A DNA stretch of 32,650 bases from Candidatus Komeilibacteria bacterium (GTDB lineage Bacteria; Patescibacteriota; Patescibacteriia; UBA1558; S5-K13), in contig JAUVAE010000002.1 of the NCBI GenBank assembly GCA_030591905.1, positions 1 through 32,650 on the forward strand, given 5' to 3'. How positions within the stretch are numbered: position 1 is the stretch's first letter; the number at the start of each line of letters is the position of its first letter. This document shows, piece after piece, positions 1-32,650 of this stretch. The position numbers and the translations under genes are program-made. The notes under the pieces were generated by a model. The model saw nothing but the letters and a program-made list of their open reading frames with translations. It had not been told where the DNA came from and made no database searches.

Positions 1-1
1 T

Positions 2-748
2 ACAGAGGAAGCTTGGCGAATAACATTAACTACAGATTTAGGAAAAGTTGAAAAATGGATATCCATAGATAAGGGTATGGATTTTGTTATACCGGCTGGG
101 GAAACAAAAATTTCCATAATTGTTCGGGTAAATGTTCCTCAGAAGGCAAAATATGATAATTATAAAGGAAAAATTAGGTTAAAAGCTGTACCAGATAGAC
201 CTATAGGAGAAGGTGGAGTTTCTATTGCCTTAGGAACAGTTATAGATGTTGATTTAGATGTGAGTGAGAATAAAATTTATGATTTTAAAGTTATAAATGT
301 TAAGTTGCAGGAGATTGAAGCTGGCTATGATAGATGGTTTGGTTTTAAAAAGGGTATTATTAAATTTGTCATGAATATTGAAAATACTGGTAATGTTAAA
401 GTTGCTCCAGAAAAAGTTATCTTAGATATATATAATAGTGCTACTAATGAATTTTTAGAATCATTAGAAAATTATAATAAATTAGCCAAAGTTAAATCAT
501 TTACTACTGATAATGTTTTAGCAAAGTTTAAAACAAAATTACCAGCTGGTGGTTATAGGATTATATATAAAATTTATAAAGGAGACGAAATTGTCAGAGA
601 AGAGGATGCTCATCTTAGTATTTTACCTCCTGGTACTTTACCAAAAGAAGCAACTCCTATTTGGGTATGGATTATATTGAGTGCAGTTGTTTTAGGAATA
701 GTTTCCTTTATATTTAGAAAAAAGATTCTAAAGTTAGTAAAAAATTGA
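2..748 (+). CDS. Membrane-anchored surface protein, 5'-truncated by window edge
   Basis: The frame of ORF 77..748 stays open back to nt 2 (TEEAWRITLTTDLGKVEKWISIDKG...), so the gene begins upstream of the window. C-terminal TM helix IWVWIILSAVVLGIVSFIF followed by RKK. TGA stop. Confidence 0.75.
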   Translation, partial: TEEAWRITLTTDLGKVEKWISIDKGMDFVIPAGETKISIIVRVNVPQKAKYDNYKGKIRLKAVPDRPIGEGGVSIALGTVIDVDLDVSENKIYDFKVINVKLQEIEAGYDRWFGFKKGIIKFVMNIENTGNVKVAPEKVILDIYNSATNEFLESLENYNKLAKVKSFTTDNVLAKFKTKLPAGGYRIIYKIYKGDEIVREEDAHLSILPPGTLPKEATPIWVWIILSAVVLGIVSFIFRKKILKLVKN

Positions 749-797
749 TTAGGAAAATAAAATTAGGAAAATAAAAAGATAAAGATTTATAGAAAAT

Positions 798-1991
798 ATG
801 TTTACTAAATTGAGTAAAATTAATAAACTAATCCTAATTATTTCATTGGGGTTATTTTTGATTTATCCCAATTTTTTTATAATTGCTGATAGTGTTAATA
901 TCAGTGTAACAGTGACTATCTGTGGTAATGATATTCTAGAAACTGGAGAAGATTGTGATACTTCAAAATTAGATGGACAATCCTGTACTAGTCAAGGTTT
1001 TGATAGTGGTACTCTTACTTGTGCTACTAATTGTAATTTTGATACTTCTCAATGTATTGCAAGTAGTTGTGGAAATAATATTCAAGAAAGCGGGGAATCT
1101 TGTGATGGTTCAGACTTGGCTGGGGAGACTTGTGTTAGCCAAGGTTTTGATAGTGGTACTCTTACTTGTGATGCTAGTTGTACTTCTTTTAATACTACTC
1201 AATGTCAAACCGATGGAGGCGGAGGAGGTGGTGGCGGAGGAACTTATGTTCCACCAGCACCAGTTGAGGCGAGTGTTACTTTTTCTGGTAGAGCCTATCC
1301 TTTAAGTGAAGTTCTTATTTTAAAAGATGCTCAAATAGTGGTGACTACTATTGCTGATCAAGATGCTAATTTTTTAACTACTTTAAGTAATTTGGCATTT
1401 GGTAATTATACTTTTTCTTTATATACCGAAGATATAAATGGTCGGCGATCTTCTCCATTTACTTTTTCCATTTATGTTAGTAGTGGAGCACAAATTTCAA
1501 TCGGTAATATTTTTATATCTCCTAGTATTGACATAGATAAGAGTCAAGTTAAGCAAGGAGATAATATTGTTATCTTTGGTCAAACTACTCCTGAATCAGA
1601 AGTTACTATATTAGTTAATTCTGAAGTTCCACATTTCGCTAGTATTAGTTCCGATGATGATGGTATTTATTTACATAATTTTAATACTGCTGTTTTAGAA
1701 AGAGGAGATCATATTACTAAATCAAAAACTCATCTTGATGGTGAAGTTAGTAATTATAGCGAAGTCATTAGTTTTGTAGTGGGAGATGTAAATGTATTTA
1801 AAGAAGTTGATGATGATGGTCCTTGTGCAAAGTCAGATGTTAATAAAGATGGTAGAGTTAATTTGGTTGATTTTTCAATTTTTGCTTATTGGTATGGAAA
1901 AGCATCACCACCTGCTCATGTTGATTTAAATGATGATAACATAATCAATTTAGTAGATTTTAGTATTATGGCTTTTTGTTGGACAGGATAA
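798..1991 (+). CDS. Secreted protein: signal peptide, two Cys-rich repeats, Gly8 linker, Ig-like middle region, C-terminal dockerin-like domain
   Basis: N-terminal hydrophobic signal. Two CGNxIxExGExCD...C.SQGFDSGTLTC..C...QC modules. GGGGGGGG run. C-terminal paired Ca-loop repeats DVNKDGRVNLVDFSIFAYWYG and DLNDDNIINLVDFSIMAFCW, typical of type I dockerins. Confidence 0.85.
   Translation: MFTKLSKINKLILIISLGLFLIYPNFFIIADSVNISVTVTICGNDILETGEDCDTSKLDGQSCTSQGFDSGTLTCATNCNFDTSQCIASSCGNNIQESGESCDGSDLAGETCVSQGFDSGTLTCDASCTSFNTTQCQTDGGGGGGGGGTYVPPAPVEASVTFSGRAYPLSEVLILKDAQIVVTTIADQDANFLTTLSNLAFGNYTFSLYTEDINGRRSSPFTFSIYVSSGAQISIGNIFISPSIDIDKSQVKQGDNIVIFGQTTPESEVTILVNSEVPHFASISSDDDGIYLHNFNTAVLERGDHITKSKTHLDGEVSNYSEVISFVVGDVNVFKEVDDDGPCAKSDVNKDGRVNLVDFSIFAYWYGKASPPAHVDLNDDNIINLVDFSIMAFCWTG
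921..1205 (+). repeat. Two tandem ~135-138-bp coding repeats (Cys-rich modules) separated by 12 bp
   Basis: 921..1055 and 1068..1205 align at DNA level, including an identical stretch caaggttttgatagtggtactcttacttgtg. Confidence 0.85.
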
Positions 1992-2030
1992 TCTGCTATA
2001 CAGGAATTTTTAATTTCTAAATAAATTTTA

Positions 2031-2948
2031 ATGATTCAAATTCAAAAATTTAAAAATTATTTTAAGGTATTATTAGTAATTTTTTCAGTATTTTTTATAA
2101 CTGGGCCTGTTTTGGCTGCTCAAATAAATTTAATATCTGATATAGAAACTATTAATGTCGGGCAAAAATTTTGGTTAGATATAATGATTGATCCCGCAGG
2201 TGAAGATATAAATGCTTTAGAAGGAGTAGTTAATTATCCTCATGATAAATTATCTTTAGTTAATGTTAATGATGGTAATTCCATAATTAATTTATGGATA
2301 AAAAAACCGGATATAAAAAATAATCAGGCTGTATTTAGTGGAATTATTCCGGGAGGTTTTAGTGGCGTATTAAGTCCCTTTTATTCTGGAGCAGCAGCAG
2401 GCAAAGTCATTAGTCTGCAATTTTTAGTGACTAAGGGTGGTGAAATAAAAGTGGATTTGGACAATTTACAAGTATTATTAAATAATGGCTTAGGTACAGC
2501 AATTAATACTGATGTACAAGCTTTTGAAATTGTACCGACAGAAAATATAATCACCTTTTCTTCAAGAGAAGAGGTAACAGATTTTGAAGCACCAGAAGCG
2601 TTTTCTTTTCAAATCGTAAAAGATAAAAGTATTTTTGAAAATAAGTATATTCTTATATTCAATACTCAAGATAAGGGTAGTGGTATAGATCATTATGAAG
2701 TTCAAGAAGGTCAGAGAGGTTTTGTTATTGCCCAGAGTCCTTATTTATTAAAGAATCAACATTTAGATGAGCAAATTGTTGTGAAAGCAATTGATAGAGC
2801 TGGTAATGAAAGAATTAGTCGAGTTGGTCCACCTCGACATAGAACCTTTTTAGAAAAGTATGGGAGATATTGTCTAGTTTTATTAATTATTATTATGTTG
2901 TTTTTAAGTTATTTCTTAAAGAAATACATTAAAAACAATAAAGATTAA
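2031..2948 (+). CDS. Cohesin-like domain surface protein with C-terminal TM anchor
   Basis: Signal/TM at N-terminus. Cohesin-like block INLISDIETINVGQKFWLDIMIDPAGEDINALEGVVNYPHDKLSLVNVNDGNSIINLW. GSGIDHYEV and VVKAIDRAGNE motifs shared with the next gene. C-terminal TM YCLVLLIIIMLFLSYFL. Confidence 0.8.
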   Translation: MIQIQKFKNYFKVLLVIFSVFFITGPVLAAQINLISDIETINVGQKFWLDIMIDPAGEDINALEGVVNYPHDKLSLVNVNDGNSIINLWIKKPDIKNNQAVFSGIIPGGFSGVLSPFYSGAAAGKVISLQFLVTKGGEIKVDLDNLQVLLNNGLGTAINTDVQAFEIVPTENIITFSSREEVTDFEAPEAFSFQIVKDKSIFENKYILIFNTQDKGSGIDHYEVQEGQRGFVIAQSPYLLKNQHLDEQIVVKAIDRAGNERISRVGPPRHRTFLEKYGRYCLVLLIIIMLFLSYFLKKYIKNNKD

Positions 2949-3027
2949 AATAGTTCCTTTTATATCATAATTCTGTTATAATTATAAAAGCATTGATAAT
3001 TGCTAACTTTGTTATTTAAAGTTTTTT

Positions 3028-4824
3028 ATGGAGGTAAAAACAAAAATAACTACTCACCAAAATTTTAAAGTGAGTAGAAATACAAAAATAAAAAAAATAA
3101 TATCTAGAATAACATTAATTTTTGGATTAGTCGTTTTAATATCGGCTTTTTTTAATATTTCCAGCGTTTTAGCAGCCAATCTTTATTTTTCTCCATCTAG
3201 TGGATCATATAATGTTGGTAATACTATTTCAGTAGGTATTTATGTATCTAGTAATGATCAAGCTATGAATGCTGGTTCGGGAATAGTTAGTTTTCCTACT
3301 GATAAATTAGAAGTTGTTTCAATATCAAAAAGTGGATCAATTGTTAGTCTTTGGATGCAAGAGCCATCATATTCAAATAGTTCCGGTACTGTAAAATTTG
3401 AAGGTATTGTTTTAACCCCAGGTTATACAGGAAGTGCTGGTAAAATGATTAGTATTACTTTTAGAGCTAAAGCTGTTGGTACAGCGACATTAAATTTTTC
3501 ATCAAGTTCAGTATTAGCTAACGATGGTTTAGGAACAAATATTTTAGGAAGTGCTAGCGGTGCTAGTTTTAATATAAACATTCGGGCAATTGTCCCACCA
3601 CCTGTAGTTCCACCTCCAACAGCAGTGTCTAAGGTTCCGGCTGGTCCTGGTATTATTTCTCTTACTCATCCAGATTCAGATTCTTGGTATGCTAATCAAG
3701 ATATAGAGCTAAAATGGTTAATCTCGGATGATATAAATGCAGTTCGTTTATTAGTTAGTCGTGAAGCAGAAGAAATACCTACAGTAAATTATATTCCACC
3801 AATAGATTCAAAGGAGATAATGGCTTTAGATGATGGTGTGTGGTATTTCCATAATCGTTTGAGAAATGCCTATGGTTGGGGTGAGACATCTCATTTCCGT
3901 TTCCAAATTGATACCCAGAATCCAAAACATTTTAAAATAACAAAATTAGAATCAGATGATCTTACTGAACCTAGGGTTAAGTTTGATTTCGATGCTCTTG
4001 ATGAAATTTCTGGTATTAGTCATTATGATATTCAGATTGATGATAATGAGGTGGAAAAATGGATAGCCAATCCAAAATATAGTTATGAAACCCCAGTACT
4101 TGGTCCAGGAGACCATAGTTTAGTTGTTAAAGCAGTAGATAAAGCTGGTAATTATTTAACTGATCTTATTGAATTTAATATTTTGCCATTAGATACTCCT
4201 ATAATTACTCAATATCCATCTGATTTACAAAGTGGAGATATTATTACAATTAGAGGATTAAGTTATCCAAATTCACAAATTAATTTATGGCTTCAGAGAG
4301 AAAATGATGATTCTAAGGTTTATACTACTATAACTAATAATTCTGGTGAATTTATTATTATCCTTGAAGAAAAATTAAGCAAAGGAATTTATAAAATATG
4401 GAATGAAGTTATTGATGAACGAGGTGCTAAGAGTATGCCTAGTGAGCAGATGAGTATTCTAGTTCGACAATCAGAATTTTGGCGAATTGGTTCTATGGCT
4501 ATTAGTATTTTAGCAATTGTTATTCCATTGATTGCTTTGGTTTTCTTATTAGTATTTATGTTATTATTTATTACTCGTAAATTAAAATCTATAAAAATTA
4601 GAGTTAACGAAGAAGCTCGGGAAGCAGAGCAAGTATTGCATAAAGAATTTAATGTTCTTAGAAGAGAAGTTAGAAAACAGATTAGGTTAGTTGAAAAGAT
4701 AAGTATTGGAAGAGGCTTGACTAGCGAAGAGGAAAAGAATATGTTGAAATTAAAGAAGGAATTAAATGCTGCTGAAAAACGTGTTGAAAAAGAGATTAGA
4801 GATATTCAAAAACAAGTGAGGTAA
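3028..4824 (+). CDS. Cohesin-like domain surface protein, TM anchor plus cytoplasmic coiled-coil tail
   Basis: Cohesin-like block LYFSPSSGSYNVGNTISVGIYVSSNDQAMNAGSGIVSFPTDKLEVVSISKSGSIVSLWMQEPSYSN...SVLANDGLGTNIL. Pro-rich linker PPPVVPPP. SGISHYDIQ and VVKAVDKAGN paralogous to 2031..2948. TM ISILAIVIPLIALVFLLVFMLLFI, then a charged heptad-like tail. Confidence 0.85.
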   Translation: MEVKTKITTHQNFKVSRNTKIKKIISRITLIFGLVVLISAFFNISSVLAANLYFSPSSGSYNVGNTISVGIYVSSNDQAMNAGSGIVSFPTDKLEVVSISKSGSIVSLWMQEPSYSNSSGTVKFEGIVLTPGYTGSAGKMISITFRAKAVGTATLNFSSSSVLANDGLGTNILGSASGASFNINIRAIVPPPVVPPPTAVSKVPAGPGIISLTHPDSDSWYANQDIELKWLISDDINAVRLLVSREAEEIPTVNYIPPIDSKEIMALDDGVWYFHNRLRNAYGWGETSHFRFQIDTQNPKHFKITKLESDDLTEPRVKFDFDALDEISGISHYDIQIDDNEVEKWIANPKYSYETPVLGPGDHSLVVKAVDKAGNYLTDLIEFNILPLDTPIITQYPSDLQSGDIITIRGLSYPNSQINLWLQRENDDSKVYTTITNNSGEFIIILEEKLSKGIYKIWNEVIDERGAKSMPSEQMSILVRQSEFWRIGSMAISILAIVIPLIALVFLLVFMLLFITRKLKSIKIRVNEEAREAEQVLHKEFNVLRREVRKQIRLVEKISIGRGLTSEEEKNMLKLKKELNAAEKRVEKEIRDIQKQVR

Positions 4825-4842
4825 GAATTTATTATAAATTTT

Positions 4843-4880
4843 AGAATACTCATTTAATTGTGAGTATTCTTTTATTTTTC
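4843..4880 (+). terminator. Rho-independent terminator of the surface operon
   Basis: Perfect 10-bp stem agaatactca/tgagtattct (4843-4852 / 4861-4870) followed by tttattttt. Confidence 0.7.
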
Positions 4881-4907
4881 TTGTCATTCTGAACTTGTTT
4901 CAGAATC
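4881..4907. repeat. TTGTCATTC...GAATC hairpin repeat (same family as the arms of 26373..26460)
   Basis: ttgtcattctgaacttgtttcagaatc with stem attctgaa/ttcagaat. Ends match ttgtcattccgag...gaggaatc at 26374. Confidence 0.6.
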
Positions 4908-4925
4908 TGGAATTTATTACATTTT

Positions 4926-5025
4926 GGGTCCCCTCCCTGCCTGCTGGCAGGCAGCCTCAGCCTCGCCCCGTATAAAGCAAAGCTTTTGTACGGGGTAGAG
5001 AGGGGAGACAGGGGTGGTGGTGTTG
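4926..5025. repeat. GC-rich composite of nested palindromes (three-way-junction-like)
   Basis: Outer pairing gtcccctc (4928-4935) with gagggg..ac (5000-5009) encloses hairpin ctgcctgc-tg-gcaggcag (4937-4954) and hairpin ccccgtataaagc..gcttttgtacgggg (4966-4995). A T-run follows at about 5025. Confidence 0.6.
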
Positions 5026-5056
5026 ATTTTTTAAACAAAGATATTATTATTTTAAT

Positions 5057-5310
5057 AATGTTTCATTCTGTTGATAGCAAATTGATGATGATTTTTTATT
5101 GTTTGGTGATAACTTTTCTTTTACCACCCCTTTTTAGAAAAGTGGTGGTTCCGCAAAATCGCGCCTATACAAAAATTTAGATAATTTTTCATTTAGACAA
5201 ATAAATTTCTTTAATCGTCATGTTTATTCCTCATAGAAATTCTGTTTGTCTTAATTCAAATTCTAACTAAATATTTTGTAATGGCGCATAAAATGCAAAT
5301 TAAATACAAA
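5057..5310 (+). ncRNA. Candidate structured non-coding element, copy A (homologous to 31598..31841)
   Basis: Collinear similarity by eye with copy B. Hairpin 5124-5148. Long-range pairing 5161-5180 with 5267-5287. Inner hairpin 5195-5210 with 5235-5251. Conserved apical loop tcgtcat..attcctc. Compensatory changes relative to copy B. Confidence 0.4.
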
Positions 5311-5443
5311 GTCGATAAAATAATAGAAACTGTTTCATAAATAGAGTGATAATTCATTTTATGTCACTCTGAGGGTGATTTTTTCGTTTATTTTTGCTAT
5401 TATATAATAGACTTGTTGAATAATAATAAATAGTAGATAAATT

Positions 5444-5665
5444 ATGAGTAAATTGAAATTGGGTAAGTATCAGCATTTTAAAGGTGGTTTTTATGAAGTT
5501 TTAGGTCTAGCTAAGGATAGTGAAACTTTAGCAGAATATGTAGTGTATGTTGCAGTTGAGGATAAAGAATCTATATGGATTAGACCCCAGCAAATGTTTT
5601 TAGAAAATGTTATTATAGAGGGGAAAAAAGTTCCCCGTTTTAAATTTATTCACCCTATTAAATAA
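5444..5665 (+). CDS. DUF1653 domain protein
   Basis: GKYQHFKGGFYEVLGLAKDSETLAEYVVY...IWIRPQQMF matches the characteristic DUF1653 pattern (recalled from family knowledge). Confidence 0.75.
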   Translation: MSKLKLGKYQHFKGGFYEVLGLAKDSETLAEYVVYVAVEDKESIWIRPQQMFLENVIIEGKKVPRFKFIHPIK

Positions 5666-5682
5666 TTTTAAATTTTATTTAT

Positions 5683-5717
5683 AATACCTAATACATAATA
5701 CCTAATACATAATACAA
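5683..5717. repeat. Tandem AATACMT heptamer array (14-bp unit aatacctaatacat x2 plus partial)
   Basis: aatacctaatacat at 5683-5696 and 5697-5710, then aatacaa. It ends 4 nt before the S41 peptidase start. Confidence 0.8.
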
Positions 5718-5721
5718 TCAT

Positions 5722-7302
5722 ATGCATATGAAAAGAAGATTAGTATCAATAATTTTAATAATAATTTTTATTTTAGGCATTGGATTTAACAATGCTCAGG
5801 CTAGTGAATTAGCTAATCGATTAAAAGGAAGATTATTACTCCAAGTAGAGAGTAGGGGAGAGATATGGTATGTAAATCCTGTTGATAATGCCAGATATGA
5901 GATTACTATTTTAAATTCTTTACCTATATTTAGAAAGTTTGCCTTGGGTATCAGCACGGAAGATTTAAATAAAATTCCTTTAATTCATCAAAGCATATCA
6001 AGAAGTTTTGGTTTAAATTTAAAAGGAAAACTTTTATTAGATGTTGAGAGTAGGGGTAGAATTTGGTATGTAGATTTTGATGGTTTTAGACACGAAGTTA
6101 GGCAAGATAATTTGTTAAATATTTTTCAGAAATTATCTTTAGGTATCTCAAATAAAGATTTAAATCAGATTCCAATTGGAGTTATAGAGAGCAGTGAAGT
6201 TAAAGAGAGTATTAATTTTGAGATTCAAGATTTAAGTGTAGAGTCCTTGATAAATGATTCTAGTTTTCAATCGTTTTGGGAATTATGGAATTTGATTAAA
6301 CAAAAATATGTTAGTTCAGGTCTAGATGATGCAGATCTCTTAGAAGGAGCTAAAAGGGGTTTAGTAGAGTCTTTGGGCGATGATTATTCTATTTTTATGG
6401 ACAGAGAGGAATCTAGTGAGTTTTTGGATGATCTTAGTGGACAATTTGAGGGTATTGGAGCTGAAGTTTCTATTAAAAATGGAGAATTAATCGTAGTTGC
6501 TCCTTTACCGGACATGCCAGCTGAAAAAGCTGGTATTTTAGCTGGAGATATTATTCTAGAGATAGATGAAAAGAGTAGTTTAGGAATGACTTTAAATAAA
6601 GCAGTAAGTTTAATAAAAGGGGAAAAGGGAACTCCAGTAATTTTAAAGGTTAAACATAAAAATGAAACAGAAGAAGATATTACAGTTATTAGGGGTTTAG
6701 TAACTTATGCTAGTTTAACTTATGAAATTAAGGAGAATAACATAGGTTATATTCGGATGATTCGTTTTAATATTGATGCTTCTTCCATATTTAAAGAAGC
6801 CGCAGATTATTTTTTAGAAAATGATGTTTCCGGAATAATTTTAGATTTAAGAAATAATCCTGGAGGTTATATGAGTGCGGCTATAGATTTAGCAGGTTAT
6901 TGGGTTGGCCCAGAAAATATAGTAACCGAGAAATATAAAGATGAATTCAAGATTGAAGAACATATTTCTAAACAAGAAGCTGTATTAGGAAGTATTCGAA
7001 CAATGGTTTTAGTTAATGGAGGTTCAGCTTCAGCTTCAGAGATTGTAGCTGGAGCCTTACAAGATTATGGTTCAGTAACTATTATTGGTGAAAAAACCTT
7101 TGGTAAAGGTTCTGTTCAAGAATTAAGATCTTTATCAGACGGTTCTTATATTAAATTAACAATCGCTAAATGGTATACTCCTAATGGACATTCTATTGAT
7201 GGTGAAGGTATTCTTCCAGATATTTTAATTGAAAATATTTTAGAAGATTATAATAATGGGATTGATACTCAATTAAACAGAGCTTTGGAATTATTGAAAT
7301 AA
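5722..7302 (+). CDS. ctpA: S41 family C-terminal processing peptidase with PDZ domain and duplicated N-terminal domain
   Basis: PDZ GIGAEVSIKNGELIVVAPLPDMPAEKAGILAGDIILEID. LDLRNNPGG. Catalytic-region motifs NGGSASASEIVAGALQD and TFGKGSVQ. Two N-terminal repeats LKG+LLL.VESRG.IWYV. The start could instead be ATG 5728. Confidence 0.9.
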   Translation: MHMKRRLVSIILIIIFILGIGFNNAQASELANRLKGRLLLQVESRGEIWYVNPVDNARYEITILNSLPIFRKFALGISTEDLNKIPLIHQSISRSFGLNLKGKLLLDVESRGRIWYVDFDGFRHEVRQDNLLNIFQKLSLGISNKDLNQIPIGVIESSEVKESINFEIQDLSVESLINDSSFQSFWELWNLIKQKYVSSGLDDADLLEGAKRGLVESLGDDYSIFMDREESSEFLDDLSGQFEGIGAEVSIKNGELIVVAPLPDMPAEKAGILAGDIILEIDEKSSLGMTLNKAVSLIKGEKGTPVILKVKHKNETEEDITVIRGLVTYASLTYEIKENNIGYIRMIRFNIDASSIFKEAADYFLENDVSGIILDLRNNPGGYMSAAIDLAGYWVGPENIVTEKYKDEFKIEEHISKQEAVLGSIRTMVLVNGGSASASEIVAGALQDYGSVTIIGEKTFGKGSVQELRSLSDGSYIKLTIAKWYTPNGHSIDGEGILPDILIENILEDYNNGIDTQLNRALELLK

Positions 7303-7320
7303 TTTTTAGATAAAAATAAT

Positions 7321-7764
7321 ATGAAAATAACAATTTGTGGAAGTATAGCTTTCTATGATCAGATGCAAGAAATAGCCAGTAAATTAAAATTATTAGGCCA
7401 TCAGGTTGATTTACCACCCATTGAAGTTGAAGGTGAAACAGGGGAAATGATTTCGGTGAAGGAATATTATCAGATTAGAAAAAACGCTAAAGCTGATGAA
7501 AAATGGGTTTGGGATAAAAAAGGGAAGGCCATTAGAAGTCATTTTAATAAAATAGAATGGGCGGATTTTGTTTTAATAACTAATTATACTAAAAATGATA
7601 TAGAAAATTATATCGGGGCTAATACATTTTTAGAGATGGGTTTAGCTTTTTACTTAAAGAAAAAAGTATTTTTATTAAATAATATTCCAGAAATATCTTT
7701 CAAAGAAGAGATTTTAGGTATGAAGCCTATTATAATTAATAATGATTTAAGCAAAATATGCTGA
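7321..7764 (+). CDS. Nucleoside 2-deoxyribosyltransferase-like protein (function uncertain)
   Basis: MKITICGSIAF...ADFVLITNY...GANTFLEMGLAFYLKKKVFLL resembles the Rossmann-like deoxyribosyltransferase-like fold families. Assignment is by motif memory only. Confidence 0.5.
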   Translation: MKITICGSIAFYDQMQEIASKLKLLGHQVDLPPIEVEGETGEMISVKEYYQIRKNAKADEKWVWDKKGKAIRSHFNKIEWADFVLITNYTKNDIENYIGANTFLEMGLAFYLKKKVFLLNNIPEISFKEEILGMKPIIINNDLSKIC

Positions 7765-8462
7765 AGAAAATCAGAAAAGAGCTGAGCTCCTTAGCTAATA
7801 AGAAAGATGCTCAAATTCTCCAGCATTTTTTTAAAACTGGAAAAGGTGAATATGCTGAAGGAGATATTTTTTTAGGAATTAGAGTGCCAGTACAAAGACG
7901 GGTTTTAAAAAAATATTTGAATATAAATTTGAAGGAGCTAGAATTTTTATTAAGAACTAAAATTCATGAATATCGTTTAATAGCCTTATTAATTTTGGTA
8001 AAAAAATTTGAAGAAGGCGATAAGCAAATAAAAAAGAAAATTTTTAATTTATACTTAAAAAATACTAAGTATATTAATAATTGGGACTTGGTTGATTTAA
8101 GTGCTCCACATATTGTTGGTGCTTATTTATTAGATAAACCTAGAGATATTTTATATAAATTAGTAAAGTCTCAGAGTTTATGGGAGAGGAGAATAGCAAT
8201 TTTGGCTACTTTTGCTTTTATTAAAAATAATGAAACTAAGGACACTTTAAAAATTGCTCAGATTTTGTTAGAAGATGAACATGATTTAATCCATAAAGCA
8301 GTTGGTTGGATGTTGAGAGAATTAGGTAAAAGAATTAGTCAAGACATTGAAGAAAAGTTTTTGAAAAGGTATTATAGAGTTATGCCAAGAACAATGTTAA
8401 GGTATGCTATAGAAAGATTTGAAGAATCTAAAAGAAAAAAGTATTTATTGGGTAAAATTTAA
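7758..8462 (+). CDS. DNA alkylation repair protein (AlkD/AlkC-like HEAT-repeat)
   Basis: LANKKDAQILQHFFKTGKGEYAEGDIFLGIRVPVQRRVLKKY and NNWDLVDLSAPHIVG, HKAVGWMLRE motifs. ATG overlaps the upstream stop (ATGCTGA). Confidence 0.8.
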   Translation: MLKKIRKELSSLANKKDAQILQHFFKTGKGEYAEGDIFLGIRVPVQRRVLKKYLNINLKELEFLLRTKIHEYRLIALLILVKKFEEGDKQIKKKIFNLYLKNTKYINNWDLVDLSAPHIVGAYLLDKPRDILYKLVKSQSLWERRIAILATFAFIKNNETKDTLKIAQILLEDEHDLIHKAVGWMLRELGKRISQDIEEKFLKRYYRVMPRTMLRYAIERFEESKRKKYLLGKI

Positions 8463-8543
8463 TAGACCCCTACACTTAATTTAAATGTGTAAGGGCATTT
8501 AATCAAAAACCTCAAATCTATAAATTAGGTGAGGGGTAGATAA

Positions 8544-8596
8544 CATTTAACAGGATTTATCCTGTTAAATGGCTAATTAATAAATATTTAACAGGA
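8544..8596. promoter_or_regulatory. Operator-like inverted repeat plus a third half-site abutting the start codon of 8596
   Basis: Perfect 12-bp arms catttaacagga (8544-8555) / tcctgttaaatg (8560-8571) with a 4-nt spacer. A direct copy atttaacagga at 8586-8596 ends on the A of the ATG. Confidence 0.35.
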
Positions 8597-9486
8597 TGAG
8601 TAATGGTAAAATAGTAATTTATTTTGGAGGAGGTACAATGGCTGGTGTTTTTAGTGCTGGAATTATTAGAAAACTTCAAGAGATGGACATTTATGATAAA
8701 ATAGAGGCTGTTTATGGAGGTTATTGTGGTTCTATTAATGCTGCTTATTTTTTAACTAAACAATCGGAATTAGGATATTCTGTGTTTTGTGAAGACTTAA
8801 CTCACGATTTTCTTTATAAAGCTAGAATATTTTCTGCATTTTTACAAAGAATCTATAGTGGTTTAATTCATCGGATTCCGAGAGGAAAAATGATAAATGT
8901 TGTAAATTTGAGATATTTATTTGATATATTGAAATATAAAAAACGTTTAGATATTGATAAATTAAAAAAACAACCCATTCCTTTTTATGCTAAAGTTTTC
9001 AATTTAACTAAAGATAAAATGGAATATTTAGAAGTTGCTAAATATAATCCTTTTAAAGTTTTAAAAGCCTGTGTTGATGTTGTGCCCTATGTCAGTGATT
9101 CAGAGGGTATAGATGGTGAAGAATATGTCGACGGAACTATATTGGAATCCATAGATTTACAGTATTTTTTAGATAAATATCCATCACATAAAATAGTTAT
9201 TATTTCTAACTCCAGCGTCAGAAGGCAATTTAGACATTATGTAAAGAGTTTTTTTGAATCTTTAGCAGCTATATCTACTTATGGTTTTGAAGCTATAGAA
9301 TATTTTATAAAAGGAGAATTTCGATTAAGAAAAGATATTGCTTATGCTCGTCGAACTAAAAATGTACTTTTTATTTATCCACCCAAGGATAATCCAACTA
9401 CTCTCTCTACTACTGATCCAAAGAAATTAAAGATAACTTATAAAATGGGCATGAAAGAGGCTGAGAAAATTAGAAAATTGTTATAA
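8596..9486 (+). CDS. Patatin-like protein with non-canonical nucleophile elbow
   Basis: Oxyanion motif FGGGTMAGVFSAG. The position of GxSxG reads GGYCG. Asp motif VDGTILES. Confidence 0.75.
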   Translation: MSNGKIVIYFGGGTMAGVFSAGIIRKLQEMDIYDKIEAVYGGYCGSINAAYFLTKQSELGYSVFCEDLTHDFLYKARIFSAFLQRIYSGLIHRIPRGKMINVVNLRYLFDILKYKKRLDIDKLKKQPIPFYAKVFNLTKDKMEYLEVAKYNPFKVLKACVDVVPYVSDSEGIDGEEYVDGTILESIDLQYFLDKYPSHKIVIISNSSVRRQFRHYVKSFFESLAAISTYGFEAIEYFIKGEFRLRKDIAYARRTKNVLFIYPPKDNPTTLSTTDPKKLKITYKMGMKEAEKIRKLL

Positions 9487-9511
9487 ATTTTCTATAAAGT
9501 ACCCCGTTTAT

Positions 9512-9550
9512 CCCCAACACCTAATCATCCTAGAAGAGCTAGGTGTGGGG
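9512..9550 (+). terminator. GC-rich hairpin after the patatin-like gene (terminator-like)
   Basis: ccccaacaccta (9512-9523) pairs with taggtgtgggg (9540-9550) with one bulge. Followed by atttactt, a weak T-tract. Confidence 0.4.
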
Positions 9551-9586
9551 ATTTACTTAATTTTATACTTAGGATAATATACATAT

Positions 9587-11374
9587 ATGAGTAATGTTAC
9601 GGAAGATATAAAATCTAGGATAGATATCGTTGATTTAATAAAAGAATATATTCAATTAACACCAGCCGGAGTGAATTTTAAAGCTCAGTGTCCTTTTCAT
9701 AATGAAAAAACACCATCATTTTTTGTTTCCGCAGAAAAACAAATTTGGCATTGTTTTGGTTGTGGAGCGGGTGGTGATATTTTTGAGTTTGTTAAGAAAA
9801 TTGAAGGATTAGAATTTCCAGAAACTTTGAGAATTTTAGCTGATAAAGCTAATGTTAAAATTGATTATAATTATAGTCCTGAATTAAAGAATCAGAAAAC
9901 AAAAGTATTAGATATTTTGGAATCTAGCGCAGATTATTTTCATCAACTTTTATTAAAAGATAAAGACGCTCAGCAAGCTCGTGATTATTTAGAAAAGAGA
10001 GTTATTGATAAAGAAGCTATAAAGAAATTTAATTTAGGATATAGTAAAGATACTTGGGATAATTTACTAAATTATTTGAGAGATAAAAAGTTTTCAGATG
10101 GAGACATTGAAACAGCAGGATTAGTTGTTAAATCAAAAAAAGATAATAAATTTTACGATCGATTTAGAGGGCGTTTAATGTTTCCCATAAATAATATTTT
10201 TGGACAAACTATAGGTTTTACAGCCCGAATTTTAAAAAAAGACGATCAGCAAGGAAAATATGTAAATACTCCTCAAACAATTGCCTATGATAAGTCTAGT
10301 GTTTTGTATAATATGGATTTAGCGAAAATGAGTATTAAACAAAAAAATTATACAATTTTATCAGAAGGGCAAATAGATGTCATATCTTCTTATATGGCGG
10401 GAGTAAAAAATATCATTGCTTCTTCGGGGACAGCTTTGACTCCTCAACAAGTTAGAATTATTAAAAGGTATTCAGAAAATTTAATGATTGCCTATGATGC
10501 TGATAAGGCTGGGTTAAAAGCAACCTTTAGAATAGTTGATAATGCTTTGTTAGAGAATATGAATATCAAAATTATTGAGATGCCTAAGGGTTTAGATCCC
10601 GATCAATTAATTAAAGAGGATAAACAAAAATGGCTAGATGCTATCAAAAATGCTAAACCTATTATGGATTTTGTTTTTGATAAGATATTATCAATAGGGG
10701 ATTTGAATGATGTTTTTAGTAAAAAGCAAATGGCTAAGAAATTATTAATTTTTATTAGTAAGTTTCGAGATGATATTGAAAGAGAAACATATCTGAAGAG
10801 ATTAAGTGAGTTAATTGACGTAGATTATAATTTATTAAAAGAGAAATTAGATGCCTTTATTAATAAAAAGCAGAAAATATCATCTTTTGATAAAGTTGAT
10901 GATAGTGAATATGTACCATTTAAGTTGAATAAAAAGGAAGAGTTACTGAAAAAAATTATTGCTTTAGGCATTAATTTTACAAATAATTTAGAGTATTTAG
11001 CATCAAATTTAGAGTTAGAATATATTAACAAAGATGTAATAGATGACCTTTACAAAGAGATGATAATTTATTATACTAAGAACAATTCATTTGATTTAAA
11101 AGCTTTTAAAAAAGCCTTAGATAAAGACAAAAATGACTTATTAGATATTATTGTCTTTATTTTTGAGAATGAATATTCTGATTATGATCAGAATAGGGCT
11201 TTTGTAGATATTCAACCTTTAGTTAAGGCTTATAAGAAAGAATATTTAACTGAAGAGTTGAAAAAATTAGAAAATTCTTTGAAATTAATTGAAAAGCAAG
11301 GCGATAAAAAAGAAATAGAAAAGATTACTAAAGAATTTGTTTCGGCTACACATAAATTAAATAATATAAGCTAA
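9587..11374 (+). CDS. dnaG: DNA primase
   Basis: CHC2 zinc finger CPFHNEKTPSFFVSAEKQIWHCFGCGAGGD. RNA polymerase core FRGRLMFPI. TOPRIM EGQIDVIS...AYDADKAG. Confidence 0.95.
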   Translation: MSNVTEDIKSRIDIVDLIKEYIQLTPAGVNFKAQCPFHNEKTPSFFVSAEKQIWHCFGCGAGGDIFEFVKKIEGLEFPETLRILADKANVKIDYNYSPELKNQKTKVLDILESSADYFHQLLLKDKDAQQARDYLEKRVIDKEAIKKFNLGYSKDTWDNLLNYLRDKKFSDGDIETAGLVVKSKKDNKFYDRFRGRLMFPINNIFGQTIGFTARILKKDDQQGKYVNTPQTIAYDKSSVLYNMDLAKMSIKQKNYTILSEGQIDVISSYMAGVKNIIASSGTALTPQQVRIIKRYSENLMIAYDADKAGLKATFRIVDNALLENMNIKIIEMPKGLDPDQLIKEDKQKWLDAIKNAKPIMDFVFDKILSIGDLNDVFSKKQMAKKLLIFISKFRDDIERETYLKRLSELIDVDYNLLKEKLDAFINKKQKISSFDKVDDSEYVPFKLNKKEELLKKIIALGINFTNNLEYLASNLELEYINKDVIDDLYKEMIIYYTKNNSFDLKAFKKALDKDKNDLLDIIVFIFENEYSDYDQNRAFVDIQPLVKAYKKEYLTEELKKLENSLKLIEKQGDKKEIEKITKEFVSATHKLNNIS

Positions 11375-11636
11375 TTAATTTACAAATTATAAATCCCAAT
11401 ATCAAAATCCAAATATCCAAACATTTTAAGAATTTGAATTTTGAAGATTATAATTTATTTAGGATTTAAAATTTTGAATTTAGATATTCACCCTATTAAA
11501 TAATTTTAAATTCAATCTATATACCGTGTTTATACTTTAGAATCATGAATAGATAGAATTTTTTATATAGGGTGTATAAAGAATTTAAAATTAAGATTTA
11601 GTAAAGTTAAATCTTATTCAATAGGGTAAAAATATT

Positions 11637-13118
11637 ATGGTTAAAACAAAAAAGAAAAAAAATTTAAAGAAAATTATTTCTAAACTTATTTCCCTGCCTA
11701 CCGGACAGGCAGGTAAAAAGAAAGCTGCTAAAGAGAAACCTGTTAAAAAAGTTGTCAGAAAGAAAGCTGCTAAAAAGAAACCTGTTAAAAAAGTTGTCAG
11801 AAAGAAAGCTGCTAAAAAGAAACCTGCTAAAAAAGTTGTCAGAAAGAAAGCTGCTAAAAAGAAAGCTGCTAAAAAGAAACCTGTTAAAAAGAAAGTTACT
11901 AAGAAAGTTACTAAGAAAAAGGTTTCTAAAAGGTCTGTTAAAAAAGTTGCTAAAAAGAAACCAGCTAAAAAGAAACCAGCTAAAAAATCAACTAGAAGAA
12001 AGTCTAGGAAAAAAATTAAAAGAAAAAAAGAAGATATTATTTTTCCAAAACAGGATCGCCTAAAAGCATTAATGAGAGAGGGTAGAAATAGAGGATTTAT
12101 AACTGAGAATGAACTTTTATACTCATTTCCAGAATTAGAAGAATATTTAGAGTTATATGAGAAATATTTGGATGACATGGAGGAAAATAGTGTAGATATA
12201 TTAATTAATGAAATTGGATTATTGAATAATGCTGAAGAGGATGAAGCTGGTGTAAAATTAGATATTTCAGGTGTTACTTTTGATTTGGGAAAAATTTCTT
12301 CAGATTCTATTCAGATGTATTTACGGGAAATTGGTAAAGTTTCTTTGTTAACTTTTGAAGAAGAAGTTGCTTTAGCAAAAAGAAAAGAAAAAGGCGAGGT
12401 TGCTGCTAAAATCCAATTGATTAAGGCTAATTTAAGATTAGTGGTAAGTATCGCTAAAAGGTATACGGGACATTCATTGTCATTATTGGATTTAATTCAA
12501 GAAGGTAATATTGGTTTATTTAGGGCAGTGGAAAAATTTGAATATCGGAAAGGTTATAAATTTTCAACCTATGCTACCTGGTGGATTAGACAAGCAATTA
12601 CTAGAGCGTTAGCTGATCAATCTAGGACGATTAGAATACCTGTTCATATGGTAGAGACAATAAATAAATTTCAACAGGTTCAGAGAAGATTAATTCAAGA
12701 TTTAGGTCGAGAGCCTTTACCAGAAGAAATTGCTTATGAAATGGGAGAAGATTTAAATAAGATTCATCATGTTATTAAAATTTCTCAAGAAACAGTTTCT
12801 TTGGAAACAAGCATTGGGGAAGACGATGAAGATTCTACTTTAAGTGATTTTATTGAAGATAAAAAAACTATTCCACCAGATAAGGTTGCTGCTTTAAGAT
12901 TATTAAGAGATCATGTTAAAGAAATAATTTCAGATTTAACTCCTCGAGAACAAAAAATATTAGAAATGCGTTTTGGTTTAACAGATGGTATTGCTCATAC
13001 TTTGGAAGAGGTAGGGCAAGAATTTGGGGTTACTAGAGAAAGGATTAGACAAATTGAGGCTAAGTCATTAGAAAAAATTGCAGCCAAACATGGTATTGTT
13101 AAGCTAAAAGATTATTAA
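11637..13118 (+). CDS. rpoD: Primary-like RNA polymerase sigma-70 factor with Lys/Ala-rich repetitive N-terminus
   Basis: Region 2 [40 protein letters not shown]. Region 3 [13 protein letters not shown]. Region 4 [23 protein letters not shown]. About 125 N-terminal residues of [14 protein letters not shown] repeats. Confidence 0.95.
11693..11713. repeat. CCTGCC..GGCAGG palindrome copy inside rpoD (reads LPTGQAG)
   Basis: cctgcctaccggacaggcagg, 7-bp arms, GC-rich island in AT-rich coding sequence. Confidence 0.75.
11721..11890 (+). repeat. 42-bp tandem coding repeat (three near-identical units plus partial units)
   Basis: Units 11721-11762, 11763-11804 and 11805-11846; unit 1 and unit 3 each differ from unit 2 by a single nucleotide (aaagctgctaaaaagaaacctgttaaaaaagttgtcagaaag). 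Degenerate continuation to about 12035. Confidence 0.9.
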
Positions 13119-13134
13119 AATTAGGAATTTGTAG

Positions 13135-13201
13135 AGACGTAGCGACGCTACGTCTGCCTGTCTGCCGGTAGGCAGGTACGAAAAGTAGGGTTGATTTTTT
13201 T
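13135..13201 (+). terminator. Composite palindrome module after rpoD (terminator-like)
   Basis: Perfect hairpin agacgtagcg-a-cgctacgtct (13135-13155), then ctgcctgtctgccggtaggcagg (13154-13176), then a T8 run at about 13194-13201. Confidence 0.6.
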
Positions 13202-13354
13202 TGTTAATTATTCTATAATCTTATTACATTAAAATTGTTAATACAAAATTAATATATATAAAAATATTTTGCGTCTACCTTCGTCAAGACTTCGGTAAGA
13301 CAGGGTAGCTCCTTAGAGAGCGGTTTTATATAACGTTAGTGTAAATTAAATTGA

Positions 13355-13431
13355 TTCGCGGTAGCTCAGTTGGTTAGAGCGACTGGCTGTTAACCAGTAG
13401 GTCGTCGGTTCGAACCCGACCCGCGAAGCCA
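13355..13431 (+). tRNA. tRNA-Asn (anticodon GTT), CCA encoded
   Basis: Manual fold: acceptor ttcgcgg/ccgcgaa, D arm gctc/gagc, anticodon arm actgg-ctGTTaa-ccagt, T arm gtcgg-ttcgaac-ccgac, discriminator g, cca. Confidence 0.92.
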
Positions 13432-13438
13432 TCATTAA

Positions 13439-13463
13439 ATAGAGCCTAAAGCTCTATTTTTTG
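13439..13463 (+). terminator. Terminator after tRNA-Asn
   Basis: atagagc/gctctat stem (13439-13457) followed by tttttt. Confidence 0.6.
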
Positions 13464-13489
13464 TTTTAAGAAAAAATAGATAAAAGTAC

Positions 13490-13518
13490 TTGACAGGAAA
13501 GTTAAAATGTGCTATTAT
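13490..13518 (+). promoter_or_regulatory. Near-consensus sigma-70 promoter with extended -10
   Basis: TTGACA (13490-13495), 17-bp spacer, TGcTATTAT (-10 at 13513-13518). GGAGG Shine-Dalgarno before ATG 13556. Confidence 0.55.
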
Positions 13519-13555
13519 TATATATAATATAAAATTATTCTGAGGAGGATAAAAG

Positions 13556-13786
13556 ATGAAAAATCAAGGAAAATGGATCTTAGGTCTTTATATCGTTTGG
13601 ATTTTGTTGTTCTTTATGATTCTATATTCTGAGAGCATGAAGATAGAAGACGCTACATTATGGGAAAAACTTAATATTTTGAAACAGAGAGCAGTGGACT
13701 CATCAACAAAAGATAAAATAGCTATGGGCTATTTGATAGTATTTTCTCTGTTTGGATGTTATGCCCTACCAAGACTGATAGTATAG
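13556..13786 (+). CDS. Small two-TM membrane protein (hypothetical)
   Basis: Strong RBS gaggagg. Hydrophobic segments WILGLYIVWILLFFMILY and MGYLIVFSLFGCYAL. Own promoter and terminator. Confidence 0.6.
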   Translation: MKNQGKWILGLYIVWILLFFMILYSESMKIEDATLWEKLNILKQRAVDSSTKDKIAMGYLIVFSLFGCYALPRLIV

Positions 13787-13806
13787 GGTAGACCATATTT
13801 AAATTT

Positions 13807-13834
13807 AAGGGGAGTCCAATGACTTCCCTTTTGT
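13807..13834 (+). terminator. Terminator of the small membrane protein cassette
   Basis: aaggggagtc/gacttccctt stem (one G-T pair) with loop caat, then a T-run. Confidence 0.6.
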
Positions 13835-13896
13835 CTTTGATTTTTTAAATGATTAAATATTTTTCATATAATAAGTTCGAAGAGCAGAAGCAAGGG

Positions 13897-13940
13897 GAAG
13901 CCATCATTGAACATTGTTAATAGCAATGTTCTTTGTTTTT
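13897..13940 (+). repeat. Duplicated tRNA-Asn 3' end (att-like) plus hairpin/T-run
   Basis: gaagccatcatt at 13897-13908 equals 13425-13436 (tRNA 3' end). gttcgaa T-loop remnant at about 13875. Hairpin gaacattg/caatgttc (13909-13931) and tttgttttt. Confidence 0.55.
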
Positions 13941-13998
13941 AAAACTATAATTATGGTATAATTAATTTAATTAAATTAATTAAACTAAAATTTATCAA

Positions 13999-14151
13999 AT
14001 GAATAAGAAAAAACTCATAATGCTTCTTTTATATATTGTTTTGTTAGCGAATGTATTGGGAATGCTTATATATTTTTTAAATGGATTTAAAAATAATCCA
14101 CCGAAATTTTATACTAAAAATTATACTATAGAAGAGGGAGAGAGTAGCTAA
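13999..14151 (+). CDS. Possible 50-aa single-TM peptide (below ORF-track cutoff)
   Basis: Hand translation: MNKKKLIMLLLYIVLLANVLGMLIYFLNGFKNNPPKFYTKNYTIEEGESS, then stop. No clear RBS. Confidence 0.3.
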   Translation: MNKKKLIMLLLYIVLLANVLGMLIYFLNGFKNNPPKFYTKNYTIEEGESS

Positions 14152-14180
14152 TAGATTTTTGTTTTTTAATATTTTAACCA

Positions 14181-14495
14181 ATGAATACTCAATTTAAAAA
14201 AGGAGTCTTGGAAATGTGTGTTTTATCAATGCTTAGCAAGAAAGATTGTTACGGTTATGAACTAGTTAATGAATTATCTAAAAAAATATCCATTTCTGAA
14301 GGGACGATATATCCTTTATTAAATAGGTTAATAAAGGCAAAATATGTAAATACTTATTTAAAGGAATCTAGTTTGGGTCCAGCTCGTAAATATTATAAAT
14401 TAACAGTTTCTGGTAAAAAAATGAGCAAAAAATTGAAAAATGGTTGGATAATTTTTTCTAAAAGAGTAGAAGCAGTATTAAAGAGTAAAAAATAG
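14181..14495 (+). CDS. PadR family transcriptional regulator
   Basis: [26 protein letters not shown]....[12 protein letters not shown]...Y.........RKYYKLT, the classic PadR winged-helix signature. Confidence 0.9.
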
Positions 14496-14519
14496 AAAAT
14501 TATTAACAAATTTAATTAT

Positions 14520-14867
14520 ATGGTAGTAATATATGGAGTAGATACGGAAGATGAAATTACCCCTGAAAAAGTTCGAGATGCTATTATTGAATGTTTTTAT
14601 AATGCTCATCAAGAGGTTTTGAAAGATATGTATGTTATATCAGGAGAAGATAAAAAAACGGAAGAACCGAATGAAATAGGTCGAAAATATATTGAAGAAA
14701 CGATTATTAATTATTTCATTAAAGTCGGTGGTGATTTTAATAAACCAACTAAAGAAGATATTTTAAAGGTTTTAGAAGAATTGAAAGAATTCGCTAAGGG
14801 ATTTAGAAGTCCAGAAATTATTAAAAAGCATTATGGAGAAATAATGCAATTGGTTGAAAAGTTATAA
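14520..14867 (+). CDS. Hypothetical acidic protein, co-oriented with padR
   Basis: ORF 25 nt downstream of padR. No family recognised. Confidence 0.6.
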   Translation: MVVIYGVDTEDEITPEKVRDAIIECFYNAHQEVLKDMYVISGEDKKTEEPNEIGRKYIEETIINYFIKVGGDFNKPTKEDILKVLEELKEFAKGFRSPEIIKKHYGEIMQLVEKL

Positions 14868-14875
14868 ATTAGGAG

Positions 14876-14950
14876 AGACGCAAAATTTTGCGTCTGTACA
14901 AGTTTTCTGCCCGTTAGCAGGTAGGTAAGATTAGAGCCATTAATTTTTTT
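14876..14950 (+). terminator. Composite palindrome module (homologous to 13135..13201)
   Basis: Perfect palindrome agacgcaaaattttgcgtct (14876-14895), degenerate ctgcccgttagcaggtagg (14907-14925), T7 at 14944-14950. Same TAAATTAGGA..GAGACG lead-in as after rpoD. Confidence 0.55.
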
Positions 14951-14985
14951 GATGACTTTTTTGTTTACCCTTATACTTTTTTTAA

Positions 14986-15014
14986 TTGACTTTATTATTG
15001 ATGTATACTAAAAT
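14986..15014 (+). promoter_or_regulatory. Candidate sigma-70 promoter of the nucleotidyltransferase/radical SAM operon
   Basis: TTGACT (14986-14991), 17-bp spacer, TAAAAT (15009-15014). The TTG that opens ORF-track ORF 14986 is this -35 box. Confidence 0.4.
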
Positions 15015-15084
15015 ATTAGGATTATTTTATTATATTATTTGCAATAAAATTTTTTATTCATTAAAAATATATATGGAGGTTGTT

Positions 15085-15792
15085 ATGGTAAAGGCAATAA
15101 TTTTAGCCGCTGGTCTTTCTAGTAGAATGAAACCGTTGACAGATAACTGTCCCAAACCAATGCTTTTATTAAATGGCAAACCAATCATGGAGTATGTTAT
15201 AAATCATTTAAGGAAGCATGGTATAGTAGAAATAATTATCACTACACATTATTTTCCACATGTGATAGAAGATTATTTTGGTGACGGTTCAGAATTTGGA
15301 GTTAGGATTGAGTATTCACATGAGAAAGTATTAAGAAATACGGCTGGATCATTAAAGTTGGCAGAATCATTAGTTGGCGAAGAATTCTTAGTTTGTGGAG
15401 GTCATTTCTTTTTACCGTCCCTTAATTTAGGAGATCTTATTAGATTTCATAAAAAACAAGGTGGAATTGCAACTATCGTATTTAAGAATCTAAATGAAAG
15501 TAATTTATTAGGATTTTTTGGTCAAGGTATTCTTGATAAAGATAAAAGGCTTATAGCTTTTCAAGAAAAACCAAAATACAAATTGAGTCATTATGTACAT
15601 ACTACATACCAGATTTTTAAAAGGGATATTTTTAAATTTATACCCCCTAAAAAATTTGTATCTATTCCAAAGTTTTTAATACCTCGGTTATTAAATCAAA
15701 ATTTGGATGTGTATGGGTATTGTAGTGATAGTGAGTTAATAAATTTATCTAATTTTGAGCTTTATGCAAGAGCTTTAAAAAAGATAAAATAA
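15085..15792 (+). CDS. Sugar-phosphate nucleotidyltransferase (NTP_transferase fold)
   Basis: MVKAIILAAGLSSRMKPLTDNCPKPMLLLNGKPIMEYVI matches the G-rich NTP-binding N-terminus of the GalU/RmlA/ManC family. GGAGG lies 5 nt before ATG 15085, so the 14986 extension is rejected. Confidence 0.85.
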   Translation: MVKAIILAAGLSSRMKPLTDNCPKPMLLLNGKPIMEYVINHLRKHGIVEIIITTHYFPHVIEDYFGDGSEFGVRIEYSHEKVLRNTAGSLKLAESLVGEEFLVCGGHFFLPSLNLGDLIRFHKKQGGIATIVFKNLNESNLLGFFGQGILDKDKRLIAFQEKPKYKLSHYVHTTYQIFKRDIFKFIPPKKFVSIPKFLIPRLLNQNLDVYGYCSDSELINLSNFELYARALKKIK

Positions 15793-15811
15793 TCTAAAAA
15801 AGGAGGTAATC

Positions 15812-16669
15812 ATGAATAAGCCACATAACTTTGATAATATTGACTGGTTTATTACTAGACTTTGTAATCAAAGGAAGAAGTGTAAATTTTGCTTTGCACC
15901 ATGGGATAGATTTCCGATAGACGCAACATATGAGCAGGCAAAGTTAATTTGTCAACGTTTAGCAGAGATAGGCATCAAGATAGTAACAATATGTGGAGGA
16001 GAACCTACCTTATATCCACATATATTTGAAACAATTCAATTGTTGTATCAATTGGGCTTGAAAGTTAATTTTTACTCAAATTTGGCAACTCAAAAAAATG
16101 TAGAAGTTGTTATGAGTATCTTACCTTTTATTGATATTCTATCTGTGCCCGTAGATGCGGTTACTCAAACGGCTATTTCTCAAATGAGAGGTAGAGATCA
16201 ATTCAAATCAGTTTGTAAGACATTAGATGATTTACAGTCCATAGAAACGAAACCGACTATTAAGATCGGTACAGTAGTAACTAAACAAAATATTAATGAT
16301 TTGAAAAATTTGTTTCTATTTTTGGAAAATTATCAAATAATTAATATTTGGAGAATATATCAATTTTCTCCTTATGGACAAGGTAAAAAATATGAGGATC
16401 TTTTCTTAGTAAGTGATGATGATTTTAACAGAGCTGTCTCAGCAGTAAAAAAAATGGCCCCAAATAAGCCAATTAATATCTCTGTTAGAAAAAGGTCTAA
16501 TAACATCGGCTATTGTCATATCATGGATTCACAAGGAGGATTATACAGGTATGAAGAGGAGTATATTGATTTAGGTGTTAATGTTTTTAATAAGCCTGAA
16601 GAGATAATTGTACATTATGATGAAAAGACTAATCGTTTACAAAAAAGATGGCAACGAAAAATATTTTAA
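15812..16669 (+). CDS. Radical SAM enzyme, viperin-like, with CX5CX2C cluster motif
   Basis: WFITRLCNQRKKCKFCF, ICGGEPTL, FYSN, IDILSVPVD, IKIGTVV, NIWRIYQF and VSDDDF blocks align collinearly by eye with viperin blocks FTRQCNYKCGFCF, FSGGEPFL, IVSN, LDILAISCD, FKINSVI, VRWKVFQ and IGDEEF. Strong RBS aggagg. Confidence 0.8.
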   Translation: MNKPHNFDNIDWFITRLCNQRKKCKFCFAPWDRFPIDATYEQAKLICQRLAEIGIKIVTICGGEPTLYPHIFETIQLLYQLGLKVNFYSNLATQKNVEVVMSILPFIDILSVPVDAVTQTAISQMRGRDQFKSVCKTLDDLQSIETKPTIKIGTVVTKQNINDLKNLFLFLENYQIINIWRIYQFSPYGQGKKYEDLFLVSDDDFNRAVSAVKKMAPNKPINISVRKRSNNIGYCHIMDSQGGLYRYEEEYIDLGVNVFNKPEEIIVHYDEKTNRLQKRWQRKIF

Positions 16670-16674
16670 TACGT

Positions 16675-16704
16675 ATGCACCAAAGTTATAAAACTTTGGT
16701 GCAT
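16675..16704. terminator. Bidirectional hairpin between convergent genes
   Basis: atgcaccaaagtt/aactttggtgcat arms with flanking T/A runs. Overlaps the 3' end of the Nudix gene. Confidence 0.55.
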
Positions 16705-17165
16705 TTTTTAATTGCTGCATAAATAACTGGATGGGTATTGTTTTTATTTAATTTGTTTATGTCTTGCCATTCCACGGTTTTTATCTCATCTCCATCGCAA
16801 GTATTTATAATATTTTTATTCTGTTTTTTGTTGATTAAAGCTCCTTTATAAACAATTATTAAAGAGTGATAAAATTTTTTGAAATGTTTATGATAAAAAT
16901 TTTGCTCTGCAAAATAAAAGGGCATTTTATCTTTTATTTTGATTTTATAACCTGTTTCTTCATAACATTCTCTTATAATGCCTTGAAAAATACTTTCATT
17001 CTTTTCAACTCCACCGCCCGGTAATTCATAAAGAGGACTCCATGTGGGCACTACTACTAAAATTTTTTTATTGTAAATAACCAAAGCATAAGCAGAAATA
17101 CGCCAGTATATTTGTCTGCCTTTTGGTAATTTATATTTTTTACCATTAGCATCTAAAAATATCAT
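16686..17165 (-). CDS. Nudix hydrolase
   Basis: Nudix box GGGVEKNESIFQGIIRECYEETGY (GX5EX7REUXEEXGU). Confidence 0.9.
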   Translation of the reverse strand: MIFLDANGKKYKLPKGRQIYWRISAYALVIYNKKILVVVPTWSPLYELPGGGVEKNESIFQGIIRECYEETGYKIKIKDKMPFYFAEQNFYHKHFKKFYHSLIIVYKGALINKKQNKNIINTCDGDEIKTVEWQDINKLNKNNTHPVIYAAIKKCTKVL

Positions 17166-17323
17166 AGATTTTTATTAACTTTAAATATATTTTAACACAA
17201 AATACATTGCTTTTATAATATTTAAATATATTTTTTAATGTTTTTTTGTTTAACTTGCCACGTTTATTATATAACGAATTTATTTATGTTATAATTAATA
17301 TACTTAAAAATAAAAATAATTTT

Positions 17324-19516
17324 ATGGAAAATTTTTCATCACAAAATAAGATCCCGTCCGCGGGAGAAAATCAGGAACAAATAAATAATACTAAACCTAA
17401 GAAAAGTATTATTAAGAGTATTAAAAAAATTCTAGTTAGCATTATAGTTTTGGCAATAATTGGATTTATAGGCTATGTTGCTTATAATTTATATTTTCAT
17501 AATGAATTTTTTAATCATCAAAATGTTCTCCAGTCCCGACCAGATACTAATGTATTAAAAAAAGATGAAGCTAAAAAAACAGCTAAAGTGAAAATAAACA
17601 AATTTAAATCAGAAAAAGAATTTAAAGAATATTTGGAAGAACTTGGGACAAATTCTCAATATGCTATGTATGGTTCTGGAGTTGGGATGAGAAATATAGC
17701 TGTTATGGATGAATCAGTAATGATGATTGAATCAGGCTCAATGATGAAGGGTGAATCTTTAGATATGGGGAGTGCTCCGCAGTCAGCAGGAGGTAGGGTT
17801 TCAGATACAAATGTGCAAGTTTTAGGAATTGATGAACCAGATATTGTTAAAACAGATGGAGAAGATATTTATTATGCTCAGAGTAGATATTATTATGGAT
17901 ATCGGGATTTTGGAATGCCTTATAATCAAAATGCCGAAGTTAAAATTATTAAAGCGTTTCCACCGTCAGAATTAAAAGAGATAACTAATATTGATAAGCA
18001 GGGAGATTTATTTTTGTATGAAGACACTCTAGTAATATTTTCCGGAAAAAATGTTTATGGTTATGATATTTCCAATTCTCAGAATCCCCAAGAAGAATGG
18101 AAACTTGAATTAGATGATAATAACTATTTGGTAGAAGCGCGGTTATATAAAGGGGATATATATTTAGTGACTAGAAGTAGAATTAATAGTTATCATCCTT
18201 GTCCTATTAAACCTTTTGTAATAGATGGAAATGATTTGGAAATAAGATGTGCTGATATTTATTATCCAAATATTCCGGTAGAAGTAGATTCTACATTTAT
18301 TGTTTTAAAATTAGATGCTGAATCAGGGGAAGTTAAAGACACAACTTCATTTGTTGGTTCATCTAATTCATCTATTACCTATATGTCTGAAAATGCTGTT
18401 TATATTACTTACTTTTACAATAAGAGTAGTTTAGAGTTTTTTTATAGCTTTTTAAGCGAAAAATGTTCTGATTTGGTGCCCAATACTTTAGTTACTAGTT
18501 TGAAGAAGTTAAATTCTTATGATATTAGTGATCAGGCCAAAATGATGGAAATGCAAATTTTATTAGAGAAATTTTATGCTAGTTTAGATAATGATGAAAG
18601 ACTAAGAATAGAGAATGAATTTTCTAATAGAATGGATGATTATCATCAGGAACATATTAGAGAATTAGAAAAAACTGGAATAGTTAAAATTGATTTAGAT
18701 AGTTTTAAAATAGATGCTAATGGTGAAGTTCCTGGTTATCCTTTAAATCAATTTGCTTTAGATGAGCATGAAGGTAATTTAAGAATAGCAGTTACCATTG
18801 GAGAGAGATCTGGTTTTGGTTTTGGTTTTAGTAGGGGAGAGAGCTTAAATGATGTTTATATCTTAGATAAGAATTTGAAAGAAGAAGGCTCGGTTCAGAA
18901 CTTGGGAGAAAACGAGAGAGTTTATTCAGTTAGATTTGTCGGAGACATGGCCTATGTGGTTACTTTTAGACAAATAGATCCATTTTATGTTTTAGATTTA
19001 TCTGACCCTTCTAATCCAGAATTAAAAGGTGAGTTAAAAATTCCAGGATATTCTTCATATCTTCATCCTGTTTCAGATGATATTATTTTAGGAATAGGTA
19101 AGGAAGGTTCCAAAGTAAAACTTTCTTTATTTGACGTGTCTAATCCATCAGATCCTCAAGAGGTAAGTAAATATATGTTGGATGAATATTGGTCAGAAGC
19201 AGTTAATAATCATCATGCTTTCTTATTAGATAAAAAACATGAAGTATTTTTTATCCCTGGTGGTAAAGGAGCTTATATATTTTCTTATGATAATGACAAG
19301 CTAACTTTAACAAAAGCTTTGAGCAAAACTGGAATTAAAAGAGCTCTTTATATAGATGATTACTTATATATCATTGGTAATAATGAAATAAGTGTTATTA
19401 ATGAGAATGATTGGACAGAGGTGAATAAGTTAGAATTAGAGGATGTAGATAATATTCGAGAGCCCATGATGGATGACATGAGAGACATAAAAGAAATACA
19501 AATATTTGCAGAGTAG
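17324..19516 (+). CDS. Secreted/anchored beta-propeller domain protein (Beta_propel family)
   Basis: N-terminal TM ILVSIIVLAIIGFIGYVAY. TNVQVLGIDEPDIVKTDGEDIYY. ERVYSVRFVGDMAYVVTFRQIDPFYVLDLSDPSNPELKGELKIPGYSSYLHP. ATG 17324 is preferred to the TTG at 17246. Confidence 0.85.
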   Translation: MENFSSQNKIPSAGENQEQINNTKPKKSIIKSIKKILVSIIVLAIIGFIGYVAYNLYFHNEFFNHQNVLQSRPDTNVLKKDEAKKTAKVKINKFKSEKEFKEYLEELGTNSQYAMYGSGVGMRNIAVMDESVMMIESGSMMKGESLDMGSAPQSAGGRVSDTNVQVLGIDEPDIVKTDGEDIYYAQSRYYYGYRDFGMPYNQNAEVKIIKAFPPSELKEITNIDKQGDLFLYEDTLVIFSGKNVYGYDISNSQNPQEEWKLELDDNNYLVEARLYKGDIYLVTRSRINSYHPCPIKPFVIDGNDLEIRCADIYYPNIPVEVDSTFIVLKLDAESGEVKDTTSFVGSSNSSITYMSENAVYITYFYNKSSLEFFYSFLSEKCSDLVPNTLVTSLKKLNSYDISDQAKMMEMQILLEKFYASLDNDERLRIENEFSNRMDDYHQEHIRELEKTGIVKIDLDSFKIDANGEVPGYPLNQFALDEHEGNLRIAVTIGERSGFGFGFSRGESLNDVYILDKNLKEEGSVQNLGENERVYSVRFVGDMAYVVTFRQIDPFYVLDLSDPSNPELKGELKIPGYSSYLHPVSDDIILGIGKEGSKVKLSLFDVSNPSDPQEVSKYMLDEYWSEAVNNHHAFLLDKKHEVFFIPGGKGAYIFSYDNDKLTLTKALSKTGIKRALYIDDYLYIIGNNEISVINENDWTEVNKLELEDVDNIREPMMDDMRDIKEIQIFAE

Positions 19517-19535
19517 TTTGATATAATTTTTTTAA

Positions 19536-19580
19536 CCCCGTAGAGGTGATTCATGAATCATCTCTACGGGGTTTTATCTT
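19536..19580 (+). terminator. 18-bp-stem hairpin terminator
   Basis: ccccgtagaggtgattca/tgaatcatctctacgggg (one G-T pair) followed by ttttatctt. Confidence 0.7.
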
Positions 19581-19661
19581 GACTTTTTATATAATTATAG
19601 CTATACTATTTGTAGTTAGTTAGATTTCTAGCTATACTTTTTTGTTATTTACTAAATAAAT

Positions 19662-19847
19662 ATGATTAAAAAATTTACAAAATATATTAAAGATTCTATT
19701 ACTGAGCTTAAGAAAGTTATCTGGCCTACTCGAAAAGAAGTTATTAAAAAGACTGGACAAGTTCTTTTTATTAGCATTTTCGTAGCTTTCTTTTTAGGTG
19801 TAGTAGATTTTGCTTTAACAAAAATTTTAGAAAAATTTGTTGGATAG
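19662..19847 (+). CDS. secE: Preprotein translocase subunit SecE
   Basis: 61 aa, ELKKVIWPTRKEVIKKT followed by a single TM. Located upstream of nusG. Confidence 0.9.
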   Translation: MIKKFTKYIKDSITELKKVIWPTRKEVIKKTGQVLFISIFVAFFLGVVDFALTKILEKFVG

Positions 19848-19858
19848 GAAATAGTTGT

Positions 19859-19877
19859 CTGCCTGCCGGTAGGCAGG
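19859..19877. repeat. CCTGCC..GGCAGG palindrome copy after secE
   Basis: ctgcctgccggtaggcagg, 12 nt after the stop codon. Confidence 0.8.
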
Positions 19878-20039
19878 AAAGTTGCAAGTTACAAGTTTTA
19901 AAGATAAATTAAAAATTAAAAATTTTGAATAACAAATTTTAAATAATAATCAATTTTCAAAATCTAATAATCAAAATGATATTTGGAATTTGAAATTTAT
20001 TTGTAATTTGAGATTTGATATTTGTAATTTAATAATATT

Positions 20040-20585
20040 ATGCCAAAGCAGGATGCTAAAATTGGTCGTAAATGGTATGTTTTACATACTTATTCTGGTT
20101 ATGACGAAAATGTGAAAAGAAATCTTGAACAAAGAGTTGAGTCAATGAATATGCAAGATTATCTTTTTGATGTTTTAATACCAACAGAGACTAAAATTAA
20201 GATTAAAAATGGTAAGAGAAAAACAGTCCGAGAAAAAATTTTTCCAGGTTATGTTTTAGTAAACATGGTAGTTACTGATGCCTCTTGGTATGTAGCTCGA
20301 AATACTCCTAATGTAACTGGTTTTATTGGTTCGGGTACAACTCCAGTTCCAATGTCTGAACAAGAAGTGAAGTCATTACAAAAGAGAATGGGTGTCGAAG
20401 AACCAGAATATAAAATTGATGTATCTAAAGGTGATGCAGTTAAAATAGTTGATGGACCATTTAAAGGTTTTGAAGGTAAAGTTGCTAGTATTGATGAAAG
20501 TCATGGTAAAGTAAAAGTATTAGTTTCTATGTTTGGTCGAGAAACTCCTGTAGAGTTAGATTTTTTACAAATTAAAAAAATATAG
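20040..20585 (+). CDS. nusG: Transcription termination/antitermination factor NusG
   Basis: NGN WYVLHTYSGYDENV, FPGYVLV. KOW GDAVKIVDGPFKGFEGKV. Confidence 0.95.
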   Translation: MPKQDAKIGRKWYVLHTYSGYDENVKRNLEQRVESMNMQDYLFDVLIPTETKIKIKNGKRKTVREKIFPGYVLVNMVVTDASWYVARNTPNVTGFIGSGTTPVPMSEQEVKSLQKRMGVEEPEYKIDVSKGDAVKIVDGPFKGFEGKVASIDESHGKVKVLVSMFGRETPVELDFLQIKKI

Positions 20586-20649
20586 TTTGAATTCTTAATT
20601 ATTAATTTTGAATTTCAATTTAATATTTAATTAATAATTTTAAAACAAA

Positions 20650-21045
20650 ATGAAAAGCGATTTAAAAAAGTCTTATGACTTGGAAGATAGAACTTGTCAA
20701 TTTGGAGAAAAAATTATAGATCTTTGTAAATCAATTAAACAGGATTTAATATCTAGACCAATAATCAGTCAATTAGTAAGATCAGGAACTAGTGTTGGAG
20801 CTAATTATTTAGAAGCGAACGGAGCGAGTTCAAAGAAAGATTTTAGACATAAGATATATATTTGCAAAAAGGAAATTCAAGAAACAAAGCATTGGTTAAT
20901 AATGATAGAAAGATATAGACCAGAATTAAAAAATAAAGTAGAGTTGTTACGAAAGGAAACCCAAGAATTAATATTGATATTTGGTAAAATAGCTTCTACT
21001 CTACAAAATGATAAATTAAACATTAAAAATTCTAATTTAAATTAA
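20650..21045 (+). CDS. Four-helix-bundle protein (23S rRNA intervening-sequence protein family)
   Basis: QLVRSGTSVGANYLEANGASSKKDFRHKIYICKKEIQETKHWL matches the family signature. Confidence 0.85.
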   Translation: MKSDLKKSYDLEDRTCQFGEKIIDLCKSIKQDLISRPIISQLVRSGTSVGANYLEANGASSKKDFRHKIYICKKEIQETKHWLIMIERYRPELKNKVELLRKETQELILIFGKIASTLQNDKLNIKNSNLN

Positions 21046-21079
21046 AATTTGAAATTAGAGATTAAACATTCACAACATT

Positions 21080-21502
21080 ATGGCTAAAAAAGTAAAAACA
21101 ATTATAAAATTACAAATACAAGGTGGTAAAGCAAATCCAGCACCACCAGTTGGTCCAGCTTTAGGTCAACACGGATTAGATATTCAAGGTTTTTGTACAA
21201 GATTTAATGATGCTACTAAAGATAGAATGGGAGAAGTTATTCCAGTAGTGATTACTGTTTTTGAAGATGCAAGTTTTGATTTTATATTAAAAACTCCCCC
21301 AGCTTCAGATTTATTAAAAAAAGCAGCTGGTATTAAAAAAGGTGCTGGAAATCCTTTATTGGATACAGTAGCTACTATTACTAAATCTCAGCTTAAAGAA
21401 ATTGCTGAAAAGAAAATGCCTGATTTAAATGCTTATGACGTTGAAGCAGCAATGAAAATTATTGCTGGAACTGCTAGACAAATGGGAATAAAGATTAAAT
21501 AA
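21080..21502 (+). CDS. rplK: 50S ribosomal protein L11
   Basis: [24 protein letters not shown]... Confidence 0.97.
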
Positions 21503-21609
21503 TTTATTTCATAAATTATTTAAAATTTTTAATTTTTAATTTTTAATTTTAATTAAATGTTTAATGATTGAATTTTAAATTAATTTTAAATTTTGAAAAA
21601 AATAAAATT

Positions 21610-22533
21610 ATGAATACAAAAAATAGTGCTAAAATTACTTTCTTTTATTTATTATCATTGTTTGGTTTAGTATTTGCTGCTTTAACAAGTGGAATGATAC
21701 TATTTCAAGTAATTAATAAATTAATTCCAGATGTAGTTGGTACCTATAGTGGAAGATATTCTACTAGCCAATTAAGATTTGCTATTTCAGCGGTAATTGT
21801 AGCTTCTCCAGTTTATTTTTGGATGACTTCATTAATTCAAAAAAGTTTGAAAAAAGGAGAATTAGACAAAGAATCTCAATTAAGGAAGTGGATGACTTAT
21901 ATTATTATTCTTGTTTCCGCAATAGTTATTATTGTTTCTTTAATTGGTGTTGTTAATAATTATTTAAGCGGAGATTTAACATCTAAAGTTGGATTGAAAT
22001 TATTAATTACTATGTTAATTTCTGGAGCAGTTCTTTCATATTATTTGTATGATATTAAAAGAGAGGATTTTGCTAAAAATAAAATTATTAAATCATATTT
22101 TATCGGATCATTAATTTTTGTTTTATTTACTTTGATTTTTGGTTTTGTAATTGCTGATTCACCGGTTCAAGTCAGAAAGATGAAACATGATACTAATATT
22201 TTAAGAGATTTTAATGAGATTAGATATGGTATTGATGAACATGTTAGAAATAATGACGTTTTACCAGAAAATTTGAGTGATATGAGACGTTCTGTAAGAA
22301 CTGATGGAAATATTAGTGATTATGAATATAGAATCATTAGTGAAGATAAATATGAGTTATGTGCTAATTTTGAAACTAATAATAAAGACAACCTTTCAAT
22401 AGATGATGATTATTTAAATAAGGAATGGCCACATGAGATTGGTTATCAATGTTTTCAAGAGAAAAGTCGAATAGAAAAAAATGGAATAATTCATCCAGAA
22501 TTAGAAATGATACCATTAAAAGAAATAGATTAA
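21610..22533 (+). CDS. Multi-pass membrane protein (DUF5671-like N-terminus) with soluble C-terminal domain
   Basis: Five hydrophobic helices starting ITFFYLLSLFGLVFAALTSGMILF. C-terminal domain with YELCANF. ATG 21610 is preferred over the TTG at 21568. Confidence 0.75.
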   Translation: MNTKNSAKITFFYLLSLFGLVFAALTSGMILFQVINKLIPDVVGTYSGRYSTSQLRFAISAVIVASPVYFWMTSLIQKSLKKGELDKESQLRKWMTYIIILVSAIVIIVSLIGVVNNYLSGDLTSKVGLKLLITMLISGAVLSYYLYDIKREDFAKNKIIKSYFIGSLIFVLFTLIFGFVIADSPVQVRKMKHDTNILRDFNEIRYGIDEHVRNNDVLPENLSDMRRSVRTDGNISDYEYRIISEDKYELCANFETNNKDNLSIDDDYLNKEWPHEIGYQCFQEKSRIEKNGIIHPELEMIPLKEID

Positions 22534-22544
22534 AAATTAATCGA

Positions 22545-22604
22545 GGGATCCTTCTACATTCTTCTTCGCCAGTTGGCGAATCAGAATTTCGAAGGACAAG
22601 GCCC
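22545..22604 (+). promoter_or_regulatory. Structured GC-rich leader upstream of rplA (possible L1 autoregulatory site)
   Basis: Nested helices ccttc/gaagg (22550-54 / 22591-95), attct/agaat (22558-62 / 22583-87), ttcgcc-agtt-ggcgaa (22565-22580). ggg (22545-47) can pair with ccc (22602-04). Confidence 0.3.
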
Positions 22605-22680
22605 TATATAAATTTAAAATTATTAATGATTGAGGCAGCGTTTTTTAAATGCACTATGACCTCAAAAGGGAGATAAAAAT

Positions 22681-23358
22681 ATGTCAAAACAGTCAAAGAG
22701 ATTTAAAGAATTAGATGCTAAGGTAGACAAGAATAAAGTTTATCAATTAGAAGAAGCAGTAAAATTAGTAAAAGAAACTTCTAATGTTAAATTTGATGCT
22801 TCAGTTGAAATTCATATGAATTTAGGAATTGATCCTAAAAAAGGAGATCAAATTATTAGATCAACAGTTACCTTGCCAAATGGAAGTGGTAAGGAAAAGA
22901 AAATTGCTGCTTTTACTTCAAAAATTGATGAAGCAAAAAAAGCAGGAGCAAGTATTGCTGGTGACGATGATTTAATTGCTAAGATTAAAAAAACAGGTAA
23001 ATGTGACTTTGATGTTGCTGTAGCCACACCAGATATGATGCCTAAGATTGCTCAGATAGCCAAAATTTTAGGACAAAAGGGTCTAATGCCTAATCCTAAA
23101 TCAGGAACAATTGGTCCTAATATTACCAAGATGATTGAAGAACTTAAAAAAGGCAAAGAAACATTTAAAAATGATGATTCCGGAAATGTTCATTTAATTG
23201 TTGGTAAAGTTAGTTTTGAAGAAGCTAAATTAATGGAAAATATTACTAGTTTTGTAGAAGCTGTTAAAAAAGTAAAACCAAGTTCAGTTAAAGGAACTTA
23301 TATTAAAGGTATTTCTATATCTTCTAGTATGGGACCGGGTATAAAAATTAGTTTGTAA
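22681..23358 (+). CDS. rplA: 50S ribosomal protein L1
   Basis: KRFKEL...FDASVEIHMNLGIDPKKGDQIIRSTVTLPNG, GQKGLMPNPKSGT. Confidence 0.97.
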   Translation: MSKQSKRFKELDAKVDKNKVYQLEEAVKLVKETSNVKFDASVEIHMNLGIDPKKGDQIIRSTVTLPNGSGKEKKIAAFTSKIDEAKKAGASIAGDDDLIAKIKKTGKCDFDVAVATPDMMPKIAQIAKILGQKGLMPNPKSGTIGPNITKMIEELKKGKETFKNDDSGNVHLIVGKVSFEEAKLMENITSFVEAVKKVKPSSVKGTYIKGISISSSMGPGIKISL

Positions 23359-23369
23359 AAGATATAAGC

Positions 23370-23413
23370 TACCTGCCTGCCGGCCTGTCTGCCGATAGGC
23401 AGGTAGGCAGGTA
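23370..23413. repeat. Doubled CCTGCC..GGCAGG palindrome
   Basis: tacctgcctgccggcctgtctgccgataggcaggtaggcaggta, a long imperfect palindrome 12 nt after the rplA stop. Confidence 0.8.
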
Positions 23414-23424
23414 AGCCATAAAAG

Positions 23425-23455
23425 AACGTCGGATCTAATCTGGCGTTTTTGTTTT
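23425..23455 (+). terminator. rplA terminator
   Basis: aacgtcggat-cta-atctggcgtt stem (two G-T pairs) followed by tttttgtttt. Confidence 0.65.
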
Positions 23456-23476
23456 ATTTTTGCTATCGTTAAATAA

Positions 23477-24751
23477 ATGAAATTAAAGAAACTTCCTAAA
23501 ATTGATAAGAGAATTTTAATTGGATCAGGCGCTATAATGTTAGCGGCTTTATTTTGGAGTTTGGACGGAGTTTTTATTAGACCTAATTTTTATATTTTAC
23601 CAGCCGCTTTAGTTGTCTTTTTAGAACATTTATTTGGATTCATAGTTTTGAGTCCTTTTTTATTTTTAAATTGGTATAAGGTTAAAAAATTAAGTAAAAA
23701 ATCTTGGTTGGCTATTTTATGGGTTTGTGTTTTTGGTGGTTTATTAGGAACTTTAATGATTACTAAAGCATTTTTTGCGGCCATGGATGGAGAAACTACT
23801 TTTTCCACAGTAATAATTTTACAGAAATTGCAACCAATTTTTGCTTTAATATTAGCCAGAGTTATTTTAAAAGAAAAATTGAGTAAGAAATTTTATCTTT
23901 GGGCATTCTTAGCTATTATAGCCGCTTATTTTTTAGCATTTGGTCATATTAATATATTAGAAATTAATATATTAGATAATGCTGCTATTTTTGCTCTAGT
24001 TGCTGCTTTTGCATTTGGTTCATCAACTGTATTTGGAAAGAGAATTGTAAATCATTTAGATTTTAAGATGACTGCGGCTTTAAGATTTGGAATAACTGGT
24101 ATTTTAGCTTTAATTTTAATATTGTTCACTGGTGATATTTTTAAAATTGGTTTAGTGACTCCTTTACAATGGAAATTATTAGTAGTTATAGTTTTTACTA
24201 GTGGAGCTAGTGCTATGTTTTTTTATTATTTTGGTTTAAAAAGGGTTAGTGCTTCTACTGCTACGATCTGCGAATTATTTTGGCCCTTTTCAGCAGTAAT
24301 TTTAGATTATATTTTAAATAAAAATGTATTGAATAGTATTCAAATAGTTTCAGCAATTATTTTATTAATTGCTTTTTATTACGCAGTAAAAGAGGGTAAA
24401 ATGAAAAATAAAATTTTTGAGGCTAAAGTTATTTGGGGTGATGGTCGGGGGAGAAAACTTGGTTTCCCAACTGCTAATTTAGACGTAGTGGATTTGGATA
24501 TTAATCACGGTGTTTATTTAGTAAATGTATCTATTGGTAAGGAAAAGCATGAAGGATTATTACATTTTGGATATAAAGAAACTTTTCATGAAGAAACATC
24601 AGCAGAGGTTTTTATAAAAAATTTCAATAGAAAAATTTATAAAGAAAATATTAAAATTGAAATAGTTTCTAGAATAAGAGAGATTAAGAAATTTAAGAAT
24701 GGTAATGAATTAAGAAAACAGATTAAGAAAGATTTAGAGTATATTGCTTAG
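23477..24751 (+). CDS. EamA/DMT-family transporter fused to a riboflavin kinase domain
   Basis: About 10 TM helices (residues 1 to about 305), then KVIWGDGRGRKLGFPTANL...GVYLV...EVFI.NF...IY......EIVSRIREIKKF....ELRKQIKKD (RibF C-terminal-type flavokinase). No stop between the domains. Internal ATG 24401 is preceded by gaggg. Confidence 0.8.
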   Translation: MKLKKLPKIDKRILIGSGAIMLAALFWSLDGVFIRPNFYILPAALVVFLEHLFGFIVLSPFLFLNWYKVKKLSKKSWLAILWVCVFGGLLGTLMITKAFFAAMDGETTFSTVIILQKLQPIFALILARVILKEKLSKKFYLWAFLAIIAAYFLAFGHINILEINILDNAAIFALVAAFAFGSSTVFGKRIVNHLDFKMTAALRFGITGILALILILFTGDIFKIGLVTPLQWKLLVVIVFTSGASAMFFYYFGLKRVSASTATICELFWPFSAVILDYILNKNVLNSIQIVSAIILLIAFYYAVKEGKMKNKIFEAKVIWGDGRGRKLGFPTANLDVVDLDINHGVYLVNVSIGKEKHEGLLHFGYKETFHEETSAEVFIKNFNRKIYKENIKIEIVSRIREIKKFKNGNELRKQIKKDLEYIA

Positions 24752-24832
24752 TCATTTTAAAAAAAAGCATAGTTTGCTTCTGAGATGAAATCTTGATAAA
24801 ATACTATCACCTTTATTAATAATTTTAATAAT

Positions 24833-25312
24833 ATGGATAAAGACCTTATTCTTTCTTGGGACGAAACATTTATGCAGATGTGCGATTTAATTGCTCGTCG
24901 ATCAAAAGATCCAAGTACAAAATGTGGAGCAGTAATTGTAGATCAAAAAAATGTGATTGTTGGTTTGGGTTATAATGGTTGGCCACGAGGAATAGAACAC
25001 GATGATTTACCATGGGATAGAGAAGGTGATCTACACAAAACCAAATATGCTTATGTAGTTCATGCTGAAGCTAATGCTATTTATAATGCCAATAAAGATA
25101 CTAAAGATTGTAAATTATATGTTAATTTATTTCCTTGTAATGAGTGTGCCAAGATTATTATCCAAAATGGAATTAAAGAGGTAATTTATAAAGACGATAA
25201 GTATCATGATACTGACATATGTAAGGCTTCTCGTAAAATGTTAGATTTAGCAGATGTAAAATATAAACAGTATACACCAGAATATGAGTTAGATTTAATT
25301 AAATCTAAATAA
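24833..25312 (+). CDS. dCMP deaminase (ComEB-type)
   Basis: Zn motifs VHAEANAI and PCNECAKII. Confidence 0.9.
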   Translation: MDKDLILSWDETFMQMCDLIARRSKDPSTKCGAVIVDQKNVIVGLGYNGWPRGIEHDDLPWDREGDLHKTKYAYVVHAEANAIYNANKDTKDCKLYVNLFPCNECAKIIIQNGIKEVIYKDDKYHDTDICKASRKMLDLADVKYKQYTPEYELDLIKSK

Positions 25313-25315
25313 GAT

Positions 25316-25879
25316 ATGATTATTATAGGAATTACAGGAACTCTAGGAGCTGGGAAAGGAACAATTGTTGATTATTTGACTAAGGAAAAAGGTTTTCAAC
25401 ATTTTTCAGTTAGGACTTATTTACTAGAGAAAATTAAAGAAAGGGGATTGCCAGAGAATAGGGATAGTATGGTTATGATTGCTAATGAATTGCGGGCTGA
25501 TAATTCACCTTCTTATATTGTTGATGAATTATTTAAACAGGCTCAGGCAAGTGCTAAAGATTGTATTATTGAAAGTATTCGTACTCCAGGAGAAGTTGAA
25601 TCTTTAAAAAAACAAGGAGATTTTTATCTTTTTGCCGTTGATGCTGAAGCCCAAACTAGATATGAAAGAGTAGTATTAAGAAAATCAGAAACAGATCAAA
25701 TTTCTTTGGAAACTTTTTTAGAGAATGAAAAAAGAGAAATGGACTCAGATGATCCTAATAAACAGAATTTAAGGAAATGTATTGATATGGCTGATTTCGT
25801 AATTAGTAATGATGGCAGCATTGAAGATTTAGAAAAACAAGTAGATAAAATAATAAATGAAATTAACCCCGTTATATAG
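25316..25879 (+). CDS. P-loop nucleoside/nucleotide kinase-like protein
   Basis: Walker A GITGTLGAGKGT. CoaE/adenylate-kinase-like length. Embedded in the dTTP gene set. Substrate unknown. Confidence 0.6.
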   Translation: MIIIGITGTLGAGKGTIVDYLTKEKGFQHFSVRTYLLEKIKERGLPENRDSMVMIANELRADNSPSYIVDELFKQAQASAKDCIIESIRTPGEVESLKKQGDFYLFAVDAEAQTRYERVVLRKSETDQISLETFLENEKREMDSDDPNKQNLRKCIDMADFVISNDGSIEDLEKQVDKIINEINPVI

Positions 25880-25939
25880 TATCACGAAGCGATAATTTAA
25901 CAGGGTAAAAAGTAGATATAAAATAGAAAGTTATTTTTT

Positions 25940-26365
25940 ATGAAATTGAAGATCAAAATAAAGAAGTTAAGACCAGATGTAAGATTGCCAGAATATGCTT
26001 TAGAAGGTGATGCTGGAATGGATATTTTTTCTAATGAAGATGTAATTATTAAAAAAGGTGAACAACATATTTTTGCAACTGGTTTTGCTTTAGAACTACC
26101 AGAAGGTCATTGTGCTTTAATATGGGATAAAGGAGGCTTAGGAGCTAAAGGTTTAAAAGTTCTTGGTGGAGTTGGAGATTATAATTATCGAGGAGAATAC
26201 ATGGTTGCTTTAGTTAATTTAGGATTAGAAGATTATGAATTTAAAAAAGAAGATAAAATAGCTCAATTATTAATTCAGCCTATTGTTAGCGTTGAACTAG
26301 AAGAAGTAGAAGAATTATCAGAAAGTGTTCGGGGTGAAGGAAGACATGGAAGCACAGGGAAGTAA
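25940..26365 (+). CDS. dut: dUTP diphosphatase
   Basis: GDAGMDIF, GVGDYNYRGE, C-terminal RGEGRHGSTG. Confidence 0.9.
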   Translation: MKLKIKIKKLRPDVRLPEYALEGDAGMDIFSNEDVIIKKGEQHIFATGFALELPEGHCALIWDKGGLGAKGLKVLGGVGDYNYRGEYMVALVNLGLEDYEFKKEDKIAQLLIQPIVSVELEEVEELSESVRGEGRHGSTGK

Positions 26366-26372
26366 TTTTTTC

Positions 26373-26460
26373 TTTGTCATTCCGAGCAAGGTCGAGGAAT
26401 CTTTAAAGTTAATAATATTTAAATATAGAAAGATTTCTCCACTACGGTCGAAATGACAAA
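26373..26460. mobile_element. MITE-like 88-bp element with 29-bp imperfect terminal inverted repeats
   Basis: tttgtcattccgagcaaggtcgaggaatc (26373-26401) versus the reverse complement of 26432-26460, tttgtcatttcgaccgtagtggagaaatc (22/29 identical by hand count). AT-rich centre. Confidence 0.55.
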
Positions 26461-26494
26461 TAGTTAATAATTTAAAAGACAAAGAAAAAATAAT

Positions 26495-27307
26495 ATGCGT
26501 CAATATCTGAAGTTAATGAAAAAAATATATGAGGAGGGGAAAGATAGAGAAAATCGAACTGGTGTAAATACTCGAGGTATTTTCGGGGCTCAGCTGCGTT
26601 TTGATATCTCGGAGACATTTCCTTTACTAACTACCAAAAAAGTCCATTTACGTTCAATTATTCACGAATTACTATGGTTTTTAAGTGGTAATACAAATAT
26701 TAAGTATCTTAATGATAATAATGTAAGTATTTGGGATGAATGGGCCGATGAGAATGGAGATTTAGGACCGATTTATGGTAAACAATGGACAGCTTGGGAA
26801 TCTAATGACGGAACTAAAATTAATCAAATTCAATATGCCGTCGATCAAATAAAAAATAATCCAATTTCGAGAAGAATTATTGTTAGTGGTTGGAATGTGG
26901 GAGATTTACAAACCTTAATTAAAGGTCAAAAATCAGCTCCACCGCCATGCCATTCATTGTTTCAATTTTATGTAAGCGAAGGGAAATTATCTTGTCAGCT
27001 TTATCAACGAAGTGCAGATTTCTTTTTAGGAGTACCTTTTAATATTGCGTCTTATTCTTTATTAACCATGATGATGGCTCAGGTTTGTGGTTTAAAACCG
27101 GGAGAATTTGTGCATACTTTTGGTGATGTTCATATTTATAATAATCATTTTGAACAAGTTGAAAAGCAATTAGCCCGACAGACTAGAGAATTACCAACTA
27201 TGAAAATTAATTCAGAAGTTAAAGATATTTTTAAATTTAAGTTTGAAGATTTTACTTTAGAAAATTATGATCCGCATCCGGGCATTAAAGCACCAATAGC
27301 TATTTAA
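26495..27307 (+). CDS. thyA: Thymidylate synthase (ThyA type)
   Basis: [21 protein letters not shown], catalytic [29 protein letters not shown]. Confidence 0.97.
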
Positions 27308-27424
27308 TTTCTAATTTCTAATTTAAAATTTCAATTTAATATCTAATGACCAAATTTTGAATTAATTTAAAAATTAAAAATTCGAATTTTAATTAAAATT
27401 TAAAATTAATAATTAAAAATTTAT

Positions 27425-27922
27425 ATGGCGAAGCCATTATTAAGTATAATTTGTGCGATTGGAAAAAACAGAGCTATTGGTAGAGACAATAAGCTTCTTT
27501 GGGATATTCCGCACGATTTGCAACATTTTAAAGATATTACTTCTGGTCATCCAGTCATCATGGGTCGAAAAACCTTTGAATCTATTGGTCGACCATTAGC
27601 AGGTAGAACAAATATTATAGTTACTCGTGATGAGTCATATCAGCAGGATGAATGTGTTATTTGTCATTCCTTAGAAGAAGCTATTGCAAAAGCTAAAGAG
27701 ATTGACCCAGAAGAAGTTTTTGTGATTGGTGGTGGGTCAATTTATGCTCAAGCAATCGATTTAGTAGATAAACTTTATTTAACTATAGTTGATGACATAG
27801 TAGAGGATGCTGATACTTTTTTTCCAGAATATTCTCAATTTAATAAAATTATTAAGGAAGAACATTTTGAAACTGATGAACTTAAATATTCTTTTGTTGA
27901 GTTAATTAGAGACGATTCATGA
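27425..27922 (+). CDS. folA: Dihydrofolate reductase
   Basis: ICAIGKNRAIGRDNKLLWDIPHDLQHFKDITSGHPVIMGRKTFESIGRPLAGRTNIIVTR, VIGGGSIY. Confidence 0.95.
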   Translation: MAKPLLSIICAIGKNRAIGRDNKLLWDIPHDLQHFKDITSGHPVIMGRKTFESIGRPLAGRTNIIVTRDESYQQDECVICHSLEEAIAKAKEIDPEEVFVIGGGSIYAQAIDLVDKLYLTIVDDIVEDADTFFPEYSQFNKIIKEEHFETDELKYSFVELIRDDS

Positions 27923-27929
27923 ATCGTCT
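27910..27929. repeat. Perfect 20-bp palindrome centred on the folA stop / tmk start overlap
   Basis: agacgattcATGAatcgtct. ATG 27919-21 and TGA 27920-22 lie at the dyad. Confidence 0.9.
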
Positions 27930-28623
27930 ATACAAAATTATGAAAAAAGGAAAATTTATAGTAATAGATGGTTTAGATGGAAGTGGTAAGGGAACTCAGT
28001 TCCGGATTTTAGTTCAAAAGTTAAAAGAGCTTGGTCATGATATAGCTCAAGTAGATTTTCCACGTTATGGAAAGCCTAGTGCTGTTTTTGTAGAAAGATA
28101 TCTTCGTGGAGAATTTGGTTCAGCGGATGAAGTTAAACCAAAAGCAGCTTCTATTTTTTATGCTTTGGATCGTTTTGGTGCTAAGAAAGAAATGAGAAAG
28201 GATTTAGAAAAAGGGAAAATTTTAATTTCTAATCGTTATGTTTCTTCTAATCAGGGACATCAAGCTGGAAAAATTAAAGATTCAGAAAAGAGAAAAGCTT
28301 TTTTAAATTGGTTAGATGAGCTAGAATATGAAATTTTTGAGATTCCGCGACCAGATTTAGGATTATTTATGGATGTTCCTCCAAAAATTGGTCAAAAGTT
28401 AGTTGATGAAAAAGAAGCCCGAGAATATACTAATGGTAAAAAAAGAGACATCCATGAGGATGACTTAAATCATTTAGAAAATGCTTATCGAGCTTATCAA
28501 GAATTAGTAACTAATGATTCAGCTTGGGAAAAAATAGATTGCGTACGAAATGGAAAAATTAAGAGCATTGAAGAAATTTCAAATTTAGTTTTAAAAAGAG
28601 TTTTAAAATTGATTGAAAGTTAA
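27919..28623 (+). CDS. tmk: Thymidylate kinase
   Basis: FIVIDGLDGSGKGTQ P-loop, DRF, lid region. Alternative start ATG 27940 (MKKGKF...) if the first 7 codons are only palindrome sequence. Confidence 0.9.
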   Translation: MNRLYKIMKKGKFIVIDGLDGSGKGTQFRILVQKLKELGHDIAQVDFPRYGKPSAVFVERYLRGEFGSADEVKPKAASIFYALDRFGAKKEMRKDLEKGKILISNRYVSSNQGHQAGKIKDSEKRKAFLNWLDELEYEIFEIPRPDLGLFMDVPPKIGQKLVDEKEAREYTNGKKRDIHEDDLNHLENAYRAYQELVTNDSAWEKIDCVRNGKIKSIEEISNLVLKRVLKLIES

Positions 28624-29489
28624 TTCTTCAATTTTATAACCATAATTCTATTAAGACCTTGCAGGTCTTTTTTTATTTGAATAGTAAGTTTAGAATATAT
28701 CTTTTTTATGTAAGTAGTTAAAGGTTTAATTTGTTTTGGATCCAGTTCTATTAAAATATATTTTGGTTGATATTTGCCTGTCTGCCGGTAGGCATGGAGT
28801 TTAGAAATTTGTTCAAATAATTTTTGATAATAATAAAGCCCATTTTTACCCCCATATAAAGCTTCTATAGGTTCGTAGCGGATTGATTTATCAGTATATT
28901 TATTTTTTAAATAAGGTAAATTAGCTATCAAAATGTCTATTTTTTCTTTTTTTAATTTATCTAAAAGGTTTGATTTGATAAATTTAATTTTAGAACTTAC
29001 TTTGTTTAATTGAGCATTCTTTTTTGCTATTTGTAGTGCTTTAGCAGAAATATCTGTAGCAGTTATTTTTTTAACGCCGTTTTTTACTAGACTAATAGCA
29101 ATACATCCCGAGCCAGTACCAATTTCAACAATTCGTAGGCGACCCGTCGGGTCAGCTTCAACGACCCGACGGGTCGCATCCACAAGTAATTCGGTTTCTG
29201 GTCGAGGGATTAAAACATTTTCATTAACTTTGAATTTTAAACCATAAAATTCTTTGTAGCCTAAAGTATAAGGAATTGGATAATAGGCACTTCTTTTTTC
29301 AATTAAGCTTTGGTATTTTTTAGTTTGTTTCTGATTTAATTTTAATTCTGGATAAGTATATAAATATTCTTTGTTCTTTTTTAAAACTAGAGATAATAAT
29401 AATTCAGCATCTAAATATGCTGAATCTATTTGAGAATCATTTAATTTTTTTGTCCCCCAGATTAAAATTTTTCGCAAATCATTTTTCAT
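28620..29489 (-). CDS. prmC: Release-factor glutamine N5-methyltransferase
   Basis: [27 protein letters not shown] (NPPY variant). The MKNDLRK start at 29489 overlaps the prfA stop by 11 nt, so the longer 29540 ORF is rejected. Confidence 0.88.
28775..28794. repeat. CCTGCC-family palindrome copy inside prmC (reads HAYRQTGK on the minus strand)
   Basis: tgcctgtctgccggtaggca is identical to the 13156-13175 copy. Confidence 0.8.
29139..29177. repeat. GC-rich double palindrome inside prmC
   Basis: gcgacccgtcgggtc (29139-29153) and gacccgacgggtcgc (29163-29177) are perfect 15-bp inverted repeats. Each contains its own GACCCG-N-CGGGTC palindrome. Encodes [13 protein letters not shown]. Confidence 0.9.
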
Positions 29490-30525
29490 TGCGGTAATAT
29501 TCTTTAAGTTTAGTGATAAATTCATTAATATCACCATCAAGTATTTTGTCTAAGTTATGAGAAGTTAAATTAATTCGATGATCGGTGATTCTATTTTGAG
29601 GAAAATTATAAGTTCTAATTTTTTCAGACCTATCACCAGAACCAATTTGTGATTTTCTATTATCAGAAAGTTCTTTCATTCTTTTTTCCTCTTCATAAGC
29701 TAAAACTCTAGATTTTAGAACTTTCATAGCACTTTCTTTGTTTTGAGTTTGAGATCTTTCATCCTGACAAGAAACAACTATATCGGTCGGTAAATGAGTA
29801 ATTCGCACAGCAGAGTAGGTTGTATTTACACCCTGACCTCCTTTACCCGAAGAACAAAAGGTATCTACTCTTAAATCTTTATCTTCGATAACTAAGTCAA
29901 AGTCTTCAGCTTCAGGTAAAACAGCAACTGTGGCTGCAGAAGTATGAATTCGACCAGCTTTTTCAGTTTCGGGAACTCTTTGAACTCGATGAACGCCACT
30001 TTCATATTTTAAAGTTCCAAAAGCATTATCGCCAGTAATTGAGAATACTATTTCTTTAAATCCACCAATACCTATTTTGTTTTCGTTAATAATTTTAATT
30101 TTATAATTATTTTTTTCAGCAAAACGAGAATACATTCGAAAAAGATCTGCTGCAAATAAAGCAGATTCATCGCCACCTGTTCCAGCTCGAATTTCCATGA
30201 TGGCATTTTTTTTATCTAGAGGAGAGGAGGGTTTTATTAATTCATCCGTTTCGTTTTCTAATTTTTGAAATTTTTTTTCTAGTTTTGGTCTTTCATCTTC
30301 AGCTAATTTTTTAAACTCTTCATCTGTAGATTTTAAGGCCTCTTCACATTCTCTAATTTGTTTTTGGAGATTTTCTAATTCATCTAGATTATTAATTACT
30401 TTTTTAACTTCATTGTATTCTTTAGATATGCTTTGTACTTTTTTGTGATCATTAAAAACAGCTGGATCATTCATTTGTTTTTCCAGTTCTATAAATTTGT
30501 CTTTAAATTCTTTATTTGTAATCAT
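29479..30525 (-). CDS. prfA: Peptide chain release factor 1
   Basis: GGQ motif [12 protein letters not shown]1-type P-x-T motif [16 protein letters not shown] stop. Confidence 0.97.
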
Positions 30526-30641
30526 CCTATTAGATAATTTATTTTTTAAATATGTTTTTAGGTATGAGGCGTTCCTGAGTAGATAATTTATTAATTATCT
30601 AACAGGACACGTATATTTATTATATATTGTTTTATAAAATA

Positions 30642-30675
30642 AAAACACTCTTATTTAAATATAAAAGAGTGTTTT
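30642..30675 (-). terminator. rpmE terminator
   Basis: aaaacactctt/aagagtgtttt 11-bp stem. On the minus strand it is followed by tttttatttta. Confidence 0.7.
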
Positions 30676-30688
30676 AATATATGTGAAG

Positions 30689-30982
30689 CTATTTTTCAAT
30701 TTTTACTTTTTTGGCTTTAGTTTTTTTAGCTGTATTTCTGACTTTTTTAGCCTTCTTTCCAACTTTAGTTTTAGCTACTTTAGCTTGACTAGCAAGACGT
30801 TTTTCGTATTTGTTAATAATTCCAGCGTCATCAATTAATTTTTGTTTACCAGTATAAAAAGGATGACATTTAGAACATAATTCAACTTCTAATTTTTCGT
30901 TTGTTGAGCCAACTTCAAAAGTATTGCCACAAGTACAGATGACTTTTGCTTTATGATATTTTGGATGGATATCTTTTTTCAT
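30689..30982 (-). CDS. rpmE: 50S ribosomal protein L31 (Zn-ribbon type) with Lys-rich C-terminal extension
   Basis: MKKDIHPKYH, CTCG...CSKCHPFYTGKQK, then about 30 aa of KAKK-type tail. Confidence 0.95.
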   Translation of the reverse strand: MKKDIHPKYHKAKVICTCGNTFEVGSTNEKLEVELCSKCHPFYTGKQKLIDDAGIINKYEKRLASQAKVAKTKVGKKAKKVRNTAKKTKAKKVKIEK

Positions 30983-31069
30983 AAATTTTTATTGATTTAG
31001 TTATAAAAAGATAATAGCAGATATCTAATAATAAATCAAGGGTTTGTATAAGGTTTTTAAAAGATAATA

Positions 31070-31098
31070 TTGACTTAAATAATAATATGTGATATTAT
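31070..31098 (+). promoter_or_regulatory. Near-consensus sigma-70 promoter with extended -10
   Basis: TTGACT (31070-31075), 17-bp spacer, TGaTATTAT (-10 at 31093-31098). AGGAGG before ATG 31126. Same architecture as 13490..13518. Confidence 0.55.
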
Positions 31099-31125
31099 AT
31101 GATATTGAAATAAGGAGGAGAGAAG

Positions 31126-31470
31126 ATGAAAAGATTTATTTTATTATTTATTGTAATGTTGATTTTGTTGGCTTGTTCTAGCAATATAGCGTATTCTAGC
31201 AAATATAATGTTTCCGAAAATGAAGAATACATTTTTGCTTGGGCAGAGGATCTAACGTTTGCAAAAGCCTTACATAAATGTAAAGAAAATATTTGTCTTT
31301 ATTATGGCTATGTTGACGAGCTGAATTCTCAAGAAAAATGGTTGATAGTTGAAACAAGTGTTTTTAATGTAGAAATTGTTGATCGGTTTCAAATTAGAGA
31401 TACTGAACGACGTTGTGTGTCTATCAAAATTTTTAAATCAAAAAATAAACATTTAATAAAGCGGGAGTAA
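31126..31470 (+). CDS. Small lipoprotein (hypothetical)
   Basis: Signal plus lipobox MKRFILLFIVMLILLAC. Strong RBS. Own promoter and terminator. Confidence 0.65.
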   Translation: MKRFILLFIVMLILLACSSNIAYSSKYNVSENEEYIFAWAEDLTFAKALHKCKENICLYYGYVDELNSQEKWLIVETSVFNVEIVDRFQIRDTERRCVSIKIFKSKNKHLIKRE

Positions 31471-31484
31471 TTCTCGCTTTTTTG
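31460..31484 (+). terminator. Terminator of the lipoprotein cassette
   Basis: agcggg/ctcgct stem with a 7-nt loop, then tttttt. Confidence 0.55.
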
Positions 31485-31597
31485 TTAAATGAAAAAATCA
31501 CCAGCTTTAGCTGGTGTGTGCGTTTGAAAGCGTAGCGGTTTGTTTAGCACATTATTGTGCGATCTGTATTAAATACCATTATTTATTTTATTTAAAC

Positions 31598-31841
31598 AAT
31601 GTCTTGCTACGTTGATAGCATACTGAATAAGATTTTTCATTGTTTTGAGATAACTTTTCTTTAACTACCTTTTTCTAGAAAAAGGTAGTGCCAAAAAGTC
31701 GCGTCTAGACAAAAATTTAGAGAATTTATCATTCAGCTAAATGAATTTCAATATTCGTCATTCCCATTCCTCGTAGAAATTCTATTCAGCTTCTTTCAAA
31801 TTGTATCTAAATATTTTATAGGACGCAGAAAATACAAAAAG
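31598..31841 (+). ncRNA. Candidate structured non-coding element, copy B (homologous to 5057..5310)
   Basis: Hairpin actaccttttt-ctag-aaaaaggtagt (31664-31689). Long-range pairing 31701-31720 with 31807-31826. Inner hairpin 31736-31749 with 31776-31790. Conserved loop tcgtcatt..attcctc. Confidence 0.4.
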
Positions 31842-31880
31842 ATGGCTTTATTTTTTAATGAATTGAAAATTGAATCATTA

Positions 31881-31900
31881 CCTGCCTGCCGGTAGGCAGG
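31881..31900. repeat. CCTGCC..GGCAGG palindrome copy
   Basis: cctgcctgccggtaggcagg. Confidence 0.8.
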
Positions 31901-31940
31901 GATATTAAATTAAAATTTAAAATTAGAAATTGAAAATTCA

Positions 31941-31967
31941 AAAAACTCCAATCCAAGCGGAGTTTTT
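31941..31967 (+). terminator. Hairpin/T-run terminator upstream of the rpsB promoter
   Basis: aaaaactcc-aatccaagc-ggagttttt. Confidence 0.55.
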
Positions 31968-31979
31968 GCTATAAAAGCA

Positions 31980-32008
31980 TTGCCAAAGATAATTTATTAT
32001 GTTATCAT
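31980..32008 (+). promoter_or_regulatory. Candidate rpsB promoter
   Basis: TTGCCA (31980-85), 17-bp spacer, TGtTATCAT (-10 at 32003-08). Confidence 0.4.
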
Positions 32009-32067
32009 CTAATTACTATTTTAGCTATTTTAGTTAGAATAGTTTCTTATTAAATAATTTATAAAAT

Positions 32068-32650
32068 ATGAAAACAGTATCAATTTTAGATTTATTGAAG
32101 AGTGGAGCTCATTTTGGGCATCAAAAATCAAAACGTTATCCAAAAATGGATAAGTACATTTTTGGTCTTAAAAATGGTACTCATATCATTAATCTAGAAG
32201 AAACAATCAAATCCTTGGAAGGTGTTTCTAAATTTATCAAAAAAATGGTTGCTGATGATGGTCAAATTCTTTTTATTGGAACAAAGAGACAAGCCAAAGC
32301 AATTATTAAAGAAAATGCTGAAAAATGTAATATGCCTTATGTAATTTTCCGTTGGATAGGTGGAACTTTTACAAATTTTAAGAATATTTATAAACTTCCT
32401 AAAAAATTAAAAGAACTAGAAGAAAATAAAGAAAAAGGAACTTATAAAGATAATACTAAAAAGGAACAATTGATTATTGATCGGGAAATTACAAAATTTC
32501 AAGAAATGGTAGAGGGAATTAGAAATATGGAAAAATTACCAGCAGCAGTTTTTGTTGTTGATATTAAGAATGAAAATACAGCCGTAGAAGAAGCGATTAA
32601 AAAGAATATTCCAATTATTGCTATTACAGATACAAATGTTAATCCTGAAA
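32068..32650 (+). CDS. rpsB: 30S ribosomal protein S2, 3'-truncated by window edge
   Basis: Hand translation MKTVSILDLLKSGAHFGHQKSKRYPKMDKYIFGLKNGTHIINLEET...; open to the end of the window, so absent from the ORF track. Confidence 0.95.
   Translation, partial: MKTVSILDLLKSGAHFGHQKSKRYPKMDKYIFGLKNGTHIINLEETIKSLEGVSKFIKKMVADDGQILFIGTKRQAKAIIKENAEKCNMPYVIFRWIGGTFTNFKNIYKLPKKLKELEENKEKGTYKDNTKKEQLIIDREITKFQEMVEGIRNMEKLPAAVFVVDIKNENTAVEEAIKKNIPIIAITDTNVNPE

Follow-up and report, generated by a model that had tools for sequence, protein, structure and literature searches.

The window analysed here, i.e. the whole stretch of 32,650 nucleotides at the start of contig JAUVAE010000002.1 of a Candidatus Komeilibacteria bacterium, carries genes of the housekeeping type (dnaG, rpoD, nusG, thyA, tmk, prmC, prfA, rpmE and rpsB). 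A Pfam search of 27 open reading frames (ORFs), covering 32.6 kb, found no transposase, no RAYT/TnpA and no reverse transcriptase among them. It is noted that the window and its relatives, with ~28% GC, DUF5671, a Beta_propel protein and dockerin/Big-domain proteins, resemble small genomes of the candidate-phyla type, and that the rpoD-like sigma-70 ORF (11637-13118) contains N-terminal lysine-rich tandem repeats with periods of 42 nt and 15 nt (11703-12038).

Upstream of DUF1653 and upstream of rpsB, the window contains an element of ~260 bp in two same-strand copies that are ~78% identical, copy A at 5030-5299 and copy B at 31569-31840, both on the plus strand. A preliminary description had pointed out this collinear pair, with edges that do not hold, the true ends lying slightly outside them; the pair itself is recovered by MAFFT alignment and by a repeat search, the latter giving 78% identity between 5047-5141 and 31588-31682 and 75% identity between 5115-5280 and 31655-31820. 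Both copies also match one external family model with E = 1e-21 to 1e-30. The repeat is real and lies well above chance expectation.

The core unit has three parts, namely an AT-rich leader, a hairpin of 11 bp (P1) and an imperfect palindrome of ~127 nt with a GC clamp as its closing helix, and its last letters are ..AAAATACAAA. Copy A, which starts with TTTAAACAAAG... and ends with ...ATAAAATGCAA, has P1 at 5123-5149 (ACCACCCC TTTTTAG AAAAGTGGTGGT), the long palindrome at 5161-5287, comprising the clamp GCGCC/GGCGC, the helices P3a and P3b, an internal loop and an inner helix, and the apical loop at 5210-5235, which reads TCGTCAT..ATTCCTC on the plus strand and GAGGAAT-N4-ATGACGA on the minus strand. 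Copy B has P1 at 31664-31689 (ACTACCTTTTT CTAG AAAAAGGTAGT), the palindrome at 31701-31826 with the clamp GCGTC/GACGC, and the apical loop at 31750-31775, which reads GAGGAATGGGAATGACGA on the minus strand (hairpins, palindromes and loops being annotated without a strand). Folding of the single copies gives the same architecture for A (z = -3.6) and B (z = -2.1), i.e. the short perfect hairpin P1 and the long GC-clamped hairpin with an apical loop of ~24 nt, in which both copies, as described before, keep TCGTCAT and ATTCCTC.

Scanning with Rfam 15 at the gathering score gives no match for the element, and at E<=10 the two regions give only chance snoRNA/miRNA matches of <24 bits; on the related loci nothing matches the element either, in line with the earlier failure to recognise a known RNA family. 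Plasmid and phage collections contain no similarity to it, and a scan of viral contigs gives one chance match only, which is identical to locus L034. The preliminary description also likened the apical loop to a TTGTCATTC..GAATC repeat family. This does not hold: the motif occurs at chance frequency (14 found versus 14.2 expected) and only two sites are alike. These two, at 4881-4909 and 26374-26402, have the form TTTTTCTTGTCATTC-hairpin-GAATC and lie just 3' of genes, their likeness to the core loop extending over only 8 nt.

The surroundings of both copies contain further repeats. A GC-rich mosaic repeat (4926-5022, plus strand), ending in GGGGAGACAGGGGTGGTGGTG, adjoins the 5' edge of copy A; it is present also at loci L032, L023 and L001/L035, and the junction GGTGGTGTT(T)GATTTT with the core is seen in three independent core copies, so that either the two travel together or one targets the edge of the other. 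At the other locus, copy B is part of a block at 31485-31975 (plus strand), in which the core is preceded by a 5' extension of ~90 nt and followed by an AT-rich tail, where a REP-like palindrome is nested, and by a bidirectional terminator. The nested palindrome, CCTGCCTGCCGGTAGGCAGG (31881-31900, no strand), is one of six intergenic members of this GC-rich palindrome family, the others being at 4936-4955, 13157-13176, 19858-19877, 23372-23387 and 28777-28792, versus zero expected by chance at 28% GC. Intergenic AT-rich repeats of the AATTTTAAATT type lie upstream of several genes (20590-20664, 21491-21598, 27306-27426 and 31905-31943), the last of them within the tail after copy B.

Relatives of the element and their insertion sites

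Pattern scans of public genomes and metagenomes, with the apical-loop motif as the search pattern, give ~20 further copies, so that the search for homologues that had been suggested at the outset has a positive outcome. Among species-representative genomes there are 9 loci, of which 8 lie on separate contigs of MAG CAZAOE01, several of them <300 nt from a contig end, and 1 lies in MAG CAZXCJ01. The 30 loci from the metagenomes comprise 21 true copies, as judged by nhmmer, and 9 GC-rich chance matches. A covariance model built from 13 copies finds no additional members in 258 kb of related loci.

The copies are of two classes. The first one, represented in the MAG and the Ga0265594/Ga0268277 series, has the core as an inner part of an element of 470-515 bp with terminal inverted repeats (TIRs) that start with GGCTCT..., where GGCTCTACAATATAACC..CTGTGG is paired with ..CCACAGTGTTTGACAGAGAGCC. 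At four insertions the element is flanked by perfect 8-bp target-site duplications (TSDs), namely TATTTAAA, GTAAAACT, ACAAAATT and AATAAAAA, and at two further ones the match is 7/8, giving six independent sites in all. This class 1 element, which amplification has brought to 8 copies or more in one related MAG, is a textbook MITE. The MITE origin that the preliminary description had allowed for as a caveat is thus seen in relatives, and the finding it had said would indicate a plain MITE, namely many copies with target-site duplications, is what the related MAG presents, with the core within the TIR/TSD element. Inverted repeats starting with GG(C/T)TCT and an 8-bp duplication are traits of the ISL3 and IS6 families, and the inverted-repeat start and TSD length of the TIR-bearing relatives are compatible with a derivative of either family. 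No full-length autonomous IS with the inverted repeats of the MITE is present in ~330 kb of related loci.

The second class is core-only. It comprises both window copies and the copies at L036=L038, L032, L023 and L012=L013 (Ga0307990-92 series), which match only positions ~150-410 of the MITE; copy A aligns by nhmmer to model positions 151-454 only and is without TIR arms. A fuzzy search for both MITE TIRs found neither anywhere in the window. The six core-only copies have identical 5' and 3' boundaries at unrelated loci; their 5' flanks are T-rich and the element begins with TAAA, with no fixed motif among the copies. A much more divergent core-only copy (L015b, at L015 1752-1961, the same as the copy in L004) resides inside the MITE-rich MAG. 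In the identity matrix, the MITE copies are 88-97% identical among themselves, with values of 76-86% against copy B and against the L036 group; for copy A and the L012 copy the identity to copy B, the L036 group and the MITE copies is 74-82%, and L015b is 62-69% identical to all. The MITE clade is nested within the core-only diversity, and therefore the core appears to be the older unit, with the MITE probably being a later composite that would have captured the core and then amplified it.

The rpsB locus allows a comparison of filled and empty sites. Database searching gives two homologues of the 114-aa ORF that precedes copy B (on contigs L040 and L041), where the ORF terminator is followed by ~40 nt and then by the rpsB promoter, giving an intergenic region of ~115 nt with no element, versus a gap of ~600 nt between the ORF and rpsB in the window; what is missing from these empty sites is the whole block at 31485-31975. 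The rpsB locus of a more distant relative, L012, is filled, and 3' of its core come the AT-rich tail and terminator that the window has as well, with the palindrome CCTGCCTGCCGGTAGGCAGG being absent from its tail. Since the 114-aa ORF is 93% and 75% identical to that of the window in the two empty relatives and 69% identical in the filled one, the pattern of filled and empty sites does not follow the gene tree. Moreover, comparison of the two filled orthologous sites gives only 74% identity for their cores, which is below the identity of either core to copies elsewhere. Because two closer relatives lack the rpsB-locus copy and a more distant one has it, the family is mobile, now or formerly. 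Comparison of the filled with the empty sites shows no unambiguous duplication around copy B, the sequence there being AT-rich. The region 5' of DUF1653 is without a core in the 953-kb relative L043, and in a relative 84% identical (L042) none is seen within the 113 nt of sequence present.

In relatives without the element the promoters of rpsB and DUF1653 are conserved, and thus the insertions do not replace promoters. Both window copies lie between the terminator of the upstream gene and an intact downstream promoter. It is also noted that in L012 another element of ~190 bp (~1008-1200), with inverted ends TAGACTTGTTACGCAATAA.../...TTATTACGCAACAAGTCTA, separates the rpsB promoter from the start codon; the window has no such element there.

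Conservation of the fold

Covariation was assessed on an alignment of 13 distinct copies from which nested insertions had been removed. P1 and the clamp are recovered by RNAalifold, together with a long helix that is almost uninterrupted. Scored on a structure of 51 pairs (P1, P2, P3a/b and P5a/b), 90.5% of the cells are paired, versus 38-53% when the 3' partners are slid, and 17 pairs show changes on both sides, versus 7.6±1.7 in shuffled alignments (0/500 reaching the observed value) and 2-6 in the slid controls. The covariation claimed from two copies thus passes both the shuffle and the slide controls, and the signal rises as more copies are added.

The three compensatory helices that had been read from A and B are present as described. 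P1 differs by C:G to T:A at two pairs, the closing helix is GCGCC/GGCGC in A and GCGTC/GACGC in B, and the outer part of the inner helix has A-T/C-G versus C-G/T-A. Across the family, P1 has four covarying pairs, P1 pair 12-38 has U-A in six copies versus A-U in five, and the clamp takes the further forms GTGCC/GGCAC in L012 and GCGAAC/GTTCGC in L015b. In L015b the inner helix is unrelated in sequence but complementary (CATCC..GGATG; AAAACTTTGA/TCAAAGTTTT), with the overall fold kept. The conserved secondary structure of the family is well supported, and the data support a discrete, conserved, structured and non-coding element.

Several copies, including the L012 copy at the rpsB locus, carry inserts of 43-88 nt from other small elements in the linker or the stems, which argues against a tight constraint on every copy. 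Three families of tiny self-complementary inserts are nested at differing points of the MITE and core copies, one of 43 nt (L003/L005/L007/L009), one of ~50 nt (L008/L014/L025/L031) and one of 78-88 nt (L012 758-845 and L025). The TAGCGACGTAGAGCGAGAGG...AATCTTTAT insertion occurs at two different sites, after ..TAT.

RNA or DNA, and which strand

Among 612 cells of the paired positions in 12 copies, 553 are Watson-Crick pairs, 10 are G·U and 11 are A·C. An A·C mismatch on the plus strand is a G·U pair on the minus strand, and transitions from a Watson-Crick pair yield G·U or A·C equally. The numbers of 10 versus 11 equal the neutral expectation and thus give no sign of selection on the RNA of one strand. 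The minimum free energy on the minus strand equals that on the plus strand in the MITE copies and is lower by 5-11 kcal/mol in all the core-only copies. Neither result supports the preliminary view that G-T pairs favour a plus-strand RNA. The scarce wobble pairs and symmetrical mismatches are as predicted for a palindrome that is maintained at the level of DNA.

Transcription signals were considered for both strands. No intrinsic terminator is present at the plus-strand 3' end of the unit, and the terminator after copy A appears to be ancestral to the locus; the promoter matches of the window copies are weak (9/12) and occur at chance frequency. In L015b a canonical sigma-70 promoter, TTGACA-N17-TATAAT, lies ~45 nt upstream on the plus strand. 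A strand-specific RNA-gene signature with promoter and terminator is not found in the family, this promoter being the sole exception. As a separate observation, in L015 1690-2050 (minus strand), identical to L004, a canonical promoter block of 40 nt, CTTGACAAAAAA(T)TTAAATTATATATAATGATTAAATA, stands on both sides of the divergent core, and the second promoter is followed by ~550 nt of non-coding sequence, with no Rfam match, upstream of an ORF resembling thymidine/AMP-phosphorylase.

The minus strand has more of the suggestive features than the plus strand. In its apical loop, GAGGAAT-N4-ATGACGA amounts to a Shine-Dalgarno (SD) site properly spaced from an ATG, an arrangement that is unlikely by chance. 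In most copies the conservation of the loop is an artefact of ascertainment, the loop having supplied the search patterns; the comparison of A with B and that with L015b, the most divergent copy, are independent of this, and in L015b the motif is partly retained. The ATG opens a mini-ORF along the 3' arm, MTIKEIYLSK in A (10 codons), MTNIEIHLAE in B and MTSIEIHLAE in the MITE. After the clamp the minus strand continues with GAC-TTTTT, which is terminator-like.

These features can be interpreted as an expression or attenuation module on the minus strand, with a GC-clamped hairpin plus U-run and a loop whose SD and ATG open a mini-ORF of 3-10 codons. Such a module might be either the relic of a transposase 5' leader and start from a parent IS, or an RBS/ATG cassette resembling Neisseria REP2, where repeats carry promoter, RBS and ATG (PMC3184786). 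It would account for the presence of the spaced SD and ATG in all copies (as GAGGAG..ATG in L015b), for the better minus-strand folds of the core-only copies, for the minus-strand terminator downstream in copy B (31516-31499) and for the order of inverted repeat, TATAAT, leader, SD and ATG in the MITE orientation, which is that of insertion sequences. Against it stands the mini-ORF itself, whose peptide is not conserved, being cut to MTK* by a 1-nt indel (a frameshift) in L012 and replaced by the unrelated MIMKRRVSKF in L015b. Moreover, neither window copy has a gene downstream on the minus strand, the neighbours being convergent; a leader derived by deletion from an IS does not explain identical TIR-less boundaries at six loci; and the excess of A·C over G·U, 11 to 10, is not significant. 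We regard this module as an unlikely explanation.

A broader form of the RNA explanation is that the core is a self-contained structured RNA gene that spreads among intergenic sites without TIRs and was captured and amplified by a MITE in one lineage, acting either as a plus-strand anti-Shine-Dalgarno regulator or through the minus-strand hairpin with SD, ATG and mini-ORF. We judge it rather improbable that the core is such a gene, as it shows neither the strand signature nor the transcript boundaries nor the stable synteny that would speak for one.

More doubtful still is the specific version in which the element encodes a trans-acting sRNA of ~200-250 nt on the plus strand, with its C/U-rich loop UCGUCAU..AUUCCUC pairing with target mRNAs at GAGGAAU..AUGACGA and the MITE having merely captured and amplified it. 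The covariation in all helices, the sharp unit boundaries common to the copies, the anti-SD-like loop, kept in part as CUCCUC in L015b, the promoter upstream of that copy and the co-orientation of three core-only copies with their flanking genes would all fit an sRNA. By contrast, G·U pairs are not in excess on the plus strand, which in all core-only copies folds less stably than the minus strand; a convincing promoter is absent from the window copies, and the unit does not end in an intrinsic terminator; large insertions are tolerated in the stems; copies are present or absent among relatives; and Rfam gives no match.

Least probable among these is domestication by the host, in which the palindrome, lying between convergent or tandem transcription units, would act in termination or insulation or would bind a protein. 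The copies are always intergenic, adjoining terminators and upstream of promoters, the structure is conserved, and the minus-strand clamp with its T-run is terminator-like, all of which would fit such a role; against this, the closest relatives have no copy at the same locus, dedicated terminators already flank A and B, and copies carry disruptive insertions. Other identities were rejected: a 6S-like RNA (no Rfam match, most of the 'bubble' paired by RNAalifold, multi-copy and mobile), a DGR template/variable repeat (both copies intergenic, differences not adenine-specific), tmRNA, tRNA-like, HEARO/omega RNA or ribosomal-protein leader (no support from ARAGORN or Rfam), an integron attC (no R/L box pattern), a conserved plus-strand ORF (45 codons in the MITE, 4986-5180 in copy A; not conserved between copies) and a minus-strand ORF of 23 codons in the 5' leader of copy B (missing in the other copies).

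A proposed mobile palindromic repeat

We propose that a small, dispersed and lineage-specific DNA repeat, that is, a mobile DNA palindrome, is represented in the window by two diverged copies without TIRs, and we give this reading a probability of roughly 0.55. The conserved object would then be the DNA palindrome of the element itself, not a plus-strand RNA gene. The palindrome may be required during processing of the element as a folded DNA single strand, by analogy with the logic of REPINs or of IS200/IS605-like elements. Alternatively or in addition, its arms may be kept complementary by template switching inside the palindrome; template switching within quasi-palindromes is an established mechanism that keeps arms complementary. 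The window copies would be passengers in permissive gaps, 3' of the upstream terminators and 5' of the DUF1653 and rpsB promoters. Since they have neither TIRs nor an identifiable TSD, the DDE/TIR route would not have placed them. Further points speak against this reading: the six core-only copies share exact boundaries and the loop motif is kept in part even in the most divergent copy, both of which suggest a function beyond that of inert DNA, and the spaced SD and ATG of the minus strand, the promoter upstream of L015b and the lack of a transposase in the window count against it as well.

The family is multi-copy, dispersed, insertion-polymorphic and without a transposase ORF, as MITEs are. 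Like the bacterial MITEs (Neisseria Correia/NEMIS, pneumococcal RUP and enterobacterial ERIC/RU), it is small, non-coding and intergenic, it folds into a long stem-loop, its presence varies among relatives, and the element of the sister MAG has bona fide TIRs with 8-bp TSDs. The differences are that six copies (the two of the window and four others) show neither TIRs nor a detectable TSD, that the hairpin conserved in the core lies internally and is not made by TIRs, and that the core-only form appears to be ancestral to the TIR-bearing one.

The likeness to REPINs and other elements of the IS200-IS605 type (HUH: RAYT/TnpA) lies in the lack of TIRs and of an identifiable TSD, in the extragenic location, in a core that folds equally well on both strands, which a hairpin at the level of DNA would be expected to do, and in the long imperfect hairpin with frequent compensatory changes between its arms, such changes being documented in mobile hairpin repeats of this kind (PMC3116915). 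By contrast, REPINs are ~80-110 bp and GC-rich, whereas the core is ~260 bp and AT-rich; moreover, there are only 2-4 core copies per core-only genome, with no RAYT/TnpA gene within the window and no conserved tetranucleotide evident in the flanks. Compensatory changes are likewise documented in bcr1 of the Bacillus cereus group (~155 bp), which is also a lineage-specific dispersed repeat of non-conserved distribution, with a two-stem structure kept by such changes (PMC3184786); bcr1, which has no sequence similarity to the core, has 5-bp direct repeats and is known to be transcribed. With Neisseria REP2, which has an RBS and an ATG inside a folded repeat (PMC3184786), the core shares the SD and ATG of its minus-strand loop; REP2, however, supplies these signals to a downstream gene, whereas the ATG of the core opens 3-10 codons and no gene follows. 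As to 6S RNA and other large Rfam ncRNAs, the core is similar in size range and in its long irregular hairpin with internal loops, and differs in having no Rfam match at E<=10, a mostly paired bubble, several mobile copies and no strand signature. The family is a previously uncatalogued repeat, best classed with the structured mobile intergenic repeats (MITE, REPIN or bcr1-like).

If the RNA-gene explanation were true, the element would be a mobile ncRNA that travels as a hitch-hiker with a transposon, in an uncultured bacterium with a small genome, and a transcribed core would exemplify how a MITE can capture and amplify a structured RNA module. A point of caution is that a two-copy element with textbook compensatory changes mimics a new ncRNA and is read here as mobile palindromic DNA; covariation without a strand signature in G·U versus A·C is insufficient to establish an RNA gene. 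Finally, in this apparently small genome of ~28% GC the intergenic regions form a mosaic of nested mobile repeats (the core, the GC-rich REP-like palindromes and the 43-88-nt inserts), which are strain markers and account for assembly breaks.

Follow-up and report, generated by a model that had tools for sequence, protein, structure and literature searches.

Organization of the locus

The analysed window, 32,650 nucleotides of a Candidatus Komeilibacteria contig, contains at positions 15085-17165 a module of three genes. The first two code for an NTP-transferase-like protein and a radical SAM (rSAM) protein of 285 aa; the third, in convergent orientation, codes for a Nudix hydrolase. Two further genes, for a PadR protein and for a protein of 115 aa (p115), precede the module. 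All five open reading frames proposed in the original prediction, which was made from the DNA alone, are present where it had placed them, with the domains it had assigned (Pfam; Table 1).

Table 1. Coordinates of genes and candidate signals at the locus (positions in the window)
Feature	Position	Strand	Family match or remark
PadR	14181-14495		PF03551, 4e-18
115-aa protein (p115)	14520-14867		without family match
Promoter-like TTGACT-N17-TAAAAT	14986..15014	+	10/12 matches; upstream of NTP-transferase-like gene; candidate
NTP-transferase-like, 235 aa	15085..15792	+	PF00483, 2.7e-31
Radical SAM, viperin-fold, 285 aa	15812..16669	+	PF04055, 6.6e-15
13-bp hairpin and T-run	16675..16704		between convergent rSAM and Nudix genes; probable bidirectional terminator
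Nudix hydrolase, 159 aa	16686..17165	-	PF00293, about 1e-14

The most likely start of the NTP-transferase-like gene is the ATG at 15085, with GGAGG just 5' of it; the mechanically assigned TTG start at 14986 coincides with the proposed -35 hexamer itself. The original prediction had given this gene its own promoter and described it as translationally coupled to the rSAM gene in an operon. The promoter-like sequence does exist, but such matches are no commoner in this AT-rich stretch than in shuffled sequences (23 observed versus 24.5), so TTGACT-N17-TAAAAT alone is not evidence of a promoter. Since 19 nt separate the two genes and the rSAM gene has an AAGGAGG of its own, they are best described as an operon, but not as literally coupled. 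At several orthologous loci, the corresponding genes overlap by 4-11 nt.

The hairpin common to the rSAM and Nudix genes proved real, and it overlaps the 3' end of the latter. Terminator-like sites are more numerous than expected (6 versus 1.2). A second hairpin lies 3' of the p115 gene, upstream of the promoter-like site, and sets PadR-p115 apart from the operon. These two genes had been counted as components of the system. They are neighbours of the module and not parts of it, as neither is present in any homologous locus; elsewhere they occur as an independent conserved pair without the trio. Comparison of the predicted p115 model with known structures gave no fold match. No riboswitch or other known RNA was found in the 5' leader, the sole match being tRNA-Asn at 13355-13431.

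Radical SAM protein

Of the many rSAM proteins that share the viperin fold, viperins themselves are, to our knowledge, the only ones that are well understood. This fold combines a partial (beta-alpha)6 rSAM barrel with a C-terminal extension, and both are present in the AF2 model of our protein (pLDDT 95.4). When the model was compared with PDB using Foldseek, the best 16 matches were viperins (TMq 0.78, TMt 0.76, about 290 columns; TM 0.78 with mouse viperin). HMM alignments reproduced the block-by-block similarity to viperin that had been read from the sequence by eye. Fold and best profile matches thus agree on a viperin-like protein, and no clustering with a characterised non-viperin family was detected.

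Membership in the viperin equivalog is a different matter. NCBIfam model NF038283 remains the best-scoring family, but reaches 81.5 bits against a cutoff of 180 bits. Scores of members of the rSAM family range from 55 to 106 bits. Of the 140 nearest cluster representatives, even the best (7e-49) stays below the viperin cutoff. The protein therefore has a viperin fold but is not a viperin. Because the PADLOC pVip model gives 94 bits, permissive defence annotators could call such genes pVip. The family comprises about 47 homologues, mostly from Patescibacteria; its profile retrieves 369 clusters (50% identity) at E <= 1e-30, and its best PDB matches are CTP-bound viperin-like enzymes.

The cluster motif is C18-X5-C24-X2-C27 (CNQRKKCKFC), preceded by D11-W12-F13, in place of the canonical CX3CX2C preceded by N-x-H. 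Both deviations are as originally described. Throughout the family, the three cysteines, D11 and W12 do not vary; pVips have N-(W/Y)-H. The unusual spacing cannot, however, serve as a diagnostic feature, as had been proposed: it is CX5C, CX4C or CX3C depending on sub-clade, and the CX5C form is derived and belongs to one of them. HcgA/HmdB-type rSAM proteins are the other known CX5CX2C enzymes. Kinship with them was considered and provisionally set aside, as the best family and structure matches are viperin-like and the spacing is variable. No hmd or hcg genes occur among the rSAM loci examined.

Further differences concern the active site. Residues which we take to bind NTP in viperin are, in mouse numbering, K120, R194, K220, R245, K247, Tyr302 and the C-terminal RGG(K) loop. 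In the sequence alignment, R194, K220 and K247 match invariant R126, K151 and R181, respectively, and K120 and R245 are not conserved. The RGG of the two aligned pVips is absent, with QKxW found instead. The position of Tyr302 is occupied by invariant C235, which covaries with C61 located directly before GGEP (CGGEP); together with D11-W12, these two cysteines are peculiar to the family. The C61..C235 state was found in 45 of 45 core members, and among relatives (C,C) is sharply separated from (S/T/A,Y) (Fisher p = 4e-16, a value uncorrected for kinship). This cysteine pair had escaped the original prediction.

The viperin-like full-length fold, the CTP-bound best PDB matches and the invariant R126, K151 and R181 at aligned positions argue for a nucleotide substrate. 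On the other hand, replacement of N-x-H by D-W, absence of RGG and exchange of Tyr302 for a coupled cysteine point away from an NTP as such.

Partner proteins and conservation of the module

PF00483 matches the NTP-transferase-like protein at 109.5 bits (cutoff 21.2 bits), and all NCBIfam equivalogs score far under their cutoffs. In PDB, a UTP-glucose-1-P uridylyltransferase (8x7s) matches best (131.7 bits). The catalytic motifs of sugar-1-phosphate nucleotidyltransferases are nevertheless altered: the protein has GLSSRM for GxGTR, GGH for GD and NLS for DxG, along with HTTYQ. Its clade is a dedicated one, with about 35 proteins (41-62% identity); it is similar in size to the rSAM family, and its genes lie on the same contigs. 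Alignment of this clade reveals GxS(S/T)R, G(H/N/S) for GD and (N/C)xS for DxG, with PKP and EKP kept; both canonical Mg-binding aspartates and the second glycine of GxGTR are missing, whereas generic relatives in the same alignment retain all catalytic motifs intact. Given these losses, of which that of the two aspartates was overlooked originally, the protein may have no nucleotidyl transfer activity whatsoever.

The protein might then be a non-catalytic subunit that binds a nucleotide or nucleotide-sugar, comparable to GalF, GMPPA and eIF2B-gamma, and regulates the rSAM protein or delivers substrate to it, the latter acting on a pre-existing cellular nucleotide. We consider this improbable. 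The clade-wide loss of both metal-binding aspartates and of the second glycine of the P-loop-like motif would suit such a role, as would the preserved phosphate-binding residues (R18, K28 in PKP, and lysine of EKP) and the gene overlap, which suggests co-translation. The sequence is nonetheless strongly conserved (up to 62% identity), and the same fold works without protein metal ligands, or with asparagine as the second one, in IspD and GlmU (N227). Moreover, a binding subunit would alter the first step of the pathway proposed below rather than replace it as a whole.

The Nudix hydrolase has an intact, canonical GX5EX7REUXEEXGU box (GGVEKNESIFQGIIRECYEETGY; PF00293, 55 bits, cutoff 21.1 bits), which is invariant in 8 orthologues. 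Orthologues with 46-63% identity adjoin the rSAM gene in L001, L002/L051, L029/L030, L036, L040, L048 and L122, that is, as the third gene in at least seven distinct loci. The same position is taken by a different Nudix lineage in two loci (L042, L045/L125) and by an intact HIT protein (HxHxH) in two others (L041, L123). Such non-orthologous displacement indicates that cleavage of a phosphoanhydride bond is the required function. Replacement by HIT hydrolases was not part of the original prediction. Since a mobile-element sub-clade has neither a Nudix nor a HIT gene, hydrolytic release is not universal. A 609-aa Nudix-rSAM fusion from a Saccharimonadales genome (L010) was considered as 'Rosetta stone' evidence; its Nudix part is below threshold (Pfam NUDIX E = 0.005, 17.2 bits, cutoff 21.1 bits; hhalign E = 0.07), so we treat it as a hint only.

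Wherever an rSAM homologue has 38-51% identity, an orthologue of the NTP-transferase-like gene (44-61% identity) adjoins it, a BGC-type sub-clade excepted; in essentially all loci linked to the transferase, the two genes are immediate neighbours. The trio is a self-contained module that recurs across many genomes, mainly of Patescibacteria. Because the rSAM protein also does not cluster with a characterised non-viperin family, the original prediction of a candidate nucleotide-modifying system survives the refuting condition that it had set for itself. We found no description of this combination in the literature.

Sugar-nucleotide genes were observed near the module in 5 of about 15 contexts; they code for NAD-dependent epimerase/dehydratases, UDP-glucose dehydrogenase, GT4 and pyruvyl transferase. 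Taken together, gene contexts lean towards nucleotide-sugar metabolism rather than defence islands. One could imagine a cell-envelope glycan pathway, in which the rSAM protein would make an unusual NDP-sugar (e.g. deoxy or epimerised) used directly by glycosyltransferases and the Nudix hydrolase would only regulate the pool, like GDP-mannose mannosyl hydrolase. This is rather unlikely. It would account for the epimerase/dehydratase, UDP-glucose dehydrogenase, GT4/DUF4012 and pyruvyl-transferase genes near several loci, for mobile-element versions that have epimerases and lack the Nudix gene, and for UDP-glucose pyrophosphorylase as the best PDB relative of the transferase. However, no glycosyltransferase is consistently linked, the transferase lacks catalytic aspartates, and Nudix/HIT is tightly conserved in the chromosomal clade, the Nudix protein (46-63%) being more conserved than the rSAM protein itself.

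Other observations are compatible with a role in defence instead: one locus lies between GmrSD and a SocA/Panacea gene, and TIR-domain fusions occur among more distant rSAM relatives. In an antiviral, viperin-type system, the rSAM protein would act on an NTP or on the ribose of an NDP-sugar, and the resulting 3'-deoxy-3',4'-didehydro analogue would poison phage polymerases or glycosyltransferases. Supplying or capping the substrate would fall to the NTP-transferase-like protein, and Nudix or HIT would protect the host by hydrolysing excess analogue. Such a system is conceivable but doubtful. It draws on the viperin-like fold, on best profile matches to pVip models (PADLOC at 94 bits, NF038283 at the top) and on a weak match of the Nudix protein to PADLOC candidate PDC-S07. 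In addition to the GmrSD-SocA/Panacea locus and the TIR-rSAM fusions, the genomic context of the module differs in every genome, which gives it the look of an accessory gene set. Ophion sets a precedent, as its viperin-related yet distinct rSAM and nucleotide-metabolism enzymes defend against phage (10.1101/2025.09.30.679545). Against this stand the rSAM score far under the curated viperin cutoff, the replacement of viperin N-x-H, Tyr302 and C-terminal RGG throughout the family, and contexts that are mostly housekeeping or sugar-related rather than defence islands. Characterised pVips, moreover, are not known to require an immunity gene. No close member of the rSAM family was detected in IMG/VR, INPHARED or PLSDB, collections searched for phage or plasmid origin; with respect to antiviral function, absence from phage and viral collections is neutral.

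Proposed pathway and comparison with known systems

The occurrence of a viperin-fold rSAM protein in a conserved module with NTP-transferase-like and Nudix proteins suggests that this enzyme probably makes or processes a novel modified nucleotide or nucleotide-sugar. Our preferred explanation, to which we assign a probability of about one half, is that a nucleotide-linked substrate, probably an NDP-sugar, is modified by radical chemistry and its pyrophosphate bond then cleaved. The presence of sugar-related neighbours in only a minority of contexts counts against it. In the first step, the NTP-transferase-like protein would make, or at least bind and present, the nucleotide-linked substrate. 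The viperin-like pocket of the rSAM protein would then bind the nucleotide part; SAM would be cleaved reductively, a substrate hydrogen abstracted, and invariant C61 and C235 (at the Tyr302 position) may help to resolve the substrate radical, giving a dehydrated, deoxygenated or epimerised product. Finally, Nudix, or HIT in some genomes, would split the phosphoanhydride bond, by which the modified moiety would be released or the modified nucleotide disposed of.

A bolder version is tentative and, in our opinion, unlikely: previously unseen viperin-like chemistry on a nucleotide-sugar or nucleotide would depend on the cysteine pair and yield a bioactive nucleotide analogue, which these episymbiotic bacteria would use against phages or in relations with hosts. 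Products could be, for instance, a 3'-deoxy or didehydro NDP-sugar, or else a sugar epimerised or deoxygenated by radical chemistry and freed by Nudix/HIT.

The module represents a compact operon suitable for testing, with two defined partners and with residues that have clearly switched (from N-x-H to D-W, and from tyrosine to a cysteine pair). Solving the rSAM reaction would reveal the role of non-viperin relatives, and a function for the module would extend the poorly understood metabolism of Patescibacteria. Such work could also bring to light a modified nucleotide or nucleotide-sugar not seen before, a class of antiviral and drug-lead value.

Among known systems, viperin and pVips (NF038283, TIGR04278; PDB 6Q2P, 9DFN) resemble the rSAM protein in the partial TIM-barrel fold with C-terminal extension (TM 0.78), in identical motif order and, by sequence alignment, in basic residues at the R194, K220 and K247 positions; their genes, too, are linked to nucleotide-metabolism enzymes. 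They differ in sequence (18-21% identity; 81.5 bits versus the 180-bit cutoff), and the rSAM protein departs from them by CX5C spacing, D-W for N-x-H, CGGEP for (A/S)GGEP, cysteine for Tyr302 and absence of the RGG tail. Partners of pVips are kinases, those in the module NTP-transferase-like and Nudix/HIT proteins.

Ophion of Gammaproteobacteria, a demonstrated defence against jumbo phages, consists of OpnA rSAM, PHP and PRTase (10.1101/2025.09.30.679545). By description, it is likewise a set of three genes combining a pVip-related, phylogenetically distinct rSAM with nucleotide-metabolism enzymes, but PHP and PRTase stand in place of NTP-transferase-like and Nudix/HIT proteins.

DesII (8HZV) and BlsE (7VOB), rSAM enzymes acting on nucleotide-linked sugars or nucleosides, are among the Foldseek matches of our model. 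They match far less well (TMq 0.59-0.62, TMt 0.38-0.52, rmsd 7.5-9.5 A), and are larger proteins of other families.

The order of reactions we propose has its precedent in fosfomycin biosynthesis: cytidylylation by Fom1 comes first, the rSAM enzyme Fom3 then acts on the cytidylylated substrate, and FomD finally hydrolyses its anhydride (PMC8158854). Common to both would be nucleotidylylation of a small phosphorylated substrate, rSAM modification and phosphoanhydride hydrolysis. Fom3 is, however, a cobalamin-dependent class B methylase and not viperin-like, FomD is neither Nudix nor HIT, and the substrate is a phosphonate; the likeness is one of logic and not of homology.

Gene organization and the PadR-p115 pair

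The window has GC content of about 28%, nearest relatives of its genes are found in Patescibacteria, and the region of interest is surrounded by dnaG, rpoD, secE and nusG. All five ORFs of the original prediction are present with the domains described, and their features are listed in the table. Two hairpins, one between the convergent radical SAM (rSAM) and Nudix genes and one behind the gene of the acidic protein p115, indicate that PadR-p115, NTP-transferase-rSAM and Nudix constitute three transcription units. The former hairpin, predicted to be shared by both genes, was confirmed and has a T-run. Promoter hexamers proposed for the NTP-transferase-rSAM operon are also present, but shuffled sequence yields comparable matches at least as often.

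Features of the NTP-transferase/rSAM/Nudix trio and its surroundings (window positions)
Feature	Position	Remarks
RpoD homologue, region of N-terminal extension	11637-12100	long N-terminal extension, lysine/alanine-rich, repeats of type [22 protein letters not shown]
Spurious 186-aa ORF		strand opposite RpoD extension
tRNA-Asn (GTT) gene	13355-13431	between rpoD and small ORFs upstream of PadR
PadR	14181-14495	
p115	14520-14867	115 aa; no family match
Second hairpin		3' of p115 gene
NTP_transferase-domain protein	15085-15792	likeliest start ATG 15085, GGAGG before it
rSAM protein	15812-16669	
Hairpin (13 bp) and T-run	16675-16704	between convergent rSAM and Nudix genes
Nudix hydrolase	16686-17165	convergent to rSAM gene; perfect Nudix box

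PadR and p115 had been placed next to the system; neither they nor the beta-propeller protein were found in any homologous rSAM locus searched with proteins of the window. PadR and p115 form a conserved gene pair of their own (14181-14867 in the window, 8614-9348 in locus L126, 5173-5907 in L127), followed in related genomes by MerR, IleRS and RecO, where the rSAM module is absent. Homologs of p115 occur on many Patescibacteria contigs at 70-83% identity and in a Woesearchaeota MAG at about 46%. AlphaFold2 predicts four helices for p115 (pLDDT 87.8), and no PDB fold matches this model significantly.

Fold and active site of the rSAM protein

The best NCBIfam match of the rSAM protein is NF038283, the viperin equivalog, and PADLOC models of prokaryotic viperins (pVips) score 88-94 bits. 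When a profile of its family (43 members) was compared with PDB, CTP-bound viperin-like enzymes ranked best (9dfn, 72.6 bits, E = 3e-19), with SkfB behind. Foldseek search with the AlphaFold2 model (pLDDT 95.4), a check suggested along with the original prediction, retrieved only viperins at ranks 1-16, with TM-scores of 0.78 and 0.76 over full length of both proteins and 18-21% identity; SkfB, SuiB, DesII and MoaA came after them. These full-length matches point to a viperin-like fold, C-terminal extension included. The rSAM protein thus has a viperin-like fold, yet lies outside the curated viperin family: of the predicted likeness, fold and best profile matches hold, whereas family membership does not (81.5 bits for NF038283 vs a cutoff of 180).

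Two PGAP-annotated pVips and the viperin-like enzyme of T. virens were aligned with the protein, and 190 relatives were aligned by hmmalign. Roles of viperin residues refer to published structures. The cluster motif was read correctly beforehand, i.e. C18-X5-C24-X2-C27 with D11-W12-F13 ahead of it. Both groups share three cluster cysteines and GGEP, and positions of viperin R194, K220 and K247 are occupied in the alignment by basic, invariant R126, K151 and R181 of the rSAM family. On the contrary, viperin N-x-H is replaced by D-W, (A/S)GGEP by CGGEP, Tyr302 by C235 and C-terminal RGG by QKxW. Across the superfamily, the two additional cysteines vary together: C..C is present in 45/45 core family members and, among 27 other relatives having the first Cys, in 25, while 59 others, true pVips among them, display (S/T/A)..Y (Fisher p = 4e-16, kinship among sequences ignored).

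Conserved neighbourhoods and the NTP-transferase-like partner

Loci of the rSAM family (about 47 members, 35-54% identity) were collected from genomes, metagenomes and assemblies and then searched with proteins of the window. With the exception of one sub-clade, every rSAM homolog of 38-51% identity is adjoined by an NTP-transferase ortholog (44-61% identity), the two genes having a 4-11 nt overlap in several cases. In L001, L002/L051, L029/L030, L036, L040, L048 and L122, the neighbouring gene codes for a Nudix ortholog (46-63% identity). The anticipated linkage of the trio is therefore found elsewhere, although the Nudix position is sometimes taken by a different Nudix lineage (L042, L045/L125) or by an orthologous HIT protein with intact HxHxH (L041, L123). 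Beyond the trio of L040 comes a UDP-glucose dehydrogenase gene and then, at 6477-8402, a longer second Nudix (291 aa) together with a protein that matches SIR2 weakly (E = 0.008).

A neighbour-joining tree, built without bootstrap support, divides the family into three sub-clades, each tracking Cys spacing and gene context. The CX5C sub-clade (with two secondary CX3C cases) is found on Patescibacteria chromosomes, where rSAM follows NTP-transferase and Nudix or HIT is present as well. CX4C members precede NTP-transferase and are carried by mobile elements with ParA, resolvase, Mob_Pre and VapE; epimerase(s) accompany them in the loci resolved best. CX3C members reside in loci resembling biosynthetic clusters, where additional rSAM genes stand together with PRPP-synthase-like genes, NTP_transf_5 and AMP-binding and carrier proteins. 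Since the outgroup is CX3C, the CX5C spacing, noted before as a deviation from viperin, is a derived insertion and no hallmark of the family.

Mobile-element cargo of the CX4C type is seen in L032 (3837-8994) and L124 (4287-11633); PLSDB and phage collections gave no match. In L032, two resolvase genes flank a cassette of 26-28% GC (epimerase, rSAM, NTP-transferase) within a backbone of 35-38% GC with ParA and Mob_Pre; L124 additionally carries a second epimerase as well as polysaccharide pyruvyl transferase. The protein P0039 has index entries in 122 blocks of the collection, and its cluster comprises 84 contigs. In three loci of the CX3C type (L031 1-12861, L035 1-12840, L038 1-12858), the additional rSAM genes number two or three, one of them with a SPASM domain; DinB_2, an aldo-keto reductase and two PRPP-synthase-like genes occur there alongside NTP_transf_5 and AMP-binding and carrier proteins. 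These loci may represent a nucleoside-type natural-product cluster.

The NTP-transferase partner and its homologs, about 35 proteins from the same contigs as rSAM homologs, form a clade of their own, beyond which scores drop to generic enzymes. In a common alignment with generic relatives, GxGTR is changed to GxS(S/T)R, GD to G(H/N/S), xGxY to HTTYQ and DxG to (N/C)xS. Neither of the canonical Mg-binding aspartates is thus left, while phosphate-binding Arg, PKP Lys and EKP Lys are kept. Judged by these motifs, the partner would be a transferase of unusual mechanism or else a nucleotide- or nucleotide-sugar-binding protein without catalytic activity.

We found no description of the NTP-transferase-like/rSAM/Nudix combination in the literature and no family specific to it in NCBIfam and Pfam. 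We rate the module as a viperin-like, putative nucleotide-modifying system whose partners are new and whose active-site state is distinct.

Distant relatives and proposed function

The family profile retrieves 369 clusters (50% identity) at E <= 1e-30. Among the 140 nearest clusters, 42 match NF038283 at E <= 1e-30 and none reaches its cutoff. Distant members neighbour or are fused with nucleotide/sugar enzymes and immune domains: PfkB kinase occurs in both arrangements, and other partners are AIRS-type kinase, Ham1 NTP pyrophosphatase and a cytidylyltransferase-like protein. Kinase, Ham1 and cytidylyltransferase pairings are located in L003 (7983-9853, Psychrobacter sp. Pi2-52, a cultured host usable experimentally), L006 (7992-9692), L053 (3395-5476) and L004 (1284-2775), where rSAM relatives show 25-33% identity, DWW(I/V)T motif and CX3C spacing. 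A 609-aa Saccharimonadales protein (L010 7227-9056, DATIIS010000041.1) has a distant superfamily member at residues 257-528 and a sub-threshold Nudix match N-terminally (Pfam E = 0.005; hhalign E = 0.07); its sequence makes it a candidate for a degenerate Nudix-rSAM fusion. Among proteins P0277, P0309, P0259 and P0304, which the family profile scores at about 145-157 bits, are fusions of TIR-rSAM-AsnC-ligand-domain, rSAM-wHTH and rSAM-PfkB kinase type; these hint that parts of the non-viperin rSAM cloud are immune or signalling systems.

The main alternative is that the module itself serves in defence. Kinship of its rSAM to viperin, TIR fusions among relatives, variable genomic location and a single locus situated between GmrSD and SocA/Panacea are consistent with this, as is the precedent of Ophion, an anti-jumbo-phage system where a viperin-related rSAM has PHP and PRTase partners (10.1101/2025.09.30.679545). 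However, the majority of contexts are no defence islands, and viral collections contain no close family member.

Recurrence of nucleotidyltransferase fold, viperin-fold rSAM and a phosphoanhydride hydrolase from either of two unrelated superfamilies argues for a nucleotide-linked rSAM substrate, NDP-X. Loss of viperin N-x-H and RGG, gain of the invariant Asp-Trp dyad and nearby sugar-nucleotide enzymes (5 of about 15 rSAM contexts) suggest that X would be a sugar rather than gamma-phosphate. Location of the Cys pair at active-site positions suggests that a C61/C235 thiol could donate a hydrogen atom or electron, resolving the substrate radical, which would fit epimerisation or reductive dehydration/deoxygenation. 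The proposed order of steps would have its precedent in fosfomycin, where Fom1 nucleotidylylation, Fom3 rSAM modification and FomD anhydride hydrolysis follow one another (PMC8158854).
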